DNA from: Pseudomonas aeruginosa PAO1
Lineage (GTDB): Bacteria > Pseudomonadota > Gammaproteobacteria > Pseudomonadales > Pseudomonadaceae
Assembly (NCBI RefSeq): GCF_000006765.1
Contig: NC_002516.2
Length of the DNA stretch: 64,000 nt
Direction: 5' to 3' (one strand)
Made by a program: the position numbers and the translations under genes. The notes under the pieces were generated by a model that had not been told where the DNA came from, searched no databases, and saw nothing but the letters and a program-made list of their open reading frames with translations. Each line of letters opens with the position of its first letter. Position 1 is the stretch's first letter. Shown here piece by piece: positions 1-64,000 of the stretch.

Positions 1-1
1 C

Positions 2-1285
2 CTGCTGATCATCGCCGTGATCGGCGGCCATGTGGTCTGGGTGCCGCTGGTGGCCTGCGTGCTGATGATCCTGCCGGGGCTGCTGACCCAGCGCCTGCTC
101 GGCCACCTGTCGCGGCAGAACCTGCGCGAAGGGGCGATGAAGAACGGCGTGCTGCTGGAAGCCTTCGAGCACCTGGAGACGGTCAAGGCGACCCGCGCCG
201 AAGGCCGCTGCCTGCACCAGTGGGAAACCCTGACCGGCGAACTGGCCGGTACGGCGATGAAGACCCATACTCTGGCCTCGACCCTGAGCTACTCGGCGAG
301 CATCGTCCAGCAGCTCTGCTACGTCGGCGTGGTGGTCTTCGGCGTCTATCGGATCAGCGAGGGCGCGATGACCGTCGGCGGCCTGGTGGCCTGCTCGATC
401 CTCGCCTCGCGGGCCATCGCACCGCTGTCGCAGGCGGCCGGCATCCTCGGTCGCTGGCAGCACACCAAGGTGGCGATGGAAGGCCTCGACCAACTGATGA
501 GCGCCGAGCAGGAGCGACCCCAGGGCAAGCGCTTCGTGCACAAGGAGCGCCTGCAGGGACATTACCGCCTGGAGGGCGTGCGCCTGGCCCACGGCGACAG
601 CCCGCCGGTGGTCGACGTGCAGGCCCTGAACATCCGCGCCGGCGAGCGGGTGGCGCTGCTCGGCGGCAACGGCGCCGGCAAGTCGACCCTGCTGCGCCTG
701 CTCAGCGGCCTGCTCGACGCGCAGGCGGGACGCCTGCTGCTGGACGACGTCAGCCTGACCCAGATCGACCCGGCCGACCGCCAGCGCGGTATCGGCTACC
801 TGCCGCAGGACGTGGCGCTGTTCCATGGCAGCCTGCGCGACAACCTCAACCTGGAGAACGCCGCGCTGGGCGACGAGGAACTGCTGGAGACCCTCGACGG
901 GGTCGGCCTGGGCGCCTTCGTCCGCGGCCACCCGCTGGGGCTGGACATGCCGATCCAGGGCAACGCCAGCCTGTCCGGCGGCCAACGCCAGGCCGTCGGG
1001 CTGGCCCGGGTGCTGCTACAGGACCCTCCGATCCTGCTGCTCGACGAGCCGACCGCGGCCTTCGACCAGGGCAGCGAGAAACAGGTCATCGACTACCTGC
1101 AGCAATGGTTGGGCAAGCGCACCCTGGTCATCACCACCCACAAGAAAAGCATGCTCGCCCTGGTCGAGCGTGCGGTGGTCCTGCGCCAGGGCAGGGTGAT
1201 CATGGACGGCCCGCTGGAGCAGGTGGTGCAGGGCAACCAGGTACAGGCACCGCAGGCCGCCGAAGGAGGCAACCATGGACTCTGA
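2..1285 (+). CDS. Type I secretion ABC transporter (permease/ATPase fusion), 5'-truncated by the window edge; bap-type (PA1876-like)
   Basis: TM helices followed by Walker A GGNGAGKS, signature LSGGQRQ and Walker B LLLDEPT. The frame is open from the window start. Confidence 0.93.
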   Translation: MLIIAVIGGHVVWVPLVACVLMILPGLLTQRLLGHLSRQNLREGAMKNGVLLEAFEHLETVKATRAEGRCLHQWETLTGELAGTAMKTHTLASTLSYSASIVQQLCYVGVVVFGVYRISEGAMTVGGLVACSILASRAIAPLSQAAGILGRWQHTKVAMEGLDQLMSAEQERPQGKRFVHKERLQGHYRLEGVRLAHGDSPPVVDVQALNIRAGERVALLGGNGAGKSTLLRLLSGLLDAQAGRLLLDDVSLTQIDPADRQRGIGYLPQDVALFHGSLRDNLNLENAALGDEELLETLDGVGLGAFVRGHPLGLDMPIQGNASLSGGQRQAVGLARVLLQDPPILLLDEPTAAFDQGSEKQVIDYLQQWLGKRTLVITTHKKSMLALVERAVVLRQGRVIMDGPLEQVVQGNQVQAPQAAEGGNHGL

Positions 1286-2462
1286 CCGCGACGCCGCCGC
1301 CCTGCGCCGGCAACTGGCCGACCCGTTGCTGGCGGCTACCCACCCGGTCTACCGGCCGCTGCTCTGGACCCTGCTCGGTTGCGTGCTGCTGTTCATCGGC
1401 TGGGCGGCCTGGGCGCAACTGGACGAGGTGACCCGCGGCGACGGTCGGGTCGTGCCGTTCAGCCGCATCCAGAAGATCCAGAGCCTGGAGGGCGGCATCC
1501 TCGACCGCCTGCTGGTGAAGGAGGGCGACCTGGTGGAAGTCGGCCAGCCGCTGGTGCGCCTCGACGAGACGCGCTTCCTCACCAACTTCCAGGAGTCGGC
1601 GAACCAGGCCAGCGTGCTGCGCGCGGCCATTGCCCGGCTCGACGCCGAGGTGCTAGGCAAGAAGAGCATCGAGTTCCCGCCGGACGTCGATCCCGAGGGG
1701 CCGCTGGCGCGTTCCGAACGCGAGCTGTTCAAGTCGCGCCGCGACAAACTGGTGGAGGGCACCCAGGCGATCCAGCGGCAGATCCACCTGGCGCAGAGCC
1801 AGCTCGACCTGGTTCGCCCGCTGGTGGCCAAGCGTGCGGTGAGCCAGATGGAGGCGCTCAAGCTGAGCCAGGACATCGCCACCCTCAGCGGCAAGCTGAC
1901 CGAGCTGAAAAGCACCTATTTCCAGGATGCCTATACCGAGCGCGCCCAGCGCAAGGCCGATCTCAGCGCCCTGGAACCGATCGTCCAGCAGCGCCAGGAC
2001 CAGTTGCGCCGCACCGAGATCCTGTCGCCAGTGCGCGGGCGGGTGAACACCGTGCTGATCAACACCCGCGGCGGGGTGATCCAGCCCGGCGAGCCGATCA
2101 TGGAAGTGATCCCGGTAGAGGAGCGTCTGCTGGTGGAGGCGAAGATCAAGCCGCGCGACGTGGCCTTCCTGGTTCCCGGCATGCCGGCCAAGGTGAAGAT
2201 CACCGCCTACGACTACACCATCTACGGCGACCTCAAGGGCACCCTGGAGCAGATCAGTGCCGACACCATCGAGGAGGACACCCCGCATGGCAAGGAGTCC
2301 TACTACCAGGTGCTGATCAAGACCGATGGCAGCCAGTTGAAGCGCGGCGAGGAGGTATTGCCGATCATTCCGGGGATGGTCGCCGAGGTGGACATCCTCA
2401 GCGGCAAGCGCAGCGTGCTCAACTACCTGCTGCGGCCGCTGATCAAGGCGCGCCTTTACTGA
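1275..2462 (+). CDS. HlyD-family type I secretion membrane fusion protein
   Basis: N-terminal TM anchor, 'G.V.P..RIQKIQSLEGGIL..LLVKEGD.V..GQPLVRLD', 'ILSPVRGRV' and 'PGMVAEVDILSGKRSVLNYLLRP'. Overlaps the ABC gene by 11 bp. Confidence 0.95.
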   Translation: MDSDRDAAALRRQLADPLLAATHPVYRPLLWTLLGCVLLFIGWAAWAQLDEVTRGDGRVVPFSRIQKIQSLEGGILDRLLVKEGDLVEVGQPLVRLDETRFLTNFQESANQASVLRAAIARLDAEVLGKKSIEFPPDVDPEGPLARSERELFKSRRDKLVEGTQAIQRQIHLAQSQLDLVRPLVAKRAVSQMEALKLSQDIATLSGKLTELKSTYFQDAYTERAQRKADLSALEPIVQQRQDQLRRTEILSPVRGRVNTVLINTRGGVIQPGEPIMEVIPVEERLLVEAKIKPRDVAFLVPGMPAKVKITAYDYTIYGDLKGTLEQISADTIEEDTPHGKESYYQVLIKTDGSQLKRGEEVLPIIPGMVAEVDILSGKRSVLNYLLRPLIKARLY

Positions 2463-2569
2463 GGCGTGCAGGACAGGCCCGGTCGGTGGAAACGTGCCAG
2501 CCGCTTCCCTGTAGCCATGGCGAGCTACGTAGGCGGTGGCGCTGGTAACGCTGCCCGGGCGGGCGCACG

Positions 2570-3148
2570 CTAGGCGTCGCGCCGAACTGCGAGGCGCTGT
2601 CGGGTCCTGGCGTCGAGTAGCTCGCGCAGGGTCTTGAACAGCGGTGCGCGGTCGGTATAGCGACGGCCGTAGTCGAGGTTGAAGGCATAGTCGAAGTCCG
2701 CCGGATTGTCGCCCTGGGTGTGCTGGAGCAGGGTTTCCAGCTTGTCCAGGGCCTTCACTGCCAGGGCTTCGGCGGACTCGCCGCGCTCGTATTCGTCCCA
2801 CAGGGCGAGCAGGCGGTCGCGCAGCGGAGCGTCGAGGTGACGGGTCAGCTGCAACAGGTCGGCGCGTTCCTGTTCGCCTTTGTCCGGGTGCGCGGCCTGC
2901 TCGACGGCGGGGATGTCGCCGTGGATCGCTTCGCCGAGGTCGTGGACCACGCACATGCGCAGGACCTTGCCGAGGTCCAGGCCGGCCAGTTGGTCCTCGA
3001 AGGCCAGTGCCATCAGGCACAGCCGCCAGCTATGTTCGGCGGTGCTTTCCGGGCGGCCGGAGGAGGTGTGCGCGGAGCGCAGGACGTCTTTCAGGCGTTC
3101 GGCTTCGCGGAGGAATTCGAGGCGGTTGCTCAGCAGTTCGAGGGACAT
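2570..3148 (-). CDS. HD-domain metal-dependent phosphohydrolase (YfbR/HDDC2-like), 192 aa
   Basis: Motifs 'LKDVLRS', 'ESTAEHSWRL', 'VVHDLGEAIHGD' and 'KALDKLE'. Start moved to MSLELL (ATG at 3148). Confidence 0.88.
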   Translation of the reverse strand: MSLELLSNRLEFLREAERLKDVLRSAHTSSGRPESTAEHSWRLCLMALAFEDQLAGLDLGKVLRMCVVHDLGEAIHGDIPAVEQAAHPDKGEQERADLLQLTRHLDAPLRDRLLALWDEYERGESAEALAVKALDKLETLLQHTQGDNPADFDYAFNLDYGRRYTDRAPLFKTLRELLDARTRQRLAVRRDA

Positions 3149-3236
3149 GGCGCGGGCTCCGCTACCGGTGAAACGAGCCTGCAAGCCTAGGCGCGGCGGT
3201 GCTGAAGGTCCATGGATAAAATATCCGCGGCGACGT

Positions 3237-3791
3237 TCAGAGGGTTTCCACCAGGCGCACCGCGCGTCCGTCCGAGAGGGTCATGCGGGTCCAGCGGCAA
3301 CGGCTGCGCCGGATCGGCACGATGGCCGAGGCGTTCGCTCCGCTGGCGAACTCCAGCGCCGGCGGTGCCAGCAGTTCGCGCCAGCCGAGTTCCTCGAGGG
3401 TGGCTTCCTGGCGGAGGATTTCCTCGCTGCAATAGGGCCACAGCGAACGGTCGAGCAGTTCGCCGAGAGGCACGCCGAATTGCGCGGCGCGTGCCGGCGA
3501 ACAGGCCAACAGGCGATGGGTGAGGTCGCAGATCAGGTGCACGGGTTGCGGGTTGGCCTCGACCAGGCGGGCCAGTGCCTGGTCGGCGGCGGCTTCCAGG
3601 CGGGCGCCGAGCAGACGCTCCAGGCGTGCCCGTTCCTCCACCAGCAGCGCCTGGGTACCGGACTCCCAGCGCGAGATGGTCGATTGCGCCACGCCGAGCA
3701 ATTCGGCGGCATGCGTTTGCTTGACCCGGTGCAGCAGGCGCCAGCGACGCAGGGCGGGGCCCAGGGACGAAGAAGGGAGAGGCTCGGTCAT
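3237..3791 (-). CDS. XRE-family HTH regulator with C-terminal PAS-like (MmyB-type) domain
   Basis: HTH 'QTHAAELLGVAQSTISRWESG'. C-terminal 'PVHLICDLTHRLLACS' resembles a ligand-binding domain. Confidence 0.8.
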   Translation of the reverse strand: MTEPLPSSSLGPALRRWRLLHRVKQTHAAELLGVAQSTISRWESGTQALLVEERARLERLLGARLEAAADQALARLVEANPQPVHLICDLTHRLLACSPARAAQFGVPLGELLDRSLWPYCSEEILRQEATLEELGWRELLAPPALEFASGANASAIVPIRRSRCRWTRMTLSDGRAVRLVETL

Positions 3792-3948
3792 GCTTGGCTA
3801 CGCGGGCGAATGGACGCTGAAGTCTGCGCCCGACGCCGGGCGGAGGCAAATCGGCGCGACACCGGGGGGACCCGTATGGTCGGCGGCGATCCTCGGAGGG
3901 CCGCCCGCGCCGCGCCGGCAGCCGTGGAGCTGCCGGCGGGCGTCTCGC

Positions 3949-6144
3949 TCAGGCCTTGGCGAAGGAGGTGGGGAAGGGCAGGTTGTACAGGCGTTGCCCG
4001 GTGGCGGCGAAGATCGCATTGGCCAGCGCCGGGCCGATGGGCGCCACACCGGGTTCGCCGACCCCGGTGGGCGCTTCGCCGGAGGGCACGATGTGCACTT
4101 CGACCTTGGGCATCTCGGCGATCCGCAGCACCTGGTAGCCGTCGAAGTTGTTCTGCTCGACCTTGCCGTCCTTCAGGGTGATCGCGCTGTGCAGGATCGC
4201 GCCGAGGCCGAAGCCGATGCCGCCCTCCATCTGCGCGGCGATCACGTCCGGGTTGATCGGGATGCCACAGTCCACCGCACAGACCACCCGCTCGACCTTC
4301 AGCTTGCCGTCCTTGTCCACCGAGACCTCGACCACCTGGGCGACGAAGGTCTTGAATGCCTCGGTCACCGCGATCCCACGCCCGCGCCCGGCGGGCAGCG
4401 GCCTGGACGGGTCCCAGCCGGCCTTTTCCGCAGCCAGTTCGAGCACGCCGCGCAGGCGCGGCTGCTCTGCCAGCAGGTCGCGGCGGAACAGGTAGGGGTC
4501 CTTGCCGGCGGCCTGCGCCGCCTCGTCGATGAACGCCTCCACCGCGTAGACCGTGTGCGAGCTGCCGACCACCCGCCACCACAGGACCGGCACGCCGACC
4601 TGGGTGGTGCTCAGCTCGACCGAGACATTGGGCACCGCATAGGGCAGGTTGGCGGCGCCTTCCACCGAGGTGGCGTCGATGCCGTCCTTGACCATCACCG
4701 CGGCGAACGGCGTGCCTTCCAGGATCGACTGGCCGACGATGCGATGTTGCCAGCCGACCAGCTTGCCGTCGGCGTCGAGCCCGGCTTCGAGCCGGTGGTA
4801 GTACATCGGCCGGTAGAAACCGCCGTGGATGTCGTCCTCGCGGGTCCATTGCAGCTTCACCGGCACGCCGTTGGCGCCCAGCGCCTTGGCGATCGATACC
4901 GCCTCGACGATATAGTCCGACCAGGCGTTGGCGCGCCGGCCGAAGCTGCCGCCGGCGTAGAGCGTATTGATCTTCACCTGCTCCGGCTTCAGCCCGGCGG
5001 TGCGCGCCGCGTTGCCCTGGTCGACGGTCTGGAACTGGTCGCCGGCCCAGATCTCGCAGCTGTCGGCGGTCAGCCTGACCACCGCGTCCAGCGGCTCCAT
5101 CGGCGCATGGGCGAGGAACGGGAACTCGTAGCTGGCGGCGATCCTGCGGGTCGCCCCGGCCACCGCCTTGGCGGCGTCGCCGTCCCTGCGCGCGGGCTTG
5201 CCGGGTTGCTCGGCGAGCTTGCGGTACTCCGCCATCAGCGCCTCGGAACCACGCTTCTCGGCCTTGCTCTCGTCCCACTCGACCTTGAGCGCGTCGCGGC
5301 CTTGCTTCGCCGCCCAGAAGCCCTTGGCGACCACCGCCACGCCGTGCGGCACCTGGACCACCTCGACCACCCCCGGAATCGCCCTGGTCGCCGTGGCGTC
5401 GAACGATTTCACCGTAGCGCCGAACAGCGGCGGGCGCTGGAGCAGGGCGACCAGCATGCCGGGCAGGCTGACGTCGAGGGTGAATTGCGCACTGCCGTCG
5501 GTCTTGCCGGGAACGTCGACGCGCGGCGCCTGGTGACCGATCAGGCGGAAGTCCTTGGGATCCTTCAATTGCACTTTTTCCGGCACCGGCAGTTCCGCCG
5601 CCGCAGCGGCCAGCGAACCGTAGCTGGCCTTGCGCTGGCTGGTCGGATGTTCGACGAAGCCGTCGCGGGTGCGCAGTTCGGCGGCTGGTACCTGCCACTG
5701 GCGGGCGGCGGCCTCGACCAGCATCGCGCGCGCTTTGGCCCCGGCCTCGCGCAATTGCATCCAGGAGTTGGCCATCGCCGAACTGCCGCCGGTGCCCTGC
5801 ATGGTGCCGAAGGCCAGGTTGGCGTAGCGCTTGGCGTCGGCGGGCGCGCTTTCCACGCGGACCTTGCTCCAGTCCGCGTCGAGTTCCTCGGCGACGATGG
5901 TGGCGATACCGGTATAGGCGCCCTGGCCCATCTCCACGTGCTTGGCGATCACCGTGACACTGTCGTCCGGGGCGATCCGCAGGAAGGCGTTGGGCGCGAA
6001 GCCGGCGTCCGGCAGGGCCGCGGCGAGGGCGCGCCGGGCTCCGCTCCACTGGAAGCCGATGGTCAGGCCGACCACCGCGGCGCCTTTGAGGAAGCCGCGG
6101 CGCGAGCCGGGCAGGGCGTTGCTCAGATCGATCTTGCTGTTCAT
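3949..6144 (-). CDS. Molybdopterin-binding subunit, xanthine dehydrogenase/isoquinoline 1-oxidoreductase beta family, Tat-exported
   Basis: Tat motif SRRGFLK, plus 'EMGQG', 'GGSFGRR', 'QMEGGI.FGL' and 'GVGEPG' Mo-hydroxylase motifs. Confidence 0.92.
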
Positions 6145-6148
6145 GGCG

Positions 6149-6610
6149 TCAGGCCTTCAGGGTGTCGGCGGCTTCGTGGATGGCGGCGCGGATCCGCACA
6201 TAGGCGGCGCAGCGGCAGATGTTGCCGTTCATCGCGGCATCGATGTCGGCGTCGCTGGGGCTGGCGTTCTGCTCCAGCAGCGCGGTGGCGGACATGATCT
6301 GGCCGGACTGGCAGTAGCCGCACTGCGGTACCTGGAGCTTGACCCAGGCGTCCTGCACGGCCTTGCCGGGCTTGCTCTGGATACCTTCGATGGTGGTGAC
6401 GCGCTTGCCGGCGACCGCGGAGACCGGCAGCACGCAGGAACGTACCGCGGTGCCGTCCAGCTGCACGGTGCAGGCACCGCACTGGGCCATGCCGCAGCCG
6501 AACTTGGTGCCGTGCAGGCCGGCGCTTTCCCGGATGGCCCAGAGCAGGGGCATGTTGGGATCGACGTCGAGGGTGACGTTCTTGCCGTTCAGGACGAGCG
6601 AGGTGGGCAT
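6149..6610 (-). CDS. (2Fe-2S)-binding small subunit of the Mo-oxidoreductase
   Basis: '[16 protein letters not shown]', 'QCGYCQSG' and 'GNICRC' Fe-S motifs. Lies directly upstream of the large subunit. Confidence 0.95.
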
Positions 6611-6876
6611 GCTGATTCTCCACGGAAAGGCCCGGGCAGGGCGTTATCTCTTATCAGGCAGGGATGCATCGGGCGAAGTGTGCGCGAAGGACGAAACGGA
6701 CGCCTTGCACGATCCTGCGAAAGTCTAGATCAATCCTGCCGAGCGTCCCGGCGGGCACGGCGCGGAAACGCGGCGAAACAACTCCGTCGGCGCAGGCGTT
6801 CACCCGGCATCGGCAACGCGCTAGGATCGCTGCCGTCGGTGACTGACGCCCGCCCGGGCGGCACGCACTTTCAGCC

Positions 6877-6940
6877 GGAAGCGGGACGACCCGTTTTCCC
6901 TCTTTCATTGCGCGGGGACGACCCTGCAGAGAGGCTGAAA
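6877..6940 (+). promoter_or_regulatory. Guanidine-II (mini-ykkC) riboswitch
   Basis: Two GC-rich hairpins with ACGA tetraloops: GCGGG-ACGA-CCCGT (6881-6894) and GCGGGG-ACGA-CCCTGC (6912-6927). They are joined by a pyrimidine-rich linker able to pair with the downstream AGAGG SD, directly before a SugE/Gdx gene. Confidence 0.93.
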
Positions 6941-7264
6941 ATGGCGTGGATCTATCTCTTGCTCGCCGGTGTCTTCGAAATCGTCTGGGCCACGGCCATG
7001 AAGGAGTCGGCCGGCTTCACCCGCCTGTGGCCGAGCCTGGTCACCCTGCTGTTCATGATCCTCAGCTTCGGCCTGCTGGCCGTTTCCATGAAAACCCTGC
7101 CCCTCGGCACGGCCTACACCATCTGGGTCGGCATCGGTGCGGTCGGCGCCTTCGCCCTGGGCATCCTGCTCTTCGGCGAAAGCCCGAGCCCGTTGCGGCT
7201 GCTGGCGGTGGGGCTGATCGTGGCCGGCATCGTCATTCTCAAGCTGGCGACCCGTCAGGGCTGA
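6941..7264 (+). CDS. sugE: SMR-family guanidinium exporter (Gdx/SugE), 107 aa
   Basis: '[17 protein letters not shown]' (membrane Glu), '[14 protein letters not shown]' and 4 TM helices; riboswitch upstream. Confidence 0.92.
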
Positions 7265-7276
7265 GGGGCGACCATC

Positions 7277-7675
7277 ATGTACGCATCCTTCGCTCCCGCG
7301 ACCTGGGCCTTGCTCGCCTACCTCTTCGGCGCGCTCGCCCTTTGCCTGCTCATGCTGGGGTTGGGCCGGGTGCTGGGCGGCCGATCGCATGGCCGGGCGA
7401 AGAACCTGCCGTTCGAGTCGGGGGTGGATTCCACCGGCTCGTCGCGCTTGCGCTTCTCGGTCAAGTACGCGTTGGTCGCCATGCTGTTCGTGATCTTCGG
7501 CATCGAGATGCCGTTCCTCTACCTCTGGGCGGTGTCGCTACGGGAGAATGGCTGGGCGGGTTTCGTCGAGGCGACGCTGTTCGTCTCCCTGCTGCTGGTC
7601 GGACTGTTCTACCTGCACCGGGTCGGCGCCCTCGACTGGTCGCCGGAGCGCCGGCGGAAAAAGCCGCACGACTAG
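7277..7675 (+). CDS. Orphan NADH-quinone oxidoreductase subunit A (NuoA) paralogue
   Basis: '[10 protein letters not shown]', '[11 protein letters not shown]' and '[14 protein letters not shown]' with 3 TM helices. No other nuo genes nearby. Confidence 0.85.
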
Positions 7676-8223
7676 TCGTGGAGGATCACCAGCAGGTAGC
7701 GGCAGGCTTGCCCGGCGGTGGCGAAGGTCACCGCGCGGTCGACGCCGAAGTCCAGGCGGTCGCCGCGTTGCAGGTGGAACGACTGCTCGCCGTAATCCAC
7801 CCGCAGCGCACCCTCGACCAGCCACAGGCGCTGCCGGTAGGGCCGGCCGCCCCAGCGGGGATAGTCGAGGCGGGCGTTCGCCGGGATCTCCACTTCCACC
7901 ATCTCGCAGCCGCTGCGCGGATCGCGAGCGCCGACCTGGCGGCGGCGGTAGCCGCTGGCCGGGTCTTCCCACACTTCCTGCTGCGCGCGCCGGCAGAGCG
8001 GTTCGGCCGGCGCCTGCGCGTCGCCGAGCAGCTCGGAGAGGGCGACCCCCAGGCCGCCGGCGAGACGGCCGAGGACGCTGGCGGTGGGGCTGCTTTGGTT
8101 GCGCTCGATGCGCGAGATCATCGCCTTGCTCACCGCGCAGCGTTCGGCCAGTTGGGCGAGGGTCAGCTCGCGCTCCTTGCGCAGGGCGGCTAGGCGTCGG
8201 GCAATCAGTTCGTCGATATCCAT
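7672..8223 (-). CDS. XRE-family regulator with C-terminal cupin domain, 183 aa
   Basis: HTH '[28 protein letters not shown]' plus a cupin-like C-terminus. Alternative start at 8253. Confidence 0.88.
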
Positions 8224-8264
8224 GAGTGGCCCTGGCGGATTTTTCTCGTCCATGATAGTCACTG

Positions 8265-8278
8265 TCCAATATATTGGA
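8265..8278. promoter_or_regulatory. Perfect 14-bp palindrome TCCAATATATTGGA, putative operator between the divergent XRE regulator and GNAT
   Basis: AT-rich perfect palindrome in an 85-bp divergent intergenic gap of otherwise very GC-rich DNA. Confidence 0.65.
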
Positions 8279-8308
8279 AATTCGACCTTGCATTGGAGCT
8301 TGCCCGCG

Positions 8309-8842
8309 ATGACCGAACCGACGATTCGCCGCCTGGCTGGCGAGGAGATCCTGGCGCGCCTGGACGAACTGGCCGAGGTACTGCTGGACTGCGTGGAAGG
8401 CGGGGCTTCGGTCAGCTTCATGTGGCCGTTGCCGCGGGAGCGGGCGCTGGCTTTCTGGCGCGGCGTCGGCGAGAGCGTGGCGGGCGATGAACGCCTGCTG
8501 TTGGTGGCGGAAGCGGAGGGGCGGATCGTCGGTACCGTGCAACTGCTCCTCGACCAACCGCCGAACCAGCCGCACCGCGCCGACGTGGCGAAGATGCTGG
8601 TGCACCGGCGTGCGCGTCGGCGCGGCATCGGCGAGGCGCTGATGGGCGAGCTGGACCGGCTCGCCCGGGCCTGCGGCAAGTCCCTGCTGGTGCTGGACAC
8701 GGTCAGCGGCAGCGCCGCCGAACGGCTGTACCTGAAGACCGGCTGGACACGGGTCGGGGAAATCCCGGACTACGCCCTGATGCCGGACGGCACGCCCTGT
8801 CCCACCACCTATTTCTACAAGCGCCTGGCTGCTGCCGGCTGA
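8309..8842 (+). CDS. GNAT acetyltransferase, tabtoxin-resistance (Ttr)-like, 177 aa
   Basis: 'GGASVSFM', '[20 protein letters not shown]', 'LLVLDT..GS.AE.LY' and '[11 protein letters not shown]' resemble P. syringae Ttr as I recall it. Confidence 0.85.
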
Positions 8843-8907
8843 CCGAAGATGCCAGCGTTCCCAAGGCAGGCCGGGTAGAATCGGCGGATGCGAGAGATTC
8901 GGGGTCG

Positions 8908-11274
8908 ATGGTGGAGTTACTGCAAGGGTTCGTCCTGACCCGGCACTGGCGCGATACGCCGGCCGGCACGGAAGTCGCGTTCTGGCTGGCGACCGAGCAG
9001 GGCCCGCGGCAGGTGCGGCTGCCGCCGCAGCCGTCGGTGGCGTTCGTCCTCGCCGAGCAGCGCGGGCGCGTCGAGTCCCTGCTCGCCGGGGAGACTGGCG
9101 CCGAGCTGCGGCCGCTGGCGCTGCGCGACTTCCAGCAGCGGCCGGTGCTTGGCCTGTACTGCCAGCAGCATCGCCAACTGATGAATCTGGAGAAACGCTT
9201 GCGCCAGGCCGGCGTCGAGGTGTTCGAGGCCGATATCCGGCCGCCGGAGCGCTACCTGATGGAGCGCTTCATCACCGCGCCGGTCAGCCTGGAGGCGAGT
9301 GTCGAGGCTGACGGCAGCCTGCTCGCCCGGCGCCTGAAGCCGGCTCCGGACTATCGCCCGCGCCTGCGCCTGGTGTCGCTGGACATCGAGACCAACGCCC
9401 GCGGCGATCTCTACTCCATCGCCCTGGAAGGCTGCGACCAGCGCCAGGTATACATGCTCGGCCCGGCCAACGGCGATGCCGCGGCCGTGGATTTCCGCCT
9501 CGACTATTGCGACAGCCGTGCCGGGCTGCTGGAACGTCTCAACCAGTGGCTGGCCGAGCACGATCCCGACGCCATCATCGGCTGGAACCTGGTGCAGTTC
9601 GACCTGCGCGTCCTGCATGAGCATGCCCAGCGCCTGAAGGTGCCGCTGCGCCTGGGGCGTGGCGGCGACGAAATGGGCTGGCGCGAGCACGGCAGCCGCA
9701 ACAACCACTTTTTCGCCGCGGCGGCCGGCCGCCTGATCATCGATGGCATCGAGGCGCTGCGCTCGGCGACCTGGAGCTTCCCCTCGTTCAGCCTGGAGAA
9801 CGTCGCCCGGACCCTGCTCGGCGAAGGCAAGGCGATCGACAATCCGTACCAGCGGATGGACGAGATCGATCGCATGTTCGCCGAGGACAAGCCGGCCCTC
9901 GCGCACTACAACCTGAAGGACTGCGAATTGGTGACGCGGATCTTCGCCCGTACCGAACTGCTCGACTTCCTCCTCGAACGGGCCACCGTCACCGGCCTGC
10001 CGGCGGACCGCAGCGGCGGCTCGGTGGCGGCCTTCACCCACCTGTACATGCCGTTGATGCACCGCGCCGGCTTCGTCGCCCCGAACCTCGGCGAGAAGCG
10101 TCCGGAAGCCAGTCCCGGCGGCTTCGTCATGGACTCGCGGCCGGGCCTCTACGAATCGGTGCTGGTGCTCGACTACAAGAGCCTGTATCCGTCGATCATC
10201 CGTACCTTCCTGATCGATCCGGTCGGCCTGGTGGAAGGCCTGCGCCAGCCGGACGACGAGCACTCGGTGGAAGGCTTTCGCGGCGCCCGCTTCTCGCGTA
10301 CCCGGCATTGCCTGCCGGCCATCGTCGCACGGGTCTGGGAGGGCCGCGAGGCGGCCAAGCGCGAACGCAACCAGCCGCTCTCGCAGGCGTTGAAGATCAT
10401 CATGAACGCCTTCTACGGGGTGCTGGGTTCCAGCGGCTGCCGCTTCTTCGACCCGCGCCTGGCCTCGTCCATCACCCTGCGCGGGCATCGGATCATGCGC
10501 CGTACCCGCGAGCTGATCGAGGCCGAGGGCTATACGGTGATCTATGGCGATACCGACTCCACCTTCGTCTGGCTCGGCAGCCCCCGCGCCGAGGAGGAGG
10601 CCGCGGCCATCGGCCGGGCGCTGGTGGCGCGGGTCAACGACTGGTGGCGCGAGCACCTGAAAGAAGAATTCGGCCTCGACAGCGCCCTCGAGCTGCAATT
10701 CGAGACCCATTACCGGCGTTTTCTCATGCCCACCGTGCGCGGCGCCGAGGAGGGCAGCAAGAAACGCTACGCCGGCCTGGTGCGCCGCGCCGACGGTGGC
10801 GAGGAGATGGTCTTCAAGGGCCTGGAGACCGTGCGCACCGACTGGTCGCCGCTGGCCCAGCGCTTCCAGCAGGAACTCTACCTGCGCATCTTCAATCGCC
10901 AGCCCTACCAGGACTACGTGCGCGATTACGTACGACGGACCCTGGCCGGCGAGCTGGACGACCTGCTGGTCTACCGCAAGCGCCTGCGCCGGCGCCTCGA
11001 CGATTACCAGCGCAACGTGCCGCCGCATGTGCGCGCGGCGCGCATCGCCGACGACTACAACCTCGAGCGCGGGCGCCCGCGGCAGTACCAGAGCGGCGGC
11101 TGGATCAGCTACGTGATCAGCGTCGCCGGTCCCGAGCCGCTCGAGGCGCGGCGTTCGGCCATCGACTACGAGCACTACGTGGGCAAGCAGTTGCAGCCGG
11201 TGGCCGACGCCATCCTGCCGTTCGTCGGCGATGATTTCGCCACTTTGGTCGACCGGCAGATGGCACTATTCTGA
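8908..11274 (+). CDS. polB: DNA polymerase II (family B)
   Basis: Exo 'SLDIET', Pol I region '[11 protein letters not shown]', '[11 protein letters not shown]' and 'YGDTDS'. Confidence 0.97.
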
Positions 11275-11277
11275 GGC

Positions 11278-11946
11278 TCATTGGCGGATGAGCCGCTGGT
11301 CCAGCTGGCGCAGCCGTTCCCGGTCGAGGTTGCGCGGCAGGACGAGAGTGTCCGAGCCGTTGGTCAACGGCGATTCCACGGGCCTGTTGAGTGGGATGAC
11401 GATACGCTCGGCGTCGTAACGGATTTCCTTGGTGTTGGTCAGGCCCTGCTTCTGTAGTTGATGGATGGCTTCGAGGCGGGCGTCGGCGTCGGCTGCGCTG
11501 GGCGCCGATTGCATGACCTTCAGGTAGATGTCCAGTGCCTCCCGGCCATTGAACGGACCTTGCCCCAGGTGCTTCACGAATACCCGGTAGACGCCTCCCA
11601 CCGCGCGGCACAGGCGGCTGTTGCCGTTCTGTGCGGCGATGTCGGCCTGCAGCCTGGCGTCGCACTGCTGCTTGCTCATGTTGCGGGCTTCGGACTTTTC
11701 GCTTTGCGCGCAGTAGGCGCTGCCGTAGAGGTCGCCGTCCTTGTCGCAGCGGCCGTAGCAGATATCGTGCAGGCGGCAGGCCTCGCTGAGCGAGCAGCCC
11801 GCGACGTCGTCCGGAACCAGATACTGGGTGAAGCCGGAGCCGCAATAGGTGGCCTTGTCTTCGGCGGCGCTGGCGGCGGGCGCCATCCGCGGGGCGAGCA
11901 GAACGACGGCGAAGCCGATCAGGAGCAGGCTAGAGAGGGTTTTCAT
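11278..11946 (-). CDS. Secreted protein with secretory phospholipase A2-like motifs, 222 aa
   Basis: Signal peptide; 'YCGSG' Ca-loop-like; 'ACRLHDICY' His-Asp motif; downstream 'KQQCDARL' and 'C...GVY...V...G' pattern. Confidence 0.7.
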   Translation of the reverse strand: MKTLSSLLLIGFAVVLLAPRMAPAASAAEDKATYCGSGFTQYLVPDDVAGCSLSEACRLHDICYGRCDKDGDLYGSAYCAQSEKSEARNMSKQQCDARLQADIAAQNGNSRLCRAVGGVYRVFVKHLGQGPFNGREALDIYLKVMQSAPSAADADARLEAIHQLQKQGLTNTKEIRYDAERIVIPLNRPVESPLTNGSDTLVLPRNLDRERLRQLDQRLIRQ

Positions 11947-13339
11947 AGAGGACGTCCTGTTCGCTGCGGGTGCCGGGTTCCGAGAGTTGCCGTTGCAGCC
12001 GCCGGTGCATGGCCGTGGCTTTGAGGTAGTGGAAGTCGAAGCACTTGCCGAACGAGAAGTTCTTCCGCACCGGGTCGTGGCACTCCCGGTAGTAGGAGGC
12101 GCCAGCCGTACGTTCGTAGATGGCCTTGCTGACGGCGGTGGCCATGAAGGCGATCACCTGGTCGTTGAAGATATCGTTGTGGTCGGCGATGAAGGACTGC
12201 GAGGTGTAGATGAAGTTGACCGGCTCGTTGCTGTAGCAGGGCATGCGCGGCAGCGCCGGATCGGCGTTGCCGCCGTCCGCGCTGCAGAAGCTCCTGAAGC
12301 GCCATTTGCCGATATCGGTGTCGTCGATCACCCGTGGTTCGGGCGGTCTTGGCGCGCAGTTGTCGCTGCCATCCGGCAGCGGGCACTCGCGGTCGATCAG
12401 CAGGGCGGTCCGATACAGGCTGTAGTTGCCGAGGGCGGTGGTATCCAGGTCTTCTTCCCGGAGGCGATAGCGGGTTCCGTTGTAGGTCCTGTCCAGGTCC
12501 ACCTGGCTCCAGGTGAGGTTGACGCCGACCCATTGGCCGAGCGGGAAGGCGAAGTGGGTGGCGCTGTCGCCGTGCGAACTGATGACGTACAGCAGCGGCG
12601 GCGGCTGGGTTCCCAGGGCGCCGACCTTGAGGCTGTTCTCCTTGAGCAGCAGGCCCTGATTGGCCTCTATCGCCGGATTCAGCATGATTACCGCGTCGCC
12701 GAAGGCGCGTATCCGCTGACCGTCCTGCAGAGCCAGCAGGCGTTCGAGCAACGGGTCGTGAAGTGCGCCGAGGGTGATTGCGCCGCCGAAGCTGTGGCCG
12801 ACGATCACCAGATAGTTCCTGTCCTTGCGATCGATCCGTTCCAACTGGGCGAACAACTCGGCGACGCCACCCCGGCCGACTTCCTCGGCGACGGCCTTCC
12901 TGTCCCAGTAGGTCAGGTTCTCGCTATACAGGCCATGCATCGACTTGCCCCGCCAGCCAACATAGAGGCCGACCAGCCTGCGTTTGCCCAGCACCCCGGA
13001 GGAGGCGAGATTGGCGAGTGCCTTGTTGAAGCTGGCGACGTTGCCGTCGTCCCGTCCCGCGTTGTGCTTCCAACCGTGAATGAACACCACCATGGCGATG
13101 TCCCCCCCGGCGGAGTAGCGCTTTAGCTGGTCGATCAGGCGTTGCGTTCTGGCAGGCGCGAAGTCGTTGCCGCGCTCGCTGTATTCGACGAAGCCGATCT
13201 CGTAGTTCGGATGGCGTTCGTAGTAGCTGTCGCTGCAAGGCCGCATGTCGGCGCAGGTCGATTCGCTGTCATCGCGCAGCGGGGCGTTGGCGGCGCAGCC
13301 TGCCAGCAGGCAGGCTGCGAGAAGGGCGAGTATTTTCAT
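11930..13339 (-). CDS. Cys-rich lipoprotein, alpha/beta-hydrolase fold (esterase/lipase-like), 469 aa
   Basis: Lipobox LAG-C, 'VVFIHGWKHNA' and nucleophile elbow 'IVGHSFGG'. Confidence 0.8.
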   Translation of the reverse strand: MKILALLAACLLAGCAANAPLRDDSESTCADMRPCSDSYYERHPNYEIGFVEYSERGNDFAPARTQRLIDQLKRYSAGGDIAMVVFIHGWKHNAGRDDGNVASFNKALANLASSGVLGKRRLVGLYVGWRGKSMHGLYSENLTYWDRKAVAEEVGRGGVAELFAQLERIDRKDRNYLVIVGHSFGGAITLGALHDPLLERLLALQDGQRIRAFGDAVIMLNPAIEANQGLLLKENSLKVGALGTQPPPLLYVISSHGDSATHFAFPLGQWVGVNLTWSQVDLDRTYNGTRYRLREEDLDTTALGNYSLYRTALLIDRECPLPDGSDNCAPRPPEPRVIDDTDIGKWRFRSFCSADGGNADPALPRMPCYSNEPVNFIYTSQSFIADHNDIFNDQVIAFMATAVSKAIYERTAGASYYRECHDPVRKNFSFGKCFDFHYLKATAMHRRLQRQLSEPGTRSEQDVLYENPL

Positions 13340-13712
13340 GACGATTCCCGCGTGGAGATTCTTTTCCGGCGCGCCAGAACTCGACCGGTCGCTACCCGTT
13401 ACGCAGGCCGGTCGGTACGCTCTGGCGCTGTCGGTGCCCGTGTCGCCGGCCGGGTGCTGTCATGGGGGATGGGAGAGCGCAGGCGGAGAAGTCGTCCCGC
13501 GAAAGGCTGGGGAGGCGTGTGTCAGGGTCCCCTGGAAGCGGGCCTGGGATATCCCGGAAAGGCTCGTCGTGGGGCGAACTGTCGAAGACGTTGACATGCT
13601 GAACCACCACTTCCGTGTCTGTTCTGCAACTGTCTATAGACCGCCGGGGGATGGGTGTCAAAGTGCCACTTCGCAGCCTTCCGCATGGTGGATGGCTGCG
13701 AAGGAGAGTCGA

Positions 13713-14000
13713 TCAGGCCAGTTGCGCCGGGTCGAGCATGTCGCTTTCGAAGGTCATCCAGCCGCCGTTCTCGCTGGCCGCGCCGTCGAGGATCGGGCCG
13801 TAGTAGGTGAGGCCGATGGTCAGGCTGAAGCAGATGTGGGTAGCGTTCTCCGGGGCGTCCAGCTGGCCTTCGAAGTGCAGCTTGAGCACGCCCGGCTCGA
13901 CGCTTTCCAGGCCGATGGCGACGTTCGGGTTGTCCACGGCCTCGCTTTCGCGGCCGCGTTGCTCGGCGCTGACGGTGAGGGTCACGGTGTCTCGGTACAT
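13713..14000 (-). CDS. Small acidic hypothetical protein, 95 aa (MYRDTVTLTV...)
   Basis: GGAG SD 6 nt before ATG 14000, GC3-rich codons and beta-rich composition. It is the internal start of track ORF 13713..14150. Confidence 0.55.
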   Translation of the reverse strand: MYRDTVTLTVSAEQRGRESEAVDNPNVAIGLESVEPGVLKLHFEGQLDAPENATHICFSLTIGLTYYGPILDGAASENGGWMTFESDMLDPAQLA

Positions 14001-14165
14001 GTCTTGCTCCAGTTGGCGTGGGGCCGGCGTCGCCAGCGCGGCGGACAGACTACTGGCAGACGCGCCGGCTGGCCAGTGCTGGCTGCGGTAGGCGCCGCGC
14101 GGGGCCTGGGAATCATTCGCCGGCGGCGCAGTCCAACTGCGCATCACCAACCAACCCCCGAGGGG

Positions 14166-14552
14166 ATGATGAAGCTACCCGTGCTCGCTGTATTGGGCGC
14201 CGCGCTGCTGTTGAGCGCCTGCGCGAAGAAGGAGGCCGAGGCCTGTGCCTCGCCGGACGTGAAAGACCAACTGATGCGGATCTTCCTCCAGGGCGCGATC
14301 ACCGAGCGCTCGCCGGAGTTCAAGGACAGCGCGCTGCGCGACGTGGCGATCCTCGAGAAGGATCCCGACAGCGGCGTGCTGTCCTGTGTCGGCACCCTCA
14401 GCGTGCCGGCCGGCCAGCAGGTGGTCGAGGGCGTCCTGCAATATCGCATCGCCCCGGTGGCCAAGTCCGACTACGACTACCTGCTGCTGGATACCGCCGG
14501 CGCCAACACCACCGCCCTGGCGCAGCGCCTGAACAAGGCACTCGGCCAGTGA
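14166..14552 (+). CDS. Small lipoprotein of unknown function, ~128 aa
   Basis: GAGGG SD, then 'MMKLPVLAVLGAALLLSA-C' lipobox. It is the 3' part of track ORF 13245..14552. Confidence 0.75.
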   Translation: MMKLPVLAVLGAALLLSACAKKEAEACASPDVKDQLMRIFLQGAITERSPEFKDSALRDVAILEKDPDSGVLSCVGTLSVPAGQQVVEGVLQYRIAPVAKSDYDYLLLDTAGANTTALAQRLNKALGQ

Positions 14553-14565
14553 TCGCGCGCCTCGC

Positions 14566-15189
14566 TCAGGGTACGCCGTTGCGGCCGTGGGCGAGGAAGC
14601 CGGGACGGGCGCCGAGGCGCTCGTAATAGGCGCGCACCGCTGGCAGCGACGGATGCTCGAACGGCGTCTCGTACCAGCGGTTGACCGACAGGCCGATGGC
14701 GATGTCGGCCAGGCTGAAGGTCTCGCCGGCGACATAGGCGCCGGTGCGTAGCAGTTGTCCCTCGAGGATTTCCATGAAGCCCGTCCAGCCGCGCAACGAA
14801 GCCTCCACCTGGGCCGCGTCGCGGTGCGCCGGCGACTGCCGGACCAGGCTCATGAAGGCATAGCTCCACGAGCGGTTGAGGTCGGAGGCCTGCCAGTCCA
14901 GCCACTGGTCGACCCGCGCGCGCGGCGCCGCCTGCTGCGGATAGAGGCGTTCGCCGGCATAGCGGTTGGCCAGGTAGCGGATGATGCTGTTGGATTCCCA
15001 GAGCACCAGTTCGCCGTCGCGCAGCACCGGCACCATGGCGTTCGGGTTGAGGGCGAGGAATTCCGCCGCGTGGGTGTCGCGGAAGCCGCTGCCCCAGTCT
15101 TCGCGGCGGTAGGGCAGGTCCAGTTCGGCGCAGGTCCAGAGCACCTTGCGCACGTTGATCGAAGAGGCCTTTCCGAGAATCTCCAGCAT
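14566..15189 (-). CDS. Glutathione S-transferase family protein
   Basis: 'SINVRKVLW', '[25 protein letters not shown]' and 'FSLADI'. Confidence 0.93.
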
Positions 15190-15277
15190 GGCGATGGCGC
15201 GTCCTTGGGCGGATAGGAAGGCTCCGAGTATACGGGCCGATCCCGCCGACGGGGAACGGCTCGAGCGGGGGCGCCGG

Positions 15278-15667
15278 CTAGGCGCCGCTGGCTTGCCGGC
15301 GACCCGGGCGGCGGCGCGCCCAGAGGGCGAAGTAGAGCCAGCCGATGACGAACGATGGCGCCACGCTCGCCAATGGATGCGGCGTGCCCGAGAGCCAGTG
15401 CAGCGCGGCCATCGGCGCGGTCAGCAGGAGCACCACCAGCAGGGGCGCCTGGCGTTGCGCAAGGCCGTGGCGGCGGCCGAGACATTGCAACAGGTACAGG
15501 CCGAAGCGCGTCGCCAGGAGACTCGCGGCGCCCTGGAGCAGGGCGGCGACGCCCATCCCGGCCAGGCCGCCGTCCTGGTTGGCATAGGCCGCCCAGGCGC
15601 CGTAGAGCACCGCGGCCGGCAGCGCCGCCAGCCACGGGTCGTCGGAGCGCTGCGCGAGTCCGCTCAC
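15278..15667 (-). CDS. Small integral membrane protein, 129 aa, last gene of the QscR-activated operon
   Basis: GTG start overlaps the upstream stop (GTGA); about 4 hydrophobic helices. Confidence 0.75.
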
Positions 15668-16401
15668 CGGATGATCCTCTGCTGCACGTAGGGTTCGGCA
15701 CCGGGCGCGAGGCGGACCATGCAGAGGATCTGGTCGCTGCTGCCGACGTGGGCGACGAAGTGGTCGTTGGTCCTGGCGTGGCTGGACATCGCCATGCGCG
15801 GGAAGAAATCCGGGGCGACGCTGCGTTGCCCGCCGGGTATCAGGCCGGTTTCCGCATCCAGGCGCAGGTTGGCGGACAGCGTGCCGACAACGTCGAGGGC
15901 CAGGTCGACCATGTCCGGGCTCTGGCGCGGCGCTTCCAGGTCCGGGTACAGCGTCGCTCCCGGGATCCGCGCGCTGAGGGCGCGGAACATGTTGTAGACC
16001 ACCGGGTTGTAGGTCTTCGCCACGATCAGTGGCGGCAGCCCGCCGTTGCGCTCGCTGACCTGGCGCAGGAAGAACTGGTTGATCCGCTTGAACAGGCTGG
16101 TGCGGTGGTAGCGGTCGACCACCATCGCCGTCCACAGGTAGAGGAAGCGTGTCGAGCCGCGGACGAAGTCCTTCGCGCCCAGGATGCCGATGATCCGTTC
16201 GCCCTCCGGGTCGGTCGCCAGCACCAGGTGGTCGTAGGTCTCGAAGATATCCGGCTGGTTGCCGAAGTATTGCAGCACGTCGAACTGCGGCATTCCCTCT
16301 TGCAGGTCGGCGACTATCTTGCGTTTGAAGCCCTCGGGGAATTGCCGTTCGCGGCTGGAGTAGTCGAGGTCGAAGGCGTTTTTCTGCGGATCGCTGGTCA
16401 T
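15664..16401 (-). CDS. Hypothetical protein, probable GNAT-like acyltransferase fold, 245 aa
   Basis: ATGA-coupled to the acylase gene. 'HLVLATD...IIGILG...FLYLWTAMVVDRYHRTSL' resembles the GNAT beta2-beta4 pattern. The fold is inferred. Confidence 0.7.
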   Translation of the reverse strand: MTSDPQKNAFDLDYSSRERQFPEGFKRKIVADLQEGMPQFDVLQYFGNQPDIFETYDHLVLATDPEGERIIGILGAKDFVRGSTRFLYLWTAMVVDRYHRTSLFKRINQFFLRQVSERNGGLPPLIVAKTYNPVVYNMFRALSARIPGATLYPDLEAPRQSPDMVDLALDVVGTLSANLRLDAETGLIPGGQRSVAPDFFPRMAMSSHARTNDHFVAHVGSSDQILCMVRLAPGAEPYVQQRIIR

Positions 16402-18827
16402 GGTCGTGGCTCGCCGGAGGAAGAGGCTGAAGGGCGCAGGACCAACTGGCGGTCCGTCGCGTCGGGGGCGTCGTCGGCGATACGGATGTACGCGCCGCGG
16501 GCCCAGAGTTCGTTGAGGTCGGTGGCGCCGTCGAACGGCAGGCCGGAGTTGCGGGTGGACAGCGCGTAGCGCGAGTTGTCGAAGTCCGCCAGGTCGATGA
16601 CCATCCGCAGGGTCGCGGCGATCCGGGTGTTGAACGGGTTGGCCGGGTCGCTGTAGTCGAAGCGCCCGACGTTGACGCTGAAGTTGTCGCCGCCCTTGTT
16701 GTTCTTCAGGTCGAACAGCGCGCGCAGCGGGGTCTTGTGGAAGGGCACGTGCTCGGCGAGGGCGGCGTGCGCCTCGCCCCACTTCCAGCCGCTCGGCGCG
16801 CTTCCGTGGGCGGCACGCAGTTCGTCGAGGGCGCGGCGCAACGACTGGTTCAGCTTGAGGTCGCAGCCTTGTTCCTGGCCGCACCAGAAGCGCAGGTCGG
16901 CCTGGCCGTCGAGGATCAGCCGGAGGAAACCGTCGTAGTTGCGCTGGTTCCAGCCGCTGGCCAGCAACTGCGTGCCGATCCTCGGTTGCAGCAGCTCGCG
17001 GGTGAAGGCGCGTACCCAGTAGCCGGCGATCAGTGGCGCGGCCAGGTCGGCGGCGGCCTGGTGGTTCCAGCCCTGGAGCAGGGCGAAGGCCTCGCTGGCG
17101 CGCAGTTCGGGGTCGCTGACCTGCTCCAGCATCTTCGGCAACAGGCTCGCCATCACGCTGGAGAACTCGTCGTTCTGCAACTCCAGGCTGTCTTCCAGGG
17201 TGCGCTGGCCGGGGCCGCCGAGCCACTCGCGGATGCGGTCATAGCGGTAGGGCAGGACCCAGTCGTGGCCGAAGTCGAAGGCATTGTCGGGCGGCACGAT
17301 GCGCTGGTTCGCCGTGGCGATGAACCCTTCGCGGGGGTTGAGGCTGCGTGGCTTGGCGCTTTCCGGAACGTAGCCGACCCAGTCGTAGCGGCTCTCCCAG
17401 CCGGGCGAGGGGGCCAGGCCATGGAGGTCGTCGTCGGCGCCGCGGAGCGGTACGCGACCGGCGGAGACGTAGCCGATGTTGCCCTCGACGTCGGCATAGA
17501 CCATGTTCTGCGGCGGTACGCCGAAGTTGGCGGCGGCGTCGAGGAACTGTTCCCAGCCTTCGGCCCGGTTGATCGCCAGCAGGCTCGGGAAGGTCTTGTC
17601 GTGACGGTCGAGGCCGGTCCAGGCGAGGGCGATCACCAGCCGGTCGCGCTGCGCCTGCGGCAGCCGCGCCGGTTCGTAGATGTCGCTGATCACCGGGCCG
17701 TGGCGGGTGCTGCGGACCTCCAGCGAGACCGTCTCGCCGTCGCGCACGGCGATGCGTTCCAGGCGCGTCTCGAAGGGCCGGTAGCCGTCCGGGGTCAGGT
17801 AGCGCCGCGGGTCCTGGGGATCGACGCGCTCCAGGTAGGCGTCCTGGATGTGCGAGCCGGTATTGGTGTAGCCCCAGGCGATGCGCTGGTTATGGCCGAT
17901 GACGAACAGCGGGGCGCCGGCGAAGTTGGCGCCGGTGAGGCTTAGGCCGGGGATCTTCAGGCTGGCCAGGTAGAAGGCCGCCGGGTTGGTCAGGCGCAGG
18001 TGCGGATCGTTGGCCAGCAGCGGCTTGCCGGTGGCGCTGCGGCTGGCGGAGACCACCCAGTTGTTCGAACCGATGCCTTCGACGTTGGAACCGGGCAGTT
18101 GCCCCAGCAGCTTGCCGGCGTCCGGCGTGCCGTGCAGGGAGCGGTACAGGCTGGCGTAGTCGCGGGTGGCCGGCGGCCGCTCGCCCGGATAGGGGGCGAA
18201 CACCTCGTTGATCCGCGCCAGGTCCAGGTGCTCGGCCAGCGCCAGGCGCTGCAACTGCATGCCCAGGTTGGCGCTCAGGGTCCAGGAATAGAGCAGGTGC
18301 AGGGACAGGCTGTCCACCGGCCCCCAGGGCCCCGGCCGTTCGTGGCGCACCAGGCTGAATTCCAGCGGCAGCGCCGCCGGGGCCAGCTCCAGATAGGCGT
18401 TGATCCCGTCGCTGTAGCGTTGCAGCAGGACGCGCGTGGGCGCGTCCAGGTTGGCGTAGATGCCTTCGGCGGTGCGTCGGAAGCCCAGGGTGCGGGCGAA
18501 CCTGTCCATCGGCAGGGTCTTGGCGCCGAACACTTCGGAGAGCGTCCCGCCGGCATAGCGGCGGGCGAACTCCATCTGCCACAGGCGATCCCTGGCGTGG
18601 CTGTAGCCGAGCAGGAAATAGCCGTCCTCCAGGCTCTGCGCGCGGATATGCGGGACGCCGGCGGCGTCCCAGGCGATCCGCCCCTCGTGTTCCAGGCCAT
18701 GGCCGACCTGGATCTCGCCGTACTTGAAGCCCAGCGGGACGGCCAGCAGGTAGACCGCGCAGGCCAGTAGCCCCAGCAGCAGGCCGCCGAGGGACAGGCG
18801 CCAGGCGTAACGTGCGTTCTTCGACAT
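16398..18827 (-). CDS. Penicillin acylase / AHL-acylase family Ntn hydrolase, 809 aa
   Basis: N-terminal anchor, 'GVPHIRA', 'ARDRLWQME', beta-chain N-terminal nucleophile 'G-SNNWVV' and 'LLANDPHL'. Confidence 0.92.
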   Translation of the reverse strand: MSKNARYAWRLSLGGLLLGLLACAVYLLAVPLGFKYGEIQVGHGLEHEGRIAWDAAGVPHIRAQSLEDGYFLLGYSHARDRLWQMEFARRYAGGTLSEVFGAKTLPMDRFARTLGFRRTAEGIYANLDAPTRVLLQRYSDGINAYLELAPAALPLEFSLVRHERPGPWGPVDSLSLHLLYSWTLSANLGMQLQRLALAEHLDLARINEVFAPYPGERPPATRDYASLYRSLHGTPDAGKLLGQLPGSNVEGIGSNNWVVSASRSATGKPLLANDPHLRLTNPAAFYLASLKIPGLSLTGANFAGAPLFVIGHNQRIAWGYTNTGSHIQDAYLERVDPQDPRRYLTPDGYRPFETRLERIAVRDGETVSLEVRSTRHGPVISDIYEPARLPQAQRDRLVIALAWTGLDRHDKTFPSLLAINRAEGWEQFLDAAANFGVPPQNMVYADVEGNIGYVSAGRVPLRGADDDLHGLAPSPGWESRYDWVGYVPESAKPRSLNPREGFIATANQRIVPPDNAFDFGHDWVLPYRYDRIREWLGGPGQRTLEDSLELQNDEFSSVMASLLPKMLEQVSDPELRASEAFALLQGWNHQAAADLAAPLIAGYWVRAFTRELLQPRIGTQLLASGWNQRNYDGFLRLILDGQADLRFWCGQEQGCDLKLNQSLRRALDELRAAHGSAPSGWKWGEAHAALAEHVPFHKTPLRALFDLKNNKGGDNFSVNVGRFDYSDPANPFNTRIAATLRMVIDLADFDNSRYALSTRNSGLPFDGATDLNELWARGAYIRIADDAPDATDRQLVLRPSASSSGEPRP

Positions 18828-18852
18828 CGCTTCGAGTCTCCACGCCGACGGG

Positions 18853-19476
18853 TCAATAGACCCGCCGGTTCCGGTCCGCATGGCGACTGACGAAGAACAC
18901 CAGCGAGACGCGCTCGCCGGCGGTCACCTGCTGGACCTCGTGGGGATAGCTACAGTCGCTGATGATCACCGAGCGCGGCTCCGGCTTGATGTCGTTGCGC
19001 AGGTTGCCGTCGCGGTCGTAGACCACGAACTGGCCGCCGGAGAAGTAGGTGCCGAGCTGCAGGACGATGGAGTACTGGTAGTCCGGGTTGCTGTCGGTAT
19101 CCAGGTGCCGGCCGATGAACGAGCCGGCCTTCATCCGGTTCACCTGCATGCGCCGGACGTAGAAGGCGTCGTCGCCCATCAGCTTGCGGAACAGGCTCAT
19201 CACGTTGTCGTTGCAGACGCGCGGGATGATCAGCTCCGACAGCGCATGGTTGACCACCGTGGGACGGTCGCGGTCGGTCATGAAACGGGCCACGTAGAGG
19301 TCGTTCTCCTCGTCGGCGTCGCCGATCAGGATCTTCTCCCACGGCAGGGTCGAGTTGGCCAGGACCTGGTTCATCAGTTCCCAGTCCTGCTCGTCGTAGA
19401 GCGCGTCGCTGGGGGTGATATAGGCGCAGCCGTTGGCTGCCAGGCTCTGGGTGATCTGGGCAATCTGAGTATTCAT
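18853..19476 (-). CDS. 2-oxoglutarate/Fe(II)-dependent oxygenase, 207 aa
   Basis: HxD 'RHLDTD', distal His 'PHEV' and RxS 'ERVSLVFF'. AGGA SD before ATG 19476. Confidence 0.88.
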   Translation of the reverse strand: MNTQIAQITQSLAANGCAYITPSDALYDEQDWELMNQVLANSTLPWEKILIGDADEENDLYVARFMTDRDRPTVVNHALSELIIPRVCNDNVMSLFRKLMGDDAFYVRRMQVNRMKAGSFIGRHLDTDSNPDYQYSIVLQLGTYFSGGQFVVYDRDGNLRNDIKPEPRSVIISDCSYPHEVQQVTAGERVSLVFFVSRHADRNRRVY

Positions 19477-19492
19477 GGGGTTTCCTGTGTGA

Positions 19493-29451: not shown

Positions 29452-30288
29452 ATGCACAGATATGTCGTGATAGACGCCTTCGCCAGCGAACCGCTGCAAG
29501 GCAACCCGGTGGCGGTGTTCTTCGACTGCGACGACCTCAGCGGCGAGCGCATGCAGCGCATGGCGCGGGAGATGAACCTGTCGGAGAGCACCTTCGTGCT
29601 CCGCCCGCAACAGGACGGCGACGCGCGCATCCGCATCTTCACCCCGGTCAACGAACTGCCGTTCGCCGGCCACCCGCTGCTGGGCACCGCCATCGCCCTG
29701 GGCGCCGAGACCGACAAGGACAGGCTGTTCCTGGAGACCAGGATGGGCACCGTGCCCTTCGCCCTGGAACGCCAGGACGGCAAGGTGGTGGCCTGCAGCA
29801 TGCAGCAGCCGATCCCCACCTGGGAGCACTTCAGCCGACCGGCCGAGCTGCTCGCCGCCCTCGGCCTGAAGGGCTCGACCTTTCCCATCGAGGTCTACCG
29901 CAACGGCCCGCGCCACGTCTTCGTCGGCCTGGAGAGCGTCGCCGCGCTGTCCGCGCTGCACCCCGACCACCGCGCGCTGTGCGACTTCCCGGACCTGGCG
30001 GTGAACTGCTTCGCCGGCGCCGGGCGGCACTGGCGCAGCCGCATGTTCTCGCCGGCCTACGGCGTGGTCGAGGACGCCGCCACCGGTTCCGCCGCCGGGC
30101 CGCTGGCGATCCACCTGGCGCGCCACCGGCAGATTCCCTACGGGCAGCAGATCGAGATCCTCCAGGGCGTCGAGATCGGCCGGCCGTCGCGCATGTACGC
30201 CCGCGCCGAGGGCGCCGGCGAGCGGGTCTCGGCGGTGGAAGTGTCGGGCAACGGCGCGGCCTTCGCCGAAGGCCGCGCCTACCTGTGA
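29452..30288 (+). CDS. phzF2: Isomerase PhzF2
   Basis: 'GNPVAVF', 'NLSESTF', 'ELPFAGHP' and 'EDAATGSA'. Confidence 0.97.
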
Positions 30289-30310
30289 ACGGGCAGAACG
30301 GAGGAACGCC

Positions 30311-30958
30311 GTGATGGGCGTCAACGCGAACATTTCCGAGTCCCTCACCGGGACCATCGAAGCCCCTTTCCCGGAGTTCGAGGCGCCGCCGGCGAACCCC
30401 ATGGAGGTGCTGCGCAACTGGCTGGAACGCGCCCGCCGCTACGGCGTGCGCGAGCCGCGGGCACTGGCCCTGGCCACGGTCGACGGGCAGGGCCGGCCGT
30501 CGACGCGGATCGTGGTGATCGCCGAGCTGGGCGAGCGCGGGGTGGTGTTCGCCACCCACGCCGATAGCCAGAAGGGCCGCGAACTGGCGCAGAACCCCTG
30601 GGCCTCGGGGGTGCTGTACTGGCGCGAGAGCAGCCAGCAGATCATCCTCAACGGCCGCGCCGAACGCCTGCCCGACGAGCGCGCCGACGCCCAGTGGCTG
30701 AGCCGCCCGTACCAGACCCACCCGATGTCGATCGCCTCGCGGCAGAGCGAAACCCTCGCCGACATCCACGCCCTGCGCGCCGAAGCCCGGCGCCTGGCGG
30801 AAACCGACGGCCCGCTGCCGCGCCCGCCGGGCTACTGCCTGTTCGAACTGTGCCTGGAGTCGGTGGAGTTCTGGGGCAACGGCACCGAGCGGCTGCACGA
30901 GCGCCTGCGCTACGACCGCGACGAAGGAGGCTGGAAGCACCGCTACCTGCAACCGTGA
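30311..30958 (+). CDS. phzG2: FMN-dependent oxidase PhzG2 (PNPOx family)
   Basis: 'ALALAT', 'SQKGREL', 'VEFWG' and 'RLHERLRY'. Confidence 0.96.
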
Positions 30959-30983
30959 CGACACCGCTGCGCCGGCGTTTCAT

Positions 30984-31015
30984 GGCGGATAACCGCAAGC
31001 GGTTATTCGCCCTAC
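30984..31015. repeat. GTAG-family REP-like palindrome, possible bidirectional terminator
   Basis: GGCGGATAACCGC-AA-GCGGTTATTCGCC followed by CTAC (GTAG on the minus strand), between the convergent phzG2 and HIT genes. Confidence 0.7.
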
Positions 31016-31046
31016 GCGGCCTCGGAACCCATCCAACCGCACGCGG

Positions 31047-31583
31047 TCATGCGTCCTGCGCGGACTCGGAGTCCGGCCCAGACGATGTTCGGGGTTGGAC
31101 GCCGTAGCCGAATGTCCGGCGCAATCCGGCGATCGCCTGTTGCCGATCCATGCCGCGCCCGGCCGGTGGATCGGCGCGTTCGCAGAATTCGCGCCAGACG
31201 AACAGGGTCAGCTCGGCGCCATCGGTAAGGGGTTCGGCGGTCGGCACGCCGAACTGCTGGAGCGTCCGGTAGCGCGTGTCCTCCCAGAACAGTTCCTCGA
31301 CCCAGTCGTACAGTGGAATCAGGTGGAAATGCACCGGCAGGCCGGGCATGTGACCGTAGCGACCGACATAGATGCGTCGCGGCCGCAGCAGCGCGTCCAT
31401 TTCGCGCTCGACCCTGGCCAGCAGCGGCCCGAATTCGGCGAGGGCTTGTTCCGGCAACTGGTGGAAGGCCGTCGCCGGTTGCCGCGAGCCGAGCATGCAG
31501 TAGCCGGGCAGGGCCGAGTCGATCCGCTGGTTCAGCGTCCAGTGGCGGGTCTGGTGGATGATCAGCTCGGGCGGGATATGCAT
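31047..31583 (-). CDS. HIT-family nucleotide hydrolase-like protein, 178 aa
   Basis: 'LPGYCML' and degenerate HIT motif 'PVHFHLIP'. Start MHIPPE. Confidence 0.75.
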   Translation of the reverse strand: MHIPPELIIHQTRHWTLNQRIDSALPGYCMLGSRQPATAFHQLPEQALAEFGPLLARVEREMDALLRPRRIYVGRYGHMPGLPVHFHLIPLYDWVEELFWEDTRYRTLQQFGVPTAEPLTDGAELTLFVWREFCERADPPAGRGMDRQQAIAGLRRTFGYGVQPRTSSGPDSESAQDA

Positions 31584-31625
31584 GGGGCGGCGCTCCGCAG
31601 ATGGGGCGCCCACTGTAACCCGTCG

Positions 31626-33266
31626 TCAGGGAAGATCCAGCCCGGTCTTGCGCCGTTTCATTTCGTCGATGCGTTGTCGCAGCGCCAGGCGCTGGGCTTC
31701 CGGCTTGGCCAGCCACCAGTCGCGCACCGCCGAGTTGTCGTAGCGCGTCAGCCAGGCGGGGAAGCGCGCCATCTGCGCTTGCGGAAAGTCGTTGGCGCGG
31801 CCGCGCAGGTAGTGATCGAAGAAACCCAGCACCAGGGCATTGGGAGCCTGGATGAGGACTTCCGTCGGTGCCGAGCCGAGCAGCCCGTCGCGCAGCGGCC
31901 GGCGGATGAACAGCGGATTGTCGGTAAGCCCGGCATGGGCCGAATCGCGCAGTACCAGGCGATGAATGTCCTGGCGTTGGCCGGCGTGCTCGAAGCGTTC
32001 GTAGGAAAAGTCGTTGAAGCTTCTCGGGCGGGCCGGCGGTTCGATGCCGAACAGCCGGTAGAAGTTGCCAAGGTCGGCGTGCAGCATCAGCAGCGGTGCC
32101 GGAAAATCGCTATCGAAGGGCGCGAAGTCGAAGTCGCCGCCGTCGAGGTTGACGGCCGCCGCGCAGCGTCGGTCGACCATGCAGACCGCGCCGGTGGTCG
32201 AGCCGCCGAAGGACATGCCCATCTCGCCGGTGTGCGCGAAGTCGCTGGCGGCCACCAGGTCGGCGACCCTGTCCGGGACCTCGCCGGCCTGCAGGCGGTC
32301 ATGGACGAACAGGCGGTCGGCCAGCCATACCGGCGCGCTGAGGTTGACGGCGCGGTTGGCCGGGGCGGGCAGGTCGAGGGCGGTGTGCAACTGGCCGTCG
32401 AGGCGCTGGTCGAGATCGTCGCTGACATAGCCCTGGCGCATGGCCTGCGGCAAGCCGTCGTGGGCGGCCCGGCGCAGGTGTTCGACCAGCCCGGGGTCCA
32501 TGGGCAGCAGCGTGCCGTCGGGCAGGCGGGTCGGCGACGCGTCGCCGCTGTGCTGGATGGCGTAGACCGCGTAGCCGTGGCTGGCCAGTTCTTCCATCAG
32601 GGTCCAGTTGCCGCCGGCGAAGGCGCTGTAGCCATGGCTGTAGAACACCACCGGCAGGCGAGCGGAGTCGTCGCGCAGCGGGGCGTCCGGATAGGAATTG
32701 GTGCGCAGGTGCTTGAGGTAGGTGAGCAACGGCGGAAAGCCGAGTATTTCACCGAAGCCCCGCGCGGTGCTGCGCGCCTCGCCTGGGTCGAAATAGTGAC
32801 GCGGCGCGGCGCCGGCGATCGGGCGTGCCGGGTACCAGGCGCGCACCAGCAGGCGCCGCGGCTGCCCGGCCGGGGTGCCGAGCAGGCCGGGCCGGCTGGG
32901 GTCATCCAGTTCGAAATCGCGCACGCCGACCGCATAGGGGCCGCTCGGCGCCGGCAGCGGCGCGACCGGGAACAGGTACAGCGCGGCGATTGCCAGCAGC
33001 ACCAGCAGGCCGTACAGCGAACCGGTCCGGAACGGCAGGCCGCGCTCGGGCTTCCGGCGCAGGCAGGCGCCGAGCAGCAGGGAGAAACCGGCGAAGGCGC
33101 CGACGCCGGCTTGCCAGCGGTCGTCCCATGCAGCGTACAGGCCGGCGCCGAGCGCCAGCGTCGAGGCGAGCGCCAGCAGGCCACGGCGGCCGGGCAGGGC
33201 GGGTATCCACCAGGCGAGCAGGGCCGCCAGCAGGGTCGCGACCAGCAGCAGGTCGACAGCGGTCAT
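31626..33266 (-). CDS. Membrane-anchored alpha/beta hydrolase (PAF-acetylhydrolase/esterase family), 546 aa
   Basis: N-terminal TMs; 'P.PSGPYAVG', 'VFYSHGY', elbow 'GMSFGG' and 'VNLDG'. ATGA-coupled to the MFS gene. Confidence 0.85.
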   Translation of the reverse strand: MTAVDLLLVATLLAALLAWWIPALPGRRGLLALASTLALGAGLYAAWDDRWQAGVGAFAGFSLLLGACLRRKPERGLPFRTGSLYGLLVLLAIAALYLFPVAPLPAPSGPYAVGVRDFELDDPSRPGLLGTPAGQPRRLLVRAWYPARPIAGAAPRHYFDPGEARSTARGFGEILGFPPLLTYLKHLRTNSYPDAPLRDDSARLPVVFYSHGYSAFAGGNWTLMEELASHGYAVYAIQHSGDASPTRLPDGTLLPMDPGLVEHLRRAAHDGLPQAMRQGYVSDDLDQRLDGQLHTALDLPAPANRAVNLSAPVWLADRLFVHDRLQAGEVPDRVADLVAASDFAHTGEMGMSFGGSTTGAVCMVDRRCAAAVNLDGGDFDFAPFDSDFPAPLLMLHADLGNFYRLFGIEPPARPRSFNDFSYERFEHAGQRQDIHRLVLRDSAHAGLTDNPLFIRRPLRDGLLGSAPTEVLIQAPNALVLGFFDHYLRGRANDFPQAQMARFPAWLTRYDNSAVRDWWLAKPEAQRLALRQRIDEMKRRKTGLDLP

Positions 33267-34474
33267 GGTGCTTCGCTCCTCGTTTCCACGGGGCGCGTCG
33301 GTTGGCTCGGCCAGAACGCCGCCAGCGCCAGCAGCAGACCGACCAGCGCGTAGGGGGCGCGGCTGTCCAGTTGGTGGAGCAGCGCGCCGAGCAGCGGCCC
33401 GCTGATCAGGCCGAAGCCATGTACGGCCACCAGGGTGCCGGCGGCGGCACCCTGTTCCTCGGCGCGCACGGCATTGGCGTTGAGCGCCGAGACTGCCGGG
33501 AATACCCAACCCATGCCCGCCGCGGCGACGAAGAAGGCCAGCCAGAGCAGCGGCGGCGAGTCGGCGAAGCATACGGCGGCGAAGCCGATGGCGGCGACCA
33601 GCCCGCCGAACCGGATCAGTCGCGGCGGTGGCCAGTCCAGGCGGCGCACCAGGAGCTGGGCCAGGATCAGCGCGACGCCCACTGCGGTCAGGGCGATGCC
33701 GGCCACCCGCGCGGCGTCGGCGGAATCCAGGCGCAGCCGGTCGAGGGCGAAGAAGCCCACGGTGATCTGCGCCACGGTGACGCTGAACATCGCCACGAAG
33801 CCCACCGCCAGCGGCCGCCGCAGGCGGCGGTCGCCGATCGCCAGGGCGGCGCCGCGGTTCGGCTGGCGACGCTCCTCGCGCGGCAGCCAGCGCCAGAGCG
33901 CCAGCAGGGCGACCAGGGGCAGCGCGCCGGTGACCAGCAACGGCAGGACCAGCCCGTGAGTCGCCAGCAGTCCGGCCAGCCCCGGCCCGATCACCATGCC
34001 TATCGCGCTGGCCGCGCCGAGTCCGGCCAGCGCCGCGGCGCGTCGTTGCGCCTCGACGTGATCGGCCACCAGTGCCGCCGTGCAGGCCGGCACCGCGGCG
34101 TAGAAACCGCCGGCGAGGCCGCGCAGGAGAACGATACCGGCGAAGGCGAACAGGGTCGGCAACGTCCAGTGCAGGGCGAGCACGATGAACAGGCAGAGCG
34201 AGCCGTAGGAGAGGGCGAAGCCGGCCAGCCCGCCGAGCAGTATCCGCCGTCGCCCATGCCGGTCGCTGGCGATGCCCCAGGGCCGCGCCGCGAGCATCCA
34301 GGCGATGCCGCCGACGGTCACCGCGGCGCCGGCCTGCCAGGGCGCCAGGCCGAGCTTGCGGGCGAGCGGGCCGACCAGGGCGACGAAGGACATCACCGCG
34401 AGGGTGCAGACGAAGGTCTCGAACATCAGCGGACGCAGGTCCAGGGTGTTGGCGGAGGGCGGCGGGGTGGTCAT
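33263..34474 (-). CDS. MFS transporter
   Basis: Motif A 'GIASDRHGRRRIL' and ~12 TM helices. Confidence 0.93.
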   Translation of the reverse strand: MTTPPPSANTLDLRPLMFETFVCTLAVMSFVALVGPLARKLGLAPWQAGAAVTVGGIAWMLAARPWGIASDRHGRRRILLGGLAGFALSYGSLCLFIVLALHWTLPTLFAFAGIVLLRGLAGGFYAAVPACTAALVADHVEAQRRAAALAGLGAASAIGMVIGPGLAGLLATHGLVLPLLVTGALPLVALLALWRWLPREERRQPNRGAALAIGDRRLRRPLAVGFVAMFSVTVAQITVGFFALDRLRLDSADAARVAGIALTAVGVALILAQLLVRRLDWPPPRLIRFGGLVAAIGFAAVCFADSPPLLWLAFFVAAAGMGWVFPAVSALNANAVRAEEQGAAAGTLVAVHGFGLISGPLLGALLHQLDSRAPYALVGLLLALAAFWPSQPTRPVETRSEAP

Positions 34475-34475
34475 C

Positions 34476-34664
34476 TCAGGGGTTCCTTCGGGTTCGCGGC
34501 AGGCGCAGCCAGACCCAGCCGACCAGCACCAGCGGAGTGCCCAGGGCGAGCCAGGAGAGCAGGTCGTAGAGGCCGTCGCCGAGCAGCGCCGAGAGCAGCC
34601 CGAAGAGGCCGAGCAGGGCCAGTAGCAGGGGCCAGCGGAAGATCATCCAGAGACCGCGCCTCAT
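34476..34664 (-). CDS. Small 2-TM membrane protein, 62 aa (MRRGLWMIFRWPLLL...)
   Basis: ATG overlaps the PepSY stop (ATGA); its stop lies 1 bp from the MFS start; two hydrophobic helices. Confidence 0.75.
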   Translation of the reverse strand: MRRGLWMIFRWPLLLALLGLFGLLSALLGDGLYDLLSWLALGTPLVLVGWVWLRLPRTRRNP

Positions 34665-35812
34665 GCCTTGCCCTCCGTCGCCAGGCTGCCGTCCGGCAGT
34701 TCCGCCAGGCGCTTCTCCAATGGCGTCTTGCGTCGGCCGAGCCAGAGGTAGAGACCGCTGGCGAGGATGACGATGCTGACGAGGTCGAGCAGCGCCCAGA
34801 CGATCTTCAGCGGCATGCCGCCGTAGTCGCCGAAGTGCAGCGGCTGCGACAGCAGGAGCGTCTTCACGTACAGCGGCATCTCGCGCATGTCGGTGAGTTC
34901 GCCGCTCTGCGCGTCGATCAGTGCCGGCTTCAGCAGGCGCTCGGTGAGCGGCGTGTTGCCGCGCATGAACACCGCATAGTGATGCTGGCTGCTGAACTGG
35001 GTGCCGGGGAAGCCGACGAAGCTGACCTCCATGTCCGGCGCCGCCCGGCGTGCCGTGGCCAGGGCCGCGTCGAGCGAGCCGAGGCGCTGTAACGGCGGCG
35101 CGTCCTTGTAGGGCGCGGTCATTTCCGCCAACTGCCCGCCTTGCCAGAGCATCAGGATCGGCAGGGCCAGGGTGTTGATCACTCCGGTCACGCCGACCAC
35201 CAGTACCCAGGACAGGGTGACGATGCCCAGCAGGTTGTGCAGGTCCAGCCACTTCAGGCGACGGCTGCGTTCGGCGCGTACCGTGGCGAAGTCCAGCTTG
35301 CGCATGAACGGCGTGTATACCACCACCCCGGACACCAGCGAGGCCACCAGCAGCAGGCCCATCAGGCCGAGGAACAGGTAGCCGGGCAGGCCGAGGAACA
35401 GGTCGGTGTGCAGCTTCAGCATCAGGTACATGAAGCCGCCCGGCGGCGGCAGCGCGTCGAAGAATTCCCCGGTGCGCGCGTCGAACGGCTGCATGTGGCC
35501 GTTCTCCGGCGGCGGTACCAGGCTCGGCGCGCTGATCACCAGGCCCAGCGGGTCGTCCTTTTCGAATACCAGGAAGCGCACCACTTCGCCCGGCCGGGCG
35601 GCCAGGGCGCGGGCGATCACGTCGTCGTAGTCGATGCGCGGCGACTCGGCGGTGAGCGGCTCGAGCTGCGGATGCGGCTCGAAGTAGTGCTCGATCTCCT
35701 CGTGGAAGATCAGCGGCAACCCGGTGAGGCAAAGCATCAGCAGGAAGATCGTGGAGATCAGGCTGGTCCATTTGTGCACCAGGTACCAGGTGCGCAGGGT
35801 TTTCGCGGTCAT
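34661..35812 (-). CDS. PepSY-associated TM domain protein (siderophore iron reduction/release type)
   Basis: 'HKWTSL', 'LTGLPLIF', 'KLHTDL', 'DLHNLLG' and 'PLHFGDYGG' heme-ligand His pattern. Confidence 0.9.
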   Translation of the reverse strand: MTAKTLRTWYLVHKWTSLISTIFLLMLCLTGLPLIFHEEIEHYFEPHPQLEPLTAESPRIDYDDVIARALAARPGEVVRFLVFEKDDPLGLVISAPSLVPPPENGHMQPFDARTGEFFDALPPPGGFMYLMLKLHTDLFLGLPGYLFLGLMGLLLVASLVSGVVVYTPFMRKLDFATVRAERSRRLKWLDLHNLLGIVTLSWVLVVGVTGVINTLALPILMLWQGGQLAEMTAPYKDAPPLQRLGSLDAALATARRAAPDMEVSFVGFPGTQFSSQHHYAVFMRGNTPLTERLLKPALIDAQSGELTDMREMPLYVKTLLLSQPLHFGDYGGMPLKIVWALLDLVSIVILASGLYLWLGRRKTPLEKRLAELPDGSLATEGKA

Positions 35813-35852
35813 TGGCTGGTCATCGGCGGTTTCTGGTTATGGTGGGGCGGAC

Positions 35853-38360
<2,508 letters not shown>

Positions 38361-38475
38361 TTATTTTTCTGCGGAGCACGGTATGTCGATGGCAACGCCT
38401 GTTCCGGCGCAACCGCGGACGGCCTGCCGGGGTGGACGCGAGGGGGCGGTTGCCACGGGGATGGCGGCCGCGCCG

Positions 38476-39426
38476 TCACGCCGGCACCAGGCTGATCCAG
38501 TAGTCGGTCACCCCGCGCACCTTCAGCGGATAGGTGGCCTGCAGCATGCCCAGCGTGCGCCGCAGGTCCAGCAGCGGATAGGCGCCCGACACCGCCAGCC
38601 TGGCCAGTTGCGGGTCGCAGCGCAGTACGCCGCGACGGTAGCGGGCGAGTTCGGCGAGCACCTCGGCCAGCGGCATCCGGTCGGCCATCAGCATGCCGCG
38701 GGTCCAGGCGTCCGGCAGGCCGTCGAAGGCCAGCCGGCGCGCTTCGCCGTCGGCGCCCAGGCGCACCGACTCGCCGCTTTCCAGCCAGCGCCCGCGTCCG
38801 TGGAGCGGGCTCAGTTCGACCCGCCCGGCGAGTACCGCGACCCGGGTCGCGGCCATCTCCTGGCGTACGTTGAAGCGGGCGGCACCGGCATGCAGCCGCG
38901 CTTCGGCGGTGGCGACGCGGAACGGACGCGGGTCGGCGCGGCTATCGACGAAGATCTCGCCGCGCAGCAGGCGTACCAGCCGCTGGCTGGCGTCGAAGGC
39001 CAGGTCCACGGCGCTGTCGGTGTTCAGGGTCAGCAGGCTGCCGTCGGGCAGGGTCAGGCGGCGCTGTTCGCCGACGCCGGTGCGCTGGTCGGCCAGCCAG
39101 TCGCGCAACGGTTCGGCCTGCCAGGTGGCGAGCCCCAGCGAGGCGCCGCCGAGGACCAGGGCGAGGTGCTTGATCGCGCGCCGCCGGTCCAGCCCGCGCT
39201 CGCGGCCGAGGGTCGGCAGGGCCAGCGCCGGCGGCAGTCGGCCGAGGCATTGCAGCAGGCGCTCGGCGCGCTCCCAGGCATGGGCGTGCTGCGGGCTGCG
39301 CTGCCGCCACTGGGCGCAGGCCTGGCGCGTGTCGTCGGTGCAGCCGCTGTCCTGCAGGCGCACCAGCCACTCGGCGGCCTCGTCGAGGATCGGCGAGGGA
39401 ATCCGGCCTTCGTCCGCGGCGTTCAT
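38476..39426 (-). CDS. femR: FecR-family anti-sigma factor FemR, 316 aa
   Basis: 'EAAEWLVRL', 'WRQRSPQH..AW', 'RLTLPDGS.L.LNTDS' and 'VSGAYPL'. Confidence 0.9.
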   Translation of the reverse strand: MNAADEGRIPSPILDEAAEWLVRLQDSGCTDDTRQACAQWRQRSPQHAHAWERAERLLQCLGRLPPALALPTLGRERGLDRRRAIKHLALVLGGASLGLATWQAEPLRDWLADQRTGVGEQRRLTLPDGSLLTLNTDSAVDLAFDASQRLVRLLRGEIFVDSRADPRPFRVATAEARLHAGAARFNVRQEMAATRVAVLAGRVELSPLHGRGRWLESGESVRLGADGEARRLAFDGLPDAWTRGMLMADRMPLAEVLAELARYRRGVLRCDPQLARLAVSGAYPLLDLRRTLGMLQATYPLKVRGVTDYWISLVPA

Positions 39427-39929
39427 TCCATCAGCTCCAGGCACTGGCGGAAGGCCTGCTGCATGTAGCGCTTGACCGAACCCAGGGACACGCCCAGGCG
39501 CTCGGCGATGGCTTCGTACTTCAGGCCTTCGATCTGCGCCAGGAGAAACGCCTGGCGGACCCTGTCCGGCAGGCTGCCGAGCAGGGCGTCTACTTCATGC
39601 AGGGTTTCCAGCACCATCAACCGCTGTTCCGGCGGCGGCGCGAGGTCTTCCGGGAGGTTGGCCAGGGCATCGAGGTAGGCGCGCTCCAGCGACTGGCGCT
39701 GGAACCAGTTGATCATCAGCCCCTTGGCGACGGTGGTCAGGTAGGCGCGCGGTTCGCGCGCATCCAGTACCCGGCGCGAGGCGAGCAGGCGGGCGAAGGT
39801 GTCCTGGGCCAGGTCGGCGGCGTTTTCCGCGCAGCCCAGGCGTCGCCGCAACCAGCCTTGCAGCCAGCCATGGTGGTCCTGGTAGAGATGGCTCACAGCG
39901 TCGTGCAGGGAGGCGTCGGCCGGCGGCAT
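39423..39929 (-). CDS. femI: ECF sigma factor FemI (FecI family)
   Basis: 'AADLAQDTF' and region 4 'FLLAQIEGLKYEAIAERLGVSLGSVKRY'; ATGA-coupled to femR. Confidence 0.92.
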   Translation of the reverse strand: MPPADASLHDAVSHLYQDHHGWLQGWLRRRLGCAENAADLAQDTFARLLASRRVLDAREPRAYLTTVAKGLMINWFQRQSLERAYLDALANLPEDLAPPPEQRLMVLETLHEVDALLGSLPDRVRQAFLLAQIEGLKYEAIAERLGVSLGSVKRYMQQAFRQCLELME

Positions 39930-39947
39930 GGAGGGGATCGCTGTTGT

Positions 39948-39966
39948 AATTGAGAATGAGTCTCAT
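39948..39966. promoter_or_regulatory. Fur box upstream of femI
   Basis: TGAGAAT-G-AGTCTCA (39951-39965) versus the 7-1-7 consensus TGATAAT-N-ATTATCA, ~20 bp upstream of the ATG. Confidence 0.8.
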
Positions 39967-40020
39967 ACTACTTACAGCGAGGGCATGCCTACAAGTCCCC
40001 CGGATCGGCGGCGCAGCGCC

Positions 40021-40701
40021 TCAGGCGTTTTCCAGGCCGTACTGGAAGAAAGCCATGTCGGCCAGGCGCCCGGTGGGGTAGAGGAGCCCCTTGCGGGCGG
40101 TCTCCAGGCGCGGGAACGACAGCCTTTCTTCGCCGATCAGGCGGTGCAGCGCGGTGAGGGTCCCGCCGTTGACGCTCGTCAGGCCCCGGCGTGGATACAG
40201 CGCGCGACAGGCGGCCACGTAGTGGCGGTCGAGGGCGGGAAACTCGCCCCAGACGCCGAGCAGGATCTTGCTCTTCAGGGTGTCGGTCCAGCTCACCCGG
40301 CTGCTGAGGGCGTCCATCGACCCGAGTACCGTTTCCAGCAGCTTGCGGTTGTGCGCCAGGCGCGCGCCGTTGCCGGCGAAATCCACCAGGGACAGCTCGA
40401 AGAGTTCCGGTCCGGCACCGCTGAAGAGCTGCCGGGCCAGCGCTTTCATCAGGTCCAGGTTGCTGTTCTGCAGCAGTCCCGAGGAGCCACGGAACATGCC
40501 CCAGTTGGCCAGGTAGAAACCCAGGTGCAGGGCGGTGGTGTCGAGCTGTTCGGGGGCGGTCAGGTCGTCCCAGCTGCGACTGGGGTCCCAGACATACTCC
40601 CAGAGGTACTCCCAGGCCCTCAGGCGCGGGTATTCGTTGCCCGGGGCGGGCGCCAGGCTGGCGTAGTAGCGGTGGACATAGCGGGCGGCATCGAAAGCCA
40701 T
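40021..40701 (-). CDS. Hypothetical protein, 226 aa, possibly HhH-type DNA glycosylase-like fold
   Basis: 'LHLGFYLANWGMFRGSS', 'TDTLKSKILLG...PALDRHY' and 'GRLADMAFF'. GGAA SD-like element upstream. Confidence 0.7.
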   Translation of the reverse strand: MAFDAARYVHRYYASLAPAPGNEYPRLRAWEYLWEYVWDPSRSWDDLTAPEQLDTTALHLGFYLANWGMFRGSSGLLQNSNLDLMKALARQLFSGAGPELFELSLVDFAGNGARLAHNRKLLETVLGSMDALSSRVSWTDTLKSKILLGVWGEFPALDRHYVAACRALYPRRGLTSVNGGTLTALHRLIGEERLSFPRLETARKGLLYPTGRLADMAFFQYGLENA

Positions 40702-40807
40702 GCGTTCGTTCCCTGGCGGCTTGGAAAGACGGCATGGTAGAGCGTGTGATATCAAAAGGCCATATCGCTGTTCGCAGGGGACGCCGTAGCGCCCCCGCGG
40801 AGCGGCC

Positions 40808-42034
40808 TCAGGTGTTATTGCAGCCCTTGGCGATGGAGTCCTCGTTGGAGGTGTACGGCCGCGAGGGTTCCAGGTTCCACTCGGGCTTGTTGCGGGCGAC
40901 GTTGAAGTGGCAGACCAGTTGTCGGCGCATGCTGCCGATATTGCTGTCGCGGTTGTCCGGGTTGTCCTTCCATTCGCTGTCCAGGTAGTGGTCGACCACC
41001 AGTTCGTTGAAGAAATTGTTGGTCTGGTTGTCCTGGATCTTGCGCCCGCAATCGGTCGGTACCACTTCCAGGGTCATGATCTTCTTCCTGAAGCCCGGAT
41101 CGTCGCGCTCCACCCAGGTGGCGCTTTCCACATAGCGCTCGCAGGCATTCTTCTCGCTGGTCGGGTAGATCGCCTGCTTACGCCCGTCGTAGGCGAACTG
41201 CGCGTCCTGCTGGCGGGTCTGCGGCAGTCGCATGTTGATGATCGGGAGGAATGCCTGGACCGACTGATACCACTGGATCTGGTTGAGCCGAGCGCCCTCC
41301 AGGCCGGCGTCCTCGGTGTAGAACGCGGCGAGGATCGACGGCGACTTCGGCGGGTTTTCCTCCCACTTGGCCAGGCGCAGTTCGTTCTGGGTGGTGAAGG
41401 ATTCGTCGGCGATCTGCGCCATCGCCCGGATGCTCTGGTAGAAGGCCGGGCCGGCGGCGGTATTGCGCTCGTCGCGGACGTCGAAGGAGCACTGCCGCGA
41501 ATGGTCGCCGCGGTTCTGCCGGTAGTTCGCCGCCCACTGCTCGGCGGTGCTGACGTTGATGTCCTGGCAGGACTTCTCGACGCTGTTCGGCGTGCGCCGC
41601 GAATCGGTGCAACCCTGCTGGGCGCGGTCGTCGGTGGCGGCGTCGATGGGGAAGGAACAGAGCACCGCATAGTCTTGGTGGTCCTTCGGATTACCGAAGA
41701 TGGTGTCGAAGATGAAGCCACTCTTCAGGCCATAGGCGAGCTTGCGGTACTTGGCGTCCTTGCGCAGGTAGGAGGCGGAGACGCCGCCGCTTTTCTGGCT
41801 CTTCGGACTGATGCTGTAGAACATGTAGTCGGTCGAAGGCCAGGTGGCGCGGAACAGCACGCCGGAACAGAGGAATGCCGGCTTCGACGGTCCGCCGCAA
41901 TCCTGGCGGGTGTCGTTGTACAACTGGTTGAGCCGGGCGACCACGTCGTTGCCCCGGTCGGCCTGGGCCGCGGGTGTCAGCGCCAGGCCGGCGGCGGCGA
42001 GAAGGTAGAGAAAGGTGGATCTGCTTCCGTTCAT
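40808..42034 (-). CDS. Secreted halovibrin (Hvn)-like protein with C-terminal DUF2599-like domain, 408 aa
   Basis: Signal peptide; 'CSGVLFRAT', 'GVSASYL' and 'TQNELRL..W'; C-terminal 'SMRRQLVCH...WNLEPSRP...GCN'. Confidence 0.75.
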   Translation of the reverse strand: MNGSRSTFLYLLAAAGLALTPAAQADRGNDVVARLNQLYNDTRQDCGGPSKPAFLCSGVLFRATWPSTDYMFYSISPKSQKSGGVSASYLRKDAKYRKLAYGLKSGFIFDTIFGNPKDHQDYAVLCSFPIDAATDDRAQQGCTDSRRTPNSVEKSCQDINVSTAEQWAANYRQNRGDHSRQCSFDVRDERNTAAGPAFYQSIRAMAQIADESFTTQNELRLAKWEENPPKSPSILAAFYTEDAGLEGARLNQIQWYQSVQAFLPIINMRLPQTRQQDAQFAYDGRKQAIYPTSEKNACERYVESATWVERDDPGFRKKIMTLEVVPTDCGRKIQDNQTNNFFNELVVDHYLDSEWKDNPDNRDSNIGSMRRQLVCHFNVARNKPEWNLEPSRPYTSNEDSIAKGCNNT

Positions 42035-42601
42035 GGGATGGACTCCACGCAGGTTCGAAGGAGCGGGCCGGGGGCGGCCCGGTTGGTCCCGATGGGGACG
42101 AGCGCGACGGGCGGATCGCGGGGGATGAAGCGCTTGCGACGGCATGGCCGTCGGCGTTGGGACGTCAGTGGGACGTGGTGGCCCCAGTCTGCAACCGGGC
42201 GCTGCCGGGAATGCCGGGCGACCCCGGCGGGCGCTGGGCGGCGGGGGCCTGCCGAGCGCGTGGGGGAAGTCGCTCGAGGGAGGCGGTGAAGACCGCCGGC
42301 GGAGATACGAACAGGGTGGGTAGCGGGGCGGATACAGCGTCGATTCCGTTACGCATCGCAGGCCTCCTTTGCGCCGCGCCGATGGGCTTCCGTCTTACCG
42401 TTCGAGCCTAGAAGCGCGGGCCGCGCCGCTCCAGCGGCGGGGTGGCTAGCTAGCAAGGGGGATTAATGCATTCGCAACGGCGCTCGCTGCGATGCACCGT
42501 GGTCCGGCATCCACAGGCCACGCCGCTGCCAGGCAACCGTTCCTGGCCGCGCCTGTTGGCGGCGGCGTCGCCCTGCAAGCGCCAGGTATCGGGCTCCGCC
42601 G

Positions 42602-44149
42602 TCAGTCCATGTCGCCGCCATGGTGCGCGGACTGCTCCAGGAGGCTGCCCTTCGCCGTCCTGCCCCTCGCTTCCGGCGACAGCCGGGTTGCCTGCAAGGC
42701 GAACCAGAGGGTCGCCACATCGGCGGTGCTGTCCAGCGAGCGACCGCTGATTTCCTCGATGCGGCGTATCCGGTAGACCAGGCTCTGCTTGTGTATGTGT
42801 AGCCGCTGCGCGGCGTTCAACCAGGACCTGTTTTCCTCGAGAAAGACCTGCAGCGTGTGTAGCAGTGCGGAGCCATTGGCCGCGTCATAGTCGTGGAGGG
42901 CGCCGAGGACCAGACGGAACGCCCGCTCGGCCTCGGCGAGGCTTCTGGGTAGCCAGGGCGCCTCGTCGTCCAGTTCCGCGTAGCGACACAACGGTCGCCG
43001 GGAATGGCTGTGGGCCAGGGCCAGACGCGCTTCGCGCAAGGCCTCGGCGCAACGTTCGGCACGACGGAGCGGGGCGCTCACGCCCAGCGAGCTGTCCAGG
43101 GCTTCCTGCAGTGTCGAGGCGAGGCCTGCCTGGTGCAGCAGAATGATTTCCTGGCCTTGCGCGCGAACCAGCAGGCGTGAGTCGTGGCCCCGGAAAAGAC
43201 CGAAAGGGTCGGTCGCGAGCCCCTCGGAACTTGCCACGGAAACGACTGCGTCGTCGAGATCGAGCCCGGGCAGCAGTTCCTCCAGCCGCTCCTCGGCTTG
43301 TTCTCGGTATAGCCGTCGTTGCAGCAGGTCGTCGAGCAATTCCGAACCCAGGCGCAGGTGGCGTTCGCTTTCGACGCGCAGCCGTTCGATCTCTATGCCG
43401 AGCACTGCCGTCAGGTGGTGCAGGAGACTGTAGTCCGGCAGCCGCTCGCCCAGGGCTATCAGCAGGCAGTTCCGGTCGGAAGGAATGCCGATGCTGAGCG
43501 CTTCGCCTTCCGCGAGCGGATGGCGAAGGACCATCGGCTGCGGCTCCGCCTGCTCGCGACGGCGGTTGCGCAGCGCGTCGGCCAACTCCACGGGCAGCCC
43601 TGGCAGGCCTGGCTGCCAGGCCGCCAGGGTGTCGGGAACGATGAGGTAGAGGCTGCTCCGCACGTCCTTGCCGAGGCGTTGCAGCAGCGCCGGCAGGCCC
43701 AGTCCCTGCATGCTCAACCGGGCGCTTTCGTATATCCGGGCCAGGGCGTTGCGGCGCTCGTATTCGTCTTTCTGTCCCGCATCGACGATGGCCCGGGTCA
43801 CGGCGGCGAAAGGGACGCCGTAGTGGGTGAGAATCAACGGGAAGCCCAGGGCCTCGGCCGTCTCGCGTAGGGCATCGAGGTCGCTCGGGGCTTCCATGTT
43901 CTCGCCGATCATCATGCCTGCCAGGCCGGCCTCGGCCAGTCTTCGGACGTAACGCCGTTGCCGCTCGGCGTCGCTCGGTATGCCCAGCCCGGTGGTCATC
44001 AGCAGGTCACCCTCGCCGAGCCATTCGGTGGGGTCGTCGAGTTCGCAGACATGCGCCCAGCGAACCGGGCGGTCGAGGCCGCCGGCTCCGCTCAGCAGGC
44101 GCGAACGGAGTTCGGGGAGGGCGATCAGGTGGCGGATGCTCTGCGGCAT
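42602..44149 (-). CDS. PucR-family transcriptional regulator
   Basis: N-terminal 'LDRPVRWAHVCELDDPTEWLGEGDLLMTTG' and C-terminal HTH 'AAQRLHIHKQSLVYRIRRIEE'. Confidence 0.92.
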   Translation of the reverse strand: MPQSIRHLIALPELRSRLLSGAGGLDRPVRWAHVCELDDPTEWLGEGDLLMTTGLGIPSDAERQRRYVRRLAEAGLAGMMIGENMEAPSDLDALRETAEALGFPLILTHYGVPFAAVTRAIVDAGQKDEYERRNALARIYESARLSMQGLGLPALLQRLGKDVRSSLYLIVPDTLAAWQPGLPGLPVELADALRNRRREQAEPQPMVLRHPLAEGEALSIGIPSDRNCLLIALGERLPDYSLLHHLTAVLGIEIERLRVESERHLRLGSELLDDLLQRRLYREQAEERLEELLPGLDLDDAVVSVASSEGLATDPFGLFRGHDSRLLVRAQGQEIILLHQAGLASTLQEALDSSLGVSAPLRRAERCAEALREARLALAHSHSRRPLCRYAELDDEAPWLPRSLAEAERAFRLVLGALHDYDAANGSALLHTLQVFLEENRSWLNAAQRLHIHKQSLVYRIRRIEEISGRSLDSTADVATLWFALQATRLSPEARGRTAKGSLLEQSAHHGGDMD

Positions 44150-44212
44150 GTCCAGGAAACTCCAGGCATGGGCCTTCAGTGTAATCGCCCCGGGCGCAGG
44201 CAGCGCGCCCTG

Positions 44213-45445
44213 TCACCAACTGGCGGGCAGCATCCCCAGTGCCGAGGCGATCGCGTAGACCCCGCTGGAGGCGAACACCAGGACGATCAGCCCCTGTATC
44301 AGCGGATGGGCATACCAGCCGCAGCTGAATGCCGGCAGTTGGTCGCCGTGGCGCCGCGCCGCGTTGAGCAGGAGGATGGGGATGATGCCCATCAGTACGC
44401 CGCCGAAGGTACCGGCGAAGTACAGCGCGTTCACGAAGCCGCCGAGCCCCGCATAGGCCAGCAGGAACGGCGGGACCGAGACCGCGGCGAGCACCGCCAG
44501 GCGTTTGCGCCGGTTGGTTTCGCTGCCCAGGCGGAAGTGGTCGAAGATATTGGTGAACAGGCACCCGCCGAGTCCCCAGTAGGAGGTCAGCATCGCCAGC
44601 AAGGCGAAGGTGTTCGCCACGTAGTAGGCCCATTGGCCGAGGGAGCGTCCCCAGCTCAAGGTCGCCACCTCGCTGAGGTTGTCGGGGCCGACCAGGGCGA
44701 TGACCGAGGCAGGAATGGCCGCCACCAGCAGGAAGGTCAGCAGCATGCCGACCACGATCAGGCGCGGCACGCGCCCGGGGGTTGCCAGGTTGCCGCGCAC
44801 CAGCTCCGGAACCAGGAACTGCGCGCCGAACACGAAGACCGCCAGGTTGAACACTGGAACCACGTATTGCCACTGGCTCTGCCAAAGGTGGGCGAGACGG
44901 GCGTCGTCGTGCATCAGGGTAGCGCCGATGAGGATGCAGACGATGGCCACCATGCCGGCGCTGATCAGCTTCTCGCCCACGCCGAGCGCCTTCAGGCCCA
45001 GGTAGAGCACCAGCGCCGAGGGGACGAAGAAGATCAGGCTGCCGACCTGGCGCGTGAGGCCGTACTGGCCGAAGAACTCGAGCATGATGTTGCCGCTGCC
45101 GGTCATGTAGGCGACCAGGGCCCCGTAGCTGTTGGCCGCCACCGCGATGAAGATCAGCCAGCCGCCGAGCGGGCCCAGGTAACGCCGGGAGAGGCCGCTG
45201 AGCTGGTTGTTGCCGCGGGTTCTCAGGCAGGCTTCGGTCACGTAGAGCATGGTGACGATGCAGAAGAGGCAGGTCAGGGCCAGGCATACCAGCAACGGCA
45301 CGTAGCCGACCTTGCGGGCGGCGTAGGCCATGCTCAGCACGCCGGCGCCGATGTTGGTGCCGATGATGATCGCGATCGTCTCGAGCGAGCCCAGGGGATG
45401 GGCCTTGAGGCCCGATGCGTTGTCGTTCGCTTCTCGCATACCCAT
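44213..45445 (-). CDS. Aromatic amino acid permease family (HAAAP/Trp-Tyr-like) transporter
   Basis: 'IIIGTNIGAGVLSM', 'LLAMLTSYWGLG' and ~11 TM helices. Confidence 0.88.
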   Translation of the reverse strand: MGMREANDNASGLKAHPLGSLETIAIIIGTNIGAGVLSMAYAARKVGYVPLLVCLALTCLFCIVTMLYVTEACLRTRGNNQLSGLSRRYLGPLGGWLIFIAVAANSYGALVAYMTGSGNIMLEFFGQYGLTRQVGSLIFFVPSALVLYLGLKALGVGEKLISAGMVAIVCILIGATLMHDDARLAHLWQSQWQYVVPVFNLAVFVFGAQFLVPELVRGNLATPGRVPRLIVVGMLLTFLLVAAIPASVIALVGPDNLSEVATLSWGRSLGQWAYYVANTFALLAMLTSYWGLGGCLFTNIFDHFRLGSETNRRKRLAVLAAVSVPPFLLAYAGLGGFVNALYFAGTFGGVLMGIIPILLLNAARRHGDQLPAFSCGWYAHPLIQGLIVLVFASSGVYAIASALGMLPASW

Positions 45446-45489
45446 TTCTTGTTTCCTCTGTCAGGGCGGTGGAGTTCGGTTCTTCGGGG

Positions 45490-45837
45490 TCAGTCGAAGA
45501 TCAGGTAGGTCTTGCGCACGGTCTGGCGGATGTCCCAGGTGCCCTGGGTGGCAGCGGCGAAATAGAGCGCGTCGCCGGCGCGAAACTCCACGGCCTGGCC
45601 TTCGTCGGGGGTGAAGCGACCTTCACCGCTGACGATGTAGCTGTACTCGGCCTGCTCGACCTGTCGGCGGAAGCGCCCCGGGGTGCATTCCCAGATGCCG
45701 GTCACGCCGTTGCCGTCGGCGAGCGGGCGGTGGGCCGCGGTACGGGTCAGGGCTACCGGTTCGCCCAGGGGCTGGCCGACGGGCGTGGGCGAGGTGAAAG
45801 GACTTTCGTCGTCGAGACGGATGAGCGAAGGGTTCAT
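45490..45837 (-). CDS. Small cupin (DUF861/EutQ-like)
   Basis: 'TGIWECTPG', 'EYSYIVSG' and 'AGDALYF...GTWDIRQTVRKTY'. Confidence 0.88.
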   Translation of the reverse strand: MNPSLIRLDDESPFTSPTPVGQPLGEPVALTRTAAHRPLADGNGVTGIWECTPGRFRRQVEQAEYSYIVSGEGRFTPDEGQAVEFRAGDALYFAAATQGTWDIRQTVRKTYLIFD

Positions 45838-45849
45838 GCCATGGGCTCC

Positions 45850-47250
45850 TCAGGATTTGTCTTCAAGGCCGGCGGGGGCGAAGCGCGCGAGAAAGCGGTC
45901 GGTGGCCGAGGGCGCGGTACCGGCGAGTTCCGCGCGTTCCTTGCGCAGGACGGCGTTGCGCACCAGGGAGCCACCCAGGTAGCGCAGCGGCTCGGGGGGG
46001 AAGCTCCGGCAGCGGCGTTCTACCAGCGGACAACGGCTCCACGGGTCGTCGCGGCCGAGGGCGAGGCTGGCGAGGATCCGCCCGCCCAGGCGGCTCGGTC
46101 CCACGCCGTTGCCGCTCCAGCCGATGCCGTAGTGGATGTTCTCGTGCAGGCGGCCGAAGACCGGCAGGCTGTCGTAGGTACGGTCGATGGGGCCGGACCA
46201 GCCGTCGACCAGCGGGATGTCGCCTAGCGAGGGATAGGTGCGGCGGAAGTCGGCCTCGGTCAGGGCCAGGCTCTCCCGGTCGACGTCGAATACCCGGCCG
46301 ATGCGCGAGCCGTAGCTGAGGGCGCCGGTGCCCTTGCCGAAGGCGATGCGCCCGTCGCGGGTGGTGCGGTAGTAGTCCACCATCAGTTGGGAATCGGTGA
46401 TGGCTTCCCCGCCGGTCCAGCCGATTCGCTCCAGCCGTTGCGGTATCGCCTCGGTAACCGCGATGGAACTGTTCACCGGCACGATCAGCCTGGAGAGCCT
46501 GGGCAGGGCGGCCGACCAGGCGTTGGTCGCGAGAACCACCGCCTTGGCCTGAACCCGGGCCCCGGCGCTCAGCAGCTGTGCCGGCTGGCCGGGAACGATC
46601 TGGCTGACGCCACAACGCTCGTGGATTTCCACGCCGAGGGCCAGCGCCACGCGGCGCATGCCTTGCACCAGCAAGGCTGGTTGCACGGTGGCATTGCTGC
46701 GCTCGAAGACCCCGGCGAGATGCACCGGCGAACCGGTCCGGCGTGCCACTTCGCTGGCGTCGAGGCGTTCGAAGGGACTGACGCCGAGCCGTTCGCAGGC
46801 GGCGAGGGTATCGTTCCAGGCGTCGAGGTGGTGCGCCGTGGTGGCGGTCCACAGCCAGCCCTTCTGCTGGAAGTGCGCATCGATGTCATGCCGCGCGCAG
46901 AACTCCCCGAGTTCCTGGATCGCCCGCTCCGCGCTTTCGCCAAGGAAGCGCGCCTGCGCCTCGCTGCAGAAGCCCAGCAAGGTGCCGATCTTCGGCCACC
47001 AGGACATCACGAAACCACCGTTCCTGCCGGAAGCGCCGCCGCCGCAGACGTCCTGCTCCAGCAGCAGGACCCGTGCGTCCGGCTCCAGTTGCTTGAGGGT
47101 GATGGCGGTCCAGAGCCCGACGAAACCGCCGCCGACTATCGCCACGTCCGCCGAGTGGGTGCCGACGAGGGGGGCGCTGGTGGCGTCGGCCAGGTCGGTC
47201 GAGCGCATCCAGTGGCTGGGGGTCAGGGGAGGGGTGAGCGTGAGTTTCAT
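45850..47250 (-). CDS. FAD-dependent oxidoreductase (DAO/PuuB-like amine or amino-acid oxidase), 466 aa
   Basis: 'DVAIVGGGFVGLWTA', 'GGASGRNGG' and 'GWSGNGVG'. Start MKLTLT. Confidence 0.9.
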   Translation of the reverse strand: MKLTLTPPLTPSHWMRSTDLADATSAPLVGTHSADVAIVGGGFVGLWTAITLKQLEPDARVLLLEQDVCGGGASGRNGGFVMSWWPKIGTLLGFCSEAQARFLGESAERAIQELGEFCARHDIDAHFQQKGWLWTATTAHHLDAWNDTLAACERLGVSPFERLDASEVARRTGSPVHLAGVFERSNATVQPALLVQGMRRVALALGVEIHERCGVSQIVPGQPAQLLSAGARVQAKAVVLATNAWSAALPRLSRLIVPVNSSIAVTEAIPQRLERIGWTGGEAITDSQLMVDYYRTTRDGRIAFGKGTGALSYGSRIGRVFDVDRESLALTEADFRRTYPSLGDIPLVDGWSGPIDRTYDSLPVFGRLHENIHYGIGWSGNGVGPSRLGGRILASLALGRDDPWSRCPLVERRCRSFPPEPLRYLGGSLVRNAVLRKERAELAGTAPSATDRFLARFAPAGLEDKS

Positions 47251-47342
47251 GGCGCGGGTCCGGGGTCGCTGAATCTGGAGCAAGGGTGGCGAGCGGCGCC
47301 GTCCGCGACAATTGGACGCAACTAGGAATCGAGGAGGTGCTC

Positions 47343-47358
47343 TCGTACGATCGTATGA
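47343..47358. promoter_or_regulatory. Near-perfect 16-bp palindrome TCGTACGATCGTATGA, candidate operator of the oxidase-cupin-permease-PucR unit
   Basis: Dyad symmetry ~95 bp upstream of the oxidase start. Confidence 0.4.
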
Positions 47359-47443
47359 GTCTTGTGAAGGACAGGCCTGGTCGGGACTGCCCGCCCTGTC
47401 CGAGCGAGCTGGCAGGCCCGAGCGGCGCCGCTGAACCGGAGGC

Positions 47444-48142
47444 TCAGGCGTCGCGCAGTTCGAAGGCGGGAAACAGCTCTTCCAGTTCTCGCCATAGCTG
47501 CGCAGCGCCCTGCGGCGCGGGCTTCGCGAGAAGCTGCGGATCGAGCTGGCGGGCCGGGCGCGCCAGTTGTACGGCGAAGCGCTCCACGCCCATCTCGCGC
47601 AGGCGCGTCGCCAGGCGCCAGAGGCGTTCGCTATCGAACAAGCGCCAGTGCACCGTGGTCCGGCATTCGTAGGCCACGCCGCTGACCAGCAGGCATTCCA
47701 GGCTGCGCCAGTTGGCCGCGCCGCTGCCGTCCACGCCGGTAATGGCGGCGACGTCCTCGGCCGGCGCCTTGACGTCGAAGCCCACCCAGTCGCTCTGCGC
47801 CAGCACCCGGGCGAAGGCGCGGGGGTTGATGCCGGCGCTGTGCAGGCCGACGCGGAAGCCCAGTTCGCGGACCGTGCGCATGGCGTCGCCGAGGGCCGCC
47901 TGCAGGGTCGCCTCGCCGCCGCTGAAGACCACCGCCTGCAACAGGCCTTGGCGTCGGCGGAGGAAGTCGAGCAGGCGTGGCCAGGGGATTTCCTCCGCGC
48001 CGCGCGGCGCGATCAGTTCCGGGTTGTGGCAGTAGCGGCAGCGCCAGGCGCAGCCCTGGCAGAACAGCACGCAGGCGAGCAGGCCGGGGTAGTCGAGGGT
48101 GGTCAGGGGCACCAGGCCCCCGACCCTGAGCGTGGCGCTCAT
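47444..48142 (-). CDS. nrdG: Anaerobic ribonucleotide reductase activating radical-SAM enzyme
   Basis: 'CQGCAWRCRYCHNP' CxxxCxxC motif and 'VVFSGGEAT'. Confidence 0.95.
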   Translation of the reverse strand: MSATLRVGGLVPLTTLDYPGLLACVLFCQGCAWRCRYCHNPELIAPRGAEEIPWPRLLDFLRRRQGLLQAVVFSGGEATLQAALGDAMRTVRELGFRVGLHSAGINPRAFARVLAQSDWVGFDVKAPAEDVAAITGVDGSGAANWRSLECLLVSGVAYECRTTVHWRLFDSERLWRLATRLREMGVERFAVQLARPARQLDPQLLAKPAPQGAAQLWRELEELFPAFELRDA

Positions 48143-48285
48143 CGCGTCTCGCGGAAATGGCGGCGTTCGCGATGCTCGGACTGCTTGCCGGCATTGAACG
48201 CTGCCACGGGACGGTGGTAGCCCATCACGCGGGTCCAGACTTCGCAGCGCTGGCGCTGGTCTTCGGGCAACTGGTTGGGGTTCAT
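48139..48285 (-). CDS. 48-aa stand-alone glycyl-radical peptide of class III RNR (NrdD C-terminal fragment); absent from the ORF track
   Basis: Hand translation: MNPNQLPEDQRQRCEVWTRVMGYHRPVAAFNAGKQSEHRERRHFRETR*. AAGGAG SD upstream; TGA overlaps the nrdG ATG (ATGA). Confidence 0.9.
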   Translation of the reverse strand: MNPNQLPEDQRQRCEVWTRVMGYHRPVAAFNAGKQSEHRERRHFRETR

Positions 48286-48328
48286 CGGTGGTACTCCTTG
48301 CTGGTGGATGAAAGGAACGACAGGCGAC

Positions 48329-50356
48329 TCAACCGCCGCAGCCGCCGCAACAGCTCTTGGGCGTGGAGCGTTGCAGCAGCTCCTCGTCGCACTTCGGGCA
48401 GAACTCGTGCTCGCCGGCCAGGTAGCCGTGCCGCGGGCAGATCGAGAAGGTGGGGGTGACGGTCAGGTACGGCAGGCGGAAGCGACCGAGGGCGGTGCGC
48501 ACCAGGGTCTTGCAGGCTTCGGCGGAGGAAATCCGCTCGGCCATGTAGAGATGCAGCACGGTGCCGCCGGTGTACTTGCATTGCAGGGCGTCCTGCAGCT
48601 CCAGCGCCTCGAACGGGTCGTCGGTGAAGCCCACCGGCAGTTGCGAGGAGTTGGTGTAGTAGGGCGCCTCCGGCGTGCCGGCCTGGAGGATGCGCGGATA
48701 GCGCTTGCGGTCCTCGCGGGCGAAGCGATAGGTGGTGCCCTCGGCGGGCGTGGCTTCCAGGTTGTAGAGGTGCCCGCTGTCCTCCTGGAAACCCACCAGC
48801 CGCGCGCGCACGTGATCGAGCAGGGCCAGGGCCATCTCGCGCCCGGCTTCGCTGTGCAGTCCCTCGCGGTCGTCGCTGAAGTTGCGCACCATCTCGTGCA
48901 GGCCGTTCACGCCGATGGTGGAGAAATGGTTGCGCAGGGTACCCAGGTAGCGTCGGGTGTAGGGATAGAGGCCGGCATCCATGTGCTGCTGGATCACCTT
49001 GCGCTTCAGCTCCAGGCTGGCGAAGGCGAGTTCGAGCAGGTGGTCGAGCTGGCGGTAGAGGCCGGCGGCGTCGCCACGGTGGCGATAGCCCAGGCGCGCG
49101 CAGTTGATCGTCACCACGCCCAGCGAGCCGGTCTGCTCCGCCGAGCCGAACAGGCCGTTGCCACGCTTGAGCAGTTCGCGCACGTCCAGTTGCAGGCGGC
49201 AGCACATCGAGCGCACCTGGTTGGGCTGCATGTCCGAGTTGAGGAAGTTCTGGAAGTAGGGCAGGCCGTAGCGCGCGGTCATCTCGAACAGGCGCGTGGC
49301 GTTGTCGCTGTCCCAGGGGAAGTCGTGGGTGATGTTGTAGGTCGGGATCGGGAAGGTGAATACCCGGCCGTGGGCATCGCCGGCCTGCATCACCTCGATG
49401 TAGGCGCGGTTGATCAGGTCCATCTCGGCCTGCAGCTCGCCGTAGGCGAAGGGCATCTCCTCGCCGCCGATGCGCGGCACCTGGTCGCGCAGGTCGTCCG
49501 GGCAGACCCAGTCGAAGGTCAGGTTGGTGAAGGGTGTCTGGGTGCCCCAGCGCGACGGCACGTTGAGGTTGTAGATGAACTCCTGGAGGGCCTGGCGCAC
49601 GCTGGCGTAGTCGAGGCGGTCCTTGCGCACGTAGGGCGCCAGGTAGGTATCGAAGGAACTGAAGGCCTGGGCCCCGGCCCACTCGTTCTGCAGGGTGCCG
49701 AGGAAGTTGACCATCTGCCCCAGGGCGCTGCCCAGGTGCTTCGGCGGACCGGCCTCGACCCGCCCCGGCACGCCGTTCAGGCCTTCGTTCAGCAAGGTGC
49801 GCAGCGACCAGCCGGCGCAATAGCCGGCGAGCATGTCGAGGTCGTGGATATGCAGGTCGGCGTCGCGGTGGGCGGCGGCGATGTCGGCATCGTAGACCTC
49901 ATCCAGCCAGTAGTTCGCGGTGACCTTGCCGGATACGTTGAGGATCAGCCCGCCGAGGGAATAGCCCTGGTTGGCGTTGGCGCGCACCCGCCAATCCTCG
50001 CGGGACAGGTATTCGTTCATCGACGCGGCGACGTCCACCAGGGTCTTGCGCTCGCGGCGCAGCCGGCCGTGGCGTTCGCGGTAGACCACGTAGGCGCGCG
50101 CCGTAGGGTAGTGGCCGGCCTCCATCAGCACCCGTTCGACCAGGTCCTGGACCCGTTCGATATCCAGGCAGGCGCGTTCCGGCAGGCGTTCCACCACGCG
50201 TTCGGCGAGCGCCTGCGCCTGCTGCGGGTCGAACTCGCCGGTGGCTTGGCCGGCGGCGGCGATGGCGCGTTCGATCTTGCCGGGATCGAAAGGGACTTCA
50301 CGTCCGTTGCGCTTGAGCAGGGTGGCCGGCCAGGTAGCCTTCCGGGGCTGGGTCAT
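48329..50356 (-). CDS. nrdD: Class III (anaerobic) ribonucleoside-triphosphate reductase catalytic subunit, 675 aa, lacking the glycyl-radical tail
   Basis: ATP-cone 'KRNGREVPFDPGKI', 'GYCAG', finger loop 'SMCCRL', 'NLEATPAE', 'YYTNS' and Zn ribbon 'CPRH...CPKC'. GGAG SD before ATG 50356. Confidence 0.95.
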   Translation of the reverse strand: MTQPRKATWPATLLKRNGREVPFDPGKIERAIAAAGQATGEFDPQQAQALAERVVERLPERACLDIERVQDLVERVLMEAGHYPTARAYVVYRERHGRLRRERKTLVDVAASMNEYLSREDWRVRANANQGYSLGGLILNVSGKVTANYWLDEVYDADIAAAHRDADLHIHDLDMLAGYCAGWSLRTLLNEGLNGVPGRVEAGPPKHLGSALGQMVNFLGTLQNEWAGAQAFSSFDTYLAPYVRKDRLDYASVRQALQEFIYNLNVPSRWGTQTPFTNLTFDWVCPDDLRDQVPRIGGEEMPFAYGELQAEMDLINRAYIEVMQAGDAHGRVFTFPIPTYNITHDFPWDSDNATRLFEMTARYGLPYFQNFLNSDMQPNQVRSMCCRLQLDVRELLKRGNGLFGSAEQTGSLGVVTINCARLGYRHRGDAAGLYRQLDHLLELAFASLELKRKVIQQHMDAGLYPYTRRYLGTLRNHFSTIGVNGLHEMVRNFSDDREGLHSEAGREMALALLDHVRARLVGFQEDSGHLYNLEATPAEGTTYRFAREDRKRYPRILQAGTPEAPYYTNSSQLPVGFTDDPFEALELQDALQCKYTGGTVLHLYMAERISSAEACKTLVRTALGRFRLPYLTVTPTFSICPRHGYLAGEHEFCPKCDEELLQRSTPKSCCGGCGG

Positions 50357-50366
50357 TTCAACTTCT

Positions 50367-50413
50367 CCACAACATGATGTGTTTTGATTTTGCAAAACAA
50401 CAATATGTTGTGG
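50367..50413. promoter_or_regulatory. Tandem NrdR boxes
   Basis: CCACAACATGATGTGT (50367-50382) and CAACAATATGTTGTGG (50398-50413), 31 bp apart; consensus acaCwAtATaTwGtgt. Confidence 0.85.
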
Positions 50414-50440
50414 ATTCTGGCGGGCGACGCCGAGCCGGCG

Positions 50441-50454
50441 TTGATCTGCGTCAG
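50441..50454. promoter_or_regulatory. Anr/Dnr (FNR-type) box upstream of nrdD
   Basis: Minus strand CTGAC-GCAG-ATCAA versus TTGAY-N4-ATCAA; a CAGAAT -10-like hexamer sits at class II spacing (50419-50414). Confidence 0.7.
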
Positions 50455-50513
50455 CGTCCGGCGGATTGCCCGGGTTCCATTGGAGGTATTCCCCGTGCCC
50501 GGGTGACGGCGTA

Positions 50514-51323
50514 TCAGGCCTGGGCGAGGCGGGCGAAGACGACGTAGTTGTCCAACTGCTGCCAGACCGTGGCGGCCTCGGCGAAACCCGCCTGGCGCAG
50601 GGCGGCGAGATGGAAATCGAGCGAGCAGTCTTCGTCTTCGCTGGCGCGCCTGAGCGGGCGCCGCGCGAAATGGGCGTCGCGCTGCGCCTTCAGCGGGGCC
50701 AGCCGGGGGATCTGCGCGGCGCGTTGCCACCAGTCTTCCCAACTGTCCGCGCCGCTGGCCACGGACGCCTGGAGGACCCGCTCGCGGTGCTTCCGGGACA
50801 ATTCCGCGAGTCCCGGCCAGCGTCGGTCGTAGCGCATGTGGTCGGCGTTCAGCAGCACGCCGCCGGGGGCGAGCAGCTCGCCGGCCTGGGCGTAGAACCC
50901 GGCGAGTTCGGCGGGCGACAGCCAGTGCAACGCGGTGGAAGAGAGCAGCGCCGCGGGCCGTTCGCCGGCGAGGGACTCGCGCGCTTCGGCGACCCGTTCG
51001 GTCCAGCCTGGATCGGTGAGGTCGCACTCCACCACGCGGACCCGCTCGGCGAAACCGGCCAGCGCCGTACGCGCGATCTCCAGCAGCATGACGTCGGCGT
51101 CCAGCGCCACCACCCGCGCCGCCGGGAAGCGTTCGAGCAGGCGCCGGCCGAGGGAGCCCGGGCCGCAGGCGGCGTCGATGGCGGTGAAGCGCCCGTCGCG
51201 GCCGAAGAGGTCTTCGAGCAACTGGAACATCGCCTCGTAGCGCTCCTCGCGCTGGCGGATGTAGCCCTCCTGCTGGCGGTCCCAGCGTTCGAGGAGCGCC
51301 ATGATCTGCTCGGTTGCGGTCAT
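50514..51323 (-). CDS. Class I SAM-dependent methyltransferase, 269 aa
   Basis: Motif I 'IDAACGPGS', 'VVALDAD', 'SSTALHWL' and 'PGGVLLNAD'. AGGAGG SD before MTATEQ. Confidence 0.88.
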   Translation of the reverse strand: MTATEQIMALLERWDRQQEGYIRQREERYEAMFQLLEDLFGRDGRFTAIDAACGPGSLGRRLLERFPAARVVALDADVMLLEIARTALAGFAERVRVVECDLTDPGWTERVAEARESLAGERPAALLSSTALHWLSPAELAGFYAQAGELLAPGGVLLNADHMRYDRRWPGLAELSRKHRERVLQASVASGADSWEDWWQRAAQIPRLAPLKAQRDAHFARRPLRRASEDEDCSLDFHLAALRQAGFAEAATVWQQLDNYVVFARLAQA

Positions 51324-51440
51324 CTTTCCTCCTGGGGGGCATGCCCGGTTGAGAGTGGGGTCCTGTGCTTCGAGGGATACGGCGAGCGAGACGTTCCCTC
51401 GCCTCGATGAAGAAGAAACGGCGGGCATTCTTCATTCGAA

Positions 51441-51463
51441 GAAATGTTATGTTATAACTTATA
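51441..51463. promoter_or_regulatory. Zur box in the divergent methyltransferase / TonB receptor promoter
   Basis: GAAATGTTATGTTATAACTTATA versus consensus GAAATGTTATAWTATAACATTTC; strongly AT-rich patch. Confidence 0.82.
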
Positions 51464-51490
51464 AGTATTTATAATTCATACCTGCCGACC

Positions 51491-53452
51491 ATGACCCCCC
51501 ATTCCTCCCCGCACCGTCTTCCTCCGCTGCGGCTGGCCCGCGCCGTGCCGTTCCTCTACCTGCTTCCCTGCCTGGCGCTGGCCGCGCCGGTCGACCTGGA
51601 GCCGACCGTGGTCAGCGCCACCACTACCGAGCGCAAGCTGCGCGACGCCCCGGCCAGCGTTTCGCTGATCGCCGCCGAGGACCTGCGGCGGCGCCCGGTG
51701 CGCGACCTGCAGGAAGCCCTGCGCGGTTCGGAAAGCCTGCAGTTCAACGGCGTCGGCATGTCCCGGCGGGGCATCAGCGTTCGCGGCATGTCCAGCGAGC
51801 ACACCCTGGTGCTGGTGGACGGCCAGCGGATCTCCACCTCGTCCGGGGCCATCGCCCATTCCGACTTCGACCTCGGCTGGGTGCCGGTGGAGAGCATCGA
51901 GCGTATCGAGGTGGTACGCGGACCGATGTCCTCGCTCTACGGTTCGGAAGCCCTCGGCGGGGTGGTGAACGTGATCACCCGGCGCGCCACCGATACCTGG
52001 ACGGGCAGCGGTCTGCTCGATGGCGGCGTGCGCGAGGACGGCCTCGGCGGGCAGAGCCACCAGCTCGGCGCCTATCTCGCCGGGCCGCTGGTGCCCGGCA
52101 AGCTGGGCCTCGCCCTGAACGGCGAGAGCCGCCGCCAGCAGGAAACCCCGGACGCCGATGAGCGCCGACTCTCCGAGCTGGAAGGCGGCAACGCCGACAG
52201 CGGTGGGCTGAACCTCAGCTGGACCCCGGACGACGCCCAGCGCATCGACCTCGGCCACCAGCGCGGGCGCGAACGACGCTGGCGCAACAGCGAGACCGGA
52301 GGGCCGCGCTCGCGCTACTACGAGTCGCGCGACGTGATCGAACGCGAGCGCTGGTCGCTCGCCCACAATGGCCAGTGGGACTGGGGCAGCAGCCAGCTGC
52401 GCACCTACCGCAACCGCCTGGAGCGGCACAACGCGCGTTCCGACGGACAACCGCCGAGCAACCCGCAGCGCCTTACCGACAGCGTGGTCGACGGCCACCT
52501 CAGCGTGCCGGCCTTCGAGCGACATCTCTTCACCCTCGGCGGCGAATGGCGCAAGGAAGAACTGGAGGATCGCTCGGTGAATACCGCCGGCGACGCCAGC
52601 GCGCGACACAAGGCGCTGTTCCTGCAGGACGAGATCGCCTTCGGCCCGGACTGGTCGCTGACCCTCGGCAGCCGCTTCGACAAGCACGAGGCGTTCGGCT
52701 GGGAAAGCAGTCCGCGCCTGTACCTGCTGCACCACCTTTCCGATGTGCTGACCCTGCGCGCCGGCGTCGGCCGCGGCTACAAGGCGCCGAGCCTGAAGCA
52801 GCTATCGCCGGAGTATGCGGCGGTCGGTGGCGGCGGGCGCTTCACCATCTACGGCAATCCCGACCTGAAGCCGGAGACCAATACGTCCTACGAACTGGGC
52901 GCCGACTACCAGGGCGATGGCTGGTCGCTGAAGGGCACGGTGTTCGAGAACGATGTCCGCGACCTGATCCAGACCGTCTGCGTAGCGCGCTGCGGGGTGC
53001 GCGGCGGCGAGATACGCAACTACGAGAACGTCGACAGGGCACGGATCCGCGGCCTCGAGCTGGGCGGCGGCGTGGACCTGCCGGCGGACCTGCGCTGGGA
53101 ACTCAACTACACCTACCTCGACGCGCGCAACCGCACCGCCGGCCAGCGCCTCGGCGATCGCTCCCGGCACCTCGCCAACAGCCAATTGCGCTGGAGCCCC
53201 AATGTCCGCTTCAGCGCCCAGTTGCGCACCGAATACGTCGGCAGCCAGGTGGCCTACAGCAGCAACGTCGGCTACGCCTTGCCGGCCTACAGCCTGTGGC
53301 ACCTGGAGCTGAGCCAGAAACTCAGCGAGAACCTGACGCTGCGCGGCGGCATCGAGAACCTTGGCGACCAGCGCCTGGCCGACGACGACACGCACTTCAC
53401 CTATGCCGAACCTGGGCGGACCTTCCATCTCGGCCTGGTGGCGAGCTTCTGA
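51491..53452 (+). CDS. TonB-dependent receptor (CirA/BtuB-like, no signalling domain)
   Basis: TonB box 'VVSAT', 'RDAPASVS', 'IERIEVVRGPMSSLYGSEALGGVVNVIT' and C-terminal Phe. Confidence 0.95.
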   Translation: MTPHSSPHRLPPLRLARAVPFLYLLPCLALAAPVDLEPTVVSATTTERKLRDAPASVSLIAAEDLRRRPVRDLQEALRGSESLQFNGVGMSRRGISVRGMSSEHTLVLVDGQRISTSSGAIAHSDFDLGWVPVESIERIEVVRGPMSSLYGSEALGGVVNVITRRATDTWTGSGLLDGGVREDGLGGQSHQLGAYLAGPLVPGKLGLALNGESRRQQETPDADERRLSELEGGNADSGGLNLSWTPDDAQRIDLGHQRGRERRWRNSETGGPRSRYYESRDVIERERWSLAHNGQWDWGSSQLRTYRNRLERHNARSDGQPPSNPQRLTDSVVDGHLSVPAFERHLFTLGGEWRKEELEDRSVNTAGDASARHKALFLQDEIAFGPDWSLTLGSRFDKHEAFGWESSPRLYLLHHLSDVLTLRAGVGRGYKAPSLKQLSPEYAAVGGGGRFTIYGNPDLKPETNTSYELGADYQGDGWSLKGTVFENDVRDLIQTVCVARCGVRGGEIRNYENVDRARIRGLELGGGVDLPADLRWELNYTYLDARNRTAGQRLGDRSRHLANSQLRWSPNVRFSAQLRTEYVGSQVAYSSNVGYALPAYSLWHLELSQKLSENLTLRGGIENLGDQRLADDDTHFTYAEPGRTFHLGLVASF

Positions 53453-56400
53453 TGCGCCGTTCGCTACTCTTCTGCGGCGCGCTGCTGGCCAGTCTCTGTG
53501 CCTGGGCGGAGCCGGCCCAGGTGCGTCTGCTCAGCAGCGATTTCGTCCTCCCGGGCAAGCACCAGCGCCTAGCCGGTTGGGCGCGCGAGGCCGGTGTCGA
53601 GTTGCGCGGCCTGCGCCTCGGCATCGGCGAGGCGCCGCCCGGCGAGTGGCTGGACGGCGGCAACCTGCTGATCCTCGACACGCCGCGGCCGACCGATCGC
53701 GCCCAGGTCGAGGAGGCGCTGGGCGAGCGCTTGCAAGGCGGGACGCAACCCTGGATCCGCGTCGGCGGCGGTCCGCCGGGTTTCGGCAACCTGCCGGCGG
53801 CGCTGGGCGGGCGCCTGGTCGGCTACTACGCGAACGGCGGCGAAGCCAACCTGCGCCGGCTGTTCGAGGCGGTCCGACGCTGGCATGCCGGCCTGACCGT
53901 CGACGCGTTGCCGGCGCCGCAGCCCCTGGCGCAGGCCGGCTTCTATCATCCCGACGCACCGGCGCCGTTCGCCGTCCTCGCCGACTACCTGGCCTGGGGC
54001 GCCTCGCGCTGGGCCAGCGATGCCCCGCGCATCGCCTTCCTGATCCCGCGCGGCGCCATCGCCGACGCCCAGACCGGCGCCATCGACGAACTGTTGCGGC
54101 GTAGCGAGCGGCACGGCCAGGCGCCGCTGGCGGTGTGGTTCGACGACAGCGATCCGGAGGCGTTGAGGAAGTCCTTCGCTGGCGCCGATGTCCAGGCGCT
54201 GGTCAACCTGCAGCACCTGCAGAACGGCCCGGCGCGCCGTGCCGAGTTCCTCGCGCTGGACGTGCCGGTATTGCAGACCCTCGGCTACCGCGACGGCAAC
54301 GAGGCCGACTGGCTGGCCGCCGCCAGCGGGGTGGCGCCGCGTACCGCGGCGGCCTTCCTCGGCATGCCGGAAACCTGGGGAATGAGCGATCCGCTGGTGA
54401 TCAGCGCCCTGGAGAACGGCGAGCCGAAGCTGATGGCCGGGCAGGCCGAGGCCCTGCTGGACAAGCTCGACCGGCTGCTGCGCCTGCGTCGCCTGCCGGC
54501 GGCGGACAAGCACCTGGCGCTGATGTTCTGGAACCACCCGGAGGGCGAGAAGAACGTCGCCGCCTCGCATCTCAATGTACCGGCCAGCCTGGCCCGTCTC
54601 GGCGAAGCGCTGCGGGCGGCCGGCTACCGGGTTGCGACGAGCGACGAAAGCGCGCTGATCGATACCGCCCAGCGCCTGCTCGGCGGCTACTACCGGCCGC
54701 AGACCCTGGACGCGCTGTATCGCGACGGCCTCGCCGCGAGCCTGCCGCTGGACGCCTACCTGCACTGGTTCGAGGCGCTGCCGGCGGATCTGCGCGAGGA
54801 GATGCGCGCGCGCTGGGGCGACCCGCGTCGACATTGGGCCTTGCGCGATATCGACGGCCAGCGACGCTTCGTGTTCCCGGCGGCGCGCCTGGGTAATCTG
54901 CTGCTGTTGCCGCAGCCGCCGCGCGCCGGCCGTCCGGGCGAGGCCTACCACGACAGCGCGGTGCCGCCGGACCATCTCTACCTGGCGGTCTACCAGTTCG
55001 TCCGCGAGGGTTTCGGCGCCGACGCGCTGATCCATTTCGGCACCCATGGCACCCAGGAATGGCTACCCGGCAAGGACCGCGGGCTGGCGGTGGGCGACTA
55101 CCCGCTGCGGGCGCTCGGCGACCTGCCGGTGTTCTACCCGTACATCCAGGACAACGTTGGCGAGGCGATCCAGGCGCGCCGGCGCGGGCGCGCGGTCACC
55201 GTCAGCCACCAGACGCCGTCGTTCGCCCCGGCCGGGCTGTACGACGAACTGCGCGACCTGCACCAGTTGATCCACGAATACCAGCAACTGGACGAGGGCG
55301 CGGTGCGCGAACGCAGCGCCGAGCAGATCCGCGCGGCGGTGCGGGCGGCGCACATGAACGACGACCTGGGCTGGAGCGAGGCAGCGATGCACGAGGATTT
55401 CCCGGCGTTCCTCGGCGTGCTCCACGACCACCTGCACCGACTGGCCGGCTCGGCGATGCCGCTGGGGCTGCACACCTTCGGTGTCGCCGCCTCGCCGGAG
55501 CTGCGCCTGGGCACCGTCATGCAGCAGCTCGGCGAGCCCTACTACCGCGCGCTCGGTCTCGACCCCGACGAACTGTTCGCCGCCGATTTCAGGGCGCTGC
55601 GGGAAGGTCGTGCCTACCGCACACTGCAACGCTACCTGCGCGACGGTGGCGAGATCGCCAAGGTGGCCGATCCGCGCCTGCGCGAGCAGTTGCTGCGCGC
55701 CCGCGAACTGGACCGCCAGCTCGCCGACACCGGCGAACTGGAGGCGCTGCTCGCCGGCCTCGCCGGGCGCTTCGTCGCGCCCGGGCCGGGCGGCGATCCG
55801 ATCCGCAATCCGCAGGTACCCAGCGGGCGCAACCTGTTCGCCTTCGAGGCCGACAAGGTACCGACCCGCGCCGCCTACGAAGCCGGCGCCGAGGCCTTCG
55901 GCCAACTGCTGGAAAGCTACCGCGCCGAGCACCAGGGCAGGGCGCCGGAAAAGCTCGCCTTCAGCCTCTGGTCGTCGGAAACCATGCGCCACCTGGGCAT
56001 CGTCGAAAGCCAGGCGCTGCACGCCCTCGGCCTGCGCCCGCGCTGGGACGCCGGTGGCCGCCTGCTGGCGCTGGACATCGTGCCGGCGGCGGAACTGGGG
56101 CGTCCACGGGTGGACGTGGTGCTACAGGTGACCAGTGTCTACCGCGACCAGTTCGACGGCTTCATGCGCCTGCTCGCCGAGGCCATCGAGCGCCTCGCCG
56201 CGCTGGACGAGCCGGGCAACCCGCTGGCGCGCAACAGCCAGGCGCTGGAGCGGCGCCTGCGCGAACGCGGCGTCGAAGCGCCACTGGCGCAGCGCCTGTC
56301 GCGCCTGCGGCTGTTCGGCAATGCGCCGGGCGACTACGGCACCGGGGTAACGCAACTGACCCTCGATTCCACCCGCTGGGACGACGACTCGGCGCTCGCC

Positions 56401-57297
56401 GAGCAGTTCCTCGGGCGCTTGCAGTACGCCTACGGCAGTCGCGACTGGGGCGTGAAGCTGGATGGCGGCAACCTGTTCGCCGAACAGTTGAAGGGTGTAC
56501 AGGCGGCGATCCTCTCGCGCTCCTCGACGCTCAACGGCGTGCTCTCCACCGACCACCCGTTCGAGTACCTCGGCGGCCTGTCGCTGGCGGTACGCCACCT
56601 CGACGGCGCCAGCCCGGCGCTGTACATCGCCGACCTGCGCCAGCGCCAGCCGCGCACCACGGCCGCCGCGCAGTTCCTCGCCAGCGAGCTGCGCGGGCGC
56701 TACCTCAGCCCGCAGTGGATCGCCGCGATGCAGCGCGAGGGCTACGCCGGCAGCCTGGAAATGCTCGACCTGGCCAACAACCTGTGGGGCTGGCAGGCGG
56801 CGGATCGCATCATGGTCCGCGCCGACCAGTGGCAGGCGTTGCACGACACCTTCGTCATGGACCGCCGCGAGCTGGGTCTCGCCGAGTGGTTCGAAACGCA
56901 CAATCCGACCGCCCAGGCGCAGATCATCGCGCGCATGGCCGAGGCCATCCGCAAGGGCTACTGGGACGCCAGCGAGCAGACCCGCCGCGAACTGGCCGAG
57001 CGCTGGCGGCAACTGGCGGCCGCCGGCGCCGGCGAGGTCGGCGCGGCGACCACCCGTGAATTCATCGAACGGATGGCCGGCGGTTTCGGCGAGGCCGCGG
57101 CGCAGGCAGAGGGCGCGGCCGCGTCCGGTGCCGGCGAAACGGTCAGCGGCCGCGTCCTCGAAGAAGTCGCGCCGCCGCCGTCCGGCGAGCCGCAGCCCTG
57201 GCTCCGGCTGGCCGCCGCCGTGCTGCTCGCGCTGTTCGCCGCCGGCGCCGTCCGGCAATCCGTAGTCAATCGTCGTCCGATGGAAAATCGCTCATGA
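53452..57297 (+). CDS. CobN/magnesium chelatase-family protein with signal peptide and C-terminal TM anchor, 1281 aa
   Basis: 'HFGTHGTQEWLPGK', 'YPYIQDNVGEA..ARRRG', 'PSGRN' and 'RPRVDVV'. ATG overlaps the receptor stop (TGATG). Confidence 0.9.
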   Translation: MRRSLLFCGALLASLCAWAEPAQVRLLSSDFVLPGKHQRLAGWAREAGVELRGLRLGIGEAPPGEWLDGGNLLILDTPRPTDRAQVEEALGERLQGGTQPWIRVGGGPPGFGNLPAALGGRLVGYYANGGEANLRRLFEAVRRWHAGLTVDALPAPQPLAQAGFYHPDAPAPFAVLADYLAWGASRWASDAPRIAFLIPRGAIADAQTGAIDELLRRSERHGQAPLAVWFDDSDPEALRKSFAGADVQALVNLQHLQNGPARRAEFLALDVPVLQTLGYRDGNEADWLAAASGVAPRTAAAFLGMPETWGMSDPLVISALENGEPKLMAGQAEALLDKLDRLLRLRRLPAADKHLALMFWNHPEGEKNVAASHLNVPASLARLGEALRAAGYRVATSDESALIDTAQRLLGGYYRPQTLDALYRDGLAASLPLDAYLHWFEALPADLREEMRARWGDPRRHWALRDIDGQRRFVFPAARLGNLLLLPQPPRAGRPGEAYHDSAVPPDHLYLAVYQFVREGFGADALIHFGTHGTQEWLPGKDRGLAVGDYPLRALGDLPVFYPYIQDNVGEAIQARRRGRAVTVSHQTPSFAPAGLYDELRDLHQLIHEYQQLDEGAVRERSAEQIRAAVRAAHMNDDLGWSEAAMHEDFPAFLGVLHDHLHRLAGSAMPLGLHTFGVAASPELRLGTVMQQLGEPYYRALGLDPDELFAADFRALREGRAYRTLQRYLRDGGEIAKVADPRLREQLLRARELDRQLADTGELEALLAGLAGRFVAPGPGGDPIRNPQVPSGRNLFAFEADKVPTRAAYEAGAEAFGQLLESYRAEHQGRAPEKLAFSLWSSETMRHLGIVESQALHALGLRPRWDAGGRLLALDIVPAAELGRPRVDVVLQVTSVYRDQFDGFMRLLAEAIERLAALDEPGNPLARNSQALERRLRERGVEAPLAQRLSRLRLFGNAPGDYGTGVTQLTLDSTRWDDDSALAEQFLGRLQYAYGSRDWGVKLDGGNLFAEQLKGVQAAILSRSSTLNGVLSTDHPFEYLGGLSLAVRHLDGASPALYIADLRQRQPRTTAAAQFLASELRGRYLSPQWIAAMQREGYAGSLEMLDLANNLWGWQAADRIMVRADQWQALHDTFVMDRRELGLAEWFETHNPTAQAQIIARMAEAIRKGYWDASEQTRRELAERWRQLAAAGAGEVGAATTREFIERMAGGFGEAAAQAEGAAASGAGETVSGRVLEEVAPPPSGEPQPWLRLAAAVLLALFAAGAVRQSVVNRRPMENRS

Positions 57298-57770
57298 ATG
57301 GTCTGGAAACCAGCCTCTACGAACTCACCCGCCTGTTCCTGCTGCCGGTGCTGCTGTTGATCCTCGCCGCGCTGGCCTACGCCTTCGTCGCCCTCGGCGG
57401 CTTCGCCATGGAAGCCTGGCAGCGCCGTCGCGGGCGCTACCGCTCGCGCCTGGCGGCCTGGCAGGCGCTGCATGGCGGCAACAGCGACGACCTCGAACTG
57501 TGGATCATGCAGCGCCTGGAATGGCTGCGGATCACCTCGCGCAGCGCGCCGATGCTCGGCCTGGTGGCGACCATGATCCCCATGGGGCCGGCGCTGCTGG
57601 CGCTGACCCGCAACGACGCCCAGGGGATCGGCGAGAACCTGGTGGTGGCGTTTTCCGCGGTGATCCTGGCCCTGGTCGCCGCCAGCATCACCTTCTTCAT
57701 CCTCACCGTGCGTCGCCGCTGGCTGCTCCAGGAACTGCGCGCCGTCGAACGTGCGCGGGAGGCCGGCTGA
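57294..57770 (+). CDS. MotA/TolQ/ExbB proton-channel family protein
   Basis: 'SAPMLGLVATMIPMGPAL' and 'ENLVVAFSAVILAL'; ATGA-coupled. Confidence 0.85.
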   Translation: MNGLETSLYELTRLFLLPVLLLILAALAYAFVALGGFAMEAWQRRRGRYRSRLAAWQALHGGNSDDLELWIMQRLEWLRITSRSAPMLGLVATMIPMGPALLALTRNDAQGIGENLVVAFSAVILALVAASITFFILTVRRRWLLQELRAVERAREAG

Positions 57771-58096
57771 TGCGCTTCCTCGAACACGACGAGGCGGACG
57801 ACCCGATCCTCTCGATGGTCAACCTGATCGACCTGTTCCTGGTGGTGATCGGCATCCTCCTGATCGTCATCGTGCAGAACCCGCTCAACCCATTCAGCCA
57901 GGACAAGGTGGTGGTGGTCGAGAACCCCGGCGAGGCGGACATGCGCATGCTGGTCAAGGACGGCAAGGAGCTGAAGCGCTACCAGGCCAGCGGCGAGATC
58001 GGCGAAGGGCAGGGCAGCCGCGCCGGAGTGACCTACCGCTTGGCCGACGGACGGATGATCTACGTGCCGGAGAGCGGCGGGGAGGCCGGCAAGTAG
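57770..58096 (+). CDS. DUF2149-like ExbD/MotB-like single-pass protein, 108 aa
   Basis: 'DDPILSMVNLIDLFLV' and C-terminal 'G..YRLADG..IYVPE'; TGATG coupling. Confidence 0.82.
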   Translation: MRFLEHDEADDPILSMVNLIDLFLVVIGILLIVIVQNPLNPFSQDKVVVVENPGEADMRMLVKDGKELKRYQASGEIGEGQGSRAGVTYRLADGRMIYVPESGGEAGK

Positions 58097-58176
58097 CGAC
58101 GCGTACGGCGGAGAGCTGGGACTTTTGCCCGGAGTTCCCGGATAATGGCCGGTTTCCGTTTCTCTTGGTGCTCGCC

Positions 58177-60447
58177 GTGGAAGTAAAGGTCAATTTTCTC
58201 GATAACCTTCGACTGGAAGCCAGGTTCGATGATTTCACGGTGATCGCCGACCAGCCGATCCGCTACAAGGGCGACGGCTCCGCGCCGGGGCCGTTCGACT
58301 ACTTCCTGGCGTCGTCGGCGCTGTGTGCCGCCTACTTCGTCAAGCTGTACTGCCAGACGCGCAACATCCCCACCGACAACATACGCCTGTCGCAGAACAA
58401 CATCGTCGACCCGGAGAACCGCTACCGGCAGATCTTCAAGATCCAGGTGGAACTGCCGGCCGACATCTCGGAGAAGGACCGCCAGGGCATCCTCCGCTCC
58501 ATCGACCGTTGCACGGTGAAGAAGGTGGTGCAGACCGGACCCGAGTTCGTCATCGAGGAGGTCGACAACCTCGATGCCGACGCCCAGGCACTGCTGATGC
58601 CCGGCACCGATGCCGCCGGCTGCACGCGCATCCCGGGCAAGGACCTGCCGCTGGAGCAGACCATCGCCAACCTGTCGGCCATCCTCGCCGGCCTCGGCAT
58701 GAAGATCGAGATCGCCTCCTGGCGCAACATCGTGCCCAACGTCTGGTCGCTGCACATCCGCGATGCGCAGTCGCCGATGTGCTTCACCAACGGCAAGGGC
58801 GCGAGCAAGGAAAGCGCGCTGGCCTCGGCGCTGGGCGAATTCATCGAGCGGCTGAACTGCAACTTCTTCTACAACGACCAGTACTGGGGAGAAGAGATCG
58901 CCAATGCGGCGTTCGTCCATTACCCGGACGAACGCTGGTTCAAGCCCGGCCGCGACGATGCGCTGCCGCTGGGACTGCTCGACGGCCATTGCCTGGCGAT
59001 CTACGACCCCGACGGCGAGCTGCGTGGCTCGCACCTGTACGACACCAACTCGGGCAACGTGCAGCGCGGTATCTGCGCCTTGCCCTTCGTGCGCCAGTCC
59101 GACGGCCAGGTGGTGTATTTCCCCTCCAACCTGATCGAGAACCTCTACCTCAGCAACGGCATGAGCGCCGGCAATACCCTGGCCGAAGCGCAGGTGCAGT
59201 GCCTGTCGGAGATCTTCGAGCGCGCGGTCAAGCGGCAAATCCTCGAAGGCGAGCTGGCGCTGCCGGACGTGCCGCCGGAGGTGCTGGCCAAGTACCCGGG
59301 CATCCTCGCCGGGATCCGCGGCCTGGAAGAGCAGGGCTTCCCGGTACTGGTCAAGGACGCCTCGCTGGGCGGCGAATTCCCGGTGATGTGCGTGACCCTG
59401 ATGAATCCGCGCACCGGTGGCGTGTTCGCTTCCTTCGGCGCCCACCCGAGCTTCGAGGTGGCCCTGGAGCGCAGCCTGACCGAACTACTCCAGGGGCGCA
59501 GCTTCGAAGGCCTGAACGACCTGCCCCAGCCGACCTTCGAAAGCCATGCGCTGACCGAGCCGAACAACTTCGTCGAGCATTTCATCGATTCCAGCGGCGT
59601 GGTGTCCTGGCGCTTCTTCAGCGCCAAGGCCGATTTCCCGTTCGTCGAGTGGGACTTCACCCGGCAGGGCGAGGCTGCCAACGCCGAGGAAGCCGCGACC
59701 CTGTTCGGCATCCTCGAAGCCATGGGCAAGCAGGTCTACATGGCGGTGTACGAGCACCTCGGCGCTACGGCCTGCCGGATCCTGGTGCCGGGCTACTCGG
59801 AAATCTATCCGGTGGAAGACCTGATCTGGGACAACACCAACAAGGCCCTGGCGTTCCGCGAGGACATCCTCAACCTGCACCGCCTCGACGACGCCGCGCT
59901 CGGGGCGTTGCTGGAGCGCCTGGAAGACTGCGAGGTGGACGACTACACCGACATCACCACGCTGATCGGCGTCGAGTTCGACGACAACACGGTCTGGGGC
60001 CAACTGACCATCCTCGAGCTGAAAGTGCTCATCGGCCTCGCCCTGAAGCGCTTCGAAGACGCCAAGGAAGGCGTGGAGGCGTTCCTCCAGTACAACGACA
60101 ACAGCGTCGAGCGCGGCCTGTTCTACCAGGCGCTGAACGTGGTGCTGGAGGTCGTCCTCGACGACGAGCTGGAGATCGCCGACTACGAGGCCAATTTCCG
60201 CCGCATGTTCGGCGACGCGCGGATGGATGCCGCGCTGGGCTCGGTGGACGGCAGCGTGCGCTTCTTCGGCCTGACGCCGACCAGCATGAAGCTGGAAGGG
60301 CTCGACCGGCACCTGCGGCTGATCGACAGCTACAAGAAGCTGCACGCGGCGCGAGCCAGGATGCAGCCCGTGGTCGACGGCGAGGCCGGCGCTGCCGCGG
60401 CTGGCGGTCTCAAGCCTCGGCGCATGGCGATCCGCAAGCGCAAGTGA
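58177..60447 (+). CDS. OsmC-domain / YcaO-domain fusion protein (~756 aa; GTG start inferred)
   Basis: OsmC 'DQP...G.GSAPGP...LASSALC' and 'IDRCTV'; YcaO 'TNGKG', 'SALGEFIER' and 'SNGMSAGNT..EA......EIFER'. Confidence 0.85.
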   Translation: MEVKVNFLDNLRLEARFDDFTVIADQPIRYKGDGSAPGPFDYFLASSALCAAYFVKLYCQTRNIPTDNIRLSQNNIVDPENRYRQIFKIQVELPADISEKDRQGILRSIDRCTVKKVVQTGPEFVIEEVDNLDADAQALLMPGTDAAGCTRIPGKDLPLEQTIANLSAILAGLGMKIEIASWRNIVPNVWSLHIRDAQSPMCFTNGKGASKESALASALGEFIERLNCNFFYNDQYWGEEIANAAFVHYPDERWFKPGRDDALPLGLLDGHCLAIYDPDGELRGSHLYDTNSGNVQRGICALPFVRQSDGQVVYFPSNLIENLYLSNGMSAGNTLAEAQVQCLSEIFERAVKRQILEGELALPDVPPEVLAKYPGILAGIRGLEEQGFPVLVKDASLGGEFPVMCVTLMNPRTGGVFASFGAHPSFEVALERSLTELLQGRSFEGLNDLPQPTFESHALTEPNNFVEHFIDSSGVVSWRFFSAKADFPFVEWDFTRQGEAANAEEAATLFGILEAMGKQVYMAVYEHLGATACRILVPGYSEIYPVEDLIWDNTNKALAFREDILNLHRLDDAALGALLERLEDCEVDDYTDITTLIGVEFDDNTVWGQLTILELKVLIGLALKRFEDAKEGVEAFLQYNDNSVERGLFYQALNVVLEVVLDDELEIADYEANFRRMFGDARMDAALGSVDGSVRFFGLTPTSMKLEGLDRHLRLIDSYKKLHAARARMQPVVDGEAGAAAAGGLKPRRMAIRKRK

Positions 60448-60512
60448 GGAGGGCGCCGAGGTCAGGGCGCGCGGATGATCATGAGGGAAACTTGATTTCA
60501 TCACGAAGAAAT

Positions 60513-60525
60513 TGAGTTTGTCTCA
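60513..60525. promoter_or_regulatory. Possible MetR/LysR-type site upstream of metE
   Basis: TGAG-TTTGT-CTCA (T-N11-A dyad, resembling TGAA-N5-TTCA). Confidence 0.35.
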
Positions 60526-60579
60526 TGGCATGAGCCTCACGAGAATCCCTCCATCGACCTTTCGACTGGAGGAACACCC

Positions 60580-62880
60580 ATGGCCCTGGCCCACACTCTC
60601 GGCTTCCCACGCATCGGACGCGATCGCGAACTGAAAAAAGCCCAGGAAGCGTTCTGGAAGGGCGAGCTGGACGAGGCCGGCCTGCGGGCCGTCGGTCGGC
60701 AGCTGCGCGCTGCCCACTGGCAGGTACAGAAGGATGCCGGCATCCAGTTGCTGCCGGTCGGCGATTTCGCCTGGTATGACCAGGTGCTGACCCATTCGCT
60801 GACCTTCGGCGTGATCCCCGAGCGCTTCCGGGCGCACGGCGAGGCCGGGCCGACCCTGCATACCCTGTTCGGCATGGCCCGTGGCGTCAGCGACGACAGT
60901 TGTTGCGGCGGTGCCCATGCCCAGGAAATGACCAAGTGGTTCGACACCAACTATCACTACCTGGTCCCCGAGTTCAGCGCCGATCAGCAGTTCCAGCTGA
61001 GCTGGGAACAACTGTTCGAGGAGGTCGACGAGGCCAGGGCCCTCGGCCACCAGGTGAAGCCGGTGCTGATCGGTCCGCTGACCTACCTGTGGCTGGGCAA
61101 GGCCAAGGGCGCCGAGTTCGACAGGCTCGACCTGCTGGACCGCCTGCTGCCGCTCTACGGCCAGATCTTCCGTCGTCTCGCCGGCCAGGGCGTGGAGTGG
61201 GTGCAGATCGACGAGCCGATCCTGGTCCTCGACCTGCCGCAGGCATGGAAGAATGCCTTCGAGCGCGCCTACAACCTGCTACAGAGCGAGCCGCTGAAGA
61301 AGCTGGTCGCCACCTACTTCGGCGGCCTGGAAGACAACCTGGGCCTGGCCGCCAACCTCCCGGTGGACGGCCTGCACATCGACCTGGTGCGAGCGCCGGA
61401 ACAGTATCCGAGCATCCTCGACCGCCTGCCGGCCTACAAGGTCGTCTCGCTGGGCCTGGTCAACGGGCGCAACGTCTGGCGCTGCGACCTGGAGAAAGCC
61501 CTGGAGGTGGTGCGCCATGCCCGGGAGCGCCTGGGCGAGCGGCTGTGGGTCGCGCCGTCCTGCTCGCTGCTGCACAGCCCGGTGGACCTGGAACGCGAAG
61601 ACGGGCTGGACGCCGAGCTGAAGAGCTGGCTGGCCTTCGCCGTGCAGAAGTGCCGCGAAGTCGCGGTGCTGGCCCGTGCCGCCACTGAGCCGGAAGCCGC
61701 CGAGGTGCTTGCCGCCCTGGAAGAGAGCCGTGCGGTCCAGGCCAGCCGCGCTTCCTCGCCGCGAATCCACAAGCCGGCCGTGCAGGCGCGCCTGGCCGCG
61801 ATCAAGGCCAGCGACGCCCAGCGTCGCTCGCCGTTCGCCGAACGCATCGCCAGGCAGCGTGCCGGGCTCGACCTGCCGGCGTTCCCGACCACTACCATCG
61901 GCTCTTTCCCGCAGACCTCGTCGATCCGCCTGGCCCGCCAGTCGTTCAAGCAGGGCAAGCTGAGCGAGGCCGAGTACATCGAGGCGATGCACAGCGAGAT
62001 CCGCCATGCGGTGCAGATCCAGGAACAACTGGGGCTGGACGTGCTGGTACATGGCGAAGCCGAGCGCAACGACATGGTCGAGTACTTCGCCGAGCAACTG
62101 GACGGCTACGTCTTCACCCGCTTCGGCTGGGTGCAGAGCTACGGCTCGCGCTGCGTGAAGCCGGCGGTGATCTATGGCGACCTGAGCCGTCCGCGGGCCA
62201 TGACCGTGGAGTGGATCAGGTACGCCCAGAGCCTTACCGACAAGGTGATGAAGGGCATGCTGACCGGCCCGGTGACCATGCTGATGTGGTCCTTCCCGCG
62301 CGAGGACGTGTCTCGCGAGGTGCAGGCGCGCCAGTTGGCCCTGGCGATCCGCGACGAAGTGGTCGACCTGGAGGCCGCCGGCATCAGGATCGTGCAGATC
62401 GACGAGGCGGCTTTCCGCGAAGGCCTGCCGCTGCGCCGCAACGCCTGGCCGCACTATCTGGAGTGGGCCACCGAGGCCTTCCGCCTGTGCGCCTCCGGAG
62501 TCCGCGACGAAACCCAGATCCATACGCACATGTGCTACAGCGAGTTCAACGATGTGATCGAGTCCATCGCCGCCATGGACGCCGACGTGATCACCATCGA
62601 GACCTCGCGTTCGGACATGGAGCTGCTGGAGGCTTTCGAGCAGTTCGACTACCCGAACGAGATCGGTCCGGGCGTCTACGACATCCACTCGCCACGCGTG
62701 CCGAGCCGGGAAGAGATCGTCGCGTTGCTGCGCAAGGCGGCCCGGCGGATACCCGCCGAGCGGCTCTGGGTCAACCCGGACTGCGGCCTGAAGACCCGCG
62801 CCTGGCCGGAAACCGAGGCAGCGCTGGTGAACATGGTCGCCGCGGCCCGCGAACTGCGTGGCGACCTCGCCCGCGGTTGA
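60580..62880 (+). CDS. metE: Cobalamin-independent methionine synthase
   Basis: 'GFPRIG..RELK', 'KWFDTNYHY', '[10 protein letters not shown]', Zn ligands 'HTHMCYSE' and '[11 protein letters not shown]'. Confidence 0.97.
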
Positions 62881-62900
62881 CCGGCGGGCCTGGTGAGCGG

Positions 62901-62923
62901 AACGGGACGCCTGGCGTCCCGTT
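62901..62923. terminator. Perfect inverted repeat between convergent metE and rimJ
   Basis: AACGGGACGCC-T-GGCGTCCCGTT. Confidence 0.65.
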
Positions 62924-62941
62924 GCGCATTTGCACGTCGGT

Positions 62942-63565
62942 TCAGCGCGGAGCGTCCACCAGCGCCCGTAGCACATGGTCTTCCCAGACCCCGGCGATCT
63001 TCAGGTAGGCGCGGGCGTAGCCTTCCTTCTCGAAGCCGAGGCTTTCCAGCAGGCGCTCGCTGCGTGCGTTGCGCGGCAGGTGGCTGGCCATGATCCGGTG
63101 CAGGCCGAGCTGCTCGAAGCAATACCGGTTGGCTACCCGCAGGGCTCGTGCCATCAGGCCGCGGCCCTGCGCCGCAGCGGCCAGGGAAAAGCCCAGGTGG
63201 CAGGCCTGGAATACCCCGCGGACGATATTGGTGTAGCTGCAGCGCCCCAGCACCTCGCCGTCGTCGGGATCGAGCAACAGCAGGAGAAGCGCCTCGCCTT
63301 CGTCCATGCTCGCCACCTGTAGCAGGGTGCGGGCGCGGGCGTTGTCCACGGAAAAATACCCCGGGTCGCGCAGCGGCTCCCATGGCGCCAGGTGCTCGCG
63401 GTTGGCGTTCTCGTAGCGGCTGGTCCGGACGAAATCGTCGGGTTGCAGCGCGCGCAGGAGGAAGTCCGCGTCGCGATGCAGTATCGGCACCTGCCGTCGG
63501 TTGCCCGGCAAGCCCCTCGGGTAGTCGGGCGGGAAGGGCGCCAGGGCGGACTTGAAGTCATTCAT
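62942..63565 (-). CDS. rimJ: RimJ/RimL-family N-acetyltransferase
   Basis: '[10 protein letters not shown]', '[14 protein letters not shown]', '[29 protein letters not shown]'. Confidence 0.88.
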
Positions 63566-63854
63566 AGAACTTGCCCGCCAGCATCAGCTGCGCCGCGCGC
63601 CGCCAGGCATTCTCCGGCCTGGAATAGCCCGGCAGGCCGTCGCGGGAGTCCTCGCCCCAGGTCGCGGCGGCATCGAGGAAGCCACCGATGCTGCCGTTCT
63701 CCCAACCCAGCGGGCTGGGGCCGAACGGTTTCGGCGGGTTGGCGGCGGCGAGGCGGCGGTCTTCCTCCCAGTCCGCCGCCAGCGCGGCGAGGAAGCGCAG
63801 GAAACCCGCTTCGTCCTCGACCTGTTCGGCCAGCGCGTAGAGATCGGTTGCCAT
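63558..63854 (-). CDS. Conserved small hypothetical protein, 98 aa
   Basis: AGGAGG SD; '[16 protein letters not shown]' and '[15 protein letters not shown]'; overlaps the rimJ start by 8 bp. Confidence 0.8.
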
Positions 63855-64000
63855 GTGCTTCCTCCTGGAAGTGGGTTTCGGGATACGACGGCGCGAGGTC
63901 GGAGCGCGGTCAGTCCGGGCGCAGCGATCATAGCGCGGACCGGCGCTGGCATGGCTCGCAGCCTGGCTGATGCACGGGCGCGGGGCGATTGTCTGGGCGT

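Follow-up and report, generated by a model that had tools for sequence, protein, structure and literature searches.

A class III ribonucleotide reductase in two pieces in Pseudomonas aeruginosa, with the glycyl-radical segment encoded as a separate 48-residue protein

The nrdD-nrdG operon of PAO1

The window analysed here is a 64,000-nt stretch of the P. aeruginosa PAO1 genome, with the nrdD-nrdG operon on its minus strand. Upstream of nrdD is an Anr/Dnr box of the PAO1-type variant, CTGACGCAGATCAA (50441..50454, minus strand), the only exact match in the window and identical in sequence to the one published for the nrdD promoter of PAO1 (PMC5645315). The nrdD core gene itself (48329..50356, minus strand, including the TGA at 48331-48329) has a coding part running from 50356 to 48332, as read from the sequence, and specifies a product of 675 aa that starts with MTQPRK and comprises an ATP-cone (PF03477, residues 14-97), a class III ribonucleotide reductase (RNR) barrel whose finger-loop motif RSMCC begins at residue 382, and a Zn ribbon. 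The Zn-ribbon ligands (C640-x2-H643 ... C653-x2-C656; 48389..48439, minus strand), with H650 as an alternative to H643, are followed by a tail, DEELLQRSTPKSCCGGCGG (48332..48388, minus strand). The chain thus ends in ...CPKCDEELLQRSTPKSCCGGCGG, 19 residues past the Zn ribbon, and the RVxGY motif is absent.

Downstream of nrdD lies a 43-nt intergenic spacer (48286..48328, minus strand), in which the Shine-Dalgarno sequence AAGGAG (48299-48294) precedes by 8 nt the start codon ATG (48285) of a small open reading frame (48139..48285, minus strand). A scan of the spacer region detected neither a promoter-like nor a terminator-like site between nrdD and this ORF, which is in frame +1 relative to nrdD and encodes the 48-aa product MNPNQLPEDQRQRCEVWTRVMGYHRPVAAFNAGKQSEHRERRHFRETR, with the radical glycine expected at Gly22 (codon 48222-48220) within RVMGY. 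Its TGA (48141-48139) overlaps the ATG of nrdG (48142-48140) as ATGA. The nrdG gene (47444..48142, minus strand) encodes a radical-SAM activase of 232 aa that matches TIGR02495 (NrdG2; 241 bits against a cut-off of 131, E = 4.7e-72) as well as PF04055. No mobile element is present at the nrdD break within the window. The original prediction had described an NrdD that stops after its Zn ribbon without RVxGY, a 43-bp gap, an AAGGAG, a change of frame and an ATGA overlap, and the sequence bears out each of these details.

The two ORFs share the class III NrdD profiles between them. NrdD matches PF13597 with 569 bits (cut-off 26, E = 1e-170) over positions 2-531 of a model of 562, while positions 531-562 are matched by the small ORF with a score above the gathering threshold (E = 8.9e-9); likewise, NrdD covers positions 4-658 of the 684 in NF006126 (1124 bits, cut-off 548) and the small ORF positions 649-682. 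This coverage is exactly complementary, far beyond chance. NrdD also exceeds the cut-off of TIGR02487 (445 against 326 bits). Thus the barrel profile, the finger-loop cysteine motif, the Zn ribbon and the partner gene nrdG that mark a class III NrdD are all present, but RVxGY is not at the C terminus of the same polypeptide and lies instead on the separate 48-aa ORF. The small ORF does not match the PFL-type Gly_radical domain PF01228, PF13597 being its only Pfam match at E <= 1, and a sequence search of the PDB with the 48-aa peptide returned no match. A natural fused relative aligns the Zn-ribbon region to the CxxxHx6CxxC Zn site of Thermotoga maritima NrdD (PDB 4COI, PMC4493059), and by this alignment the break falls after the Zn ribbon and before the strand of the Gly loop. 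Modelled with AlphaFold, a naturally fused relative with a long linker gave a structure of modest confidence (pLDDT 76) that is uncertain at the tip of the Gly hairpin, where residues 681-685 fall below 50.

Conservation and distribution of the split

At least 1000 P. aeruginosa contigs encode exactly the same 48-aa peptide. Its stand-alone homologues (26-84 aa) fall into 3433 clusters, and the motif is present in at least 598 species genomes. Among the best 80 species loci fetched, 78 are split; the split is conserved and is neither a frameshift artefact nor a strain-specific lesion. Spacer length in the split loci varies from -26 to +234 nt, and the relative frames +1/0/+2 occur 31, 25 and 22 times, respectively; the small ORF begins with ATG in each of the 78 loci, preceded in nearly all by an AAGGAG-like motif. 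In an alignment of 81 loci, 28 of the 48 peptide residues are invariant while their codons vary, and variability by codon position is 0.10/0.10/0.31; the peptide is under strong purifying selection. The original prediction had also placed the gene below the usual ORF cut-offs, which holds only in part, since RefSeq/PGAP and other pipelines do call it in P. aeruginosa, under the names 'anaerobic ribonucleoside-triphosphate reductase' or 'oxidoreductase'.

At a broader scale, about 75 of the 150 best NrdD representatives (50%-identity clusters) end within 70 aa of the Zn ribbon and have no Gly motif. The hosts of the split include facultative aerobes and denitrifiers (Pseudomonas, Stutzerimonas, Halomonas, Thiobacillus) as well as Oxalobacter (a rumen MAG), Geopsychrobacteraceae, purple sulfur bacteria and low-GC phage-like contigs. 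Within the split clade both sides of the break carry extensions, DE-A-L-L after CPxC on NrdD and LPxxQRQRC on the peptide. A comparison of the NrdD tails of 78 split loci shows that DE(A/E)LL is conserved in this clade; the Cys-rich end is lineage-specific, and the NrdD tail extension is absent from basal fused relatives. We considered that the split might free the NrdD C terminus for a redox-shuttle cysteine tail or a redoxin fusion. This idea has been demoted: a CCGGCGG-type tail occurs in only about 10 of 79 loci and about 10 of 75 split representatives, and NrdD-glutaredoxin fusions are NrdDs of the single-chain kind, whose Gly segment precedes the Grx domain.

Seven more distant 'split' NrdDs vary in gene order. 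The small Gly gene is adjacent in two of them (L084 and L090) and unlinked from the nrdD 3' end in two others, the phage-like contigs L081, where it lies 3' of nrdG, and L083, where it lies 2.4 kb upstream of nrdD; in the remaining three (L087, L088, L089) there is no Gly ORF within the few kb examined. A homing-endonuclease gene directly follows the split nrdD in L081. A tblastn search of GenBank phages with the phage-like small Gly protein returned nothing at E <= 1e-3, and so the link to phages is drawn only from the gene content of metagenomic contigs.

On a FastTree phylogeny, switches between split and fused states number at least 5 on well-supported branches and 16 by parsimony; long-branch warnings from FastTree make the number of independent fissions tentative. 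The present tree suggests that fission of nrdD at the same junction has occurred repeatedly, in unrelated lineages and in phages. The largest split clade (84 of 89 rows split) extends over three or more phyla and has very seldom reverted. Nested inside the split clade are fused NrdDs with long linkers that keep both extensions; these look like re-fusions, which suggests that the split and fused states may be nearly interchangeable.

A proposed radical-bearing subunit and its alternatives

We propose that the P. aeruginosa class III RNR is an enzyme in two pieces, in which the 48-aa protein is an obligate, separately translated radical-bearing subunit and not a back-up, a reading to which we assign a probability of roughly 85%. 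Within the nrdD-nrdG operon, no glycyl-radical segment exists apart from that of the 48-aa protein, and therefore the radical must come in trans, as the original prediction had held. The 675-aa NrdD core contains the ATP-cone, the Zn ribbon and the catalytic barrel, to which the finger-loop cysteines belong. The 48-aa protein, apparently made from its own SD and ATG in translational coupling with nrdG, corresponds by homology to the final ~35 residues of single-chain NrdDs and would bear the radical at Gly22 (RVMGY). By analogy with the tethered C terminus in the T4 and T. maritima structures, the peptide probably docks non-covalently so that its Gly hairpin enters the barrel beside the finger loop. 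NrdG, with S-adenosylmethionine, would then remove the C-alpha hydrogen of Gly22, acting on the peptide before or after it docks, and the extensions flanking the break (DE-A-L-L on NrdD, LPxxQRQRC on the peptide) presumably stand in for the covalent link. Both polypeptides are predicted to be needed for activity, given that the operon holds no other Gly segment. The literature searched yielded no MS, Ribo-seq or EPR evidence for production of the peptide or for its radical. The whole nrdD-nrdG fragment is known to give an active class III enzyme in P. aeruginosa in vivo and to complement the anaerobic-growth and infection phenotypes that result from loss of nrdD (PMC5645315); the published nrdDG complementations used the whole fragment, small ORF included (PMC5645315), and are therefore neutral towards the original prediction that constructs lacking this ORF should fail.

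Single-chain NrdDs, such as those of E. coli, phage T4, T. maritima and Prevotella copri (PDB 1H79, 4COI, 8P23), match the same profiles (PF13597, TIGR02487, NF006126) and share with the split enzyme the ATP-cone, barrel, finger-loop Cys motif, Zn ribbon, RVxGY and NrdG activase. They differ in that their Gly loop is the C terminus of the same chain, 5-10 residues past the Zn ribbon, whereas here it is a separate 48-aa product, with clade-specific extensions on both sides of the break. The peptide resembles GrcA/YfiD and T4 Y06I in being a small stand-alone homologue of the C terminus of a large glycyl-radical enzyme, whose activase presumably charges it. Here the 'spare part' analogy drawn in the original prediction breaks down: GrcA is a back-up for a PFL that retains its own Gly domain, acting after O2 cleavage, whereas NrdD in this operon has none, and for this reason we regard the peptide as obligatory rather than GrcA-type. 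GrcA/YfiD is also PFL-type, unlike the NrdD-type (PF13597) peptide.

A parallel in organization is NrdJa/NrdJb, the class II RNR of P. aeruginosa and other Proteobacteria, whose catalytic chain is likewise broken near its C terminus into two adjacent ORFs of an operon. It is found in the same organism and has a similar spread across gamma- and beta-Proteobacteria, and NrdJ has been called the only split RNR in cellular organisms by papers of the RNR field. Like NrdJa/NrdJb, the split NrdD consists of two adjacent ORFs that together cover a single-chain homologue and are conserved across taxa; NrdJb, however, has 229 aa and serves thiol-disulfide exchange, with no radical storage. Phage RNRs with genes in pieces (Aeh1 nrdA-a/nrdA-b, split by the homing endonuclease gene mobE, and intron- or intein-interrupted nrdD) also yield an active enzyme from separately translated pieces, but these splits are sporadic and at other positions (PMC3653736), whereas the nrdD split has one defined junction, no mobile element in the window, and conservation over hundreds of cellular species. 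Conceptually, class I RNRs likewise place catalysis and radical storage (NrdB) on different polypeptides, yet without homology, with a metallo-cofactor/tyrosyl radical and long-range transfer; in the split NrdD the radical glycine is expected inside the catalytic barrel.

We give a little under an even chance to neutral gene fission, in which the covalent link between Zn ribbon and Gly loop is dispensable, stops and restarts at a surface junction arise and revert with no effect on function, and the chains stay tightly bound to each other without exchange, like NrdJa-NrdJb. The repeated switches between split and fused states, the highly variable spacers and frames, and the long-linker fused relatives that retain both extensions all agree with such a history. 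Homing-endonuclease genes at the break in phage-like contigs offer it a mechanism without adaptive content, and P. aeruginosa tolerates a split class II RNR as well (PMC4520616). Two observations run against it, namely that the largest split clade has been kept over at least three phyla with hardly a reversion and that conserved extensions flank the break; both are compatible with a selective benefit but do not require one.

Such a benefit could lie in exchangeability, along the lines of the original prediction. NrdG would charge the free peptide, which docks into NrdD; once O2 has cleaved it at Gly22, the fragments would leave and a new copy would bring activity back, so that the split would be an adaptation to fluctuating O2. 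We consider this possible but rather unlikely; it would refine, not replace, the explanation by an obligate subunit. Since NrdD keeps no Gly segment, O2 scission can hit only the 48-aa chain; in addition, the small gene appears translationally coupled to nrdG, many split hosts are facultative aerobes or denitrifiers, and GrcA/YfiD provides a precedent for PFL (PMC13450708). However, Oxalobacter, Geopsychrobacteraceae, purple sulfur bacteria and the low-GC phage-like contigs have the split too, the apparent re-fusions inside the split clade suggest near-neutrality, and a higher dosage of the peptide is not seen (no second copy, no promoter of its own). Because the split extends to anaerobes and phage-like contigs and has apparently been re-fused, its distribution weakens the original suggestion of a cheap replacement after O2 damage that suits a facultative biofilm organism. 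More doubtful still is the fuller proposal that these proteins of 45-75 aa are diffusible radical cofactors, charged off-enzyme by NrdG, plugged into an NrdD barrel that has no radical of its own and swapped after O2 scission, with the repeated fissions reflecting selection for repairability.

A ribosomal frameshift or hop over the 43-nt gap, giving a single-chain NrdD and leaving the 48-aa ORF no independent gene, is highly improbable. The frame of the small ORF does remain open for ~59 codons before its ATG, overlapping the 3' end of nrdD, as expected at 68% GC. But no frame, spacer or signal is conserved between the ORFs, each small ORF has its own ATG and nearly all an SD-like motif, and in other lineages the small gene lies after nrdG or 2.4 kb upstream of nrdD; programmed frameshift or bypass is effectively refuted by this comparative geometry. 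Least probable of all is that the split arose as an error of sequencing or assembly, or that the class III RNR of PAO1 is decaying and without function. The unusual gene structure is the only support for this reading, which is refuted by the identical peptide on so many contigs, by the conserved split and purifying selection, and by the complemented nrdD phenotypes (PMC5645315).

Implications for class III ribonucleotide reductases

P. aeruginosa and hundreds of other bacteria encode a split form of the anaerobic enzyme that supplies DNA precursors, in which the stretch for the essential radical is a separate protein of 48 residues. To our knowledge, textbook and review descriptions all put the radical glycine of class III RNRs on the catalytic chain, and we found no description of a two-piece class III RNR in the searchable literature, though gene-calling pipelines record the ORF. 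In P. aeruginosa and, it seems, in roughly half of the NrdD clusters closest to it by sequence, the glycine is on a separate micro-protein; if this is the obligate subunit that we propose, class III RNRs can be hetero-oligomers. RNR surveys that filter by length or require the Gly motif will misclassify or discard such split NrdDs.

There are practical consequences as well. NrdD plus NrdG of P. aeruginosa, Halomonas or Thiobacillus, prepared without the small ORF, is predicted to be a non-activatable enzyme, and 'nrdDG' knock-outs, polar insertions and annotation-based models must reckon with a third gene. A 2026 review states that formate lyases are the only enzymes with known spare-part proteins, and lists glycyl-radical spare parts outside them as an open question (PMC13450708). 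The split NrdD offers a natural system for asking how an activase reaches a glycine buried in the barrel, and a test of spare parts beyond formate lyases. Should the peptide turn out to be exchangeable, the 'spare-part' principle would extend from formate lyases to ribonucleotide reductases, and nature would offer a system in which the movement of the Gly loop out of the barrel for activation, long a matter of debate, is uncoupled from the enzyme. Anaerobic and biofilm growth of P. aeruginosa depends on class II and III RNRs, and so the interface between peptide and core would be a defined protein-protein contact, specific to the split form of the enzyme.

The nrdD operon and its two complementary pieces

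In the window, nrdD lies on the minus strand; it opens with the ATG at 50356 and is closed by a TGA (48331-48329). The 675-aa chain read from it comprises an ATP-cone (residues 14-97), a class III ribonucleotide reductase (RNR) barrel in which RSMCC, the finger-loop motif, starts at residue 382, and a Zn ribbon (C640, H643 or H650, C653, C656), ending 19 residues past the ribbon (...CPKCDEELLQRSTPKSCCGGCGG). Every class III RNR feature that we looked for was found save one, the Gly motif: no RVxGY occurs in this chain. After a 43-nt spacer on the same strand, with AAGGAG at 48299-48294 (8 nt ahead of the ATG), a small ORF of 48 codons (MNPNQLPEDQRQRCEVWTRVMGYHRPVAAFNAGKQSEHRERRHFRETR) begins at 48285 in frame +1 relative to nrdD, and terminates in a TGA (48141-48139) that shares bases with the start codon of nrdG (48142..47444, minus; 232 aa). 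The original prediction had described this arrangement, and on re-reading the end of nrdD, the spacer, the Shine-Dalgarno sequence, the frame, the small ORF and the nrdG overlap were each correct. A sequence scan found neither promoter-like nor terminator-like sites between nrdD and the small ORF. Upstream of nrdD lies an Anr/Dnr box (50441-50454, minus; CTGACGCAGATCAA), in the variant of the PAO1 nrdD promoter as distinct from that of clinical isolates (PMC5645315), which makes a PAO1-like P. aeruginosa strain the probable source of the window.

Judged by profile matches, the homology of NrdD and the small ORF is exactly complementary. Of the 562 positions of Pfam PF13597 (NRDD), 2-531 align with NrdD and 531-562 with the small ORF (E = 8.9e-9; 35 bits, cut-off 26), while NCBIfam NF006126 (684 positions) aligns over 4-658 and 649-682, respectively; NrdG matches the NrdG2 activase profile TIGR02495. 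When L079, a relative in which the two parts are naturally fused, is aligned to T. maritima NrdD (PDB 4COI), the break falls after the Zn ribbon (…CPVCGKAKV) and before the strand that enters the Gly loop (DEYMRIVGY…).

NrdD residues 669-675 (48332-48352, minus) form a Cys-rich tail, CCGGCGG, that is not conserved across the split clade. Cys pairs nevertheless occur in the tails of ~10/79 split loci and ~10/75 split representatives (CKACKG, CNCLG, CCNCE, SCCK), and also terminate some small Gly proteins; they may be due to chance, or may serve in redox shuttling or metal binding as the C-terminal Cys pairs do in class I/II RNRs. Neighbors of the operon have no obvious RNR connection: downstream are a DAO-family FAD oxidoreductase, an EutQ-like cupin and a Trp/Tyr-type permease (44216-47250, minus), upstream a SAM methyltransferase (50517-51323, minus) and, beyond it, a divergent TonB-dependent receptor (51491-53449, plus).

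Conservation of the split

The exact 48-aa sequence is present on at least 1000 contigs, and RefSeq lists near-identical variants from P. aeruginosa (e.g. WP_086340034.1, WP_134240644.1, WP_132782277.1) under the names 'anaerobic ribonucleoside-triphosphate reductase' or 'oxidoreductase'. Among 5.8 billion proteins searched, stand-alone homologues (26-84 aa) formed 3433 clusters, with hosts that include Pseudomonas, Stutzerimonas, Halomonas, Diaphorobacter and Acidihalobacter. Conservation across species, which the original prediction had proposed to check, was borne out when one genome from each species was scanned: at least 598 loci carry the motif, and in 78 of the best 80 nrdD stops past the Zn ribbon and a separate ORF (45-78 aa) with its own ATG comes next, nearly always preceded by an AAGGAG-like Shine-Dalgarno sequence. 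Spacers in these split loci range from -26 to +234 nt (median 36), and the small ORF lies in relative frame +1, 0 or +2 in 31, 25 and 22 loci, respectively. Across 81 loci, invariant peptide residues are each encoded by two to five synonymous codons, and variability at codon positions 1, 2 and 3 (0.10, 0.10 and 0.31) indicates purifying selection on the small-ORF frame.

A sequencing artefact or strain lesion is ruled out by the contigs with the exact peptide and the preponderance of split loci, and recoding (a conserved frameshift, hop or read-through) by the variable spacers and three relative frames.

Fission, apparent re-fusion and mobile elements

In a FastTree phylogeny of 143 NrdD barrels (tail columns left out), the window NrdD falls in a well-supported clade of 89 rows, 84 split and 5 fused. 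The state changed at least 5 times on well-supported branches and 16 times by parsimony, counts that are tentative because of long-branch warnings. Basal fused relatives have a short link (e.g. CPSCKQAITVWSRVMGY). The fused forms that fall among split ones (L073, L079, P0262) have instead a long linker (e.g. CPQCDAEARARLGLPEGADVPEDDRHRCEVW) that looks like the tail of NrdD followed by the N-terminus of a small protein, and this suggests that they are re-fusions. Conserved extensions in the split clade are DE(A/E)LL past CPxC in NrdD and LPxxQRQRC ahead of EVWTRVMGY in the peptide.

Farther afield, we took the best 150 NrdD relatives from a HMMER search of 1.84 billion 50%-identity representatives. 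About 55 contain the Gly motif, and about 75 end within 70 residues of the Zn ribbon without it. Genomic context was fetched for seven of the latter: in L084 (41% GC) a 60-aa Gly protein is encoded 90 nt downstream of nrdD; in L090 (29% GC) a 43-aa one, 14 nt downstream of an intein-bearing nrdD; in L083 a 50-aa one, 2.4 kb upstream; and phage-like L081 (DnaB, MazG, Rad50-like) has the order nrdD, homing-endonuclease gene, nrdG, 61-aa Gly protein. The other three showed no Gly ORF in the fetched context, or the context was too short. Such relocation from the nrdD 3' end is strong evidence that the small Gly gene is translated independently.

A DUF7487 protein matching PHROG homing-endonuclease families directly follows the truncated nrdD in two low-GC phage-like contigs (L081:5116-6177, +; L087:3310-4956, -). 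Insertion of a free-standing homing endonuclease could be one route to nrdD fission, for which Aeh1 nrdA with mobE offers a model. The small Gly proteins at L083:446-598 and L081:6838-7023 match phrog_4132 ('unknown function') at profile positions ~115-155 of 179, and this phage family may hold unrecognised glycyl-radical segments. Most of the 150 representatives (P0121-P0270) are 800-1900 aa long with 2-5 matched stretches, and so contain one or more inteins, which confirms that nrdD is heavily colonised by mobile elements. One of them, P0139 (L085:3001-6345, +; on a 145-kb phage-like contig), is a single-chain NrdD with inteins and a glutaredoxin-like domain after the Gly-radical segment; P0136, P0153 and P0177 end likewise, and these proteins appear to have a built-in reductant domain.

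A probable two-chain class III ribonucleotide reductase

Since NrdD lacks the Gly segment, we consider the peptide an obligate, separately translated, radical-bearing subunit, with a probability of roughly 85%. By reference to the T4 and T. maritima NrdD structures (PMC4493059), it would contribute a Gly hairpin reaching the finger loop inside the NrdD barrel, and NrdG with SAM would make the radical on Gly22. For the naturally fused L073 protein, AlphaFold2 (mean pLDDT 76) predicts a helix directly after the Zn ribbon (residues 649-659), confidently placed junction residues (660-672), and the Gly on a β-hairpin whose tip (681-685) is of low confidence. In P. aeruginosa the class III RNR works in vivo, and nrdD loss impairs anaerobic growth and infection, a phenotype complemented by a complete nrdD-nrdG fragment (PMC5645315); that fragment includes the small ORF, which was therefore neither tested nor noticed in published work.

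Two refinements are compatible with an obligate subunit. A tight, non-exchanging NrdD-peptide complex has slightly less than even odds. That the peptide is exchangeable and of adaptive value, cheaply replaced after O2 damage, we regard as rather unlikely: it is chemically reasonable, because O2 scission would strike the small chain only, and many split hosts are facultative, but the split also occurs in an Oxalobacter MAG (sheep omasum), a Geopsychrobacteraceae member, Thiocapsa, Thiohalocapsa, Verrucomicrobiota and phage-like contigs. Both the apparent re-fusions and the homing-endonuclease gene that phage-like contigs have at the break fit a fission that is largely neutral, the surface junction being permissive. 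The original prediction of a replaceable micro-subunit supplying the radical in trans thus stands in part: the split is real and conserved and the Gly segment is absent from NrdD, while replaceability is doubtful.

The enzyme would work as a class III RNR, differing in that a C-terminal loop has been turned into a subunit. Any likeness to GrcA/YfiD is superficial, as GrcA backs up an intact PFL. According to a 2026 review of glycyl-radical enzymes (PMC13450708), formate lyases are the only enzymes with known spare-part proteins, and whether others have them is undetermined. The phage nrdD genes described as 'split' in published work owe this to introns, inteins or fragmentation, each at another position, and we found no description of the present kind in open-access literature, including RNR phylogeny papers; earlier mention elsewhere is possible. 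The closest parallel is NrdJa/NrdJb, the split class II enzyme of the same organism (PMC4520616). Papers from the RNR field name NrdJ as the sole split RNR in cellular organisms. With the present split, the O2-independent RNRs of P. aeruginosa are both split near the C-terminus. Already in annotation pipelines but, as far as we found, unrecognised in the literature, the two-chain form of class III RNR is real, ancient and widespread.

Follow-up and report, generated by a model that had tools for sequence, protein, structure and literature searches.

The hmuYRSTUV locus of Bacteroidota encodes HmuY, a TonB-dependent receptor (TBDR), a CobN-like protein, a hypothetical protein, a MotA/ExbB protein and a DUF2149 protein (PMC11681262). 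Its CobN-like member HmuS is, in B. thetaiotaomicron, a haem dechelatase (PDB 9d26) in which His-538 is essential for dechelation (PMC12583661). The HmuS paper reports that the enzyme requires NADH-dependent haem reduction and that purified HmuS performs one or two turnovers without HmuU/V, meaning that the chemistry does not strictly depend on the stator. For redox-inert Zn, nothing obvious corresponds to the NADH-dependent reduction; both points weigh against the zinc-stripping reading proposed below.

The locus at positions 51441-58096 of our window, the whole 64-kb stretch of DNA analysed, is the P. aeruginosa zinc-starvation operon PA1922-PA1925; the CobN-like product PA1923 shares 99% identity with the P. 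aeruginosa protein. That the operon is under Zur control and is induced by zinc starvation has already been published: Zur binds its promoter in EMSA (PMC8531726), its expression rises 44- to 147-fold in a znuA mutant (PMC4542158) and its proteins are seen only under Zn depletion (PMC11761036). Literature retrieved by locus tag and keyword contains no experiment tying the operon to any substrate, and import of free Zn2+ or Co2+ is an assumption made there (PMC4542158, PMC10393844, PMC11761036). With confidence a little short of even, we propose that PA1922-PA1925 is a paralogue, serving in zinc starvation, of the Hmu-type haem-dechelation cassette: a self-contained envelope module that, judging from hundreds of compared genomes, probably pulls zinc (or cobalt) from a metal-porphyrin-like compound once this has been imported into the periplasm. 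The conservation, the Zur boxes across species, the Fur-type sister clade and the active-site motifs that set the two clades apart, all described below, are new here.

The operon begins with a Zur box, GAAATGTTATGTTATAACTTATA (51441-51463), common to PA1922 and the divergent PA1921, followed by four overlapping genes on the plus strand joined by TGATG (TBDR/CobN-like), ATGA (CobN-like/MotA-like) and TGATG (MotA-like/DUF2149) junctions, just as a preliminary description had placed a Zur box ahead of four translationally coupled genes. The 13-nt core GTTATGTTATAAC has one site in the window, against about 0.07 chance matches expected; being nearly a palindrome, it is picked up on both strands. 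A TATAAT hexamer (51470-51475, plus strand), read from the sequence as a putative -10 element, lies 15 nt upstream of the ATG with a very short leader; a consensus promoter scan found no full -35/-10 pair. Around the operon lie nrdG, nrdD, genes for a SAM methyltransferase and an OsmC-YcaO fusion, and metE. Over a distance of about 8 kb there is no AAA+ chelatase partner, which bears out the earlier remark that no CobS/T or ChlI/D ATPase is nearby. The divergent SAM-dependent methyltransferase PA1921 (50514-51323, minus strand; Pfam Methyltransf_25) is reported to be up 15-fold in a znuA mutant (PMC4542158); it stands outside the conserved module, a homologue being missing from all 163 related loci. 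Its start is probably near 51323; a 360-aa ORF leaving a 55-bp intergenic gap was rejected as a spurious frame.

The four-gene cassette occurs in 80 or more species of alpha-, beta- and gamma-Proteobacteria, with 590 relatives confirmed among the matches examined. Across the best 80 species loci, a MotA-like gene lies downstream of the CobN-like gene in 78 and a DUF2149 gene in 76, about 72 carry a CirA-like receptor, and no further gene family is conserved around the cassette. A Zur-type box is found upstream in 63-68 of 77 orthologous loci, according to scoring method. The higher count (68/77 zinc-clade loci at 15 bits or more) comes from a PWM trained on the same loci it scored, which is mitigated by a literature-style Zur consensus independent of that training set: at a threshold of at least 14/20 matches it identifies 63/77 loci and 1/192 control windows. 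Zur control of the cassette is conserved across Proteobacteria. In Stutzerimonas, the Zur box precedes an rpmE2-like gene ahead of the cassette, and dksA2-like and COG0523 genes adjoin.

PA1923 (53452-57297, 1281 aa) is an exported, C-terminally tethered class I chelatase-fold protein of the CobN/HmuS family. Residues 124-1177 match Pfam CobN-Mg_chel (PF02514, E 1e-298), and in PDB searches HmuS (394 bits) is only about as similar as true CobN (385 bits), followed by ChlH (355 bits). The protein starts with a predicted signal peptide (aa 1-19, 53452-53508; MRRSLLFCGALLASLCAWA, cut between AWA and E), and comparable signals are present in those orthologues with readable N-termini. An RR pair occurs in 12/32 orthologues and is not conserved; the signal is therefore taken as Sec-type rather than Tat-type. 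An Ala/Gly/Pro-rich, apparently flexible linker (about aa 1186-1248, 57007-57195) connects the chelatase body to a C-terminal TM helix predicted by hydropathy (aa 1249-1267, 57196-57252), with a basic cytoplasmic tail, RQSVVNRR, behind it. Such a hydrophobic C-terminal helix recurs in almost every one of the 150 closest representatives of the superfamily. Both the N-terminal signal peptide and the C-terminal anchor described earlier are thus present and conserved across the clade, and a CobN-fold body predicted to face outside the cytoplasm is supported.

PA1923 is named CobN by the NCBIfam equivalog NF004644 (2327 bits), and a pathway table lists it as cobN2 (PMC7857532), as would fit a second cobaltochelatase subunit for B12, or else a forward chelatase loading a secreted ligand in the periplasm. 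This already disfavoured reading we consider highly improbable given the signal peptide and membrane tether, the Zur rather than B12 control of the operon, the replacement of the CobN-type domain-V motif, and the lack of CobS/T and cob genes near the cassette in any locus compared. It is established, moreover, that the periplasm offers no ATP for the forward reaction of a class I chelatase.

Alignment with CobN, ChlH and HmuS places the putative catalytic motif of domain III, HFGTHGTQEWLPGK, at 55033-55074 (H528, H532 and E536), with H532 opposite the essential His-538 of HmuS. In domain V, PA1923 carries LSTDHPFEYLGG (56542-56577; D1034, H1035 and E1038, invariant within the clade), matching LSLDHVYEFMGG of the dechelatase HmuS and unlike the DSDDY.Q of CobN; the corresponding ChlH motif is DVSHYFD. 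Altogether H532, E571, S841, D1034, H1035 and E1038 are the same residues as HmuS His-538, Glu-577, Ser-1014, Asp-1208, His-1209 and Glu-1212 (PMC12583661). The N-terminal 330 residues of PA1923 have no sequence match to any solved chelatase, its head/neck region is not alignable with that of HmuS, and the alignments did not reveal where the HmuS site-1 haem ligands would lie. The zinc clade and HmuS are not sisters in the tree, and the D-H..E motif that they share is therefore either convergent or ancestral. In one source (P0074) a homologue already bears the name 'CobN-like chelatase BtuS for metalloporphyrine salvage', and the dechelatase idea is therefore not wholly new.

The fold of PA1923 is equally that of a cobaltochelatase, and the module could import a cobalt chelate (a corrinoid, a Co-porphyrin or another) and strip cobalt that replaces zinc in enzymes or spares it during zinc starvation. 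Cobalt accumulates in the znuA mutant (PMC4542158), and the Zur-regulated P. aeruginosa receptor system PA2911-14 is reported to import pyochelin-cobalt, with zinc-starvation phenotypes relieved by cobalt (PMC13083405). We nevertheless judge this cobalt-scavenging reading quite unlikely: the D-D..Q of CobN is replaced by D-H..E in the zinc clade, Zur regulation holds in nearly all species, and a B12 riboswitch is absent from the 64-kb window and from seven diverse orthologous loci.

The closest sister clade of the zinc-type CobN-like proteins has the same cassette in 82 loci, from Cupriavidus, Alicycliphilus, Zoogloea and others, and is apparently uncharacterised. Identity in the CobN-like protein is 41-48%, and the domain-V motif DDPFQYLGG is found in all loci, so that the sister clade shares D-D..Q with true CobN. 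None of 56 sister-clade loci has a Zur box, while 16/56 have a Fur-type box (at least 14/19 matches), compared with 1.5% of controls. A ChaN haem-binding gene accompanies 18/82 sister loci versus 0/80 zinc-clade loci, and the one Cupriavidus receptor tested passes curated haem-receptor cut-offs. Based on these Fur-type boxes, ChaN genes and the haem-type receptor, we read the sister clade, by its sequence features, as a proteobacterial Hmu-like haem system. Since this haem-type clade uses D-D..Q, the motif does not map simply onto metal or direction. Strongly conserved positions are identical in both clades at 208/228, with 20 fixed zinc/iron switches including H1035D and E1038Q. With an iron/haem-type nearest sister, the most economical reading of the zinc clade is the same machine adapted to zinc starvation.

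The receptor PA1922 ('cirA', 51491-53452, 653 aa; Pfam Plug and TonB barrel) has a signal peptide and a TonB-box-like PTVVSAT. Its nearest solved structure is the catecholate receptor CirA of E. coli (391 bits) and not the haem or B12 receptors (PhuR 97, BtuB 103), and with the receptor from an Alicycliphilus sister cassette it shares 41% identity. On the published view, whether stated or assumed (PMC10393844, PMC11761036, PMC4542158), PA1922 would admit unchelated Zn2+ (or Co2+) in the manner of ZnuD, with PA1923 as a periplasmic metal acceptor or chaperone passing the ion to ZnuA or other importers, and PA1924/25 as an auxiliary ExbBD for the receptor. Consistent with this, cobalt rises in the znuA mutant (PMC4542158), His255 and His1035, which are specific to the clade, could simply be there to bind Zn, and the metal must reach general importers anyway, the cassette having no inner-membrane transporter. 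However, PA1922 has no His-rich loop of the ZnuD type, and its 25 best NCBIfam matches do not include ZnuD. As an ion chaperone, a 140-kDa chelatase fold that conserves the entire set of tetrapyrrole-cleft motifs, sharing 208/228 positions with the haem-type sister clade, would be costly, and the sister cassette is tied to haem. Free-ion import is accordingly unlikely in our view.

PA1924 (57294-57770, 158 aa) is a predicted mini MotA/TolQ/ExbB-like proton-channel subunit with three TM helices, an invariant motif PMLGLVATMIPMGPAL and GLxxT..P.GP in TM2. It matches MotA_ExbB (PF01618) with 27.5 bits (cut-off 22.9) and has no match in a PDB profile search. A Foldseek search with its AF2 model (pLDDT 90) gave exclusively ExbB/TolQ/PomA/MotA/ZorA among the top 50 hits, at TM-scores of only 0.32-0.49. 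PA1925 (57770-58096, 108 aa; DUF2149, PF09919, 95 bits) has a single N-terminal TM helix, invariant residues S15, N18 and D21, of which Asp21 lies in the helix, and then a beta-rich periplasmic domain. A profile search gave no sequence match to ExbD/TolR, and a fold search with the low-confidence model (pLDDT 60) gave noise only. Of the ExbB/ExbD-like motor of the preliminary description, the ExbB half is retained in PA1924, while PA1925 has no detectable ExbD similarity and would be 'ExbD-like' by topology and the invariant membrane-helix Asp only.

We infer as follows what the substrate is, whether the metal is Zn or Co, which way the reaction runs and how it is coupled to the ExbB-like pair. 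When Zn is scarce, Zur leaves its box and the four genes are co-translated, as the literature shows. A metal chelate would then be brought into the periplasm by the receptor; its likeliest identity is a metallated tetrapyrrole, for example a Zn-porphyrin, and a Co-tetrapyrrole is possible too. Sec-exported PA1923, tethered to the inner membrane by the roughly 60-residue linker and C-terminal helix, would remove the metal at a central cleft made up of His532 and Asp1034-His1035-x-x-Glu1038, as its motif identity with HmuS suggests. Because the cassette lacks its own inner-membrane transporter, the freed Zn2+ (or Co2+) would enter through general Zur-regulated importers such as ZnuABC. In the fifth and weakest step, a small proton-driven stator is probably made up of the mini ExbB-like protein together with the Asp-bearing DUF2149 protein; it would couple proton-motive force either to the receptor or to the tethered enzyme, there driving the hand-off of substrate or the release of product.

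That last step has an alternative, compatible with the first four, in which PA1924/PA1925 are a dedicated ExbB/ExbD substitute that opens PA1922 with housekeeping TonB and does not serve the enzyme. The HmuS paper's model has HmuU/V powering HmuR, the turnovers of purified HmuS point the same way, and PA1922 has its TonB-box-like segment. Yet the CobN-like/MotA-like/DUF2149 trio remains intact in Bradyrhizobiaceae and Cupriavidus, where another type of receptor has taken over (in one Bradyrhizobium an unrelated 790-aa receptor replaces the CirA-like one), and neighbourhood comparison shows that no tonB gene travels with the cassette. The small proteins are its most conserved parts, DUF2149 is not recognisably ExbD, and PA1924 falls about 70 residues short of ExbB/TolQ, with most of the ExbB cytoplasmic domain missing. 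We hold this receptor-serving role to be possible but doubtful. Taken together, the dechelatase idea is reasonable and now better founded because of the conserved Zur cassette, the haem-type sister clade and the HmuS-type active-site motif; predicted export and the Hmu gene set also speak for it. Against it speak the separation from HmuS in the tree, the CirA-type receptor, the unmatched N-terminal region with no Met-rich insertion, and the failure to detect ExbD similarity in DUF2149.

Compared with known systems, PA1922 resembles ZnuD, CntO/pseudopaline and PA2911-14 in Zur-repressed TonB-dependent outer-membrane uptake feeding a periplasmic zinc pool, but neither a chelatase-fold enzyme in the periplasm nor a dedicated stator pair is part of any of these. 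CobN (with CobS/CobT) and ChlH (with ChlI/ChlD) share with PA1923 the PF02514 fold and the HxGxHG...E...PGK motif, whereas they are cytoplasmic, driven by ATP through AAA+ partners and encoded in biosynthetic clusters. The 5:2 stators ExbB-ExbD, TolQ-TolR and MotA-MotB are like PA1924 in the PF01618 match and three TM helices, although TM-scores to ExbB/TolQ-class subunits are about 0.4, and PA1925 has the single N-terminal TM helix and invariant Asp of stator B subunits. Unlike ExbB-ExbD and TolQ-TolR, the operon has no TonB/TolA-like partner gene; we speculate that the tethered PA1923 is a candidate partner. The sister cassette has the same four-gene order and topology, and differs in its Fur-like boxes, D-D..Q and 18 further fixed switches. 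From Bacteroidota hmu (HmuY-R-S-T-U-V), which is iron-regulated, PA1922-PA1925 differs in being Zur-regulated and in lacking the HmuY hemophore, HmuT and the Met-rich insertion; PA1923, on another tree branch, has a cleavable signal peptide and C-terminal anchor where HmuS has predicted N- and C-terminal helices. The core gene set is nevertheless common to both (PMC11681262), so the resemblance to hmu loci noted at the outset was correct, and the two systems are alike in having no AAA+ partner, in their induction by metal starvation and in the same six catalytic residues.

The 23-nt stretch at 51441-51463 reads GAAATGTTATGTTATAACTTATA, a palindromic Zur box. Chance would give 0.07 matches to its 13-nt core in the window, where this single site is found. 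It precedes four genes on the + strand whose stop and start codons overlap. They encode a TonB-dependent receptor of 653 aa with plug and barrel domains (51491-53452), a member of the CobN/Mg-chelatase family (53452-57297; E 1e-298 over residues 124-1177), a member of the MotA/TolQ/ExbB family (57294-57770; PF01618, 27.5 bits against a gathering score of 22.9) and a DUF2149 protein (57770-58096; family match). The box and the four overlapping genes, first noticed in the preliminary description, are thus confirmed with family matches. Based on the gene order, the PAO1 numbering and the match to a published operon description, we take this locus to be PA1922-PA1925. The sole good -10-like hexamer is TATAAT at 51470-51475, 15 nt 5' of the receptor ATG. 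No Shine-Dalgarno sequence is visible in the leader (51470-51490), and a consensus promoter scan returned no -35/-10 pair. The mRNA leader of the operon, judged from this stretch, may be very short or absent.

The operon is surrounded by nrdG and nrdD upstream, a SAM-dependent methyltransferase gene, an OsmC-YcaO fusion and metE. The methyltransferase gene, PA1921 (class I), is a real divergent gene on the other side of the Zur box (ORF 50514-51428, - strand; probable start at 51323 after GGAGGA), and its regulation by Zur has been reported. A role for PA1921 in the system, such as that of a ChlM-like partner, was considered and rejected, as the gene is missing from all 163 related loci including that of P. 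paraeruginosa. Also rejected was the longest ORF upstream of the box (360 aa; 50353-51435, - strand), a spurious Arg/Pro-rich frame. The OsmC-YcaO fusion lies directly 3' of the operon (57751-60447, + strand; probable start near 58178) and is followed by metE, coding for the cobalamin-independent, zinc-dependent methionine synthase (60580-62880). We found no tie between the operon and OsmC-YcaO, metE, nrdD or nrdG, none of which is a conserved neighbour in the other loci. Elsewhere in the window, the G+C content of about 68% dips to 0.58-0.60 at about 22000-26000 (about 0.68 elsewhere), a segment that may have been acquired, and a guanidine-II (mini-ykkC) riboswitch at 6878-6926 (+ strand; 43.4 bits, gathering score 32) is the sole Rfam match.

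Previous studies have established the response of the operon to zinc. It carries a predicted Zur site, and loss of znuA induces it 44- to 147-fold (PMC4542158). EMSA showed in vitro binding of Zur to the operon promoter (PMC8531726), and proteomics detected the PA1922, PA1923 and PA1925 proteins in zinc-depleted cells only (PMC11761036). Scanning one genome per species yielded at least 590 confirmed relatives, of which the best 80, from alpha-, beta- and gamma-proteobacteria, were analysed as the zinc clade. A Zur-type palindrome is found upstream in 68 of 77 zinc-clade loci (weight matrix, at least 15 bits). Since the matrix had been trained on the loci that it scored, a fixed literature-style consensus served as a second test: 63/77 loci reach 14 or more matching positions out of 20, compared with 1/192 control windows. 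The Zur boxes across orthologous loci contradict a published view by which P. aeruginosa alone has PA1922 under Zur control (PMC10393844). As an alternative regulator we looked for cobalamin riboswitches and found none in the window, in seven diverse zinc-clade loci or in two loci of the sister clade described below. In Stutzerimonas (L013 5074-7993 in S. stutzeri; also loci L004, L005 and L015) the Zur box lies farther upstream, before an rpmE2-like gene that precedes the receptor gene and encodes a zinc-independent L31 paralogue. A dksA2-like gene and a COG0523 GTPase gene adjoin this box divergently, an arrangement that places the cassette within a compact Zur-regulon island.

In the zinc clade, downstream of the CobN-like gene, the MotA-like gene is present in 78 and the DUF2149 gene in 76 of the 80 loci, the exceptions being contig ends, and these small proteins are the best-conserved parts of the cassette (57-98% identity). 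The CirA-like receptor is upstream in about 72/80 loci. It is missing from seven loci of Bradyrhizobiaceae, Bosea and Methylorubrum (L014, L016, L018, L027, L042, L066 and L069), all of which keep the trio of CobN-like, MotA-like and DUF2149 genes and six of which have a Zur box. In the Bradyrhizobium locus among them (L014, 5618-7990) an unrelated TonB-dependent receptor of 790 aa takes its place; the swap in this and kindred loci is a non-orthologous replacement. Clustering of the 1097 flanking ORFs of the 80 loci revealed no further conserved gene, be it for TonB, a binding protein or an inner-membrane transporter. The four-gene cassette is a conserved, autonomous, Zur-controlled module. 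Copies of the zinc-clade gene (62% identity), such as that of Azospirillum brasilense at NZ_CP012918.1 11710-15285, and of related clades are found on large secondary replicons or plasmids, in keeping with the cassette's patchy distribution within Pseudomonas.

The N-terminus of the CobN-like protein, PA1923, reads MRRSLLFCGALLASLCAWA/E, a predicted signal peptide that holds both of the protein's two cysteines. At the other end, an Ala/Gly/Pro-rich linker leads to a hydrophobic helix at 1249-1267, beyond which lies a basic tail. Sequence prediction thus bears out the signal peptide and C-terminal membrane anchor proposed earlier, and their conservation points to an extracytoplasmic, membrane-anchored placement of this CobN-fold protein. 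The MRR at the N-terminus resembles a twin-arginine signal; RR is present in just 12 of 32 readable orthologue N-termini, so Tat export was rejected and the signal is taken as Sec-type. A search of 1.84 billion representative proteins returned 4506 relatives of PA1923, and nearly all of the 150 closest have N-terminal and C-terminal hydrophobic segments, pointing to a large clade of CobN-like proteins outside the cytoplasm. Within P. aeruginosa, PA1923 is 99% identical to a cluster of 4795 members. PA1923 scores 994 bits against PF02514 and 2327 bits against NF004644, a curated 'equivalog' model for the cobaltochelatase subunit CobN with a cut-off of 1248. A periplasmic protein from the Fur-type sister clade also passes the latter (1385 bits); the model therefore describes the periplasmic clade and not proven cobaltochelatases, and the automatic name 'cobaltochelatase subunit CobN' is probably wrong or misleading for the whole exported clade.

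A characterized precedent for such a protein is HmuS of Bacteroides thetaiotaomicron, the CobN-like protein of hmuYRSTUV, which a 2025 study established as a membrane-bound haem dechelatase, with key residues defined by cryo-EM and mutagenesis (PMC12583661). PA1923 shares with the superfamily the domain-III motif HFGTHGTQEWLPGK, and its HFGTHG with H532 corresponds to the HmuS-family catalytic His motif HFG(T/A)HG. In domain V, HmuS reads LSLDHVYEFMGG; this motif includes His-1209 and Glu-1212 and has been described as the one that defines the HmuS family (PMC12583661). PA1923 reads LSTDHPFEYLGG with D1034, H1035 and E1038, which is invariant in its clade and matches the family motif LSLDHxxEFMGG. 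We mapped nine HmuS cleft residues onto PA1923. Six are identical (H532, E571, S841, D1034, H1035 and E1038), one is conservatively changed (T894 for Ser-1067), Gln-1198 is replaced by Ser with the adjacent Ser kept, and one differs (N1028 for Trp-1202). We also sought the haem ligands of HmuS site 1: the N-terminal ~330 aa of PA1923 has no chelatase sequence match in the PDB, and PA1923, with 19 Met in 1281 aa and no Met-rich stretch, lacks the insertion of this type seen in HmuS. His255 is invariant in the zinc clade and may or may not correspond to HmuS His-254. A FastTree phylogeny was built from 127 full-length representatives plus the window protein. In it, the PA1923 clade is monophyletic and nested among periplasmic clades with D-D..Q in domain V. 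Monophyly of PA1923 with HmuS is not supported in this tree, HmuS-like sequences falling in a distant branch.

Our favored reading, to which we give slightly less than an even chance, is that PA1922-PA1925 is a periplasmic metal-stripping module for zinc starvation, a Zur-regulated paralogue of a haem-dechelation cassette. Papers on zinc starvation instead suspect an importer of unchelated zinc or cobalt and leave the role of the CobN-like gene unassigned (PMC4542158, PMC10393844, PMC11761036); we regard import of the free ion as unlikely. For the module as for the stripping reaction, cobalt may be the metal instead of zinc: P. aeruginosa has a different Zur-regulated receptor system that is reported to take up pyochelin-cobalt, and zinc starvation is relieved by cobalt (PMC13083405).

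We analysed 82 loci of the nearest D-D..Q clade, the sister clade, from Cupriavidus, Alicycliphilus, Zoogloea and metagenomes (L081 4550-12751 in Cupriavidus necator; L083 in Alicycliphilus denitrificans; L084-L163), in which the CobN-like protein carries DDPFQYLGG. The order of receptor, CobN-like, MotA-like and DUF2149 genes is the same in both clades. Domain V has D-D..Q in 81/82 sister loci versus D-H..E in 80/80 zinc-clade loci. Zur palindromes at the threshold of 15 bits are found in 0/56 sister loci versus 68/77, and Fur boxes with at least 14 of 19 matches in 16/56 versus 0/77 (controls, about 1.5%). A ChaN-type haem-binding gene is present in 18/82 sister loci and 0/80 zinc-clade loci. 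A clear Fur box lies upstream of the Cupriavidus receptor gene, and the receptor passes the curated cut-offs of haem/haemoglobin receptor families. Six sister loci (L105, L108, L117, L120, L154 and L162) have an extra 2-3 kb between the CobN-like and MotA-like genes, indicating additional genes inserted in the cassette. As a candidate, the Fur-type cassette would be an apparently uncharacterised proteobacterial Hmu-like system with a haem dechelatase for aerobic Betaproteobacteria. Of 228 strongly conserved positions, the zinc and iron-type clades agree at 208 and show fixed switches at the other 20, including (zinc to iron-type) H1035D, E1038Q, Q892S, S895G and H255I. This is consistent with a shared scaffold and cleft in which the metal site has been retuned.

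The receptor was examined for its likely ligand. ZnuD is not among the 25 best of the 33 NCBIfam matches to PA1922, and a ZnuD-type His-rich extracellular loop is absent, the 653 aa containing a single HH pair. Among solved structures, CirA is the closest. A catecholate ligand, which this likeness would suggest, is weakened as a candidate: the Alicycliphilus receptor of the Fur-type sister cassette is 41% identical to PA1922, so the CirA-like type is part of this kind of cassette and need not imply a catecholate. Cells overexpressing PA1922 became no more sensitive to siderophore-drug conjugates (PMC5971595).

The two small proteins raise the question of how the enzyme is powered. PA1924 has three TM helices, and the 50 best structural matches to its AF2 model (pLDDT 90) are all ExbB, TolQ, PomA, MotA or ZorA, as weak fold matches (Foldseek TM-scores 0.32-0.49, E-values at or above 0.015). 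A PA1924-type profile found no match among PDB sequences. By its Pfam and fold matches, PA1924 is a distant, shortened member of the MotA/TolQ/ExbB family. PA1925 has one N-terminal TM helix (12-36) with an invariant D21; ExbD, TolR and MotB likewise have a single membrane helix with a conserved Asp. Pfam searches of PA1925 at E up to 10 returned DUF2149 alone, a PDB profile search returned no ExbD or TolR, and Foldseek output from its poor AF2 model (pLDDT 60) is noise; DUF2149 as an ExbD homologue was therefore set aside. The ExbB/ExbD-like pair of the preliminary description stands for its ExbB-like half, by PF01618 and fold; the ExbD-like half fails by sequence and keeps its Asp-bearing TM helix.

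The PA1924/PA1925 pair would couple proton-motive force to PA1923. Three observations argue for this coupling: the strict linkage of the pair to the CobN-like gene across exchanges of receptor type, the lack of an AAA+ partner, and the one or two turnovers only reported for purified HmuS by itself (PMC12583661). Alternatively, the pair may aid the receptor through TonB rather than the enzyme, as drawn by the HmuS authors (PMC12583661). In its fullest form, coupling to the enzyme would mean that a small proton-driven stator of Ton/Tol type, made of mini-ExbB and DUF2149, powers a periplasmic class I (de)chelatase directly via the C-terminal tether, in the role that AAA+ ATPases have for cytoplasmic CobN/ChlH, and that Proteobacteria with the zinc-clade version pirate zinc from environmental or host Zn-porphyrins. 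We consider this combined scheme doubtful; if true, 5:2 motors would gain a third class of client, and zinc acquisition a route not recognised before.

PA1922-PA1925 is among the most strongly zinc-starvation-induced operons of P. aeruginosa, and its mechanism has been unassigned for more than 10 years. The locus, its regulation and, in HmuS, a characterised precedent for the enzyme chemistry are already known. Our literature search found no functional study of the operon and no paper tying it to HmuS, and one source names an Azospirillum homologue 'CobN-like chelatase BtuS for metalloporphyrine salvage'. New here are the link to HmuS, the phylogenetically wide Zur control and the contrast between Zur- and Fur-type sister cassettes. 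If zinc or cobalt is stripped from imported metalloporphyrins, these would be a new substrate class for bacterial zinc acquisition, with bearing on nutritional immunity and on zinc cycling in soil and rhizosphere. Stripping would also carry HmuS dechelatase chemistry beyond iron and gut anaerobes, to a second metal and to aerobic Proteobacteria. The two cassette types with their 20 fixed differences form a natural experiment on metal tuning of the class I chelatase fold, and the always-linked stator pair poses the question of whether proton-motive force can take the place of this family's AAA+ motor.

Among known class I chelatases, CobN is cytoplasmic and works with CobS/CobT amid cob genes, whereas PA1923 has a predicted signal peptide and neither partner nor context: no CobS/CobT AAA+ partners or cob genes were found near it in the window or near its relatives in related loci, upholding the absence of a nearby CobS/T-type partner noted earlier. 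In domain V, the two solved CobN structures have DSDDY(F/Y)Q and ChlH has DVSHYFD; where solved CobN has D-S-D-D-Y-x-Q, PA1923 has S-T-D-H-P-F-E. A role of PA1923 in B12 synthesis is very unlikely. The suggested likeness to Bacteroidetes hmu loci is borne out by a shared core gene set, in which HmuU is the MotA/ExbB-family protein and HmuV the DUF2149 protein (PMC11681262): like the hmu operon, PA1922-PA1925 combines a TonB-dependent receptor and a CobN-fold protein with MotA/ExbB-like and DUF2149 proteins. Unlike the hmu operon, the PA1922-type cassette has four conserved genes, without the HmuY hemophore or HmuT, and unlike the iron- and haem-regulated hmu system, PA1922-PA1925 cassettes carry Zur boxes rather than Fur boxes.
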